A stretch of 64,000 nucleotides of DNA from Trichosphaerium sp. ATCC 40318 (lineage: Eukaryota; Protista; Tubulinea). A program made the translations under genes and the position numbers. Of this stretch, positions 1-64,000 are shown piece after piece. Positions within the stretch are counted from its first letter, which is position 1; each line of letters begins with the position of its first letter. The stretch lies in NCBI GenBank assembly GCA_038496445.1, contig JALMLS010000466.1:372001-436000 (forward strand), read 5' to 3'. The notes beneath the pieces were generated by a model. It made no database searches and was not told the origin of the DNA. It worked only from the letters and a program-made list of their open reading frames with translations.

Positions 1-594
1 TCCCTTAATTCAATATCATACCCTTTTAGCTCTAAACTTAAATCTTTGCAACGTCTTTCGCACCAACGTAGTTTCTACGCCGAATTAGCGCGTTAAAACG
101 GCTTTTTACATACTTGTTTACGTTTCGTTGGATCTGACGTTTCAGGCAACTTCTTCTCTAATTGATACCGTATCTTGGTAACTATGTCCTCTATCCTACT
201 AGCACAATCATCTATATCCTCAGTCATTGCGCTTATGTTTTGAATTTTTGCCACTTTTCAGTTGTTAAAACAGGCAGTTGAGAAAACGTTTCGTTTCGAC
301 CTTCTTTTTACGTAAACTTCGTATTTCCATGCTTTTCATATAAAATAACGAGTCGCTACATAGTTTTGAGGACTATTCCGTCCAATAGTTCATTGGTAAT
401 CCCAAAAACCCACAAAGAAATTCCACTCCGCCTTATAGTCGCCATTTTAAGAAAGAGACGCTCAAACGGGGCTCCAGGCAATGTATTACCTTTATAAAGC
501 AATGCCTTATTCTTGAACAGCAGTTCACATTGAATAAACAACGCTTAAGCCATGTACAATTAGATTTGTGTTCAAACATTATCTGGTAAGAATC

Positions 595-1412
595 ATGTTA
601 CGCTTCACTGCTTTAATTGTCCTCGTTGCTGTCGCTATTGTATGCGCTCAAGATCCTCCAAAGCCTAACCCTGCTGAAACATTCAGAGGTACAAAAACGC
701 CTTTTCGAAAGATTTTTCCATTGCTTCTCAATAACATTAAATTAATAGGAGCAAGCGTTTCTGAGATAACCTACAACGGAAAGACAGTCGTTGGTGGTAC
801 TAGTTTCGCAAAAGATGAAAAGAAAGGCATGGAAGTATCTCGCGGACGCTACGATGATAGGAACTTTGATTATGACATTCTCTTCCGCTACGACCAAGTA
901 CGTTGGGGTTTTGTTGAGATAAATTAGCTCGTTTACGCCTTTGATGGTACTAACTCTGTACATAGGGCTCTGAATACCTTGTAACTGATGTAAACAGAAC
1001 AATTTCATGTAAGAAGAGCGCTATCACTGGAACTATTCCAGCCACGTGGGCTTGGCTCGCACAAGCAAAGTTCGTTGGAAAACGTCACTTCCGTGGTGAA
1101 ACTGTTGATTTCTGGGGTGCCACCGTACGCCTTTCTTTATTGTTTCCCTTCTTTGTAATGGAACCTACGCTAACTAAGTGGTAGATTGGAACAACCAAAC
1201 ACGGCCTTGGTGTCTTTGAAAATGACCCAACACGTCCACGCATTATCGCTGAAGAGACTCCACAATTCAACGCTACCTCTCTTGTACGTTTTTTTTAATC
1301 CTGCAGCTCACGTTTTTCTTCATTCTCATATTATTTATAGATTATTGAATGGGAAACTACCTCACCTCCTCCAGCAGAATACTTTGACGTTCCAAAATCG
1401 TGCTCATCTTAG
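595..1412 (+). CDS. Secreted ependymin-related (EPDR-like) protein, multi-exon
   Basis: Signal peptide MLRFTALIVLVAVAIVCA then QDPPKP; spliced exons give ...CKKSAITGTIPATWAWLAQAKFVGKRHFRGETVDFWG... and a C-terminal YFDVPKSCSS*, matching the F-x-x-P-x-x-C end of ependymin-like proteins. Short GT-AG introns. Confidence 0.6.
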
Positions 1413-1734
1413 TTAAATAAAGAGAATTTTGACCTTAAACAAAACGTTTGAGAGGCTTTACATTACAAAGGGTTTTGTGATGTTCACGTGAACCTTTGTC
1501 GAAAAATCAAAATGATTTTCTTTGCATCCTTTTCCAGCAGCGCTTAGTTTCACTGTACTTTCCTGTGCAACTTTATCCCTCTACCTGACCCTAGTTTGTA
1601 AACATTAACAAATCAATTACCGCCTTGCTTCTTGTCACGTGTTAATCACGTGATAAATAACGAGAGAAAAAAAACTGAACAAGATGGTATATTAATATTG
1701 TTACTTTACTATTTTGGACGTTACTCAACTTGCT

Positions 1735-4700
1735 TTAGAACGACAAGTATCGACAATTAGTTAGGGTCACAGTTATATCATCATAAACATCTGGCCAATG
1801 ACATATAACAACATCAACTGTTGATGCACCTCCTGGGAAGACTCTACCCTATAAAAAAAGTTATTCAAACAATCCTGAAAGTGTTCCTAAAAAACCGTAC
1901 TGAATAAGTAAGTTTATTGTCATTCATTGGTGTAAGGTCTCCATTTGTAAAGCAGTTGTTTGGTGTACCACCATTACTTGTTGTTATGGTTGCTGTGTAT
2001 TCAATCTTATCAGAAACAGGGAATGTTGCCATAAAGTGTGTTACTACGTTGTTTGGATTATCTAAACAAATACAAAATTAGTCATAACAAAAACAAAGCC
2101 AAGGCAACAAGAAAACTACTTACTTGAGTATCTGGCGGTATCAAAAACAGCCGGAGGACAATTTACACCTGGTGCAGAGGTGACAGGTGGAGGTGCAGTA
2201 GGAACAACAGCGGTGGGAATAACAGTAGTTGGAGCTTGAGTAACGAATGGAGCAAATGTGGTTGGTGGAGGTATTGGTGTGTTATCAGGTACTTCTGGTT
2301 GCTCTCCACCTGTGAATACGGAAACCCCGCATTCTTTACACTTCTCAACAAAGTTCCATGCGAATACTTTTGATTGATCAGCAAACGCAAGTGCATCAGA
2401 GCAGCTGATACATTTATCTCGATAAATTGAAGGAATAGTGACTTGTGTTGCTGTTGGTTGTTGTCCTGTTGTTCTTGTACTCTTCTTAATCAAGCAAGTT
2501 GATAAGAATACTGGATCTCTTGGGTCCTTTGATGTGACAATCTTACTCAATGTTGTTGTTGGTTCACGTGCTTGTACAGCGTAACATAGAAGGCCTTGAT
2601 CATCGTCTGTATGTTGTGTCTTCAGTGCAGAACATTCGCTAGGATAGTATCCGTCTATGGTGTAAATACTTTCTAGCTTTGTTGGTACTATAACAATACC
2701 GTCGCAAGTTCCATCTGGAGCGTTATTACAGTCATCCAAGCAAGGAGTTGGATCGTTGGCAGTAATAAGTTTACATTCTCCATGGACTTTCTGGTAATCT
2801 GGAGCAAAGCAATGATCAACTCGCCTTAACACAAACATTAGCTTGAACAGAACATGCTATTTAAGCTAAGTAAGGAATAGAGACGTACTTGAAGGCAGGC
2901 TCTGGTACAGGATCTCCAGGAAGTGGTACACTACCATATGGACTTGGTACAAAGTCCTGGACCAAAAGAACATCGATGCAATCGAAGTAACCCTTCCAAA
3001 AGTATTGAACAACATATGACCCTGTTGCTGCACCTTCAGGTATTTTAAAGTTTGCGAAATCAATATCTTGTGCTCTATCTAATCCAAGAGCAAGCTTGAA
3101 TCTATAAACACCAAGAATCCATGGACGCTCAGTATCAGTGTATGCCATGTGTATTGCTCCAGCAATCTTAGTGTCGTTGTATTCGAATAATCTGTTGTTT
3201 TTGAAGTGCTTTGTGTATCGTTTTGTTCCATAGAAAGGCTCTCCTGGTCTTTCAATCCAATCTGGGTCAGTTGGCATTATTTCTCTCTAAACAAACGAAT
3301 GGTGAGAACCTGACTGTGTCTCGATCATGCAAAGAAAAAAGTTGCGATTTCGTACCTTGTATACGAGATCAGGATGATCGTCATTTTGTACGTTGATTTG
3401 TTCTCCACCGTTTATTTGTCTGTGATATTGTTTTACTCCAGTTATAGCTGCGCTAGCAGGACCATTCTCAAGATATTTATCGAGAATATCGGCTGAGAGC
3501 TCTCCGAGTTTGGATTCATCAGCTGCTTTCACAATTGTAAAATACGCATATGGTGTTTCACCACGCGCATCACTCCATTTGTTACCAGGGTGACCTTGAG
3601 TCCACTCAATTTCGAAACTCTGGCCAATACCGACTTGAACATGAGCAACGTCTTCTGTTTTAGGAGGACAATATGCGACTTGACTTCCTTCGTTTGTAGC
3701 ACGTGCCAAGGAGTTAACCCAGTTATGACCCATTGCGCCTGTGAAGAAAGAAGACAAGCATAGAATGCCTACTAAGAACACTATATGTTGTGATTTACTC
3801 TTTCCACCGAAAGAAAGTAGAAGAGCAAGAGACAATAATGAAGCGATAATGTTAACACTAAGATAAAGTAAGTTCGATACAAAAAAGCGGAAAGAAAAAA
3901 AAAAAGTTTGTGTCTTGACTATTTACCTTCCTGTCTTCTTCATTGCCGGGCTTGTATTCGTTGATCCTGGGGTGTCGTTTGTAGTTGATGATGGTGCTGG
4001 GGTTTCTTGTGTATTTACAGGGACTCCACTAGAGCATGGACAAAATCTTGTTATGTCGTTGTCTGTCTGCGAACATGTTGCTGGAGTATTACAAGTATCG
4101 TCTTGGTAGAAGCAGTGACTTCCTTTTTTAAAAATACCGAGTTGTGTGCAATCAGCGATGAAAGGAGAGTTACATAGTAAGTTATTATCGCTAACACCGG
4201 CACCAAGTGAATCTGCATCGTTAACACTTGTCAAAGCTGTCTCATCGCATCCTTGTCTGATGGCAGCACAAGCTACATTGCAAGATTGCCCTGGTTCTGA
4301 CTCAAGCCATGTCTTTTTTGGTAGCTCTTCGGTGGACTCTGTGAGTTCAATATCACCGGCAAGGTTAGGCCAGAAAAATGCGCCTACGTTTGCATCTCCT
4401 TCTTTGATAAGAATACGGAATGTAATCTTTCCAGTTCCTTCTTTTGGAGGCACGTATTTGAAAGTATATTCAAGTGGCTTGAAATCAGCGCTGGAATGAG
4501 TGATAACATTACCACATGCATGTTCACTAGGATCAAATCCGAAAGGAGCATGGAATAGTTCTAAGCATGCAGTCAAAGAAAGCCAAAGCGAAAGAACCAT
4601 CATAATCGAAAAGAAACTTTTTCGTATGAAAAATCTGTACGAGTTTTTCGGAAAACCAGTTTATCTCGTCAAATTCCCAAGCTAAAGCAAGTACGCACGT

Positions 4701-5450
4701 GGACTCTCAGGTAAAACAACAAACCTTCCTACTCTTGTATTTGACTCATCAACAGCGTACAATAGTAAACCACGGTACTAGTTGCATAGAATTAGTCGAA
4801 AATCATTTTTGATAGAAGCAAAAAAAATTGTGTATGGTTCAAACCGTAAAAACTTCGCGTCTTGTTACCTTTAATTTATAATCAATTACTTTGACTGTGA
4901 AGTCGAGGATTTTACCAGGTTGATAAGAAGTCATTGGATTTAGTTCTTCCCCAGCAAAGGTAATGATATCATCTGTACGTATTGTACGTGAAGCCCAAGC
5001 CATTACAGCGCTTGTATCTGTGCATTTCTTTCTTTGAACTACGCCATCTACTACAGGCCACTAGTACGGTGGTTTAGCAAGTACTCGTCTTGATTTAGAG
5101 ATGGTGTGCTTAAGAAAGAAAGAGTTCGCTCCAAAAGCGTACGTCGCTCGGTATACAGCCAAACTTTGTAAAGGTGGCGTCACAGATACCAATCACCCCG
5201 TTTGAAGCAGTTTTAGCTTCCTCTATGAGGTAAAAACACATAACTGCAAAGGCTATAGCCTGTAGATTAAATAACGTAAGCAAAGGCTCGTATACAGCTA
5301 ATAAGAGAAAACTCCGAGTTTTACGAAGGTCGTTTTTGATGATTTTCGAGATTTTTTTTTTCGTTTTATTGTTTGCTTTAAGAAGCTGCAAGCAAGTGAA
5401 AACTTTTAATGTTTACCCTAATGTACCTTTACAATATGTATTCGAGTCAT
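1735..5450 (-). CDS. Large secretory polyprotein-like gene: Reeler domain + Cys-rich module + TM/GPI-like segment + internal signal peptide + LPMO-like His-brace domain + Cys-rich/PT linker
   Basis: Exons splice in phase. Reeler motifs: YRGLLLYAVD..VGRF, C.NVITHSS, FKYVPPKEGTGKITFRILI. Junction GGA AG|gt..ag|T GTT AAC is phase-matched, giving VNIIASLLSLALLLSFGGKSKSQHIVFLVGILCLSSFFTGAMG-HNWVNSLAR, then EWTQGHPG and YVVQYFWKGYFDCIDV. Start at 5450 is tentative. Confidence 0.75.
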
Positions 5451-7064
5451 GACGTGTTGTTTAGCGCGTTAATTTTCCGACAGTTGCGGGATTTTGATAT
5501 TTCTTGACTGGTCTTTAAAAAAAAAATCCACCACAGTAGTAGGGATTTTATCGTATTCTGAAAATAAACTACAAATCCGATGGGTCAGAATACACCTATC
5601 GTTTACGTACTGTCACATATGTTTTAAAGATGCTATGTAGTAAAAACTGAAATGTGTTGCAGTTTTCCGCAAAGGTCGGCCAGACAACTATTCCTTTAAC
5701 TATAAAACAACCTTAATAAGGCCGCTAGTTTTTTTATGTGTAAAACGAAAGCACCTCGGGGATTACCCGAGTTTCACGCTGACATGTTTAGAAAAACAAC
5801 GTTAATTATTCACCAATGAAGAGTAGACTTTCTGGGTTCAAAACGTGATACTAGGGTTTTGGTCTGGTGCTTAGAACACAAAAAACTAAAAAAAAAAACC
5901 GTCATTTGGTACTGAACTAATTACATCATGTTTGTACTGACTGTTATATTATTAGTTACGTAGGTTGTTCTGCGTGGGCACATCAACAACAGGAAGTTCT
6001 TTTTTATTTGGCTAACACAACCGAAGAAGAAAATAAAAACTCGAGTTCCTACACCACGTGGCGTAAACAAGTGTTAAAGGCTGGCAACTTGTTTTCTAAA
6101 TATACTTCGTCAAAAGTGTTGTGAATTTACTTTTCATTTGGGTACCTTCACGTTGCTATCCAAAAACCTCCGAACGCTCCCACCTACACTATAGTTACAC
6201 TAAACATCCTAGTACCCATGATCGTCAAAGGCACGAAAGATTGTAAAGTACAGAAAATAAAACGAAGTTAGCTCAGCTCAGATTCTACAAGGGCTCAATT
6301 GTGTTGTAGTTACTCAACCAAGTAAAAAATTTCTCCTTGGTGTACGTATACAAATTGGGTAAAGAAACTGTCAGGATGCATTGCTTACTGAACGAATCTA
6401 ACGAGAGGTAAACGAAGCTTGTGGTTTTGCATTAACTCAAATTATTGCTAGTAGGTTTATCTTTTGGGTACCTACCATCGTGGTGCGTTACAATAGTCAA
6501 GGTCATTGCGACGTTAAATTCTTACGTTTGAAGTACTCAGTGAGGTTGTTGTCCACAAAACAAATGGCTATTGTAAACCAAAGGTACAGCAAAACCCATT
6601 TGTCTACTTTTGTAACCACGTGATCCGAATTGCTTCAGTTGTCGTACTATCTATTTTATGTGAAGAGCAATAAATGTTTGAAATGTATTTTCCTCTGCTC
6701 ATTGGTAATATTATGGATTGCACCGAGGTTTGTTTAATACTCAATTTTTGTGTGGTGCGGTTTTGGATGTTTATAATTCTTCTAACATGTAACCACATAA
6801 TCGATAGTGCTTTTAGCATAGTTTGTATAAACATACACTTGCCATTGTCAAAGCAAGCACAACGTTGCTAAGCTATTTTGTGGGCTCACTTTGAGCACAC
6901 GAGAAACACCGTTTAGATTTAAATATTCACTTCAAGGCGGGTACTTTAAACAATATTAGGAGCTAGTTGCTTTATTCAATCAGTCTAGTAAACAAACTTA
7001 CAGCCATTGAATATAGGATGTTTATTAAACAAAGAACTTGTAACACTTGTGCCAATGCAACATA

Positions 7065-8415
7065 CTAGCACACAGAATTAGGTAAGACACCGCACATGCC
7101 AGTATAATGAGCACTGGTGATTGGCATAAAGAAATTAACTGGAATCGATGTAATGCACCATGAAAAGAACCATGAAACACAAGTCTATGGGTATTTAAGA
7201 ATGAGTGATATATACAAAAAAAAGGTGTACCCTTGTTCCTCCGCTGACTATAGCACGAATTTCTTTCCTTGGATTAAATACAGGTCCACCAGAGTTTCCC
7301 TAAACAACGTGTAAGTTAATTGAGGTTCTTTAACAAAAAAAAGTGAAGGCGTACATCGTTTAGTGAAGTATCTTCGCTGTAGTATAAATGGAGAGGAGAG
7401 CGTTTACTAATAGAACCAGAAGTGGCATACTGCTTGCCGCTGCCATCTGATGGATAGCCAAGAGATAATATTTTAGTACCAGGACCCCAAAACCCTGAAC
7501 CAAAACGCTTATAACCGTTCCCTTAACTTATATTTAGCCAACATGAGAATAAAAAGGTTGTGTTCGTACTAAAATTGTTGTCAACCTTAATGATACCCCA
7601 ATCATCCTCAATTGCTCCATCATTCGCCCAACTACTTGCCACCCACATTTGATCTACGAGCTCTCTCCCATAAGGTTCTCTGTTTCCGTCTCTTCCTGCC
7701 ACAACAAACGTTGAATCAGTCCCTACATGTACTAGTTACTAAAAAGAAAAATGTAAACAAAACGCACGCCATTCATGCCAATCTCCTCCATCTCCTTCAT
7801 GCAAACAATGGCCAGATGTCAGTACATACTTAGGGCCAATCACAGTACCAGAACAAATATGAGAAACAAATTGTATCTACAACAATTAGCTCATAGAACA
7901 AGAAAGGAAAACAATAAAGGACGTACGAAGACAACATTCTTATTAAAAAAATCAGCTGTCGTATCTGGTATTATTGATCTAGAACCAAGCAAATGTCTCT
8001 TAAAATTGTTCTCAGAAATCGCTGAGTCTTCATCTTGAACTGTTTCTCGCTTTTTACTCATTTTCCTTTCAAGTCGTTGTTTTTGCGCCTGAAAAGCAGC
8101 AGGATCAAAATCAACTTTGTATTCTTGACCATCCCGTGTGATACCCAGTAGACCATTTGGTTGACCTGTCTTAAGGCCTTGTCTCCGCTAAAGAAAAAAA
8201 AGACTTTTAAAACAAATCACGTGATACTTTTAAAAGTCACGTACGAGTTTTAGTGTTGGTGGCGAATACTTTTTAGCGAATTTAGCCTTACCGAGCATAC
8301 GTATGTTTGCATTGCGTAAGAGTCTGTTCTTTCGTAGATCTTTGATGACGTCTTGTCTGGATTCAGTAGATACTAGAACGGCAAATACAAGTAGAAGTAA
8401 GAGATGCTTTAACAT
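7065..8415 (-). CDS. Secreted trypsin-like (S1, glutamyl-endopeptidase/V8-like) serine protease, copy 1
   Basis: Signal peptide plus basic propeptide; catalytic triad motifs CSGTVIGPKYVLTSGHCL, EDDWGIIKV and GNSGGPVF across short introns. Confidence 0.85.
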
Positions 8416-8537
8416 GTGTAGGTACTTAACTTTTTTGGTTGTTTTGGATTTGTGATTTTATGCTTTGCTAACGTCATATCCCGCTTCATTTCGCTAACCA
8501 AAATCATGGCTACTATGACATGAATACGTGATACATA

Positions 8538-8652
8538 AGAGATGTTTAGATATCGGAGATATCTAGAAATTCTAGATTACCTAGATATGTGAATTATCTA
8601 AGCTTTGCGAATAATCTAGTTTATCTAGATATCTGAGATACTAAACACCTCT
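8538..8652. mobile_element. ~115-bp MITE with hAT-like termini upstream of protease copy 1
   Basis: Near-palindromic AGAGATGTTTAG...CTAAACACCTCT with internal TCTAGA repeats; absent from the homologous upstream region of copy 2 (~11090-11100); flanks ATACATA/ATACGTA are an imperfect TSD. Confidence 0.7.
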
Positions 8653-8799
8653 ATACGTATCTAAAATATCTTTTGTAATAGAAAACTAGCGCTAGGAAAA
8701 ACCACCAACCAATGGCACACATTGCTGTTATTAACAAAGTAAGTGTCTTTTCTACCTGAATTGCGGAAGTATTTTTCTGATCTTTTCTACTTAGAATTA

Positions 8800-9450
8800 T
8801 GGAATTTCTCCGCTCGAGAGAAGTAATATGTAATGTATTAGTGCCCTTCAAGAGATTAACAATAGTATCCACTAGGTGGGCAGTACAATGAAACATACTA
8901 TATTTGAATAGCGTTATTCCGGGTCAACTCCACTTACGAATACTCATCTCCGAAACAAAAAGAAAAAAGCGTGTTGCTTTGCTTGAAAGTTAGCAGTTGG
9001 TAAGTATGTGAGATAGTAGGTTTGAGCTTTTAATATGTTAACCGGTTGGCTGCAAAATCATTACAGCCCAATAGCCCAAAGGTCTTATAGATAGCACGCC
9101 ACACTTCTATAAAAGTGTTATTCGTACTAAAATCATTGGCACCGTAAGAATACCCAATCATCCTTACTTTCTCCGTGATATGTCCAACGTTTTGACACCA
9201 TTTTTTTAACTACCTCTCGCCATAAGGTTCTGTTTCTGTCTTTATGTACAAGTTACTTACAAGCAACAGGACCAAACGCCAGCCACGCCAATGCCTCGTT
9301 TTCTTCATGCAAGCAATGGCCAGCCGTCAAAACAAATCTATGAGCAACAACAAATCCAACTATATGGTGATTGTATCTAACCTGTTAGTTGACACATAAA
9401 AAGAGGTAAACTAAAAGACTTTCAAACACAACATTTCTGGAACGGTTGTT
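8800..9450 (-). pseudogene. Decayed third copy of the trypsin-like protease
   Basis: Minus strand 9120-9380 retains GFVVAHRFVLTAGHCLHE, a DDW-like segment and the intron donor TTTTA|GTACG, but frames are broken. Outer boundaries approximate. Confidence 0.6.
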
Positions 9451-9623
9451 TTCTGAGCTCACTTTTTGAACGCGAATAACACAATGGGTACAACGATATA
9501 CTTAAGTTCTTTAAACATTCCCCGTAGCTAAAACTGTATTCAAAGCAAAATAACTACAGCCATTGAATATAGGATGTTTATTAAACAACAAAGAACTTGT
9601 AACACTTGTGCCAGTGCAACATA

Positions 9624-10978
9624 CTAGCACACAGAATCAGGTAAGACACCGCACATGCTAGTATAATGAGCGCTGGTGATTGGCATAAAGAAATTAACTG
9701 GAATCGATTTAGTGCACCATGAAAAGAACCATTCAACACAAGTCTGTAGGTATAACTTAGTATTTCGCAAACAAAAAACCGTGTACTCTTGTTCCTCCGC
9801 TGACTATTGCACGAATTTCTTTCTTTGGATTAAATACAGGTCCTCCAGAGTTTCCCTAAACAACATGTAATTTAATTGAGGTTCTTTAACAAAAACAAAT
9901 GAAGGCGTACATCGTTTAGTGAAGTATCTTCGCTGTAGTATAAATGGAGAGGAGAACGTTTACTAATAGAACCAGAAGTGGCATACTGATTGCCGCTACC
10001 ATCTGATGGATAACCAAGAGATAATATTTTAGTACCAGGACCCCAACTCGCAGAACCAAAACCTTAATAACCGTTCTCTTAACTTGTAGTTAGCCAACAT
10101 GAGAATAAAAAGGTTGTGTTCGTACTAAAATTATTGTCAACCTTAATGATACCCCAATCATCCTCAATTGCTCCATCATTCGCCCAACCATTTGACACCC
10201 ACATTTGTGCTACGAGCTCTCGCCCATAAGGTTCTCTGTTTCCGTCTCTTCCAGCCACAACAAACGTTGAATCAGTCCCTACATGTACTAGTTACTAAAA
10301 AGAAAAATGTAAACAAAACGCACGCCATTCATGCCAATCTCCTCCATCTCCTTCATGCAAACAATGGCCAGATGTCAGTACATACTTAGGGCCAACGACA
10401 GTACCAGAGCAAATATGAGAAACAAATTGTATCTACAACAATTAGCTTAGAACCATAAAAAGCAAAGGAGAAAACAACAAAGGACGTACGAAGACAACAT
10501 TCTTATTAAAAAAATCAGCTGTCGTATCTGGTATTATTGATCTAGAACCAAGTAAATGTCTCTTAAAATTGTTCTCAGAAATCGCTGAGTCTTCATCTTG
10601 AACTGTTTCTCGCTTTTTACTCATTTTCCTTTCAAGTCGTTGTTTTTGCGTTTGAAAAGCCGTTGGATCAAAATCAACTTTGTATTCTTGACCATCCCGA
10701 GTGATACCCAGTAGACCCTTTGGTGGTTCTTTTTTACCGCCTTGCCTCCTCTAACGAAAAAAAAGACTTTTAAAACAAATCACGTGATACTTTTAAAGTT
10801 CGCGTACGAGTTTTAGTGTTGGTGGCGCATACTTTTTAGCAAATTTAGCCTTACCGAGCATACGTATGTTCGCATTGCGTAAGAGCCTGTTCTTTCGTAG
10901 ATCTTTGATGACGTCTTGTCTGGATTCAGTAGATACTAGAACGGCAAAGAGAAGTAAAAGTAAGAGATGCTTTAACAT
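9624..10978 (-). CDS. Secreted trypsin-like serine protease, copy 2 (tandem duplicate)
   Basis: Near-identical exon/intron structure to 7065-8415; TSGHC, DDWG and GNSGGP intact. Confidence 0.85.
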
Positions 10979-11209
10979 TGGTGAGTACTAGCTTTATTTG
11001 TTGTTTTGGGTTTGTGTATCATTTTGTTATCGTCATATCGTCTTTATTTCGCCTATGAAAAATCATGGCTACTATAACATGAATACGTGATACAGAACGT
11101 ATTTAAATATCTTTTGTAAATCGAAAACTAGCGCTAGAATAAAAAAAAACCCACAATGGCTAATACATTACTAAGCCCTCAAATATCTTGAAGGACAACT
11201 TTATTTCGC

Positions 11210-11405
11210 TGTGGAAAAATACTATTTCCACTATTCACGCAGGAAAATGTCACTTGAAGCCACATATTTCCACAATTCATACAGAAGAAGTGTCACTTAG
11301 CATTTTTTTATTTGCTAATCTCTTGAAGTTTTTAATTTTCGCCAGTGGAAAAATACTATTTCCACCCACTATTCATGTAGGAAGTCACTTGAAACCACGT
11401 ATTCT
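11210..11405. repeat. Three imperfect ~40-bp direct repeats (TATTTCCAC..ATTCA..AG.AA..GTCACTT)
   Basis: Copies near 11223, 11265 and 11357. Confidence 0.6.
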
Positions 11406-11699
11406 AGCTATGTATTGCCGCAGAAAGTTGAAGGTACCTATGCCAATCTGTTATGTGTCCCTTCGTGCACTTTGTTTGCGATTGATGATGAAGATTGTTT
11501 GGTTGGGGCGAAAGTGAATGGAGCAGTTCAGATCAAACAAACCATTCTGGACAGTATTAAGTTTGCCAATAAACGATATCATTACTTGGCAATATCTCAA
11601 TGTGATTGATTTCAGCTTAATCACAGGTGGCTCGTGATAATTATTATGGACAATCAAACCCAATGGATAAAAAGCCAATCAACAAGTCATCAATCATAA

Positions 11700-12300
11700 T
11701 ACACCATCTGAAGATATGTTCATGTCGAGAAAGGCCATTCAAGACATACCTCATAAATTTGGCCAAGCAGAACAAGACCATGTCAGATTCTCAAAAACGT
11801 ACACAATCTCTTTGCACTTGTTGTAGCCTTCAATTGGATTACGGTGTCAATCTTTAATAAACTTGAGACTCTTTGATGGTGTGAATACAAGCTTCATAAG
11901 CTCACCCGTGAAGTCTGTCAATTTAACACATACGATACCAAGACAGGAACAGGTAGAAACAACCGTTTAGCATAGAAGTTATTGTGCTAAATTCAGTCTC
12001 TTCTATACCGCAGCTCTTAAGTGAAAAATGTTTGGTGCCTCTAAAGCAGCGCCAAGCTTTGGCATACAGTAATATTTGAAAATCAAATTTAGTCCGTGCT
12101 TGGGTGGGTAGTAGATGTTTGCTACTCACCATGTAGTTAATAATCAGTGCTATTGTTAGTTGATTACTTTGACAAGACTCCTGTGCCCGTTTCAACAATG
12201 AAACCTGGATGCAGTTGTTCATCACATGACAACATCTTCCTTCATGTGCGCTTAGTGTTGACATAAATTACACATGCCGCCATTGTATGGAACTATATGG
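11700..12300 (-). pseudogene. Possible decayed hAT-type transposase fragment
   Basis: ORF 11923-12264 contains RCCHVMNNCIQVSL (resembles the hAT CxxH-x-LN-xx-VQ motif), then LPTQARTKF (TRW-like position) and EETEFSTITSML; no introns; flanking frames broken. Confidence 0.3.
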
Positions 12301-12589
12301 TCACAGGCCGGCGACTAAATACTTACAGCTATCCGAACGCCATAAGTTCTGGGAATATAGTTTTTTCCCAAAAAAATTCGAAAGTGTAGAAAGATGCATA
12401 GCTAGGACAGTCCACTAAACTAGAAAGCGCCTGGTTCACTTACGGTCGGGTCCTCGCTGTGCTCGGAACTAGAACCCGCCCTTCGCTCACATATAGTGAT
12501 CCATTGGTGGGTATAGGCATTTGGTTTTTGTATCGAATTCTATTTTTTCGAATTTTTTCTTTCGAAAAATTCGTAAAAAACGTGGGTCC

Positions 12590-12859
12590 GGTCTACATGA
12601 TGACACGTCCATCAGCGACTTAAAACGTACAATCAAAGCAGCAGACGTTGAAATAGCCAAGAAGGTAAAGAGAAAGATAGCAGCGCTTCAAGAAGAAATA
12701 GAAGAGGCTAAAATAAGAGAAGAAGGTTATAAGTTTAAAATCGAGCAAATCACCGATTACGCGACAGCTCTTAATGCGAGGCTTGAAGCCATGCGTCATT
12801 ATGCCGCTCAGGGTCCGATAAGTTCTACGAATAAATGTGGAAGCAAAGACATTTTGTGA
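12590..12859 (+). CDS. Short coiled-coil ORF, start uncertain
   Basis: K/E/A-rich heptad-like sequence LKRTIKAADVEIAKKVKRKIAALQEEIEEAKIREE; no clear ATG start or family. Confidence 0.3.
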   Translation, partial: GLHDDTSISDLKRTIKAADVEIAKKVKRKIAALQEEIEEAKIREEGYKFKIEQITDYATALNARLEAMRHYAAQGPISSTNKCGSKDIL

Positions 12860-12992
12860 CTGCTATTAATACGAACAAAGCGCATAAACCAAAAAACCTC
12901 TTTTCATTGGTTTAACATGAGCGCAGTACACAACTTCAGGTAAATACAGTATATTTTGTGTACCAGGCCTCGTAGTAATCGTGTATCGTAGT

Positions 12993-14180
12993 ATGAACCT
13001 CTTGGATATGCCAGTAGAGATTTTAGCGTATATTCTTCAGAAAACGACTCTGGGCAGATATTCAGCAGCGCAAAGTTGTCGTATGTTCCTCTCTATCATC
13101 TACAACATTGTAGGATATCAAGAAATGGAGATTTCGAGCTTAAAAGAAGCAAACGCTATTTGTCAACGTCCAGGTTGTTTGAGAAATACAAAAGTAACCG
13201 TAATAGAAACAAAGAGGTATAACGAAGTAGACGACATAGCAGACGCCCTTGGAGGTCTCAATACAGGGTTAGATAGCTTATTCAATGATGACGATGATAC
13301 AGATAGTACTGTGGATGTCATTGTCAATAGCCATAGTTGGCTCAATTGTCAGTTGTTTGAAGGGTTACGACATTGTCGAGTTGTTCATTCGATAGACTTG
13401 AGTGGTACATCTGTATCGGATTATGGTATATCATCGCTTGGTGGCGTTCACACTATAAACCTATCAGAAACAAATATTACAGATGAAGGCATTAAATACC
13501 TTGCAGGTGTTCATACTATTGACTTGTCTAAATGTAGAGTCATCACAAATAAGGGCATTAAAGCTCTAGCAGGAGTTCATACAATTAACCTTTCATGGTG
13601 TGCGAAAATAACTGATGATGGTGTAAGAGCATTAAAAGGAGTTCATAGTATCATTCTGTCTTTTTGCCATCAAGTTACAAGCACCAGTATTAAGGCACTT
13701 TCAGGCGTTCATACACTTGATATCATAGCTTGTTGCCGAGTTACAGATGATGCGCTTAAAGCAATTGCAGGAGTCCATACTATCAATGTTGCATCTTGCA
13801 GTGGAGTAACAGAGGAAGGTGTTAAAGCACTGAAAGGAGTTCATACAATTACTCTTGGACGTAGGTCAACAGACGATGTTCTTAAAACACTTGCACCTCT
13901 GCATAGAATTAAATTCAAGGGGTGTAAAAATACAACAGATGATGGAATTAAAGCACTTGCAGGAATACACACGATTTCAATTACTGAGTGTAAAAAAATT
14001 ACAGATGAAGGAATTAAGGCGCTTGTAGGAGTTCATACCATTACTCTGTCATTCTGTAATCAAATTACTGATGAAGGTATAAAAGCACTTGTTGTAGCAG
14101 GTGCTCACAAAATTGATATACGCCACTGTGATAAAGTAAAAGGTGATTATTCAAACCTCAATCAAATAAAAAACAAGTAA
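12993..14180 (+). CDS. Intronless F-box + leucine-rich-repeat protein (GVHTIxLS repeats)
   Basis: N-terminal LLDMPVEILAYIL F-box motif; about 11 repeats of ITDEGIKALAGVHTIxLSxC. Confidence 0.85.
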   Translation: MNLLDMPVEILAYILQKTTLGRYSAAQSCRMFLSIIYNIVGYQEMEISSLKEANAICQRPGCLRNTKVTVIETKRYNEVDDIADALGGLNTGLDSLFNDDDDTDSTVDVIVNSHSWLNCQLFEGLRHCRVVHSIDLSGTSVSDYGISSLGGVHTINLSETNITDEGIKYLAGVHTIDLSKCRVITNKGIKALAGVHTINLSWCAKITDDGVRALKGVHSIILSFCHQVTSTSIKALSGVHTLDIIACCRVTDDALKAIAGVHTINVASCSGVTEEGVKALKGVHTITLGRRSTDDVLKTLAPLHRIKFKGCKNTTDDGIKALAGIHTISITECKKITDEGIKALVGVHTITLSFCNQITDEGIKALVVAGAHKIDIRHCDKVKGDYSNLNQIKNK

Positions 14181-14262
14181 TTAGTAGAAGCCGTTTGTTA
14201 ATTTATGTGTACAATTATTATTATGTTTTACTGGAAACAGTTTTTTTAAACAGTGAACTTTG

Positions 14263-17200
14263 TTACACCAGTTTGCTAATTTTTCGGAATGTGTTAGACC
14301 GTGTATTACTTTCTGATACTACAACATCAGGAAAAACATGTCTAACACAAAACTATTAATAAGAATTACAAGATGAAAACATTACCTAAAGTGCTGAAGT
14401 GCACGTGAAGTTATCTTTTTACAACCGCCCAAATCCTGTTGAGAAAAAATGAGAAAGACATTGCAACGAAACAGTGCCTGTAAAAAAAATCTTACCAAGT
14501 ATCTTAGGTTACCTGCGTTCTGTAGTAAAGAACGTAATGAATCAGGTGTTATTTTTTTACATTTACGGAACATAACAGTTTCAAGACGAAGAGAACGAAG
14601 TGCAAGTATTGTAACAACTTTGTTTGTCACTGGGACACCAGATAGATCGATATGTTTGGGTTGAACGGAACGGAAAAGCATTATAAGGTGATTGGCTTTT
14701 ATAACACAACCAGAAACATCAATAGCTTCAAGCTGTTTACACCTAACCAACGAGATTAAAAAAAAAAGAAGGAAAAAAAACAACTTTGTTTGTTTTTGGT
14801 TTGTAGTGGTTTGTGATTTCAATCAAGAAGAAGGACAACCGGATCTATTATATAGAAGACTTACTTTGCAAGTGCGTTGATTGTTTTGCCATTGATTGGA
14901 CACTTTGAAAGAGTTGTAATCCGTAAATTTGGACTCTTTGAAATAACACCAGCAATGCAAGAATCTGATACTTTACATCCCTTTATATGAAGAGCAGTCA
15001 TATTACTACATTTTCCAATAGCAAAATCAGATACTTGTTTACAACCACTAAAGAAAAAGAGCACCATTAAACAAAGATAAAACAATGATTCAAAACATTA
15101 AAAAAAACGAAGCAAGTTCGTCCCAAGCTTACTTAACATTTAGGTGTGTAATATCACAAACAGATAATAGCTTTCCTAAACAATCGTCTGTTACCCAATT
15201 ACATTTTGATAAATCAAGACGCTGTAATTTCGTGTTATGCTCGGCAAGGGCTAGAATACAAGAATCCGAAAGGCACCTAATATCGTGTTTAGAAAACTGA
15301 AGAAAAAAAAACCAAATGACTGGCAAATATCGCTCTGGAATGATTACATACCGACAACCAGATAGATCCAAGGAATGTAAGTTAGGTAGTTTTGGTAACA
15401 AAGCTACCAAATTATCGCTAGAAAGGCTGACACACTCCCTATGTTTTGGAATTAAAAAAAATCTGGACATTTATCAAGCTTTCGTACCCTAGGCATAGTG
15501 TATTCAAGACACTGTTGTGTTCGAAACTCTTAACCAAATGGGCAGCTGTGAGTTGTGGTAGGTTAGATAAATCCAAAAATTCTAACGTGGATGATGTCCT
15601 TTTTACAATAACACTGACTTCAGCTTCAGATATATTACATTGAGCAAGTGCTAAGAATCTCAAACCAAGTGACAAAGATAATTTAGTATCACCTAATGAT
15701 GTAGCTATGCCATGACAACCGATTAAATGCAATCTACCAAAAATAAACACAAACAATAACAAAGAAGCGAGTTATTGGCGAAGAAGCACAAAAGAAGAAA
15801 AAAAACAAAGCGTACCCAATAATTGATTTTAAGCCTTTCAGCGATCGTATTAATGACTTTGATGTAACGTTCATTTGACATTGTGAATCAGAGGTCTTAT
15901 CAAGTGTGATAATTTTGAATTGAAAGTGCTTGGATACACTATCCAAGAAATCATCAGTTAAGATACAACACCAAGATGAGTTAAGTTGTGTTAGTGTGCA
16001 ATCATGTGCGAAAAGTTCCATAAGTGTAGCTAAACGGAAGTCGTTTTCTTTGGTTTCTATGTCTTGTAGCCATGCGGATATTCTCTTAAATAATTGTGGT
16101 TGTTGCATAATAGCCTTGTGATATTGTTGTGCAGCTCTGATGTACGACTTTAAGCGAAGTTAAGGTGTGAAAAAAACAAGAAAAATAAATGGATCCACAT
16201 ACGTCTCGAACTGCCCCTTCGTTCTCAATCCCGATGAGGTAGTTCTTTGCTTGACGAACTAAAACATGTCCTATATGCAAATATACTCCAAACAAGTCAA
16301 CGTTAGACATGACAAGCAAGTTCGATAGCCTTAAAGTTGTAGCAGCTGCCTCTTCCTTTGAGGAGATCGATTTATTATCAGCAAACTTGTGTAAGTTATT
16401 CGTCATCTGAAGTAAATACATTGAGTTGCTGCAAGCAACATTATTCGATGTATGTGCGTATACAGCAGAGCATTGTTTGTGCAAGAATGTTATAAGCTCT
16501 ACAAAGAAAAATAAGCTAGAATATGGTCATAGAAGTATTTGTTAACCGTTTCGAAGAAATCCTGAACTGTTATCCTTTGATGAACGCTTAAACGATTTGC
16601 GATTTTGACGGCGTATTCTCAATGCCACTCGGCTGTTTAAAAAGTAAGTAAAGATAACCTGTACATTAAAAAAGATTGAACGTACGTTGAAGAATCTCGG
16701 ATAGAGAGAACTTCTTCGCCTTCGAGAAATCTCTATGGTAGAAGCATTAGAATCAATCGTTGCTAAGAATATGGCACCCTTATAAGTTCAAAACAATCAA
16801 GAGCAATCTGGCAGTAGTTCTCAGCATTGAACCATCCAGGAGAAAACCGTGCTAGCGCAGTAACACCGAGCTAAGAAGGAAACACGTTTAGAAATAGAAA
16901 ACAGTTGCACATTGACGTCTTCTCACCTCATAAAGAGCTTTTGTTTGTCTTATCTCAGAAAACTTATCTGTAGCATCTTGCCAAGCTTTTATTGATTCTG
17001 CTCCGATAGTACGCATACCAATCTGGTATAAAAGCATACCATGCTTTTTAAGTGTTTGAACATTGCTGTTAGCTTTATTAAAACGCTCATCAGAAAGTCT
17101 AAGTAATCTTAGTGCTGCTGGGTGTCTCGGTCCCTACAGTACAACTTTAGCGAGAGTAGCTATTGACACGTTATTGTGTTACCTTAGCCATTGCTTGGAT

Positions 17201-20200
17201 ATAAAAAGCTTCAGCTTCTGCTGCACTAACAATATTCATAACTTTGACTTCCACAGACATTCTTTCAATATCCTAAACAGTTTGTCTGTCAATAATTGTT
17301 GGTAAAATTGAACATACAGGTGTCACAATATCAAAACTACTTGGAGCGAGTTGTAGTTCCTTGAAAGAAAAATAAGTAACCGAAAAAAAAAAGAGATAAA
17401 ACCCATACTTCGTTGGCTTGCTTTGTCAAGAATACATTAGTAAGCTCTTGTACGCGCTTCATTAGACTGTACATATCAAGACTACTCTTTATGTTGATAT
17501 TTTTCCGCTCTTCCTTGGTGGTAAACCCAGGATGAAATTTGGCCTAGTTTTTTATCAGCCTCAAACAATCACGTGGCAAGTTTTTATAAATATACCCTTG
17601 TCAGTTTTCTTATATCTACATCCCAGTACTGAGAAGACATTGTCTCATGAGCTCCAAGAATAAGGTTAAAGTAATCTATTGTTACTTTAACATAAGGCTC
17701 TTCGGCAATAGTTTTCAAACATCTCATCTTCGCTCTGAGCCGGCTCTCCCATTCTTTTTTTATCTACAGTAAAACCTCACTTAGAAAAAGTACTAAACAA
17801 GAATACATCTCTGTACGTACAATACGTGCTATCATCTCTGTAAGCAGTATTTGTTGTATTTTTGTGTTCTCTACTAGACATCGCAGTTTTCCAAGGTATC
17901 TCAAGTTAACACCATGCTTATGAAGAACAGTAGGAACTTGACAAGCTTCTAATAACTCTATCTCTTGGTTTTGTAACTTTGCTGCCAGTTTTGGAACAGT
18001 TACAGTCTACAAACAACTATTTAACAATATGGTACTTAAGTGTCTCTTACCCATAAATAATCAGTAGCCTCAGAAGCCTCCTTGTTATGCTCTCTACGAT
18101 TGTTCATCCCACCAAATCGTGAATAAGCATCAGAACTAAGTGGTTTCATGTATGTACGTAAAAATTCTACAATATGATTAACAAGTACGTCTTGTTGAAT
18201 CAGCTTGTACCTGGTCTAAAATGCATTGTCAAGAAAGAGCTATCTTTCTTAGGTGGACGTGTTGGAGGGAATACACGAGCACAATCTAAAACATAGTAGC
18301 GGCCATCCTAAATAACAATAAGAGCGCAAGAAAAAAAACTAAAGAAACAGCTTACATAGCCCTTGTGCCCTTCGATGTCTGTCGGCATGTAAGAATAGGT
18401 TATACACTCTCCCATGCCAACCGTATGCTTCTTTAGGTTAAGTTTCTGACCTAGCTGTTGCATTTTGGCGTTCATGCTAACATCAGATGCCAAAACCGTT
18501 TGACCTCCATCAGATGAGCCCTGGTAAAAAGCTAGTTAAGTACGTTTATAGCAAAGCTCTGAGCATATACGTAAATAAGAGTATGCTTATCTATTGGCAC
18601 AATACTCATCGCCACTAGCCTAAAACCACGGTAATCAACCAAGCAAATGAGAGGCACATGCAGATCAGGAATTCCAGAATTATGCACTGCCATACAGGCC
18701 TTGTTAAAATTAACATAAGATTTGTGAAACTGCGTTTTCTTTCAAGTCTTTACCTTAAATTCTAAAGCAGCGGATTTCTACATGCAATCATTAAAGTCTT
18801 TTAACACTAGAGATAATGATATCGTACCATTGCATGTTCGTGTCCACCATATATCTTTTTCCAATCCAATGCGTATTTGAATAATATACCACCATGTCTT
18901 TAAAGAGTCAAAGAAGAAACACGTGGTTTGGTCCAAAACTGTTTACGGGAAAAAAAAAAAAGATACACATATTTTGGGCCACCTCCGACACCAGGCATAG
19001 TTGATGACTAATAGACTGTAAACCCAAGCCCAAAAGCATAAGTAAAATTCTTATTTACGCACAGGCTTGATTGTTTTGTACTTAACCGGTACAAACGTCT
19101 CTTCTATTATGATACGACCAAAAAGCATAGCAGTGTGCTTGAAGTCATGTGCAACTGAACGAAGGTTTAAGTATCTTTTAAGAACAGCACGTTCACTCTC
19201 TGTAGGCATCTCAAGAATATCCTTACAAAAGAAGTAAGCACACAAGTACACTCCAAACTAATGGAAATTAGTTAGCAGCAAAAAACTAACCTGAAAACGT
19301 TGGTTCCAATCTATGTTAAACTTCCTTTCACTATTGTTGTTATCACTTTTCTTCACTTGACGTGTTTTTATTGTATATACTGAAGACCCATCTGAAGAAT
19401 CATCACTCTAGGAACAAGACATGCCAGTCAATCGTTGACAATATAAAAACAATCAAAAAAAAAAACTTCTTTTCGTACTGCATCTGGTGAGTTTGTTTGG
19501 TATGATCGTAGTATCTCTTCACATTCTTCACCATCCCCGGAGCTCGCAGAGTAGGCACCTTCGGCAGAATCCGGATCAACTACATAAGCTGATGGCTCAT
19601 TCGAATCACGCTTCCTTCTTGGAGACAGTTGGTTCTCTGCCTCATCCAGCACATACCCTTCAAGTTCGCCTTTGCTTACACGTGACTCAGCATCTACTAC
19701 ACCATTATTGGTTGATGTCAAAACAATAAAGAAGTATACTTACCATCATAAGGTTCGATGACATTCTTTGTTGGAAGACGGCCTATTTTCATAAGAAAAG
19801 TCTAAAAACATGGCACGCGATACGCGTGACCTTACCAGAACTTCCTAACTTCTTCATCTCACCTGACCCAGACGAGTCATCATCGTGAGAAACCTAGTTG
19901 TAACGGTTTTTAATTAAAGTGATACAAGAAGAGCTTAATTAGTGAATAACGGCTCTATGTAAGTTTTTATGGCGTCTACGCCATTAAAAAATGTGGAATT
20001 GTACAAGGCCATTTAGAATCTGTGATTTTGCTTGACGTTGCCGATAAAAAATTCTATGTACCTTGCTTGCTACGCTACAGCGTTAGTTTGTTGATTTCGA
20101 AGGTGACAAAAGTCGTACCACGCCTCTTTTTAATTTGCTTTTTTCTGGCTCTTGAGAATGGCTGTTCTGCACTTGAGCTTTCTTCTGACGTTGTATCATC

Positions 20201-20278
20201 GTCGTAAATGTCATCTATGTACGGTTCATCGTCATCTAGTGATTTACGATGTGTCCATACTAAGTGGAACATGCTCAT
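14263..20278 (-). CDS. Clu-domain protein with helical/TPR region and C-terminal LRRs, many exons
   Basis: Spliced motifs DWNQRFQ, GGGPKY, FKYALD, VDYRGFRLVAMS, YGSSDGG, DIEGHKGYDGRYYVLDCARVFPP, LHKHGVNLRYLG; C-terminal LxxLDLSxC LRRs (14380-16000). Start uncertain. Confidence 0.8.
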
Positions 20279-20494
20279 GGTGTATTGGAGTTAATGTGTG
20301 CGTTTTAAGCACTTTATTTGCGAATTACTGTTGTTGCATAAACTATGTTGTGACGGTTGACTTATTGGGTTTTATGAGGTATTACAATACGTTGTTAGGT
20401 ATTACTTCCGCTGGATACCGACGTGCGGCTTAAAATTGTTAAGCAAGCAACAATCCCTGCCAAACGACTGATGCGCGTATAGCTAGAAGCTAAT

Positions 20495-23400
20495 ATGGCT
20501 GGTAAGTAAAATAGGAGTAACTGGTGGTGACATTTTTAAATAAACGGAATAGAGCAACCGAGTCCTTTATTAGCGTACAGTGGCATCGACAGTGAATTTA
20601 TTGACAGCACAGACTACACTAAAACACCAGAGTTTATAAAATTGAACCTAGCAGGTATAAACGACGCAATTATAGACAATAACGCGTGTAGGACGTAATT
20701 GGAACGAAGAATGGCAAACTTTGATTGAGCAAAGCTCAAACGACACGCAAGTAGAGCTGGCGCGCATTAAAAAACTAAGAGAACTCGCAGACGAGTTTGC
20801 AATCGAAGCAACGCGAGTTGGAACTGTACGTCCTTCGCTGCCAAAATCTCTTTCACTATCACCAACAGCTAAACCCGTTTAACTACAGATCATTATAAAT
20901 GAACGTTTCTTACCTGATGATAAAAAAACAATACTACCAGGCACTCATTGGTTTCTTGGTGTAGCAGGTGCGTTTAGAAAAACAAAGAAGTAGGTGTTGA
21001 CTGTTTGTATGAAACAGGAGGTGAGAAATACGTCAATGATGGAATCTTTTTCAAGTTTGCTCTTGACAAGAATGGTCTTTATGGTGGAGACTACGGAATG
21101 ATGAAAACAGGTGGTCATGAACTTAAATCTCTAATGGCTTTATACGGTACTCGCGTGAGAGGGTTACATTTTCCATTGGTTGTTGTCATTGACTACAGGT
21201 GAGTATTGTTTCTAAAATTAACAAAGGGATTTTTTTCACGTGTTTTCTCACTTGTAAATAGAGGGTTTCGCCTAATAGCGGAGAGCGTACTTCCTCTTGG
21301 CTCAGAGTACGAGATTTTGTTTATTCAAACACATGATACTACTGTCTGTTTGCGAAGCAGTATAAATCTTTCAGTTTTGAAAAAAAAATAATCACGTGAC
21401 CTGGCTAATCCTGGATTAATAGTACGATTGTATACGGTTCATCAGATGCGGTAAGACTGTTCACGCCAGTGACGAGGAGATGGTTGTTCGTATGAAGCGT
21501 GTTGCAAAGGTAAAACAACAAGTTCACATGTGACTAGAATCTACTTTTTTATTCTGGTTTTACCATAAATAAGTTTCTTTGAAAATAACTGCCTTTACGT
21601 AGGAACTTAATATCGCCAGTCACACTGTACTTGATTGGTCAGAAACGAAGCAAGTTACTTTATGTGGGCCTATAGATTGCGAAGGACACCGTGGACGTGA
21701 TAAGAGGTTATATGTAATTGATGCAGCGCGTTGTACGTATATAAGTGCTTAATTACACTTGAAGCCATCACATAGCACCCCTAATGATACTAGTGTTTCC
21801 TCCTGAACCACCCAATCCGAAGTAAGTCTTATTTTTATAAAAGTTTTAAGGAAGTACCAGTTGTGTTGATCTTTTTATTTTAGAATCAAAGCATCGTACT
21901 TGTTTCGGTTACTACGTCCTGAACTCGTAAAGAAAGCACCAAAACCACTGTGTCCTGACGCTTATTCACAGTTTAAAGTTGAGGACAAAGAAGAGTATGA
22001 AAAGGATATTAACCAAGCAGTAGCGTACGCGTTTTTAGACTTTTGCTGGGTTTTTTGTTTTCAGGAACTCTTTTTCTTCTTCAAAAAAAGTATTGTCCTT
22101 TCTTGGTGTCACTCCCAAAAGTAAAAGTTGTTTTAGTGTGTTACACGACGAGATTATTCCCGAGTTTACAGCGTGGCTAGAGGGTGATTGTAAACAATAT
22201 CCAATTGATACCTTTACTGTTGAAGCTTCTCAGCTTGCACGGTTAGTAGGAGAAGCCCATAGAAAAGGCATTAATCTGAGATACTTGGGTGAAGTAAGAT
22301 CTCGCTTAACAGATGTACGAGCACGTGTATTGGTTCTAACGGAACTCGTTGCGAGGACTATTAAAAACCTCTTACGTGCCCAAATGCGTGGTCTACGTAC
22401 TTCAGGTACAGCCGCTAGTTTCATTCAAAATGATTGTAACTTACGATATTTATTAAGATCACAAAAAGTATTATGCATTAGTTGTGTTGTATTTTAATCT
22501 TACTTTTGGTGCACACTCAAAGAATAGCGCCACATTTTGGATGTATTTAAAATCACACATACTAAACTACTTCCCTACTGCTATCGCTCCTGAAGAAGCT
22601 CAAAATCTTGCTAGTCATGTATGCATAATTGCGTTATATCATAGGTATGTAATACTCAGTTTAATTCCGTTTACCTATGATTTCGTAGGTTGCAGAGCCT
22701 TGTTGGTGTCCGATTTCACTTGGCACTTAAGTCTTATCTTGTTAAGCAAGATGATGGCAGTGTTGTACTTCGTGAGCCTCTTCCTGAGGATGGACTTGAA
22801 GAAATATATCCGAAAGTTAAATATACAAACTTGGTAACATTCCATGAGGCTACAGTACTATCAAAAAGAGCGTTACAAGATAACAATGCGGATGGTATTA
22901 ATAGCGACATGTATTTCAAACTTGCTGAACAGAAATACAACATGTCATTACAGATAAAGCCAGACGATTTCAGAGGTATGACTGATATTTCTCTATGGTT
23001 TTTATTGACTCTTATAATAGCACTACATAATTGGGGATTACATTTGATGTTCCAGGGCTTGAGAAAGTATAGACGAGGAGAATTAGATAGCGCTCAATCT
23101 TGCTTTACTCTAGCACAACAAAAATGGACTCAAGCTCTCGAAACTAACCCTCAAGATCACAGGTACGAAAGAGTTATGTATCATAGTTTACTAAGAGACA
23201 TTTTTAGAGCGCTTTTCTTCTGGGGTAATATGATGCAAGAACAATCATCTTTCACCACTGCTACACCTCAAAAACGTACTATTCTATTACAACAAGCTTG
23301 TAAAAAGTATGAAGAGGCTCATAAGATATGTAAAACGAATTTTGATCTACTGTATAACTGGGGAGGCGCTTTATTACAACTTGCACGTATCCTTCGTGAA

Positions 23401-25858
23401 AACGATATATTTCGTAAAGCATGTGAGGTATATGAAGAAGCTTATGTTATGGAACCACTTGCACCTGAAGTTTTATTAAATTGGGCTGTTGTATTGAGCA
23501 AATGGGCACGCTGTTTGTCAGCAAGGCAATCTGAAGAGGATCAAAACAAGGTTTGTGGTTTGAGATTCCATGTTTATTTGTTTTCTTTTGATTAACACTG
23601 TGAAGGCTCAGGAATTATGGAGAGAGGCAGGTGATCGTTTGACTAAATGTACTGCCCTTAATCCGAAGGATAATGAGATTTATTTTAATTGGGGAAACAT
23701 GCTATTTCGTCAGGTTGGTCGGACTTATTATTTCTTACAAAGTTGCTCACCCAAGACATTAGGCTAAAGCTCTTGAAAAGCATAATAATCTTGAAGAAGC
23801 ATTTGGTCGTTATGCAGACGCATCTGAAAAGTACCTTACAGCGATAGAGCTTTGCCCAAAAGACCACGAAGCTCTTTTTAACTGGTGCGTTCTATGTCAT
23901 TCACTATTCTACTGACGATAAAACCAATAGGGGGAAAGGTCTGTTAACACAACTTACAATTGCTGATACAGTGGATAACATTTCTGAACGTCAACTTGTA
24001 TTCACTGCAGAGATGTACTCAAAAGTATTCAGACAGGTTGCTAGCGCACGTATGTACTTGTTTTGTAGAGAGGTGTTGAACTCTAACTCTTTCCGCCAGA
24101 CCCAAGTGGTTTAGATCTAGCAAATATAATAGTCCTTGCAAAGAGCAAGAGACAGGCAATTGCGCAAGTGGCTATATCGCTTTTACACTTTTTGTCTGGA
24201 TTGCCGAATAGTAGCATCAAAAGCATAGCTATTGAAACTCTTGAGTCTCTTGGGGCTAAAGCTCCAACAGTGGAAATTACTTCTACGGATGCTAACGAAG
24301 CGCCTTTGAAAAAAATAGGTGCTTTGCTTATCACACAAGCTGTAGAAAGCCTTGGAACTCTGCAGGCAGGTTTTTGTAGAGTTGTGTATTCTCAACTTTT
24401 TATAGGATCAAAGCAAAGCTACTGGATTAGATGATTATGAAGTGCTTGGACGAGTCGCAGCCACGACAGATAGTTTCAAAAATGCAAGTACACGCTTGTA
24501 CGCACGTTTTGTTTACGCGTTTCTAGGTTTACAAAGTGAGGAAAAACAGTACAAAGAAGCTGTATCTTATGCGTATCGTAAACAAATCGCGTATACGCGA
24601 ACGCACAGGGCTTACAAACTCGAATCAAAATTCATCTAATCGACGAATGAGAAAGTCATTCTTTACTTGTTTAAAGTCTCTAACAGGGAAGCCATTCGTT
24701 GCTCAAGTAAAAAAAGTACTCTACAACGAAAAAAACGAATGTTGTATCATTTACCAGTATGACTTTGGAAGAACTTCGATAGTAAGCAGTTGTGGTACGT
24801 TCAAATTAAAGAAGACAATTTTCTCAAAACCCGAAAATATAGAATTCTGCTCACTAACTTTTTGTCGTTTAGAAGAAAATACAGTTGGTTGCGCTAAAAT
24901 GACAGAAGATACATTAAAATTCTACGTGGCAGAAATTGTTGTTGGTTTATCTTCGCTACATCGCACATTCCTTGCGTACAGTGAGTTAAATCCGGAAGAG
25001 ATACATTTAGACAAACACGGACACGTTGTGCTGCCTAATCTTCCTTTCTCTTCAAACGTAAATACACAACATATGAACCCAGAGTATATACCACCAGAGG
25101 CAAGTATTCTATAGTATCATCCATCAGTTAAAACTAACCTATCAAAATTTTAGGTACACACGGGTGAAACTTACAAGTGCGATTCAGATTGGTATTCTCT
25201 CGGTATTATGATGTACGCTCTAGCAGCAGGGGAAGTACGTAACAACTTTACTCAAACGAAAAGAAGCTTCTTCTTCCAACAATGTTCTACTGTCACCTGA
25301 TTTGTTCACTCACAATGCTTTAAATAGTCCCCTTTCCAATCAGAGAGCGCAACAGAAGTGTTTTACAAAATCCTATCAAATGACATTGTCTTTCCTTCAG
25401 ATTTTTCGGCGTCTCTACGCGACCTCATTGAAAAAGTACCTACAATATACATTCTAAGACTTTCTAAAGCGCTCAGACGTTGTTTTTTCTTCGCTCTCTT
25501 TTTTTAAAAACTTGTGAAACCAAAACGAAAGTTCTGTGTCGCTTTTGTATTTTTTTATCCTGACTACTATTTTAGTTGATTGCTAGAGAACCCTCTAAGC
25601 GATTAAAAACCGCTGCAGCTATAAAAAGTCACAATTTTTTCGAAGGCACAGATTGGCGATTAATCGCAAAGAAAAAAGTTAAACCGCCATTAGTACCTGT
25701 ACGTAAACTTTTTTAATGTTCTTGAAAAAAAAAAACTAAACACTCATTTCTTTCACTAGTACTACGCAGAAAACGATGAAGATCAAGCCCTAGCGCCAAC
25801 CCTTGTCGTACAACCCAAAATGGGCCAGTTCTCGCAAAATTCAGTTGTAGACCCTTGA
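20495..25858 (+). CDS. Clu-domain + TPR + C-terminal AGC-like pseudokinase protein, many exons
   Basis: WNEEWQ, GGEKY, FKFALD, IDYRGFRLIAES, YGSSDA, DCEGHRGRDKRLYVIDAAR, AHRKGINLRYLG; TPR repeats (LYNWGGAL, LLNWAVVL, YFNWGNML); kinase fold with KFYVAEIV, PEYIPPE, DWYSLG and an AGC tail FFEGTDWRLIAKKKVKPP. Confidence 0.85.
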
Positions 25859-26360
25859 AGCACATTTGATGTCGTAAAAAGACACCCAGCATAACAGTGA
25901 TACACTTGCAAGGGTTGGGAAGCGTTTAGAAACAGACTGCAAATGTGGTACGCGTCAATTCTTTTTCTCTTTTAAAGATGGTGCACAATGCCAAACGAAC
26001 CAAACAACAACGTCATTTGGAACCCTTTTTTTAGAACGACTTTTCACGCACGTGTCACTGAACTTCTCGAGAGAGTTATGTTTTGTTTGAGAATAACCAA
26101 ATGTTCTGTATTTTTTTTTTCATGAGTTGTTACACGCAATAAGTGACGTGAGTACGTTGACGACATCTCCTATTTGCCGTACTTCGCGTGTGCACACAAA
26201 AAAGTGTGAACTTCAAATAGCTTCCGTTTTTGAGGAACAATAGTTCCGCAGAAAAAAACTGAAATACTACCAAAAAAAAAAAAGTGCCAAAAAAGTCAAC
26301 TCTTTTCGAATCAACTATTTTCTTCATCATTTTAATGCTTTAGCACTCCAATAAAACACG

Positions 26361-27674
26361 ATGACCATGCCAGCAGTACATGCCGATATTGTCCGCCTAC
26401 TAAGCATCAGATCAAATGGGTTTTGCGCTGATTGCCGCACAGAGGGTCAGTGTTTTTTGGTAGTTTCTGTTACAGCAACAAAAAAATATTATTACAAAAC
26501 AATAGTATTCACTCCTGAGCAGGCGTCTCTCATGCTTCGGTTACCCTGGGGGTATATTTATGTAAAAATTGCGCAAAAATCCACACTAAAACTCTGGGAC
26601 CTGACGTATCGCACGTGAGAAGCTTAGGAGACAAGAATTGGACCGAGAGCGATATTGCAGTACGTGCATACTCTTTTTTTTTACTTTGGTGAATACAATT
26701 ACTAGTTTTCATCTTACAGTGTGGGTATGTACCTTAGCGGAGTTACAAAGCGTTTAGCAAGTCGTTAACGTACACCCACAAGAACCAAAACTACACCGGA
26801 AAATTATATTTTAGCTTCTTTTCTCTGTCAAAGAAAACACTCGTTTTAACACTGTACTCTAGTTTATGCGTAGTATGGGTAATGATCGGGTCAAGATGAT
26901 TTACGAATACAAATTACCATCTACAGGCATTACGCTTACTTCAAACTCGTACGTTTCTGGTATTTTTAATGGAATACAACATTTCTTGAAACAAATCGTT
27001 TGGTTGGACATTTTCTTGATGCACTTTTTTCTTTATACTGACTTAACAATTCACACGTGAAAAAAACTAAACATATTTGTTAGTCAACTGAAGCGTTTCA
27101 TAATGGCTAAATATTTATTCAAAAAATACGCTTTCCAAGTGGAGTTTCTCGAACGTAAAGCATCGGTACGTTTAAACAAAAAATAGAAACAACAAAAAAA
27201 ACGTAACCCAAACTCACCTCCAAAATTGGTCACGTGATATTGAAAATCTATTTTTGGTTCATCACTGTGTTATTCAAAATAGTGACTTATACTTGTTCCT
27301 AGAGTAATAAAAGAACACGTGAAGAGTTTGATTTAATGCATTTTACGATTCCTGAAGAAGATTGGCTTGCCGGAACACCAAGCAAACCGCCTCCTCGCGC
27401 ACGGAAACTCTCAAAGCAGTCATTGAAGAAGGAAGTATTGGAGTTATATGACACCCCTACCAAACCACGAAGACTTTCAGCTTCAATGACACAAACACCA
27501 AGTGTTATGTTGCCTACTTTTCACGCGGCCGCTTCACAAGGCCGCGTTTCTAAGAGTTGGACAGACGATGACTTGTCTACTTGGGACCCATTTTCAGTTG
27601 ATCAAGAGTGTCGTCCAAGGTCACCAAAAAAGAATAAGACCGAGATTTTGGCGTTATACGCGTCTTGCACGTGA
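26361..27674 (+). CDS. ArfGAP-domain protein lacking the arginine finger
   Basis: CADC-X16-CKNC zinc finger, SHVRSL, MGNDRV, FIMAKY; the CX4R position is Thr (CAKIHT). Confidence 0.85.
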
Positions 27675-28500
27675 TAACTTTATTTATTTTCATCGCCAAA
27701 AATCACGTGGAAAAATTTTCTCAAAAAAACCAAACCCTCCTATCCTATTTGTACATAAATAAACCAAATGTAATTTACATGCCAACCTTACCCCAACAAA
27801 AACAGTCTGACTTTATTGTATCGTAATACGTAGCCAATAACACGGATTTTGTTTAGCTTTTTTTTTCAGGTATTACGCAACTCGCTATGTTTGTGGAGTT
27901 TTTCTGATAACTAAAGGGAATTTATTCTCAGGTTTTTTGTTTGCTACAAGATTTGATAAAAACGTTTCAATATACCGTAGTTTACACTCCGGCACATCCT
28001 GCCAAACCTGCAAACTGTGTACTCATTGAAATATCCTGTAAATTTTGTGCTAGATTCGGAGCAAAGGGTGCGATTTGGAACTTCCTAAAAACCGTATCAA
28101 TTAAAAAGAAACAAAACACTCCTACCCCGAATGGGTTAGAGACACACCAATGATTGTAGCGTAATAAATACAAATTACAACTGTGACGTATGTGGAACAA
28201 AAGGAGTCACAGCAGACCCTTCCGGAGTAGACAATCGAGGGTAGTATGGTACAATACTATACTCTATCATATTCTACGCAACACAGTTCTATGGAGTGTA
28301 TCACAGTTAGCGTCACTCCGTACTCCTGAACGAAATTTCGCGCTCTGCTATCGAAGCATAACGTCATCAAGAAATTAAGCCAGTGCGCGCTATAAACACT
28401 CAATTGAACAAACAGCTTATATAAGATAAATCAAGCTTTTGAGGCTAATACTGTTTATGTTACTATTGTACACTTGTTCGGAGTATGTGCCAACTAGAAG

Positions 28501-30334
28501 CTAGACACTGCTTGTGTTTACGGTTGATTGGCTAGCGAGTGAAGGAGTACTTTTCGCAATTCCACCAGAGCTCCCTTTTGATTTGTCTCTTTTCAACATT
28601 TTGCTTAATGTCGTGAACATTTGCCAAGGTGGAGCGTAGTAAGAGTAGATGGCACATACCATCAATACCTCAAAAAAACGCGAACAGAAAAGCCAACCAA
28701 CTGCATTGTCATATACTCTATCTCTTAGAGCCTGTGCGATTATAATGAGAACTCCGAGAAAGGCAACGCCTATAGTGCAGCGTGTTATCTAGTATTATAT
28801 GAGCACGTGATTATACTGCACTGGTTTAGTTACTTACACGCATTAGTGCTCTTCTAGAGGTCTTGTTTTTTTTGTACCTCATCGCCTTGCAGTAAACTAC
28901 CGAAGCACTTACCTTTGTTATAATTGTTAAAACATACATGAAGGCGAGACAATAACGTACAAATATAAAAATCAACGCTAGCAAAATGTTGGCTATCAGG
29001 AGAACGTTTAATACGACGCTATGTAAGGTTGTTAGAAGGTTGCAAAAAAACCCTAGGACGTACTCAACGTGAGTGGAAGTGATGACTCTATACAATGTGG
29101 CTACTATGCGACTGATGGTAATATATACCAGAGCACCAATTGCAATGCGTTTGTGTGTAAATGTTGGGTGTCCCGAAAGCGCAGCTTGGAGCCTAAATAT
29201 TACGTCACAATGCTTGCTGTCTAAACTCTACAAACTATGCTTTTTGGTTTGGTGGATCTAGATAATAAATATTAAAGTGAAAGCACTTACCAATATGCAC
29301 TTGTCGATACTACCATAGCAAACAAACAAGAAATAGCAAGCGTTGATAGAAACAAAACAGAGCGATTACTGTTGATTCCGTTGTATCCATACAAATCAAT
29401 AATGGGTTGAAGACCACGTACTGTACAATAAATAAGATCCAAATTCAGAAAATATACTTGCCCAATACGTACTAAATGTTATACCAATTATTGAGAGTAA
29501 GGCTACATCAAGCAATAAGCCAGACCAAAACTCTTGACCAGGTACCACAGGTATGTTGGTTCGAGGTTTAGCGCTACATCGCTTATGTTGTCTTAGAGTA
29601 AAGACTGTAATAGCATAGCAGAGTAAAAGAAAAAACACAATTGGCACTGTCACTTCATAAAATCTCCACGTGACAATGAATCGGTTGTAGCCATCCATAA
29701 CTGTCAATAATTAATCAAATGAAATACTCACAATTTAAATAAGAAAAGAGCAAGGACAAACCTCGTTTAGAAGCCGGAAGCAATGCAGTGATTGAGTTGT
29801 CAAGGAAACTGTCAGTAAAGTTTGTACTTAATCCCTGTGCGAGAATGAATGGTATTCGTAAATTGCGTGAAGGCTGGAGAATATTTGTTGGCAAATCACC
29901 TAAATGAGTGAGTTTGAAGGAGTAATAGTTTTTCCGACCAACAAATAGTATAAAGGCAATGGCTCCTTGCGATTGAACTGCTTTTGCAAGTCTAGGATGA
30001 AACATCTCCCCATTTGAAGTCTCGCAATTACTCTCATTTTGAAGAGTGTATGCTATGTACCCTAAATACTGTTTGTTAGTGAAACAGCATGTGCGGAGTT
30101 TGTGCCTGAGAGTTCTAAATTATTTTTCAAGTTACATCCTTCAAATATTACTCTGCGTAATGGCGCTGTGATAGGCTCAGTGTTAGGCTTACTGAACCAT
30201 GAATACACAGACTTTGTTGTATTACAAGTGTATTTACAAGCAATTACTGGCGTGTCATCGTATATGAACCCCTGACTTACAACAAGGTATGGCAGAAAAA
30301 CAAGGACAACAGCGAGATATACTGCGTTTGACAT
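28501..30334 (-). CDS. Signal peptide + PA-like domain + seven-TM (GPCR-like) protein, copy A
   Basis: PA-like C..AKAVQSQGAIAFILFV...LRIPFIL; seven hydrophobic segments after splicing; Ser-rich tail. Confidence 0.7.
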
Positions 30335-30624
30335 TGAGAACAGAAAGTATGGTGGCACGTGCCACAATATTGTGTACGCCAGAGGTTATATTAAAACAAA
30401 GCCTTTTTGTCGTGCTACGTTATCATAATGCCGTCAATACAAATCTTTGACGAACATTCAGGTAAGGTGCGTTTGACCTCGTATCACATCATGTAAGAAA
30501 CAAAACCATGAGATTTAGGCTGGTGGTGAGTCACGTTGATGTTATTCTTAGATTTCTTGAATTTATCACGAGTGTTGTTTTAATATGCCTGAAATATCGG
30601 GGTTGAATTCTATAGACAGGGAAT

Positions 30625-30856
30625 GAGTAAATTATGGAAGTTTGGAAAATCTGGAAAAGTAAAAGGAAGTGTGATGGAAGTGCTTTTTATCCACACCATT
30701 ATTAAATATACCACATAATCTTCCCCTTAGGCACGGAGTGCTATAGCCAACATCCGGCGACTGATGACTCAATTTGTTGGTGGTGTGGGGAGAAAAAGCA
30801 CTTCCATCACACTTCCTTTTACTTTTCCAGATTTTCCAAACTTACAGATTTTACTT
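30625..30856. mobile_element. Foldback/MITE-like element with ~50-bp perfect inverted repeats
   Basis: AAGTTTGGAAAATCTGGAAAAGTAAAAGGAAGTGTGATGGAAGTGCTTTTT (30638-30688) is the reverse complement of 30793-30843; imperfect extension outward; ~105-bp spacer. Confidence 0.7.
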
Positions 30857-31075
30857 TTACGATAGACACGACGTCTCCAATAAGCCAATATACTTATTGT
30901 AAGAGGTAGATCATTGTTTCGGAATACCTGAAGTTAAAATTAAATAAGGGAAGCGACCAAACAGTTATTTTCCTTTTGAGATTAAACACGTGATTGTATT
31001 CAAAGTTTTGAAACGTGATTAACTTGAAGACAAAATCTGAATGGTGCAATGTAATTTTTGGTAAACAATAAAAAT

Positions 31076-31808
31076 TAGAGATGGCAGAAATACCGGTCCG
31101 AACCGGTTCCGGACCGAAACGCAAAGACCGGTCCGTAAACGGTCCAAACGGTCCGCTGTCAAAGGGAGTACCCTTGGAAAATCGGAAAAATAGCCGAAAA
31201 AGGAATTTTTGTCAAAGGGTACTCCCTTGGATTTTTATCAGTCCAAACAGTCCCTGTCACAAAATCTCAGAACCCTCCATCTATTGACCTACTCACTGTG
31301 TGCATGCACATAAGGTGGCTGTACACTTTTTGTGGCAGGTTTGAATATCACCACTTTTTTTTCATACCTAAAATAGTTTAGATACTATTATTTCGCGTAA
31401 GCAATGCACTTGATAAGTTGCTCTACGCGCACAAAGTGATAAAAAGATGTTTGGGTGAAAGTGTATGAAAGTATGTAACATCACGTGATTTTGTCCAAAT
31501 GTCAAAATAACGTCACCACAGGCACATTTTGACTCAAAAAAAGTAGCGGTTAGGCCAGCGTGACCTTGTTTTACCGCGCTAAACTTAATTTTGTTACAAC
31601 GGGCTGATTGAGGGCTTTCAACCACTCTATGTGTAGAACTCTCAATTTTAAGGCGTTTCAGGCTACTTTTATTCAAAATAAAGCAAAACCACTTACATTG
31701 TTATTCACTGAATGAATACTGCTCTTGTTCTAAATCACGGACCGGTTACGGACCGAAAACCGATATATTGAAACCGGACCGGTATCGGACCGGTATTTGC
31801 CACCTCTA
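31076..31808. mobile_element. ~730-bp non-autonomous hAT-like DNA transposon
   Basis: TIRs TAGAGATGGCAGAAATACCGGTCCGA and (reverse complement) TAGAGGTGGCAAATACCGGTCCGA; many subterminal CGGTCC/ACCGG repeats as in Ac/Ds; TSD imperfect (TAAAAAT/AAAAAAT). Confidence 0.8.
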
Positions 31809-32293
31809 AAAAAATGCTTAGGCGTTGGATAGAATGAAACAGTGTAGCCAAAACACCAATATGTTAAGGTGGCAATTTCATGCAATGTACCAGTATTCGT
31901 CAACAACAAATATGAGCTGTACGTTGTGACATCATACAATGTCAAGCTTAGGCGTATGAAAAAAACAAAGGCGTGCCAAAAACTCGAAAATGTTGCTGGT
32001 TTTTGCTATCTTTTTCTTGCTACTCAGCCTATTCGTACACATTTAGTGTTTCTCTATCAAACATTATCTCAGTTAGGAAAACCATAAATTGGTGAGTGAA
32101 TTAATTAGCTTTCGCTTCTATTTTTTGGGTTTAAAAAAAGTCAAAGACTTAAAGCTCAACATACTTGGCATGTTTGTCTACAGAAAAAACTTGGTTTTAC
32201 CATTCTTTATTTAACAGATCTTTGACTTTAAGCCAATAATAATGTACACTTCGTTCTAAATATATCATCGCCACAAAAAAGATAACGTCAGAA

Positions 32294-34126
32294 CTATCCA
32301 CTATTTGTTGTAGTAAACGGATCAGTTTTGTTCGTAGAAATAGTCTTAGTGACGCTGCATTGTTTTGGTTTATCCTTCTTCAGCACCCTGCATAATAACT
32401 TGAATATTTGCAACGGTGTAGCATAGTAAGAGTAAATAGCGCATATAGTTAATGCCTCAATTGTCCGGAACACCAAAAGCCAAGCTACAGTAGTCTCAAA
32501 CACTGTGACTCTAAGAGCATGAATACAAATATAGGAAATAACAAGGACTGCTACACTAATAGTGCATCGTGTTATCTATTAATCTATGAGCACGTGATCA
32601 CACTGCGTCAAGAATTTTACTTACTCGTACGAGTGCTATTCTTGATTTTTTATTTGAATCAAACCTTGTTGTCTTGTAGTACACCACTGAAGCACTTACC
32701 TATAACAAAAGTTAGAATGTATGTGGCGGTACGGGATTGTAACGTACAATAATACAAACTTGTGAGATTGTCATATTCAGTAAAACAATAACGTTTAATA
32801 CGGTGCTAGTAGGTTATTAAAAGATTGAGTTAGAATATCTTTGCAACTTGCTCAAGGTGAGTAGAAGTGATTACTCGATACAGAATAGAAATAGTAGCAG
32901 GAACAATAGTGTATGTTATAGCTGCAATTGCAATACGTTTATGTGTGAATATTCGATGCCCTGAAAGCGCCGCTTGGAGCCTAAGTACTTCGTCAACTAC
33001 ATCTTGAAGAAAATAATAGGTATAAACAACAGCATCAGCTTCTAAAGTTGCATGCGTTGTGACTTGTTGGTTGTGAGTGAAATTACTAATGTAACGTACC
33101 AATATGCACTTGTAAGTATTATCATAGCAAACAAACAAGCAACAGCAATAGCGGAAAACAGAAAAACGATCCGATTATTGAGTCCGTTATATCCATACAA
33201 ATCAATAGCAGGTTGAAGAGCACGTACTAAAATAAATAAGATACAACTTTTCAAAAAATATACACACCAAGTGTTATACCAATTACCGAGAGTAAGGCTG
33301 CGTCAAGCAATATACCAGCCCAAAGTTCTTGACCAGGTACCACAGGTATGTTAGTTTTTGGTGCTTTAGCTCTACATCGCTTGTGTTGTCTTAGAGTAAA
33401 GACTGTAATAGCATAGCAGAGTAAAAGAAAAAACACAATCGGCACTGCCGCTTCATAAAATCTCCACGTGACAATGAATCGGTTGTAGCCATCCATAACT
33501 GTCAATAATTAATCAAATGAAATACGCAACGAAAAGAGCAAGGACAAACCTCGTTTAGAAGCCGGAATAAACGTGATGATTGAGTTGTCATGGAAACTGT
33601 TAGTAAAATTTACTATTGATACGTTTATGAGTATGAAAGGAATCCGTAAATGGCGTGAAGGTTGCACAATAGCCAAAGGAAGATCATCTACGAACGTTAA
33701 GTAAGAATCGAGAAAAAAGCTCCTCTAACCCACGAAAATAGCGTAAGCAATGGCTCCACGCGCTTGAACGGCTTTTGCCAGCTTTGGATGAAATATCTCC
33801 CCATTTGAAGTCTCACAATTACTCTCATTTTGAAGAGTGTATGCTATGTACCCTAAGTACTACGTAAGCAAACAGAAGGTGTAGACGGAGTTTGAAGTGC
33901 CTGAAAGCTCTAAATTATTTTTCAAGTTACATCCTTCAAATATTACTCTGCGTAATGGCGCTGTGATAGGCTCAGTGTTGGGCTTACTGAACCACGAATA
34001 CACAGACTTTGTTGTATTACAAGTGTATTTACAAGCAATTACTGGCGTGTCATCGTATATGAACCCCTGACTTACAACAAGGTATGGTAGAACAAATATG
34101 ATCGCCAGAACTGCTTCGTTTGACAT
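32294..34126 (-). CDS. Signal peptide + PA-like domain + seven-TM protein, copy B
   Basis: Paralogue of 28501-30334 with matching exon structure. Confidence 0.7.
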
Positions 34127-34790
34127 GTAAACAGAAAATAAGAAAACAACTATTTTTTGTGATTAAAGTTGAATTACTGTAACTTGAATTTTGGTCCCAG
34201 AGCATCTAGAAGATGGTTGCTATAGTCGCTTAAAATAGCTTTTGTCACTATTAAACGAAAAGCCTGAACAGAATAAACTGTTTGTTGCCTTAATGCGTGG
34301 AATGACATCGAATATTACAGTGTACGCGTTGGGAAGGTTTTTTACTGGCTAGACTGCGATTTTGAGTCAGCTTTTTTGTACGATTAATCTAAAGCACGCA
34401 AACGCCTATTATAACGATGTATCAAAGGCTAAAATGCATTCGGAGTAAATACGATCTTTTTTTTTGAATTGAAATAGAACAAAACATCATTTTAGGTAGT
34501 TGCACAAAAAACAGAAAATCCTCATCACGTGCTCTTTTGTTTCGGCTAGGCAAACTTGTGTACTCGCAAATATATACAACAGCGGTAAAATGCAGTCTCT
34601 AAGCTATTTTCTTTTTCTTCTTTACACAAAGCTGTCATCTTTTTTTTGATTTCAATCAAAAAATATACAGCCTTGAACTATTTTGACTGGTATAATTCTC
34701 TTTCGCATTATAACATCAAGCATAGCTAGCATAGGTACGCAAAAGTCATAATATAGTGTGTTTCTTACGTAACAGAGCAGTAAGATAAAA

Positions 34791-36185
34791 ATGACGTCAA
34801 AAAAGCTTGAACTTGTAGAACTGCCACAAGAGATACTCGCAAGCATTACAAACTTCATGTCCGATGAGAATAGGACTAATTTCGCACAAGTGTGCCAAAC
34901 GCTAAAGAAGGTAGCTTGCCAGTTTCAAAGAAGCAAAAACACAAACAAAAAGACTGACACCTTCCTTTGATTATTTCTAAATATAGCCACAAACTTATTC
35001 TTGTTTCTTTAGCACATATACGATTGTGAAGGATATAGAAAGGTTTTCATTTACACTGTTGAACAAGCTAAAGAGATTGGCAAGTGTAGTGGTATTCTAA
35101 AACGAAGTATTATTCATCTATGTGCCCATGAAGTTGGAGATGATGCTCTGGCATTCTTGAGAGGAGCAAGAGAGATAGGTGTTTGCTATGATTCCGCAAA
35201 AGAGTGTGGAGAGTTTTATGGTATAGAACGTGATTCTTTGATATCAGATGAAGGATTACAATACCTAACAGGTATACATACTATCAATCTCAGCGAAACC
35301 AATGTAACTGATAATGGTCTTGCATACTTAAAAGGTGTACACACCATATTTTTGGACGAATGCAAAGGTATAACTGATGCCGGACTTGCACACTTGAAAG
35401 GAGTGCATACTATTACATTGGAGAGAACTGAGACGATTACTAACGCTGGTATGGTCCATATACAAGGTGCTTATGATGTTACTCTAAGTGACAGTATCAC
35501 AGATGACGGTTTAAAGCATTTTTCAAGTGTCCATACTATCACGCTTGGTAACAATTTAAAAGGATACGGCCTAGAGTGTTTGAAGAATGCTCATACTGTC
35601 CACCTACCTTACAGAATGCAAGATAACGACTGCTTACGCCATTTATCTGGAGTCAAAAAAGTATATGTGAAGAATTCCTACGGAGATAGTGTAAGGCACT
35701 TGGCTGGTGTCCCTGAACTCTATCTTTCTAACTGCTCTTCCGTTACACCCAATTGCATTAAGCAGCTTGGAGGTTGTCATACTATTAACCTTACTCGTAC
35801 ACAAGTAACAGATGATGCTTTATCCACTTTTAAAGGTGTTAAAAAAATATGGCTTTCTTACACAAACGTTGGTGATGAAGGTATTAAACACTTATCCGGT
35901 GTTCATACTATTCATCTTGAATCAACAAATGTTACAAATGTTGGTCTTAGGTATCTTGAAGGCGTAAAGGACATTAATTTGAATGACACGAAAGTTTCTG
36001 ATAACGGAATGAAATATTTGGCTGGTGCAGAGATTGTTGATGTTTCGTATACTAGAGTATCTGATAAAGGTATAAAGTTGATCATGTCTAAGCCTGGGTT
36101 GCATACTATACAACCTCGTGTTTCAAAGGTTTCAAAAAAATGTATGGAATTCATGGAATCTAAAGGAGTTATGGTGTATTATTAA
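34791..36185 (+). CDS. F-box + LRR (GVHTI-type) protein with a single intron
   Basis: Exon 1 LVELPQEILASITNFM..FAQVCQTLKK (F-box); phase-0 intron 34911-35012; long exon with VTDxGLxxLxGVHTIxL repeats. Confidence 0.85.
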
Positions 36186-36733
36186 TAAAAACTGTTACTT
36201 TTTACAAGTCAAAATTCGTCACTGTCTAACCACATATTTTGCGAGGCAATGTAAAAATAGAGCTTTGAATGTTGAAAACAACGAGCCAAATAAGCTTATT
36301 AAAGTTGGCTACAATTTCTCAACAGTGTATTGACAAAGCGATTTAGGTGTTTGTCATAGCGATTGTCCACAGCTATAAACTACAAATGTAAGCGTATCCT
36401 AGACAGGCTGAAGAGCGTCACAATCCTCTTCTTACAACTACAACAATACAGTCCTCCGTTCACATTTTGGCGAAAGGATAAAATTTTCAGATTTCATAAA
36501 TGTCGGAGTAACTTGCATCAGAATTTCTAAAAGTGATGACTGCCTTTACAAAAAAAACGCCAAATATTTGAAAAAATTGGCGGTTGTTTTTTGTAGATTG
36601 CGCTTATTGACTAATTAGAAGACGCAAATATAAACTAGATTAGTTGGGTGACTTGTTTGACACGCTTAGTTTGTATCTGGTCAATGCTGAGACTTTTGTT
36701 ACTCAGGTATTTTATTTACACGTCACTGTAAAG

Positions 36734-38915
36734 ATGCTTTACACAAGTACGCGTGGTAACGGCGCTACAAAGTCGTTTGAGCAAGTAGTGTTACAAGGTA
36801 CTGCTGTATTATTAACAACCACTCTCTCATGATCGTTTAGGACTCGCTGAAGATGGTGGCTTGTTTGTGCCTACGTCATTACCTAAGATCGACAAGAAAA
36901 CGTTAGAAAGCTGGTCTGATCTATCATACGGTGATCTTTTCTTCAATGTCGCAAGTTTGTTTATCGCTGAGAGTGAAATACCTCGCAAAGATCTGAAAAA
37001 CATCACCAGCACATGTTACAGTGCATTTAGGTACGTTGGGAACCGTGCACGGACCATCATTACCTTATTTAAAAAACTGTGACTTTAGTTCTTAAATAGC
37101 ACACCTATGTTATCTCCGCGCGTAAAAAAACAGTTCCAACGTGTCTACGAAAGTTTTTCAAGCGCATACAATCATCTCGCTTCATCTCGCTTAAACTCTT
37201 TTTAATAGAGATCCTGAAGTCATTAAAATGCATAAAACGAACAATATGCACATAATGGAGCTGTTTCATGGACCTACGTTCTCTTTTAAAGATGTTGCGC
37301 TACAATTTTTGGGGCAGTTGTTCAATTACTTCTTGACGCGAAAACAACGCACACAGGATAGTATAACAGTCGTTGGTGCAACAAGTGGAGATACAGGAAG
37401 CGCTGCGATACATGGCTTACGGTACGTCAAGTGCAAGTCGGTTTGACCGTGAAAAATCGTGAGATTAAAAAATCCTTGTTCAACAAAAAAACATCGATAC
37501 TGACGCGAATGTAGAGGCTTGGACAATATTGATGTTTTCATATTATTCCCTGATGGTGGTGTATCACCTATTCAAGAATTACAAATGACTACTGTACTGG
37601 ATGATAACATCCATTGCGTGGCTGTAGAGGTACCAAACGGAAAACGAAAAATTTGATTTAATGGTTTTTTTTAACAGGGAAATTTTGATCATTGTCAAAC
37701 GATTGTGAAGGACCTATTCAAGGATACTGAATTCTCTAGTACATATAATATGGGTGCTATCAATTCAATTAACTGGGCAAGAATAATGGCACAAATAACA
37801 TACTATTTTTATGGGTATTTTAAAGTGTCAAAAGAAGAGCCTAATAAGGATTGGGTAAGAAAAAAACTAGTTTTTTTTTGTTCTGAAGAAATGCATATCG
37901 TATCTTATTTTATATTAGATTTTTTCTGTACCTACCGGAAATTTTGGTGATGTTCTGGCCGGATTCTTTGCAAAATCTATGGGTAATGTTGTCTTTTTTT
38001 TGGTAACTTTTCGCGGGTTTTTTTATTTTGAAGATTTTTTTTTTGACTGTTTTCTTTCTTTAGGTTTGCCTATCCGTTTACAACTTGTTACAAATGTAAA
38101 CAATATATTGCATAGATTTTTCACAACTGGTAAATACCACAGAGAATCACTACAACCCTCAAACAGGTATCATAAACAATCCATAAAAAAACCTTTTCGC
38201 GGTTTTTTTTCTCACTTGTACTTCATTCAAACATGACACTCTGTAGTCCATCCATGGATATTCAGGTTGCATCCAACTTTGAAAGGTTCTTGTATTTCTT
38301 ATGTGATAAAAACACAGAAACAATACGGTACACATATGACCAATAAATAAAGAAAATGGTTGTCTAACACAAGAATCACTAGGAAATGGATGAATACATT
38401 TGCTGAAACAGGCAAACTTACACTTGACGAAAAGTGGCTTTCCAAAGCACAATCACTAATTTTATCAGCGTGTACAGATGGTACGTAAAATATATTTACA
38501 CATTATACCACGTGAGAGTGCTTATAAAGTTATTTATAGAAACACAAACATTGGCAACAATAAAAAAATTTTATGAAGAAGAAAAATACCTTCTTTGTCC
38601 TCACACAGCTGTTGGTGTTCATGGAGCACAAGAACTTCGAAAAGCTCACCCAGAATTTGGTACTTGTTCAGTACAGGCTTTATGTTGAAACTAACACGTG
38701 TTGTAGGAGATAAAACAAAGTTTGTTTGCCTTGCAACTGCTCATCCGGGCAAGTTTGCAAAAGCTGTGACAAAAGCGTTATCAAAGTCTATGCCTCTCCC
38801 AACTGAGCTTCAAGCACTTTCTACACAAAAAACAAAGGTTTTAAAAGCAAGAGCAGAAAAAGAAGAGATTAAGAAGTTAATAACAGATACACTCGGTAAA
38901 AAGAAGAATTCATGA
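36734..38915 (+). CDS. THR4: Threonine synthase
   Basis: YTSTRG, GLAEDGGLFVP, ELFHGPTFSFKDVALQ (PLP lysine), GATSGDTGSAA, NSINWARIMAQ, PTGNFGD, CPHTAVG, LATAHPGKF. Confidence 0.97.
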
Positions 38916-39141
38916 TAAAAGAAAGAAAGAAAAAATAAAGAAAATTAAATTCCTTAAACTTGCTTGTCAGCAGCTTAAGGTGCACTTTTTATCAGCATCT
39001 CAGCTACCAAAACACATTGTTTAATTTTTATATTGACGATTGAGTTGTGACGCAATTTTACTATTAATCACGTGCTTTATTTTACATTTTTTTTGTTGTT
39101 GTTTTTTGTTCGAAAAAAAATTTTGTTTGTTGTTTATCTAT

Positions 39142-41032
39142 TTAACCACTAACTTGCGCTAACTGTGTCAACGCCTCTTTGGCACTAGCAAACCCTAGAT
39201 CCAAAGCTTTATCAAAAAATACTTTTGCAGCAGCATAGCGTCCTTGAGCTGCCTCTAGAATACCCAAATCGTATAGTGCAACAGGTAATCCTTGATCCGC
39301 TGCCAACTTGTACATTTGTTTGGCTTTTTCTATTTCAAGAACGTCAGTCAAAAAAAACTCGAAAAAAAGTTGCTTACCATCATCTTCTTCTACGCCAATA
39401 CCATTCTCATAAAATCTTCCTAAAGCATGCTGAGCGCTTGCTAATTTACCTTGAGCAGCAAGTTGAGCCCAGTGAACAGCCTCAACGAGATTTTGTTTGG
39501 TGCCTTAAGAAAGTAAGAAAAAACTACAACTTTCTTGCTGAAAATCTAATTCCGAACCTTTTCCTGCAAGCAAACACTTAGATAGCTCAAACTGTGCTTT
39601 AACATGATCTCTTTCACTTGCACATCTCAATAAACCAACAGCAGTAGGCTGTTTATCAAATCCTTGTAAAAGCATCGCAAGGTTATACTGTGCTTTTGAA
39701 TCATTTTGTCCTGATGCCATCTCATAAAACTCCATAGCTTTTGATATATCTACTTCTACGCCATACTCTCCAGACTCGTATAACCAACCCAAATAATATT
39801 GTGCATCTACATCACCAATAGTAGCTGCCTTTTGCATCCACTTCATACCATCCTTTAGATTCTTATCAGTTCCAAGTCCTTTCAGATAGAAAGTGCCTTA
39901 ACAGAGGGAATTAATTAGCTGCATTTGACAGACAAAAAAAAAAAAGGAAAATATGAAATTTTTGTTCAAAACTCATCAGAATGAGTAAGCAGTTAACGAT
40001 GAACAAAAACCTTGTGACATATGCGAACTTAATTTCGTCAATACAAAAATCACTATACTCGTGACTAGAGAGAGCCCTCTGGAACAAGAAGAATACAACG
40101 TCCAAAAAAATAAAAAAGAGAATCAAGAATGAGAAAGGTACCTAGCAAGAACATTGCCTCAGTATTCCCACGTTGAGCGGATGAGAATGCATACACGAAT
40201 GCTTTGTACTCGTTCTGACCTGCTATTGTCCCTTCAGCATACAAGAACGCAAGAGATTGCTCAATGATATCAACACCAACAAAACTGAAAGTGCATGCCT
40301 TCTCTAGCATCTTTATACCTACCATAAAATATAAACAACCAATTTTCCGGCGAAGGTTCCAACCAAATCGAAAAAGAAAACGAACAAAAAAAAACTCCTA
40401 AAATTTTACCTTTTTCTTTATCTAGAGGTACACCTGAACCTTTTAGGTGTAGAATACCTAAATTATGATAACTAATACCATCTCCTCCTATATAATTCAA
40501 CATATTAGCGTTGAGAAATAAATTTTTGACACTTGGTCAACGTGATCAATATTTTTTGATTGGATAAAAAAAAAAGGTCAGAAAACTAGACTAAAAATGT
40601 TTTGTAAGGCGTTTGTTATAAAAATAAACGGTACAATGGTGTACTCACCTGACTTTACAGCAGCCTCAAATAAGTCAACAGCGCGTTTACGGTCTTCTTC
40701 CATTCCAATACCATTTAAATAGCATACACCTAATTGAGAGAGAGCATGCACGTCTCCATCATCACCACGCTCCTTTAGTGCTTTAATGTAGTTTGAATCT
40801 AGTTTATCGCGATCTAGAGGTTATTAGTATGTTTCATTGCTCTGTATTAGAGTACCAACGCCAAGGGTAGAGTTCTTACTATTAAATACAGCGATTGAAT
40901 GGTTTCGCTCTAAACCATCTCGTACAGAAGGAGTAGGGCTCTTAACAAGAGCCGAATGCACTAGCGCGTTGTTGTAAATGACAATGTGCGTAAAACATTA
41001 CATTACGACATACTTGAGGTAGTTTCAGACAT
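39142..41032 (-). CDS. Sel1-repeat protein
   Basis: Repeated AQYYLGWLYESG, AQYNLAML, ALYDLGIL, LGVCYLNGIG motifs; multi-exon. Confidence 0.85.
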
Positions 41033-41493
41033 TCTTACATAATACGTTACCAACGATTGTTTATCTGTACAGAGCGAGTAAAAATAACAAAACGCGCTTT
41101 ATGTGCACAAATAGTCAAACTTTTTTCCTCTCCTCCACACCATCTCCTCTAAACCTTCGCAACCACGCCTATAGCAATATCAAAAAACTCGCTATTTTGA
41201 CACGTGCTACGAAAAAGCTATTGATTTTTGCTGATTGTTTTGAGAACATGGGAAGTTATGAAAATACAGTTTCTTCAAGTTAGTACCTTCTGACAAACTT
41301 GGAGGTGCACTTATAAGCGTACATTGGCATATTGCGTCAAGTTCCTTTTGAGAATTGCCTTGTTATTGTTTAATGGCTAATTTTCGATACACCTAGTTTA
41401 CCACTATGATACACAGTGAACTAGACTTCGAACTTAACAATACCGTTAAGTGACATTGTTTGATCACGTACACCTGTGTTAAGAGCATCACCT

Positions 41494-42813
41494 ATGCAAC
41501 CAATCACATCAAAGCCAAACTGGATAAAAGTCGACACCGCAAACAATGTTCTAGACCTTCCTCGTGACATACAGAGTTATTTATGCACATTCGACGAAGA
41601 AACGTTTACAAAGTATCATAAGCTGTCAAAAAGAGCTGCAATAAGCACTCACTACAATAACAAACTCGAAAAAAACGGTATTTGGACGATTTGGTACTCT
41701 ACAGGCGAAGTACAGTGTAAATACAGCATTATTAATGATAAAACACATGGAGAGTTCCTTACCTGGTATAAGAGTGGAGCTCCCAAACTACAGCGTATGC
41801 TCGTAGATGACAAACAAACTGGTGAATGTAAGGAGTGGCACGAAAATGGACAGCTGAAGCTGCAGTGTACGTTTGTTGATGACAAGAAGAATGGTGAACT
41901 GGAGGAGTGGTATAAGAATGGGCAAATAGATACACAGTGTATGTTTGTTGATGGTAAGATGCATGGCAAGTTAAAGAAGTGGTATGAGAATGGACAAGTC
42001 GCTGTGCAGAGTACATATATTGATGGTAAGAGAAATGGTGAGTACAAGGGCTGGTATGAGAGTGGGCAACCTAAGTTACAAACTACCTTTAATAATAACA
42101 CAACAAATGGAGAACTAAAGGAGTGGTATCAAAACGGACACCTGAAGCTACAACGTATGTTTGTTAATGGTAAAGAAAATGGTGAATGCAAGGAGTGGTA
42201 TGAGAATGGACAACTAAAGGTAAAGTGCAACTTTGTTGATGATAAAAAAAATGGAGAGATAAAGGAATGGCACGAAAATGGACAGCTCCTTTTGAGTGCT
42301 ATGTATGTAAATTTTAAGGTACATGGTGAGTACACACAATGGTACTCAAATGGACAACTTTATACACAATGTGTGTACAGTAGAGGTGAGATAAATGGAG
42401 TGTATAAGGGGTGGCATGAAAACGGGCAATTAAAGCTGACTTATAATTTTGTTGATGGTAAGCTGCATGGTGAGTTTGATAAGTGGCATGATAATGGTCA
42501 AAAGCATCACCATTGCACATACAAAGATGGTAAGGAACATGGTAAATGCTATGATTTGGATGAGGAGGGTAAACTCGTCCTAGACTGTGAATTCATCAAT
42601 GGGAACAAGAACGGTAGACACATGGAGTGGTACAACAACGGAAATCCCAAAATAGAATTTACGTCCGTTGATGGCAAGATGTGTGGCGAGCTCAAACGCT
42701 GGCATGAGAACGGACAACTTCAGTTACAATGTACGTACGTTGATGATAAAGAGAGCGGGGAGTGTAAGGTGTGGGATGAGAACGGGGAGCTAAAGTTAAC
42801 GAAACTTTTTTGA
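41494..42813 (+). CDS. Intronless MORN-variant (YwqK-like) repeat protein with F-box-like N-terminus
   Basis: About 16 tandem 24-aa repeats GExKEWYENGQLKxxCxFVDGKxx; N-terminal LDLPRDIQSYLCTF. Confidence 0.85.
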   Translation: MQPITSKPNWIKVDTANNVLDLPRDIQSYLCTFDEETFTKYHKLSKRAAISTHYNNKLEKNGIWTIWYSTGEVQCKYSIINDKTHGEFLTWYKSGAPKLQRMLVDDKQTGECKEWHENGQLKLQCTFVDDKKNGELEEWYKNGQIDTQCMFVDGKMHGKLKKWYENGQVAVQSTYIDGKRNGEYKGWYESGQPKLQTTFNNNTTNGELKEWYQNGHLKLQRMFVNGKENGECKEWYENGQLKVKCNFVDDKKNGEIKEWHENGQLLLSAMYVNFKVHGEYTQWYSNGQLYTQCVYSRGEINGVYKGWHENGQLKLTYNFVDGKLHGEFDKWHDNGQKHHHCTYKDGKEHGKCYDLDEEGKLVLDCEFINGNKNGRHMEWYNNGNPKIEFTSVDGKMCGELKRWHENGQLQLQCTYVDDKESGECKVWDENGELKLTKLF

Positions 42814-42956
42814 TTGAAGGAATAAAAGTTAATCTGTTTTGTACAATGTGCAAACAACCAAAGAAACTATGTTTATAGAAGCTTATACAAGGTTGGACGG
42901 GGTATACTTTTTTTTCTTCCCGAAGTTTAAAATTTGTTCGTGGTCACTTTGACACT

Positions 42957-43499
42957 TTACGAGAAGGTATGTACGATGTTGAAGAATAATCTAAAAAGTG
43001 ATGAGTAAGACAAAATGTCATTTTTTTGCGTTTTTTTTTGTAGAGTTCGTGTAAAATGGCTTGTTCGCGTACGTCCAGAAGAGTAAGTATGTCTATGGTG
43101 TAGTCCGTTAGTTTTAGGTAGTTTAAAAAATAAAGATGTACGTACAAATGCTCCTTGGTTTAAACCTTCTGTTACTACACTAGCTGTTGATTGGAAGTAT
43201 TCTGACGTATTAAATTTCAAGCAAATTAAAACAAAGAGCGCAGTCAATGCCATACTGCCTAAATACAATAGAATACCTAATATCCAACCCTACAATACAT
43301 TAAAACAAGAAAAAACTAACAAATTACCTCTAAGCCTAAAACACCGGCTAATGCTCCAGCAAACACTGACACAATCGTTCGGCTAGCGTAATCAGCGCTG
43401 TAAAACAGGTAATACGTACCAGAAATATAATGACGTTTTATTAGCCTGAATATGATCTGGACGGTAACTCTCTTGTACAACTTGGTCTGCTGTAGCCAT
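42957..43499 (-). CDS. EMC6: ER membrane protein complex subunit 6
   Basis: Spliced: ..NKTSLYFCRTIVSVFAGALAGVLGLEGW..EYFQS..EGL..FTYLLFWTLFFNIVH. Confidence 0.9.
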
Positions 43500-43659
43500 C
43501 TTTATACTTGCACTCAAAAAAACAATAAAACGAAAGCAGTAATTGCCAAGTCAAACGAGAAGAAAAAAAATCTAAAGTGTCATTTTGAAAGTTACTTTTT
43601 TTTTCCTTCTTTTGTTTGTACAACGTATTGCCCATTTTACATTTTGCTTTGCAAAAACA

Positions 43660-45176
43660 CTACTCCAAAAATTGCCGATTGTTAGCCATTGACTGTGAGT
43701 AACCTCCTCCTGTCACAGGATTCCACTCTAGTGGAAGATTCTCTTTATATGGGTTGAAAGGGCTATGGTCAACAGATTGTATGGGTACTAAAAAGTATTA
43801 AGAACTGCAACATTGTGCCAAAAAAAAAAGAATGAATTGGAAAATGATAGCACGTGGCTTGCCTGGATTATCAATTGTGGTGTCAGATGGGGTGTCATTT
43901 TGTGTTTCTGTAGAGCCATTTGTGGTTTGCGTAGTTTGTTGTGTTGGTGCTATAAATCACTTAGATTTCATTGATTATCTTTAAAAGCTATTGTACCTGG
44001 CGGAGCAAGTGCTGCCTTATTTTTGGGAATTGTATGCAAATAACCGTATCCTACATCGCATCCTAGGCTACACAAGGCTTTAGTGTTGATATGAATGATA
44101 CCGATACATACCTTCCTTGTCCTCCCCAACTCCCATTAGGAGTTATTGTTACCTAACGGCGTTAAAAAAAGTTTTTCTCAAAAATTAAATTAAACGAAAA
44201 ACGCACCAATCTGACGTTGTCCGTTTGTGTACTGTATACATATAATGGGATTGCTTCACCTTCTTTTTCTTTAACCAATGTATAAAAATCGTCCTAATAA
44301 AAAGCAATATTTAGCATACAACAACTCATGCTAACACGTGATTTTAGTTACTTGATTATTGAACAATAATTCTGGTGTGCCAACAATATAATCTATATAC
44401 GATTCTAGTCCAGCCAATTTTGCAGGAGATGCAGGATGAACATTCTACAAGCGATCATTAACAAAATGTCTAAGAACAAAATGAAAAAAAAACGGCTATT
44501 GTGCGAGTAAAACTCTGTAAATACTGTGCCTATAAAAGAATGTTTTTTGTTAGCAACGTACCAGCACATGCCACACATGTTCGTTTGCCTTTGCATATGA
44601 ACAAAATCTGACGCTAATACCTTTGTCTCGCGTAAGCCCGTTTATTTAAACGCTTGAAAAGTCATTTTGACGAAAAAAGTCGAGTTTATTTTTAATCGAA
44701 CCGAACGTCTATTGGCGTATTGAATAGTACCTGCGAAACCTGCTCCACCCCAGCTATTACTTGGCACTACTTGTACAGCTATAAAATCGTTTTTAGCAAA
44801 ACGAAAAAAAGACAACGTCGACACCTCTATAAGTTTCGTCTCTACTGTTGTACGCTACCAAGTCTATCGGTTTATCAACGTTAGTCTTTAAAGTGTCGAC
44901 AAGAACTTCATCCTCCATCACCTATTTAAACGTCATTTATGATCATTTATTGTGTCGCGTACTAATGGGGTACCACTAACGCTCGTTATAAAATCAAAGA
45001 AACTGTTTAAACCCGCTATTTCGCCAGGAGAATTAGGCGTAACCTGTGATACGTAAATTAAATGCGCAACGCTCGTTACAAACCTGTAAAACATGATAGC
45101 CAAACTCTGGTGGTTCTTCCTTATTGCTATCTTGTTTCTTTACAACAGGAGTCTCTGTAGTGTATACCTGGCCCAT
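43660..45176 (-). CDS. Golgi reassembly stacking protein (GRASP55/65 family)
   Basis: MG start; GYHVLQVTPNSPGEIAGL..FFDFI, VVPSNSWGGAG, VHPASPAKLAGLESYIDYIVG, LGCDVGYGYLHTIP. Confidence 0.9.
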
Positions 45177-45364
45177 CGCTCACACCATCGAAACTGTTAA
45201 AGTTACTTTTTTTGACTTTTTCATGACACTTAAATAATTCATTTACACTACTGCGCTACTATATTACATTGAGAATAAATATTAGTACTCTCATTTTTGC
45301 CTACTATTTGACAATTTCGTTGATTCAAAAAAAAATGTCGAAGGAGATTGTGACACTGGAATTG

Positions 45365-46314
45365 TTAACTCGAGCAACACTTTCTATTATTTTCCCTCCT
45401 TCCAACATGAGTTGTATTTGAAAACGAAGATGATAGGGGATGTCCAGCAGCACGATATTTATCTAAAACCTCTCTAGGTAGGTAGGAAGCTAAATTTGTA
45501 AGCAAATAGGACCATTTTGTTAATATGGCGCCTTACCAATCAGATCAAAAATTTCAACGATGTTTGTGCCATCTAGTGCGCTTGTCTCAATGAATAGTAA
45601 GTCAGCTTTAGCAGCATACTGCTCTCCATCTTCCTTTGAAATCCTCCTGTATTCAAGATCCGACTTGTTTGCTACTAGTATCATGAGCATGACACCTCCG
45701 TCTTGTTGTAGTTCATTCACCCATCTGCAATAATAAGTTACATTAAAAAACTAATAAAAGAGACACCAATATATGTTGTACTTTTTAGCCGTTGCGAAAC
45801 TTTCCTACAGACAAAGCTAGTTAGTTTTTTGAAATAAGAATTTATTTGTTGTCGAAAAATACGTACCACCGCCGTTACATCGTATACAATTATAGCTACA
45901 TGCGCACCACGGTAATACATAGGCGCTAAAATAATTACGTACAAAAAAAGACATTATGGGAATGTGTACCTAAAGAAGCGTATCGCTCTTGGCCCGCTGT
46001 ATCCTAGTTACGTAAGTTTAACACTGTTTCACTTGCAAAAATCTGTAACGAACCCATATCTCGAATTTAACTCTCTTTGTGTCTATTTCTACATTTTTAG
46101 TGAGGAATGCCGCTATTTGGGATAAGCAAAGACACAACCAATTTCCCGAACCTCCAATTGTTCCTTCAGTGTTCTCATAGAACTTGTTCTCCACGTAGCG
46201 CAATACAATGCTAGATTTACCTATTTCATTGTTAGCAATTCTCAAAAGGAAACGGAACGTACCCACAGCAGCGGCGCCTAGAAGAACAATCTTAACCTGA
46301 GAAGCTACGGCCAT
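45365..46314 (-). CDS. Rab5-like small GTPase
   Basis: [51 protein letters not shown]; C-terminal CCSS. Confidence 0.93.
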
Positions 46315-46683
46315 GTGGAAGGCTGAAGGCAGTACAATGCTGACTTTAAGCGAACATGTGTACCCTAACAAAAGAGCACAGTAGCAACCGTTGCGCCAAT
46401 TTACGCAAAACCTTGAACAAACGCCGTCGAATGACAGATGTCAGTGTTTAAGATAAGCAGTCATTCCAAAAGCCCTTCGTTTCCGCTAGTTACGCACTAC
46501 ACAGTACTTTCCAGTACGAAGTCATTTTTTGCGAATGACACAATTCCAAAGAAGGCAATACTTCCAACATGGTAAATATAACCCATGTGGAGTGTTTTAT
46601 GTTCGCTTGAGGTTGAATAAAGTTGAATATCGAAAAGGAGTTGGCCGAACTTTTAGTGCTTCCAAAACTATCAACAAGTGACC

Positions 46684-49600
46684 ATGACAGACATTAGAGG
46701 TACACACTTCGTATGCGCTACTCTATATTAACAATAAAAAGTGCGGGGGTCGGGATTACAAGCAGACAAAATACGCATTGGTGACTTGAACATCTTCACC
46801 GTCTATGCTGGTGGCGTTTCTGAGAGCGATATTAAAGTAACTATAAAAGGTACCGTACCGCTGTAAACAGAGCCTTTTCGCTTCATCGGTCACTAGAATA
46901 CTCTCTACGACTTACTAGCGCCGCATTATTTTTATCGTTGTTAACCGAGCACCCTAAAAAGCTAACCGCACCTAAGGTCCTGGAAGTCCTGCCACTGAGG
47001 TATTTGACAACGAAGATGGCTCTTTTGATGTAGAGTGGGAACCACAGAGCGGAGGTCGCTTCAGAATCTCTATAGAGATAAAAGGAGAGGAGATTGACGA
47101 TAGTCCTTGGGTATTACGTGTCAAAGGTACAAAGTTTTGCGTTTTCAGTACAATACTAATCTACAAAAAGACGCTTCTGGTTCTTCAGCTGCCCCAGCGG
47201 CTAAACCTGCTGTACAGGCAAAAGCACCAGCACCTGCAACCACTACTAGCAGTACGACTATAAACTTTAATTATCCGTCAAGTAACACTTTTTGCGCCAG
47301 GCGAACCACCTCCAGACGCAAAAGCGCGCGTATCTGCCTGGGAAAACAAAACCGGAGAAGAACCTGAAGTACAACGTGCTGTTGCACAACCAAAGAGCAC
47401 TCGCGGTGGCGCAAAAGATCGTGTGAACATGTGGGAGAAGGGAGAAGTTGAGGTAGTAAAAACCGAGCGTGCTGTAGAACAACCAAAAGCTACACAAGGT
47501 GGCGCAAAAGATCGCGTGAACAAGTGGGAGAAAGGAGACGTTGAGGTAGTAAAAACCGAACGTGCTGTTGAGCAACCTCAATCGACAAGAGGTGGCGCCA
47601 AAGACCGTGTCAACATGTGGGAAAAAGGAGACGTTGCGGTAGTCAAAACTGAACGTGCTGTAGAACAACCAAAGGCTACACAAGGTGGCGCAAAGGACCG
47701 CGTCAACATGTGGGAAACAAAAGCTTCTGATGTTGAAGTTAAGAGAGCTGTTGAGCAACCTCAAGCAACAAGAGGTGGCGCTAAAGATCGTGTGAACAAG
47801 TGGGAGAAAGGCGACGTTGAGGTAGTAAAAACCGAACGTGCTGTTGAGCAACCTCAAGCGACAAGAGGTGGTGCCAAAGACCGCGTCAGTTTATGGGAAA
47901 AGAAAACATCCGATGTTGAAGTTAAAAGAGCTGTTCAACAACCTCAAGCAACAAGAGGTGGCGCTAAAGATCGTGTCAGTTTGTGGGAGAATAAAAAATC
48001 CGATGTTGAAGTAAAACGATCGTCAGAGCAACCAAAGGTAGCGTCTGGTGGCATTAAAAACAGATTATCTATGTGGGAGTCTCAACGCTCACAACCACCT
48101 GTTAAACGTACTAATGATAATTTGTTATTGTTCAGATTTAACGATACTCTTAGGTAATGTCGCACAACCCGAAGTCAATAAAGGTGGCTTACGTAACCGC
48201 GCTAGTATGTTTGGGTCTAGAGAAGTTTCAGGAGATCACAGTTTCTGCGAGGTACATAGGCAGCATTTTCTTAATGTGAACTAAGTAAATTATTAGGGTC
48301 CTGGTATCAGTTGTAAGTTTGTTTTATTTTTTAGAGATGCTTTTCTTCTTATTGCACAATAGCTGGTTTGACTCCTGGAGAGGAGACATCTTTCACCTTG
48401 CATCCTATGGATTCTAACAACGAACCTTTCGATCTTAGCTACTCAAAGGTTATTGCTAGAATTGGTACGTTGTTATTTAAATCCTTTTTGAAGTCTTACA
48501 TGAGTTAGCTGGCGTTGATTCTCCACACACCAAAATTGTTGACGGAGAAGCTGATGATACCTTTTCTATCAAATGGACACCTGCTGTAGCAGGAAAATAC
48601 ATCATTACTGTAAAGGTAAGCTTCCAACATTCATTGCAAGACAATTTGCGTTAATCATGCATAGGTGATGAACCATCACGTTAAAGACAGTCCATTTACT
48701 GTTGATGTTGCTCGTGGATCATACTCCCAACGCTCTCAACCAAGAAAGGTAGAAGCAGCAAAGCCTGCACCTAAACCAGTAACTAAGAAACCAGAACCTG
48801 TTGCTCAAAAACCAGCTCCTGCTGGTGATGTATGTGCTGCAAAGACTACTGCAAAAGGTTCTGGCTTGAAATCTAAGCGTGTTAAGATTAATGACCTTAA
48901 CATTTTCACTGTTTACACAAATGATGCGTACGTTTGTTATGTTGTCACACATCTATTTACTTTCCGCTTAGCTCTGGAAACCCATTCCCTGGATTGAAGG
49001 ATGGTGATATAACTGTAGACGCTACAGGTCCTTCTTCACCTGAAATCGAAATAATTGATAACGAAGATGGATCTTGGGATGTAGAATGGGAACCTACAGT
49101 CGTACGTTGTTCTTTTCGTGTATTTACAATACGTTAATCGGTGCTGTAGGAAGGTTCATACACAGTCAGTATTAAAGTAAAGGGTCAAGAACTTCCAGAC
49201 TCCCCATTTACAGTATTGACAGCTAACGCTGAAGAGGCTCCTGCCAAGGCACCTGAACCTGAACCTGTGAACCTGAACCTGTAAAGGAACCTGAGCCAGA
49301 GCCAGTTAAAGAACCAGAACCTGAGCCTGTCAAAGAACCTGAACCAGAGCCTGTAAAGGAACCTGAACCTGAGCCAGTTAAAGAGCCAGAACCAGAACCT
49401 GTCAAGGAACCAGAGACACCTAAACCTTGTGCTACAAACACACTTGTTAAAGGCATTAAGCCTACAGCAATTCTTAATGAATTGGCACTATTTACAGTGC
49501 ACCCTAAAGATACCTCTGGTAACGTGTTTAATTGCAAGGAAAGTGATATCGCAACAATAGTCCAAGGTAAGTTAATTACTTCTTCTACAAATCTAGCTTG

Positions 49601-50307
49601 TTTAACTAATAACACAATAGGTCCTTCGGCTGTTACCGCAGAAGTCTTTGATAATGAAGATGGATCCATGGATGTTGAGTGGCAACCTACTGCACCTGGT
49701 ACTTACAAAGTCACCGTAAAGGTGACTGGTGTAGAGATTTCTGGATCTCCATTTAGCGTAGTTGTTGAAGGAAACGAGCCAGCTCCTGCTAAAGTTGGTA
49801 CGTCTTTTTGAGAAAAGAAAGTGGTTCAGTACTTATACTTTCTCTAGCTGAAAAAGCCTACGCTCTCGATATGTGCGTTATCAGAGGTCAAGGACTCACT
49901 GGTAGTAAAATAAAACTGGGGGAGATTACAATCTTCTCCTTATACATAAAGGGTAAGTCTTTTGCGTATTGTATCAAGTGTTGATGTTTCTTTTAAAGAC
50001 AAGACCGGAAATGCTGTTAAAGGTATTAGTACCGTAGCTGTAAAAGCTACAGGCCCTTCTGACTGCGAGGAAGAAGTACGTGAATTACAAAACTAATAGG
50101 TTTTTTTCTTATTTTATTTTTAAGGCATTTGATAACGAAGATGGCACATACGATATTGAGTGGTGTCCAAAGAGGTATGAGGTTTTTATTATGGTTGTAT
50201 GTATTTTACGACTTGCTTATTCATTTCCTAGTGCTGGTACTTATACTATTGACGTGACGATTGATGGCGATCATGTACCAAGTTCTCCTGTAACCGTGAC
50301 TTTGTAA
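46684..50307 (+). CDS. Filamin-repeat protein with a tandem GGAKDRVxxWE block and (EP)nVK linker
   Basis: Five filamin Ig repeats (DNEDGSxDVEWxP, GxY, SPF); about 10 copies of a 30-31-aa repeat (47300-48215); apparent frame break at 49267-49286. Confidence 0.85.
47380..48080 (+). repeat. Coding tandem repeat, 90-93 bp unit
   Basis: [31 protein letters not shown] repeated about 8 times within one exon. Confidence 0.9.
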
Positions 50308-50780
50308 TTTGCTCCTCTGGTAGCATATATCCAGTAAAACTATGTCTTCTGTTGTAACAAAATTGCTTTATTGATTTTCGTAACTAATGTATGCATTAGT
50401 TGAAATTTTCTGTATGTGGAAAATTATCACTCCGAACACCAGTATTGGTCAATAACGCTTGTTTTGCACTATGTTAAAATAGTGGGAAAAGGAAACAAGA
50501 TATTTAAATCACACGTGACGACACAAATTTAGTCAGAGAATTCTTTTAATAGAAGTTGCTGACTTTTTTGTTTTACACAAACTTCTCAAAATAGCGCACA
50601 ACCATTTTAAACAAACTCTCCCTGAGTGAAACGCATCTCCTATATGCAAAAAATAATTTCTAACGGCGGTATAGCCATATACACTGCACTTGTAGTGGTA
50701 AAGCGTGAACGTCAGTACAAAAAACGTTAATTCAACTGTAGGCCGTTTGCGCACTCGCTGTAGCGAATACAAGCACTATC

Positions 50781-53555
50781 ATGAGTTGGCTAGCGTACAT
50801 GCTACAAGATTCGTTCGTTAGAAGCGCGTTCACAATGGGATGCAGTACGTTAGGCGTAAGCGATGCCATTATAACTGCTTTTAGTGTATTATGCTAAAGG
50901 AAGTCTTCTTCGGTTTTCAAAGTTTTTGTATGCCACTATAGCTGGCGGTAGAAGTGTCATTGCAACCCTAAAGGTACCTTTCAAAACAAAAAAAGAAACT
51001 AAATCCAAAATAGATCGTAAATGATGAAGAGAATGGTCCTGTTTACGATAAGATTTGCTTTTGGCTTGCCAATAAATACAAAGGAAAAGTATCAAACTCT
51101 AGATTAAAAGTCGATAGAGTCGAAGGTTAGTACTTGGTGTTAGTCATTTTGTGGATTGAAAAATCCAAAAAAAAAGTCAGAAAAAAGCTCATTTATGTCG
51201 TTAGGAACCCATCAAAGAGATGATCAATCGGTAGTCTTATTTCAACCGGATAATGGCGCATATTTGCTTGTCTATAAGGGTAGATGGGTTTGGTGTGATG
51301 TAACATCCCAACAACTCCCTCATGGTACTGGATGGACGAACAAACCTGGAAGTGTATGTCTCTTTTATCTTTTTTTTATTTCCCTATGTTTGACCTTTGA
51401 TTTATTAGGTTCGTTCAGTGGTACTGACAGCATTTCGATGGAAAGCATCTGACTGTTTAAACAAATAGTAGATGAAGCAGATGCTTGTTACAAAGAGCTC
51501 AAATCTCCCAACCAAACTACTATATGGTACGTTAAACATAGCTTCTTTCGTTTTGTAGAGTGTATGTTTGTCGACTTACAAATCTCTTTCAAGGCAACCT
51601 CATTGGTGGCGTGTTCCAGGAGAGGTTCTTGTAGTCAAAAAGAGAGTCACAAATCTGGACACAATCGTTCTTTCAAACAATGTTAAAACGAATCTGTTGA
51701 AGGTACTTGATAACTTTCGAGATCATCCAGGTACCTCTTTCTAGTCAATTACAGTGTGTCCTAAATGTTGTTTTTTTCAATCAATAGAAATATGGCATGA
51801 ACAGAACTTGAGCCACCGCGAAAGTATTCTTCTTGTTGGCCCTCCTGGTAATGGAAAGACAATGCTTATTAACTTTATTGCTGGATATCTTGGGTTCGTC
51901 TAAAACACGTGGACTCAATGTTCTAATTTTAGCATTAATATAGATACGACATTATGCTTGTTAGTTTAACAAACCCAGAAATTGATGACAATGGCCTTCT
52001 AAGTAAGATCTTTTTAGCAGAGTTGTTAACGAACAGAAAACTCACTGTTTTTTGGTTTAGAACTTTTTGGTCGTGTCAATCCACGTACCTTGATTTGTAT
52101 TGAAGAGATAGATCTTGTTTGTCCAAAGAGAGATTTTATAAGAGAAGAGAAGTCAAACTCAAACAAAAAAAGCATATCACTAGGCGGAATACTACGTAAG
52201 ACTTCCCAAGTTTCAATCTTAACTTCTTATAGTTGCCCTTGATGGACCAACAAATAAAGAGTACGCTTGCCCTTTTAATGAAGATGTTGTTATACTAACA
52301 CCATACAGTGGTCCTATAGTTGTGGCGACATCTAATCATTACGAGAAACTAGATGAAGCCCTCATAAGAGTAGGCCGTTTTAATCATCATATAAAGCTTG
52401 ATTGGTCAGATAAGGATCAGCAAGCCACTTTGTATAAGCGTTATTTCCCAAAAGCAACAGAGGTGCGCATGAATGAATACACCCCGTAGAGGCTAACTCT
52501 TCACATATAGAAAGATGTTGAAACTCTCCAAAAAAACTTTGAAAACAAACAAATATCATGTGCTGCCTTAGTTGGATTTTTACGCCAATATAAGATAGAA
52601 GAGAACTCATCTGCTCATTCTACTGCCCTAAAAGCTGCTTCATTCAAAGGTGCAAGAGAAGTAGGAGGTGATAGAATAAACCTAGAATCACCATTAGCTC
52701 CATTCCTAAAGAAGGTAAACAACCGAAAATAGCTTGCTTCGTTCTTGGTACTAAGTGTTTTTTAGTGTGCTGTGAGTGATGAGTTGGTAGATGAGATTAT
52801 AAGTAGTCATTGCTTGACTACAGTCCGTCAGTTCAAAAGACTCGATATAGCAAAGCTATTAGCACCAATGAGTGAACCTCAGTTTAACCCAACGATAAAG
52901 GACTTATCAGTGCTCGCTGAAGTTTCAGCGTATATAACCAAAGAACTGGCTGCCCTAGATACTAAAAAAACAAGAGAATTGAAAAGGCATGAGCTTAAAA
53001 AAAAACAATTGAAGAAAAAGAGCAAGTCCAAAAAAGGTAAAATCCAAACAATCTTTTTGTGTTCAGTTTCTCACCCATCCTATAGAAGAAAGCGAAGAAC
53101 CCAATGGTGAGCAGAATGCCGTTGCTAATGGTGAAGGGTCAAATGGTAAACATCACAAAGGTGAAGACGATGATGACAACGCAGAAGACGCTCTTGAAGA
53201 GCAGGAGTGGAAGTGGGCTCTGGATGATCGTTACGAGGCTTTGAAAGACCAGTTCCATAAGACACCAGTGGGTCCAGTTTTAAAGGAATTTGGCATGGAC
53301 CCTGTTGGTATTGATCTCATTTGCAAGCATATCTCAACCATTTCAGAGTTCAGTATGCTTAGACAGTCAGAAATCACTCAACAGGTAACACACAAGTTCT
53401 TAGTTTTTTTTACTAAACCCACGTGCCACTAGCTTTGGAAGAAGAAAAAGAGTGAAGTAGCTTTAAAGGATCATGCAGCATTATCTAATGCTAAAAAGAT
53501 AGCTAAAGAAGCTATAGCTGAACGTGAGGACGATCAAACACAAAATTTCCTGTAA
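50781..53555 (+). CDS. BCS1-like AAA+ ATPase with C-terminal extension
   Basis: FQPDNGAYLLVYKGRWVW (BCS1_N-like), GPPGNGKT, ICIEEID, ATSNHYEKLDEALIRVGRF. Confidence 0.8.
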
Positions 53556-53824
53556 ATAAACCTTCACAACTTGTAAAATGACCACCTCTCGTCGTACTTG
53601 ATTACGTCTGTTTTTAGTTTACTTGTTTTGAGCCTTGTGCACGTGTTTAGTATAAAACATTGACGATAGTCACGTACTACGCTCACAAAGCAAGAGAGAA
53701 GCTACAATTGCACTTTTGAAGCGTGTTTTTTGTTTGTGACAGAATTTCGCGCGCATTAGTTTTAAGTTATTCAAATAGAGTCTGTTTGTGCTTGGTTGTA
53801 TTTTACGTGCAGTCTATAGTTACT

Positions 53825-56800
53825 ATGGCTGAATCAAAGGCAAAAATAACGAACTTTTTTAAAGTTCAACCTCAAAAAAATGTACATAACGTTACAACTT
53901 AGCTTTATACCGTAAATTGACATTTATAAGCAGGGTAAAAAGAAGGCGGCAAAAAAAGTTGAAAAACCAGCTACCTCCGCCAAAAAACGCAAACGTGTGC
54001 TATTAGATAGCGACAGCGATGGTACAGACCGATTAATATAATTATGTTAAATAACAAGCGACCTGTAGAAGATTTTGCGACACCAAGGCCTTCAAAACGC
54101 TCTAAAATAGAGAAACCAATAAAAAAGAAGGCCATAAAGACCGAAACGTCAAATAAACACGGACATGGACCAAGTGTCTTCCGGGAGAACATATCACCTA
54201 ACGCCAACGGCGCTAAAACAAAGACAAGCGCAAAAAAAGGTATGTTTGAACACGACGAAAGTTTCACAAGTTTTCTTGAAGAAAAGCTCAACGCACAGAA
54301 CTGACACACTTCAGAATCGCCTAAAAAGGTTGTAAGAAAGGTGAAAACACCAAAGAAAAAAAAAAGAGTGAGCATTGATTTGACTGACGATGATTGCGAT
54401 TTAATGGACTTGGATTCTCCTAAAAAGAAGCAAGAGGTATGTTAGATATATGTGGGTATTTATTTAGACATATAAGGAGAGTGATGCTAAGCTAGCAAAG
54501 AAATTACAAGCTGCTGAAATTGCAAAAGTTAAAAAAGCCTCAAAACAGATCAAAACTGACAAAGCACTCGCTAAACAAGTTCAATCGACCTCTTCATCAG
54601 ATGGAGATATGACATATGAGGTACAATTAAGGTTTAGGCGCAGCATTGCTTGAAACTAATCGGGATTTTTCCTAATGAAGGAGCGGACTGAAAGTGTTTT
54701 ACAAAAGTATTGTATTGGTGGTGGTTCTTTCCGTTCTTTTAAGACTCAATCCCAAGAGTTACCTCCAAGTTACGGTGAAAAATCTGTACCAAAGGTACAT
54801 ATATACGCAGTCACGTGCTTCTTTTTTTTTGAATAAACAAAGAGCTACACTCTCAGAGAGGCTAGATGATGATAATAATAATTATATTTATTGATTGCTT
54901 TTTTCAGGGCAAAGCAAATTGTTTGTATGGCAAGGCTTTTGTCATTTCAGGACAACCAGATTCTTTTACTAAAGCTGAGATTATTGATATGATTGAAGAA
55001 TACTCAGGGTACGATCTCTAAACTGACCAGGAAAACTGATAGAAAATGGCCTTTTCTTTTTTTTTTTCTTTTTTTTTGTTAGATTCTTGGACTCTTATTG
55101 AACGTCTTTTGTATATAGTCATATTAATGCAAATATTGCAAAAATGACTACTCATTTATTCGTTGGAAACAACTATGGACCAAGTAAGATAGCAAAAGCT
55201 CGTACAAATAAGATTGCTGTTATTGATGAAGATGTTTTACTTGAAATGATATCCACACTTCCTGCTAAGAAACTATCCGAAAAGGATCGTAAGAAATTAG
55301 ATGCTAAGCGTAAAAAGAAGAAACCAGCACCTGCTTTGAATAGATCAAACTCTGGTATAAAGTCTCCACCACCTCAACAAGTCCTTCCAGTGTACACTTA
55401 CTTGTCTATTATTTATGTCTTTTCTGCTTTGTTGTTTACTTTTCTTGCTTATAGCGCTTCTGATGATAATCAGCTCTTGTGGGTAGATAAATACCGACCT
55501 CAAACACCCGCACAACTTGTTGGAAATAGGCAACATGTTGATCGCCTTGTTTCATGGCTTAAAAACTGGTATGTCTCTTTACCTCGTCAATCCCTCTTTA
55601 TCTTGCCTTGATCTTATCTATTAACATTTTATTTTAGGGAAGCTAACTTTGCTAATGGTGCTGTACCTACAGGAAAGAAGGTAAGTCGTTGAGTCGCCTT
55701 CAGAAACAATTGTTGACTTTTTTTTCCTTTTTAGGCGCCTAAACGTGCTGTTTTGATAAGTGGAACACCTGGTATAGGAAAGACATCTGCTGCTCATGCA
55801 GTTGCTAAGCACTTTGGATATGATCTTATTGAACTAAACGCTTCTGATACGCGTAGTCAGAAACGTGTAAAAGCACGTGTTTTTTGGGGTTTTTCTTGAA
55901 TCAACTTTGTGGTTCTTTGTTTTTCTTATTACCTTTTTAGGAGCTTGCACTTGGTCTTCAAGGTAACAGTTCACTTACACATTTCTTCAGTGGCGCAAAA
56001 AAACGGCAAAAGGAGAGAAAACGTGCTCTTATTGTTATGGACGAAGTTGACGGCATGTCTACTGGAGTATGTTCCGAATTATGCTTTGCAGTAGGAACGA
56101 AACTAATTTATCAAAAATAGGATAGGGGTGGTGTACGATCATTGATAGAAATGATAAAAATAACAAAACAACCAATAATATGCCTTTGTAATAACTGGTA
56201 CGAAGCAATGTTTGTATTTTTTTTTTGAAAGAATTAACGTTTGGCTTTCCTTTCGTTAAACTTTTTGTAGGTATCCAAAACTAAAGACTCTGAAAAATCA
56301 CTGCTTATTCATGGAGTTTAACGTGTACGTATTTGGCAAATATTCTTTATGACATTTCTCCACTTTGATAGACGCACTCTCTAAACACGTGATTCATGTT
56401 CTATTTTTGTGCATTTTTTGAATTAGCCTTTTTTTTTTGTCGACTTAATCACTTGGTAGGCCAACAACTTTCGAGATTACACATTGTATAAGAGGAATAT
56501 TAAAAAATGAGAATTTTATGCTCGATAACCAGAGTTTAAAACGTGTCATTGAGTCATGTAATGGAGATTTAAGACAAATTTTGAACCTTTTACAAATCTG
56601 GAAAACAAGACCACAGGTGAGCTTTTCTGTCATATCCATTACCCCTCTATTAACCCCATATTAGTCCGTCAACTCAGGCAACTTGGAAGATAATCTCAGA
56701 GCAGCGGCTAAGGACAATGATTTTGGTAACAAGAAAAAACATAAACAAGCTTACTGACTTTTTTTTTTCGTTTAGATGCTGCTACTGCAGTTCGGAAGAT

Positions 56801-57830
56801 ATTTGAAACTAAACATCATACAGTGGCTGACCGCCTCAATTTTTTCTTTGCAGACTACGATAGGATACCATTACTCATACAAGTACGGAAAATCGATACC
56901 AAAGCAAAAGTGTCTGCTTGTTTGTCTAACTACTTCTATGAAGGATATTTATCCTAGTGTGCGCCCTGCAGATAGAGCATCTGGTATACGTGGTGATATA
57001 ATGCAATTAAAACGTCTGAGTGAGGCTGCAGATGCTGTGTCTGTACGTAACCAAAATCGTGAGTTTTATTTCAGCTGATGTTCCTTGACAGGTTGGCGAT
57101 TTGTTTATTAATTGTGTAAAACGAAATCAAGATTACTCATTATTAAGTGCTGTTGGTGTAACGGCATGTGTACAACCTGCTAGTTTAATGAATCCAATAA
57201 GACCACCTACACCACCTAGCTTCCCTGGGTACGACGTTAAGAATTAAATCAGAAAAAAGTTTTGTGGTAAACTAACCTTTTTGTTAGGTACTTTGCAAAG
57301 TTGTCATCAATGAAGCGAAAGAGAAATATACTTGATGCTGTCAGGACCAAGGTTGTTATAGAATCTAGTTTGACATCGCCTGAGATTGCTATGGAGCTTT
57401 TACCGCTATATAGAATTAAGCTTGTCAAACCTTTGGTAGAAAATCAACAGGTCCAAACAATATTCTTTGCTGTGATTCATCTTAACACGTGTTTATTTAG
57501 GATGGTATATCTGAAGTAATGCAATTTATGGATGCGTATCAACTCACAAAGGATGATAGAGATGCCATTTTAGAACTTGCACAATTAAAGAATGCAAGGG
57601 ATATGACGAAGGTGATTTATCTTTTTTTTCTTATCTCACTGGAACTTGTTATCTAAACATGTTTTTAGGGTATCTCAAGCACTGTAAAACGTGCACTTAC
57701 TACCAAGTGTAAAAAAGCAAATCATAGTTTAAAGTCAACAGCAGGTGTAGCTACAGAGGATTTATGGTCGAAGGGTAAAGTAACAAGGAAGAAGGCGAAA
57801 AAAACGACTAAGAAAAAAACAAAAAAGTAA
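53825..57830 (+). CDS. RFC1: Replication factor C large subunit
   Basis: BRCT region (CLYGKAFVISG..MIEEYSG), LWVDKYRP, GTPGIGKT, ELNASDTRS, VMDEVDGMS, GDLRQILN. Confidence 0.95.
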
Positions 57831-57926
57831 TAAACTTTAATAGATATTTACTAAACACCAATCTGTTTTTTATTTGTACTTTGTGCGGTTTTTTCTAAAA
57901 ACGCAAATGGAACATTAACAATACAC

Positions 57927-59369
57927 TTATACGGCTCCTTTTTGTACGCCAATGTTTTCTCCTTTACCGTATTCGGCCTTGGCTTGAGCATCTAAGATAT
58001 TAAAGTAAGAAGCCTATAATTTTTCGAATAAAAAGAAAAAGTAAGTGGTACGTACCCATAGCTTGTTTTGTGTGGAAGTCATCAGCTACGGCGGTATGTG
58101 TGTCACCTTCGCCACCTTTCTTTACACCAATGTTCTCAGAACGAGAGTAGTTGGCCTTAGCTTGTGCGTCTAGATAAATACGTAAGAAAAGCGGATTGTA
58201 AAATAAAAAACCGAATATCACGTGCCCATAGCTTCACGAGTATGGAAATCATCAGCAACAGCGGTGTGAGTATCACCTTCACCTCCCTTTTTGACAGCAA
58301 TGTTTTCTCCACGAGCGTAACTGTTCTTAGCTTGAGCGTCTAAACAAAACCCATTAGCTACTAGTACAGTAAAAATAATGATTAATAACGTACCCAAGGC
58401 TTGTTTGGTGTGGAAATCATCGGCTACAGCGGTATGGCTATCACCTTCTCCTCCCTTCTTTACGGCAATGTTCTCACCACGAGCGTATGAGTTCTTTGCT
58501 TGGGCATCTACGCGAAACGTTACGGAAAAGAAACCGAAAAAAACACTAAAAAAAGAAATATTTACCCAAAGCTTGTTTGGTGTGGAAATCGTCGGCTACA
58601 GCGGTATGGCTATCACCTTCTCCTCCCTTCTTTACAGCAATATTCTCACCGCGAGCGTATGAGTTCTTTGCTTGGGCGTCTAAAAAAACCGTTAGTATCA
58701 AATTAAGTAAAAACGTAAAAAACCGTAAAACGGATGTGTACCCAAAGCTTGCTTGGTGTGGAAATCATCAGCGACGGAAGTATGTTTATCACCTTCTCCT
58801 CCCTTCTTTACAGCAATGTTCTTACCGCGAGCGTACGAGTTCTTTGCTTGGGACTCTACAAGAAGGCTCTTTAGTTAAAACAACGATTGAGATTGGGAGT
58901 CGGAGCATACCCATGGCTTGCTTGGTGTGGAAATCATCAGCGACGGAGGTATGGCTATCACCTTCGCCTCCCTTCTTTACAGCGATGTTCTTACCGCGAG
59001 CGTAGCTGTTTTTTTGTTGGGAATCTACAAAAAGGTTAGAGCTCACTAACTTTAGCCCAAACGGTTTTTCAATGTGCACAAGTTTTTGCGGCCTTGAAAA
59101 TAGGGCGCCTCCGTTTTAACGACGTTTGGAAAGTAAAGTCTCGTACCTTTTTGACTGGCCATAAGGACTGAGTCAGTTACAGCGGAAGGTTTCTCGCCGG
59201 TACCCTTTTGTTGGCTGAGTTGTTTACGCTTGGAGTCAGAGTTGATTTTCTGAGCTCTCATTTGCTAAAGGGCGCATTAGATAGTGAGAGGAAGCGTAAA
59301 AATAGCGTTGGTAGTGAGTTTCAGCAAGGCACTACGTACCGAAGCCATCTTAAAATCTTGCCAAGACAT
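57927..59369 (-). CDS. Protein of six full plus one partial 38-aa repeats, one repeat per 114-nt exon (nebulin/LASP-repeat-like)
   Basis: Unit DAQAKNSYARGENIAVKKGGEGDSHTAVADDFHTKQAL; all separating introns are phase 1 at the same position. Confidence 0.85.
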
Positions 59370-59582
59370 TGTTAGAGTGTTTTATTTTAGAGGTAGAGGG
59401 AAGTGTGGTGTTCAACGGGTTGGTTTCGGTTGAATGTCACAGGTTATTGTGAATCCCTTTTTTTGTGAGTTGTGATCGGTGTCAACGGCTTCCCCACTGA
59501 GCGACTCGGCGTTGGTCTTTTCGCTTTTTCGCGAATCCATACCGCGAGTTGAATTTAGTGCAGTTTTTATGTTTCTCACAAA

Positions 59583-61107
59583 ATGAAAACTTCCTTTGTG
59601 CGCAAAGGCTCTACACGTAAACGGTTGCTACCGCCTCAAGGTACCAGGCCTTCAACACATAATGGACAGTTATTAATCTCCTCGGGATTGAGCGATTTGG
59701 ATAGTACGAGCGTGTTCACAGCTTGCGCTAACTGCGGTAGGCATAATTGTGGGTGGTTTCGCCGTTGGTACACTAATACTCGTGGAAGAAGATCACTACT
59801 CCTCGTACGTGTTAAATTTAGCGTTGTGAACCCGTTTGTGCAGCAGTTATAACCACTTTAGTTATTATGACTACATAGCAAGGTATTTCCTTGCTGAAGG
59901 CGCAGCCAACGCACACACGCTATGTTTAGCCTCTACTACTTCAAGTAATACAAAATTCGTGAAAACCATACCGCGTGTTGTAAGCGCACCTAGTGGTGCT
60001 GCTGAACACAATAAGCAACAAGGTGCTACAAACAAGGTAACTTTGACCGTTATTTTAATGTAAATCCATAAACCGTTATTAGGACTTAAAAATCGCATGG
60101 CAATACGGAAAATACCTCAACCAAGAGCGAGACTACAAAAAACTTTCATCACAATCAAGTACACCAAAAAACGCCCAAAATGAACATTTAATAATGTTTC
60201 CTTTAGATCTAAGCTCTAAAAATTGGTGCCACACATTTGATGTAAGTAAACCAGTAAAACCGGAGGATATTGAGCGTCTGGACGTAACAGACTTGGACTT
60301 CTCTCATTTGAACGATTTTCAAGCAAAATGTCAGGCATTGTACACAACTTTGAGTAAAATGATCTACGAAAGAAATCAGTACGTCACTTATGTCTACCTT
60401 GTATACAAGGTCTATCTCAACGCTCGACCCTGACGTCATTGAAGGGAAATGGTAAAAACAAAGAAAGGCGTAATTTTGCGCATATTAATTAGATCTTTTG
60501 GATCAGCGGCATGGGGCGATGTCAATAAGGTTCGTCTTTGACATTTGATTTATTCGATTTTTTTGACATGTTGTAGACAAATATTTTTTTGACGTTCCTA
60601 CACGCGTTGCGTGGACTATTACGGTCTTCATTAGCTGTGTGTATGATCACACTACCTGCACACGCTTTTAAACGTTCTCTTAACGTAAAAATTGGTCACC
60701 TAGCTGACTACATTTTCACAATGCAAGCTTTCAATGGTACGCAATGTGTCACTTTTTTTTGCTCCAGAAATCCCTTTTTTTTCTGAACACCTACTCACAC
60801 TACGCGCGTAGACTCCTCAGATGAGACAGGAGCGGCATTCAAAGACTTTGATGGACTATTTCATATAAAAAAGTTGCCGTATTTGAATTCACTTACAAAT
60901 GCAATGCCACGCTCTCCTAGCTTTACATTTAAGTTACAACGTAAAAAGTTGTCTATAGAGACTATTCATCTACCACCAGAGGATTTTAGAACAACAAGTG
61001 CTGATAACAGCAAAGAGTCAAAATCAGAAAAAGCTCGTGGCCAACGCAATACAAAGAGCGTACAGTGCCAGCCTGGACCAGAACAGAATAAATTGTTGGA
61101 GTTTTAA
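59583..61107 (+). CDS. ELP4: Elongator complex subunit 4
   Basis: GTRPSTHNGQLLISSGLSDLD, GGFAVGTLILVEED, RYFLAEG, LKIAWQY, CHTFD, FLHALRGLLR, LSIETIHLPPE, C-terminal LEF. Confidence 0.92.
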
Positions 61108-61211
61108 CAATGTATTTAACAATAATAACAGGAGGGGGGTTTGTATCGATGTGATAGTAGAATGTGTACGGCGTAAGCAAGATTTTTCTTGTTTCTTTTT
61201 TTTTTTTTTTG

Positions 61212-61735
61212 TTATGGGTTTAGTAAATCGTATAATGACTAGTTGACGTTAACAATGCTATATTTCTTATCATTGAGCGTACCCATTTTGAGAAGTATGC
61301 AGGTCTTCGGACGTTATTCGGCTCTGGCATGTAGCTTAAGTCCAAGTCTGCTTCACCACTGACGACAGGATCTAAGAACTTCTCCATGTCGACTGAGTAA
61401 GGCTCAGAGCCTTCTAGTTCAATTGCATGTCCAAGATATTTTTCTATGCATGCTTTTAACCCACGGATGCTCCTGCCACATTGTATATTATCGTAGCGCT
61501 CTTGGTAGCACATGTTATAGTCCAGAAACTCCCTTGCGCAATGTCCAGCATCAATCGTGTCAATTAACAGCCTTCTGTTTACTACGATGTTTGATTGGCG
61601 CGGGTGTCTGTGATAACCGCCTTTAGGGTCACTAAAACGGGGGCCATCCTTGAAAAAACCTCCAGGGTTTGAATCTTCAAGTGGTAGGCTGTCCTGGTAT
61701 GCTACTCTCTCTTCTAATGATGCAGCAGCACCCAT
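61212..61735 (-). CDS. Twin CX9C (CHCH) protein with an N-myristoylation-like start
   Basis: MGAAAS; CAREFLDYNMC...CGRSIRGLKAC; probable last intron after SKW giving ..SLYDLLNP*. Confidence 0.7.
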
Positions 61736-61880
61736 TTGGCTAAATTAGCTTTTAATTTATATTCGTGACAACGCCTGAGCGTATACGAGTCAAATCTCTT
61801 GTTGAGCTTACAGCAGAAATTGTCAAGTTTAAGTTGCATAGTTTAAGGCAATTTGCAGTACACAGCTATTATTTTTTGGC

Positions 61881-64000
61881 ATGAATGTATTAAAGCGTTA
61901 TGAGGATTACCACCGATGGTCGGTAGCAGGTACATAACCATGTTCATCTTTTTCAGCAGTCACTAAGCCGTGTAATAGACTGTGAGCGTAAGCTTCAAAC
62001 TGACGTGACACTGGGTTTAACAGCGTCAGTGAGGGCAAATCGGTTAATACGTTTTGGAGAGGTTTAGTTGAATAATAAAATAATACCCAATTCTTACTTA
62101 CTACCCCAAGAACGAAACAACGCCTCCTGCAATTTCAGAGTGGAACATTACCCGAGTTTGCAAGGTATGGGTAAACCCAAGGTGGACACGTGTTCATTAC
62201 AAACCAGGCATTTCTTCCGAGTATATGGTTGTCCTCATGTGCTATCATACTTTCGAGTATTTATCCTCTTGCAGCACCCATAAGCGCACGTGTTGACAAA
62301 AAACGAAAGAATTTTGTTTTGTTATTATTTGGTTTCTCTAATCGTCTATCAAGATTATTATCGTTGCAATTACCGTTATAACTGCCATTGAGAACTGTTA
62401 CTTTGGCAAAAAGGATAGCCAGGTAGGCAATCTCACTGTAGTTACGGTCATCGTGACTGTTGAGGTATTGTTTGGTAACATTTTTTTGTGCTAGTGCCGC
62501 TATACTGTTGAACGCAAAGCAACCGTTGTTGTTAATGGAATGGAGGTTATAGATGATGTGAGAAACTTGGTGCCTGGCGATATTGTCAGAATTAGTATTG
62601 GTGATTACATACCTGCAGATGTACGCCTAGTAGACACTAATGTATTCTCTACGCACTTGATCTACAGCTACAAAGATTCACAGCGTCGGTGTAATGATTG
62701 CGTTTCTGGACAAGAAGATATAGAGGATGCACTTAATGTTGCATTTTGTGCATCACTAGCAATAGAGGGTACAGCGACAGGTACTGTTTTATGTCTTTAC
62801 TTTTATTATCTGCATTTTCTGTGACTGTTGTAAGGTGTTGTTGTGAATACAGGCAAAAATACATGTAAGTTTCCATTCCTCTGGTGCCACGTCTTTTTAA
62901 CACTAGTGCTCTTAGGGATTTACAAGAAATCTGCGAAGAATTTGAAGAAAAAAATTCAAACAAGAAAACAGGTCTAGTTTTTTAGGTTCTTACGTCGTTA
63001 CCTGACATACCATGTTAGCTGATATTGGAGAGAATCCAAAATCTGGAAGGAATATTATTTGTTATATTGTTCACGTTGTCCAGTTTCTTGTCAGTATTCG
63101 TGCATGTAGATGGCATATTCTTCTTTGCGGGACTTCTGTTACTAGGTTGCTCTGTTATTGCGTTTTTCTTTGGTTTCTTACCAGCCTTTAGCACCTGAGA
63201 TGCTCAAACTAGTCATTTGGGTTGCTCTGAGATACTCGATATATCGAGTGAGCAGCAATGCTGAAGTCAAAGTACAATATGCGTCTGTTTAAGCGAGCCT
63301 AATAGATTCTCATAGAGTGTACAAGCTATTGAACATCTTGGTACCACTTTAATTCACACTTTGACTTTTGTGGTTTAATGCTATGCTTTAGCCAATGTTA
63401 CTGCTATTTGTATTGATAGATGTTGTATGTAATAACTATTGATATCATTGCTTTAACACTGTCTTTAGCATTAATACAAGGAACATGGTATGATATTATC
63501 AAAAAAGAACTTAAAGAAATTGTAAAGTTGTTTTAGCCCTGTGGTTGTTGGGATTTGGTGTGATGGCAGAGTATGGGATATAAATGATGGAATAATAGGA
63601 TCATATATTGGAAATTCTGTACATTCTTCACACATTCGAGAGTACAACTGACACCTAAACTAGTCGTTTCACATGCTCATAAACGCTTCTTTGCTACTTT
63701 CTCGACAAAGGTTTGGATTGCTTAGAGATGACGCTATCGAAAACTTTGCTCGAGAAACACAGGTTGACTTATGTGAGACGAATTCGAGGATTATTTATTC
63801 TAATCAAAACAAGAATTTCTCAGTAAGTTGTCCAGATGGTCTATTTTTTAATATCCACGTGATATTTATTTTTAGCTTTGTGTATTTAAGGAGGATGTAA
63901 AAGGTGTTACCACATTATCAGTTATTGTCAAAGGTCCACCGCTGATGTTGATTGATATGTGTGATAAGTTTGTCAAGGATGGACTTGAGATACATTTCAA
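61881..64000 (+). CDS. Divergent type II P-type ATPase-like protein (runs off window end)
   Basis: GLT..RLIRFGENETTPP, LVPGDIVRISIGDYIPADVRL, EGTATG, PEML, AICIDRC, VKGPPLMLIDMC. Confidence 0.75.

What the first reader, a model, noticed from the sequence alone, without database searches (positions are those of the whole stretch)
2960..3930. LPMO-like histidine-brace domain buried inside a polyprotein behind an internal signal peptide
Seen: the Reeler/Cys-rich exon splices in phase (intron ~3858-3927) into VNIIASLLSLALLLSF-GGKSKSQH-IVFLVGILCLSSFFTGAMG|HNWVNSLAR, i.e. a TM/GPI-like segment, a basic loop and a second signal-peptide-like segment ending A-M-G just before His (codon 3725-3727). Downstream are W-x-x-G-H-P-G (His 3590-3592) and QYFW..YFDCIDV (~2970-3006). 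Established: LPMOs (e.g. AA10/AA15/AA16) need a free N-terminal His1, a second His and a C-terminal aromatic-x-x-C-x-D-V strand. Inference: signal peptidase cleaves mid-protein, releasing a copper His-brace enzyme with a large insertion and leaving a membrane-anchored Reeler module. This would be a two-product secretory polyprotein and possibly an unclassified LPMO family.
Basis: partly seen in the sequence, partly recalled or inferred. Interest (0 to 1): 0.88.

Follow-up and report, generated by a model that had tools for sequence, protein, structure and literature searches.

The report
Internal signal peptide unmasks LPMO-like histidine
One spliced gene of this amoeba-like protist encodes a Reeler-domain protein, a membrane hairpin and then an unannotated LPMO-like domain whose invariant first histidine sits directly behind a signal-peptidase-type site in mid-protein; cutting there would create the free N-terminal histidine that copper histidine-brace proteins need, but the cut has not been shown.

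Summary
Spliced RNA contigs put the Reeler/Cys-rich exon and the hairpin + HNW exon on one transcript; the intron is 3858-3926 and is in phase. His1 is codon 3727-3725, His2 is 3592-3590, and the YFDCIDV strand is at about 2969-2989.

An exhaustive HMMER search found 162 protein clusters at E<=0.001, with no Pfam family and no names, mostly from protist transcriptomes including leptomyxid amoebae. His1 is H in 143 of 144 mapped clusters, and His2 in all 55 rows of the full-domain alignment.

In 49 clusters His1 follows an ordinary N-terminal signal peptide. In 95 it is internal, and there residue -1 is always A, G or S and -3 is always small or aliphatic. It is usually preceded by a second hydrophobic segment and a K/R-rich loop.

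A confident AlphaFold model of a homologue matches LaX325, AA15, AA13, AA10, AA11, AA16 and AA9 best (Z 5.6-8.1). Nearly all matches start at the N-terminal His.

Cleavage, copper binding and activity are inferred, not shown, and I could not measure the brace geometry. I found no description in the searchable literature. This scan has already flagged the same architecture at least eight times on other DNA of the same genome. This copy is a divergent paralogue.

The parts
5427..5450 (-). Candidate first coding exon (MTRIHIVK). Joined to 5259 it would complete an N-terminal signal peptide, MTRIHIVKAIAFAVMCFYLIEEAKTAS. Inferred only.
   Evidence: Sequence: ATG at 5450, GT donor at 5426, AG acceptor at 5261-5260, phase 0. 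RNA contigs do not reach this far. The homologues' N-termini start with a signal peptide before S.G....CD.
3927..5259 (-). Exons 5259-5143, 5060-4869, 4777-4699 and 4560-3927. They encode a Reeler domain, a Cys-rich domain like the C-terminal domain of MGAT5, and an S/T-rich linker.
   Evidence: RNA joints 5060/5143, 4777/4869 and 4560/4699. A profile of 67 homologues' upstream parts matches residues 2-329 of this protein at E 5.7e-84. Pfam Reeler hits 29 of those 67. The model of homologue P0015:1-331 matches the F-spondin reeler domain (Z 11.9; Foldseek E 1.4e-9) and MGAT5 residues 636-741 (Z 10.6).
3858..3926 (-). 69-nt GT..AG intron joining the Reeler/Cys-rich part to the hairpin + HNW exon, in phase.
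   Evidence: Joint 3857/3927 inside a 1542-nt RNA contig with 255 nt on the shorter side.
3809..3856 (-). First hydrophobic segment, VNIIASLLSLALLLSF (stop-transfer or GPI-like).
   Evidence: Translation. 70 of 95 internal-type homologues show two hydrophobic segments within 70 residues upstream of His1.
3785..3808 (-). Short basic loop GGKSKSQH, predicted cytosolic.
   Evidence: Across 88 internal-type homologues the loop window holds 143 K+R against 27 D+E.
3728..3784 (-). Second hydrophobic segment, the internal signal peptide: IVFLVGILCLSSFFTGAMG, with A at -3 and G at -1.
   Evidence: In the internal class -1 is A76/G14/S5 and -3 is A49/V23/T9/S7/C4/G2/I1. The uncharged stretch before His has a median of 19 residues, against 17 in bona fide N-terminal signal peptides of the family.
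3725..3727 (-). His1 (residue 379 when counted from the ATG at 5241), the proposed new N-terminus.
   Evidence: H in 143 of 144 aligned clusters. Model residue 1 aligns to the N-terminal His of LPMO structures.
3590..3592 (-). His46 in E-W-x-x-G-H, the candidate second histidine of the brace.
   Evidence: 100% conserved in 55 domains. Its best local profile match in AA10 is the second-His strand, but this is not significant (P 0.1).
2954..3727 (-). LPMO-like beta-sandwich domain (about 235 residues), interrupted by intron 3287-3355. Y224 is at 2989-2987, in YFDCIDV (2989-2969).
   Evidence: The AlphaFold model is of homologue P0015:377-646 (pLDDT 90.2). VIA-align gives 6ibh Z 8.1, 5msz Z 7.7 and 4opb Z 7.3, with AA10/AA11/AA16/AA9/fusolin at Z 5.6-6.4.
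1735..2953 (-). Conserved Cys-rich extension (DHC..., VCYG..DPxDPxF.STC, CxxC pairs), a P/T-rich linker and a C-terminal module of about 100 residues. Exons are 2824-2124, 2061-1901 and 1848-1735 (the stop codon is 1737-1735). There is no C-terminal hydrophobic anchor.
   Evidence: RNA joints. A profile of 64 homologues' downstream parts matches residues 637-803 at E 7e-28. Tail hydrophobicity is low.

Best explanation
The gene makes one mRNA and one secretory precursor of about 960-985 residues.

Proposed route:
1. An N-terminal signal peptide (inferred) takes the Reeler + MGAT5-C-like module into the ER lumen.
2. The first hydrophobic segment stops transfer.
3. A short K/R loop stays in the cytosol.
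4. The second hydrophobic segment re-inserts like a signal peptide (N-in, C-out).
5. Signal peptidase cuts after A-M-G, so His379 becomes the alpha-amino terminus of the downstream product.

That product is a member of a large, unannotated protist family with an LPMO-like beta-sandwich. Its His1, its invariant His46 and probably Tyr224 would form a copper histidine brace. It carries a conserved Cys-rich extension and has no membrane anchor, so it would be released. The Reeler module would stay tethered by the hairpin.

Shown: the single transcript; the family-wide conservation of the His and of the cleavage-site pattern; the LPMO-like fold of a homologue.

Inferred: the cut, the copper binding, and an oxidative activity on a still unknown glycan.
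For: - One spliced contig spans both halves, and all introns are GT..AG.
- 162 clusters match at E<=0.001, and the whole 300-residue domain aligns.
- His1 is conserved in 143/144 clusters; the HNW..R motif, His46 and WxGYxDCxDV are 95-100% conserved.
- Stand-alone relatives carry the same His at +1 of an N-terminal signal peptide, with in-frame stops just upstream on their contigs.
- In 95 internal cases -1 is always A/G/S and -3 is always A/V/T/S/C/G/I. Pro or Gly occurs at -4..-7 in 81%, and the loop is K/R-rich (143 against 27).
- A PSSM trained only on the family's N-terminal signal peptides ranks the internal site first or second among all positions in 52 of 88 proteins.
- The model is confident (pLDDT 90.2).
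- Structural matches are dominated by LPMO and LPMO-like families, aligned from residue 1.
- Language-model neighbours are DUF7492, LPMO_AA14, LPMO_10 and AA9.
- The Atlas shape search puts an LPMO_10 cluster first.
- The full architecture is conserved: upstream profile E 5.7e-84 and downstream profile E 7e-28 against this protein.
- The defining features of the histidine brace and of LPMO/X325 proteins come from PMC10952591 and PMC7924993.
Against: - There is no direct evidence of cleavage and no proteomic data.
- The structural Z values (6-8) are in the range this aligner often gives unrelated beta-sandwiches, and Foldseek found nothing at E<=0.001.
- Profile searches against PDB sequences and Pfam find no LPMO.
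- hhalign against 111 Pfam-verified AA10 domains gives only 7.6% probability.
- The best structural match, LaX325, has no polysaccharide-degrading activity (PMC7924993).
- This copy departs from the family consensus at four highly conserved positions (P19Y, A89G, D168A, R170H) and has an extra loop after His46, so it may be functionally altered.
- The N-terminal signal peptide of this gene is inferred from an exon that the RNA contigs do not cover.
- Some 'N-terminal' relatives may be truncated gene calls.
Confidence: 0.6

Rival explanations
1. The precursor is matured in the same way, but the released domain is a copper-binding or copper-trafficking protein like X325/Bim1, not a polysaccharide-cleaving enzyme. 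The Reeler module would act as its membrane receptor or partner.
For: The top structural match is LaX325 (Z 8.1, 128 residues aligned). X325 proteins have a histidine brace but no detected polysaccharide activity, and Bim1 serves copper uptake (PMC7924993). No recognised carbohydrate-binding module is common downstream: only 1 of 64 has Laminin_G_3.
Against: Z differences below 1 are ties, and AA15 (7.7) and AA13 (7.3) are catalytic. X325 proteins are GPI-anchored, whereas this product has no C-terminal anchor and only 6 of 53 long relatives end in a TM segment. The conserved axial-type Tyr in a WxGYxDCxDV strand resembles the AA10/AA15 strand.
Confidence: 0.25
2. There is no cleavage. The two hydrophobic segments form a permanent hairpin that displays both the Reeler module and the HNW domain on the same membrane face, and the histidine works without a free amino group.
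For: The topology is equally compatible with an uncleaved hairpin. The uncharged stretch before His (median 19 residues) is long enough to span a membrane. No cleavage data exist.
Against: An uncleaved helix has no reason to keep A/G/S at -1 and a small or aliphatic residue at -3 in 95 of 95 diverged clusters, with Pro/Gly at -4..-7 in 81%. In relatives with an ordinary N-terminal signal peptide the same His is necessarily the mature N-terminus. The two forms are intermixed in the tree, with at least 6 changes forced by well-supported branches, so they should share one mature form.
Confidence: 0.12
3. The fusion is a gene-model artefact: two neighbouring genes, or a read-through.
For: None was found.
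Against: One RNA contig crosses the junction with at least 255 nt on each side, and the same joints recur in other runs for other introns. The exon with His1 has no usable start codon. 95 clusters from independent transcriptomes have the same fused layout.
Confidence: 0.02

Closest known systems
AA15 and AA10 lytic polysaccharide monooxygenases (Pfam LPMO_10), e.g. Thermobia domestica AA15 (5msz), CBP21-type AA10
   Same: - Both are beta-sandwiches that start at an N-terminal His directly after a signal-peptidase site (Z 7.7 to 5msz and 5.9-6.4 to several AA10, all aligned from residue 1).
- The N-terminal motif is similar: H-N-W-I-N-S-P-S-R-A against H-G-Y-V-x-x-P-x-S-R-A.
- The C-terminal strand is similar: W-x-G-Y-x-D-C-x-D-V against W-...-F-Y-x-x-I-D-V.
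- Both have a His in a W-x-x-(G/A)-H strand.
   Different: - There is no significant sequence or profile match.
- The loop before His2 is short (His46), with a stretch of about 100 residues, partly helical, after it instead.
- A conserved Cys-rich extension of about 200 residues follows the domain.
- In two thirds of clusters the His is unmasked from the middle of a precursor rather than from the N-terminus.
- Activity is unknown.
X325 LPMO-like copper proteins (LaX325 6ibh; Bim1)
   Same: Best structural match (Z 8.1, rmsd 3.6, 128 of 150 residues, from residue 1). Both are membrane-associated in context, and both have an LPMO fold without proven polysaccharide activity.
   Different: X325 proteins are fungal, small and GPI-anchored, with an ordinary N-terminal signal peptide. 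This family is from protists, mostly lacks a C-terminal anchor and has no sequence similarity to X325.
Signal-peptidase processing of viral glycoprotein polyproteins (bunyavirus Gn/Gc, flavi- and pestivirus structural regions)
   Same: A stop-transfer segment, a short cytosolic loop and an internal signal peptide with a -3/-1 site lie between two lumenal domains, and host signal peptidase produces two proteins from one chain (PMC7926653; the rest is established virology, from my own knowledge).
   Different: Here it is a cellular gene family. The point of the cut would be chemical, creating a metal-binding alpha-amino histidine, and not only separation of two subunits.
Reeler-domain proteins (F-spondin reelin-N domain) and the MGAT5 C-terminal domain
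   Same: The upstream module matches both folds (Z 11.9 and 10.6; Foldseek E 1.4e-9). Pfam Reeler hits 29 of 67 homologues.
   Different: No known Reeler protein is followed by a hairpin and an LPMO-like domain. The only paper that holds both words is unrelated.

Membership tests
LPMO / histidine-brace copper proteins (superfamily sense) | His is the first residue of the mature protein (free alpha-amino group) | tested here: inconclusive
   Met for stand-alone relatives: His is at +1 of an N-terminal signal peptide. For this gene it depends on an internal cleavage that is inferred from the -3/-1 pattern and has not been observed.
LPMO / histidine-brace copper proteins (superfamily sense) | A second conserved His completes the T-shaped brace, next to His1 in space | tested here: inconclusive
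   His46 is 100% conserved, and its best local match in AA10 is the second-His strand (P 0.1). Spatial adjacency was not measurable because no model coordinates were available.
LPMO / histidine-brace copper proteins (superfamily sense) | Beta-sandwich core of two sheets with 7-8 strands (PMC7924993) | tested here: met
   The homologue model has pLDDT 90.2 and about 11 strands. It matches X325, AA15, AA13, AA10, AA11, AA16, AA9 and fusolin at Z 5.6-8.1, aligned from residue 1. The Z values are moderate.
LPMO / histidine-brace copper proteins (superfamily sense) | Copper binding and oxidative cleavage of a polysaccharide | not testable with these tools
   This needs protein chemistry: EPR, ICP-MS and product analysis.
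CAZy AA9-AA17 families as defined by sequence (Pfam LPMO_10, AA9, LPMO_AA14 and others) | Significant sequence or profile match to a family model | tested here: not met
   No Pfam hit for the window exons or for 55 family domains, even at E<=10. The PDB profile search found no LPMO. hhalign against AA10 gave 7.6% probability. I do not file it in any existing AA family.
X325 (LPMO-like copper proteins) | C-terminal GPI anchor and a small single domain | tested here: not met
   This protein has no hydrophobic C-terminus, and neither do 47 of 53 long relatives. The domain is followed by more than 300 further residues.
Signal-peptidase-processed polyprotein | Internal hydrophobic segment in N-in/C-out orientation behind a positively charged loop, with small residues at -1 and -3 | tested here: met
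   the loop holds 143 K+R against 27 D+E, and -1 and -3 comply in 95 of 95 clusters. In this gene the residues are A-M-G|H.
Signal-peptidase-processed polyprotein | Two polypeptides demonstrably produced | not testable with these tools
   No proteomic or N-terminal data were accessible.
Reeler domain (PF02014) | Match to the family model or fold | tested here: met
   Pfam Reeler hits 29 of 67 homologous upstream modules. Their profile matches this protein at E 5.7e-84. The fold matches the F-spondin reeler domain. The window exons alone gave no Pfam hit because the domain is split over three exons.

The most novel reading that the evidence does not exclude
This is a widespread, so far unnamed family of protist copper histidine-brace enzymes, effectively a new LPMO family. 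Its active-site N-terminus is generated by signal peptidase cutting an internal signal peptide of a cellular polyprotein. The co-translated, membrane-tethered Reeler module (replaced in some lineages by DOMON or cupredoxin modules) acts as the enzyme's docking or electron-donating partner at the cell surface or in the phagosome.
Probability: 0.3. Interest if true: 0.9.

Novelty: new variant of a known kind. Interest (0 to 1): 0.78.

Why it matters
All known histidine-brace proteins obtain their metal-binding alpha-amino histidine from removal of an N-terminal signal peptide, which is thought to forbid placing the domain anywhere but first in a chain. This family would show a way round that rule. 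It would also give a rare cellular example of viral-style polyprotein processing by signal peptidase.

It defines a large unannotated LPMO-like family: 162 clusters at 50% identity, no Pfam model, and every member I looked up named at most 'hypothetical protein'. The family occurs in heterotrophic and marine protists, where oxidative glycan breakdown or copper handling is almost unexplored.

The conserved pairing with Reeler, and occasionally with DOMON or cupredoxin modules, offers a testable lead to the physiological partner or electron donor.

Tried and rejected
- Pfam on single exons and on homologues found nothing for the HNW domain.
- The search for homologous proteins with exon D found nothing, because of its length window.
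- A profile search of PDB sequences gave only chance hits.
- Foldseek against PDB gave nothing at E<=0.001: p53 and adhesin beta-sandwiches, with one AA9 at rank 7.
- A viral-contig scan with the family alignment found no relatives.
- hhalign against 111 bacterial AA10 domains, fetched by a DNA pattern and verified by Pfam, was consistent in its anchors but not significant.
I folded the homologue P0015 instead.
- The window's own protein is not in the protein libraries: the best identity was 45%.
- 'Two genes' was rejected on RNA evidence.
- A second copy in this window was looked for and not found.
- Literature searches (LPMO + Reeler; internal signal peptide + histidine brace; LPMO + amoeba; LPMO in protists) found no description. 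Papers on internal signal peptides were all viral.
Full report
**Gene model and transcript**

The region lies in a multi-exon gene on the minus strand. Laying public contigs on window 1700-5500 gave eight joints, all GT..AG on the minus strand. The introns are 1849-1900, 2062-2123, 2825-2888, 3287-3355, 3858-3926, 4561-4698, 4778-4868 and 5061-5142.

One 1542-nt contig of run X1 runs 2552-2823 | 2888-3286 | 3356-3857 | 3927-4295. The Reeler/Cys-rich exon and the exon with the two hydrophobic segments and HNW are therefore on one spliced transcript. Runs of a second, slightly different organism share several of the joints.

The spliced reading frame gives a 959-residue protein from the first in-exon ATG, at 5241. 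The real start is probably a small upstream exon at 5450-5427 that would complete an N-terminal signal peptide. This is inferred from splice signals and from the homologues' N-termini; the RNA contigs do not cover it.

The intron is 3858-3926.

**Family**

Pfam finds nothing in the exons, and the word-indexed search found nothing in its length window. The exhaustive HMMER search with exon D found 162 cluster representatives at E<=0.001, with a best identity of 45%. With the spliced domain the matches extend over about 300 residues, down to E 4e-43.

The sources I looked up are metatranscriptomes and metagenomes, MMETSP, and EukProt transcriptomes of the leptomyxid amoebae Rhizamoeba saxonica and Flabellula baltica. 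Every name given was at most 'hypothetical protein'. Earlier notes of this scan call the genome a marine amoeba. I did not test that.

Mapping His1 onto the hits gave 143 H and 1 D in 144 clusters, in a motif H-N-W-(I/V/L/M)-x-x-P-S-R. In 55 full-length domains the following are 87-100% conserved:
- H1, N2, W3 and R9
- H29, Q36 and F38
- E41 and W42
- G45 and H46 (H46 is 100%)
- Y85 and H102
- D168, R170 and Y173
- G213, W221, G223, Y224, D226 and D229
- a following D-H-C module

C20 and C227 co-occur at about 77%, which suggests a disulfide.

**Cleavage-site pattern**

Forty-nine clusters have the His within 45 residues of the start, behind an ordinary signal peptide. For two of them (P0003 on L001, P0112 on L002) the contig shows an in-frame stop just upstream, so in those proteins the His is necessarily the mature N-terminus.

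Ninety-five clusters have the His internal. In these:
- Residue -1 is A (76), G (14) or S (5).
- Residue -3 is A, V, T, S, C, G or I, without exception.
- 70 of the 95 show two hydrophobic segments in the 70 residues upstream.
- The uncharged stretch before the His has a median of 19 residues, against 17 in the N-terminal class.
- Pro or Gly occurs at -4..-7 in 81%.
- The loop between the segments holds 143 K+R against 27 D+E.
- A position matrix trained only on the N-terminal class ranks the internal site first or second in 52 of 88 proteins.

The upstream sequences are otherwise unconserved, so this pattern is under selection. This is the signature of a stop-transfer segment, a cytosolic loop and a re-inserting, cleavable signal peptide.

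In this gene the string is VNIIASLLSLALLLSF-GGKSKSQH-IVFLVGILCLSSFFTGAMG|H.

In a maximum-likelihood tree of 55 domains the N-terminal and internal forms are intermixed, and well-supported branches force at least six changes. Some 'N-terminal' rows may be truncated gene calls. One starred clade of five (P0112, P0127, P0069, P0051, P0056) is uniformly stand-alone.

**Fold**

I could not fold the window's own domain, because the intron prevents a single reference. I folded the homologue P0015:377-646 with a 55-row alignment that included the two window exons. The model has mean pLDDT 90.2 and pTM 0.84.

Foldseek against PDB gave nothing at E<=0.001. The exhaustive VIA-align search gave these matches:

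| Structure | Family | Z | Aligned residues |
|---|---|---|---|
| 6ibh (LaX325) | X325, LPMO-like copper protein | 8.1 | 128 |
| 5msz | AA15 | 7.7 | 117 |
| 4opb | AA13 | 7.3 | 126 |
| several | AA10 (seven entries), AA11 (two), AA16, AA9, a fusolin | 5.6-6.4 | – |

Nearly all LPMO rows align from model residue 1 to the structure's N-terminal His. These Z values are only moderate for this aligner. The concentration of LPMO families and the shared starting residue are what make the match credible.

The language-model search of the mature exon-D part gave DUF7492, LPMO_AA14, LPMO_10 and AA9 as nearest clusters (0.76-0.83, below the 0.9 level). The Atlas shape search put an LPMO_10 cluster first (TM 0.35).

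**Residue-level comparison with AA10**

To test residue-level correspondence I fetched bacterial AA10 genes with a DNA pattern and verified four of them as LPMO_10 (E down to 1e-49). I then aligned 111 catalytic domains.

hhalign of the family against AA10 gave 7.6% probability (P 0.0046). The ends anchored His1 on His1, and pG.YIv.y.W...GYyDCiDV on sG..vIlaVW...AFY.vIDV. A sub-profile around His46 found the AA10 second-His strand (tf.W..TA.H...YYITK) as its best local match, at P 0.1.

This is consistent and collinear but not significant. I count it as a lead only.

**The rest of the protein**

A profile of 67 homologues' upstream parts matches residues 2-329 of this protein at E 5.7e-84, and a profile of downstream parts matches 637-803 at E 7e-28. 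The whole architecture is therefore conserved.

Pfam finds Reeler in 29 of the 67 upstream parts, DOMON in 3 and a plastocyanin-type copper domain in 1. The model of P0015:1-331 (pLDDT 91.5) matches the F-spondin reeler domain (Z 11.9; Foldseek E 1.4e-9). Its Cys-rich half matches the C-terminal domain of MGAT5 (Z 10.6).

The downstream Cys-rich extension has no Pfam match. This protein and 47 of 53 long relatives have no C-terminal hydrophobic anchor, so the HNW product would be soluble once cut.

**This copy**

There is only one copy in this window. It sits on a long branch, weakly grouped with P0008 and P0132. It differs from the consensus at P19Y, A89G, D168A and R170H and has about 10 extra residues after His46. 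It keeps His1, E41, W42, His46, C20/C227, W221, Y224, D226 and D229. It may be a functionally shifted paralogue.

**Known or new**

The histidine brace needs the amino group and side chain of an N-terminal His plus a second His (PMC10952591). LPMOs share a beta-sandwich core, and X325 proteins have the brace without polysaccharide activity (PMC7924993).

I found no paper that links LPMO or the histidine brace with an internal signal peptide, with Reeler in this sense, or with amoebae. The papers on internal signal peptides that I found concern viral glycoprotein precursors (e.g. PMC7926653).

This scan has already noted the same architecture at least eight times on other pieces of the same genome, and follow-up agents reached the same reading. 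Those are unchecked AI notes and I do not count them as support. Everything above was tested on this locus.

**Verdict**

| Claim | My estimate |
|---|---|
| Observation confirmed; single mRNA and conserved family layout | about 0.97 |
| LPMO-like fold | about 0.8 |
| Internal cleavage by signal peptidase | about 0.7 |
| Copper histidine brace | about 0.6 |
| Polysaccharide-oxidising activity | about 0.3 |

I class it as a new variant of a known kind: a new LPMO-like family with a new route to the N-terminal histidine.

Noticed in passing
window 3927-4310 (minus); homologue P0015:208-326: The Cys-rich module between Reeler and the hairpin resembles the C-terminal domain of the glycosyltransferase MGAT5/GnT-V: 6yjr residues 636-741 at Z 10.6, and weak Pfam Glyco_transf_18 C-end hits in the window exon (E 0.0027) and in 5 homologues. 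The function of that domain is unknown to me.
   Followed up: partly
homologues in alignment A2 (upstream parts): Three fused homologues carry a DOMON domain and one a plastocyanin/azurin-type copper domain in front of the hairpin. The Reeler model also weakly resembles cytochrome f (Z 8.5) and the copper protein YcnI (Z 8.2). This may hint that the upstream module is a redox or metal partner.
   Followed up: partly
window 2479-2551: One X1 RNA contig differs from the window at five positions within about 70 nt, while another X1 contig matches exactly. This could be an allele or a very close expressed paralogue.
   Followed up: no
window 568-927 (+): An ORF with a signal-peptide-like start (MFKHYLVRIMLRFTALIVLVAVAIVCAQ...) lies on the opposite strand downstream of this gene's 3' end. 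It was not examined.
   Followed up: no
homologue P0089: It is the only family member with Asp instead of His at position 1 (VQA|DNWLNS). It may be a natural brace-less variant, useful as a control.
   Followed up: no
homologues P0008, P0020, P0025, P0132, P0141, P0150: Six of 53 long relatives end in a transmembrane segment plus a cytosolic tail, so in some lineages the HNW product would itself stay membrane-bound. They include P0008 and P0132, the rows that group weakly with this copy in the tree.
   Followed up: partly
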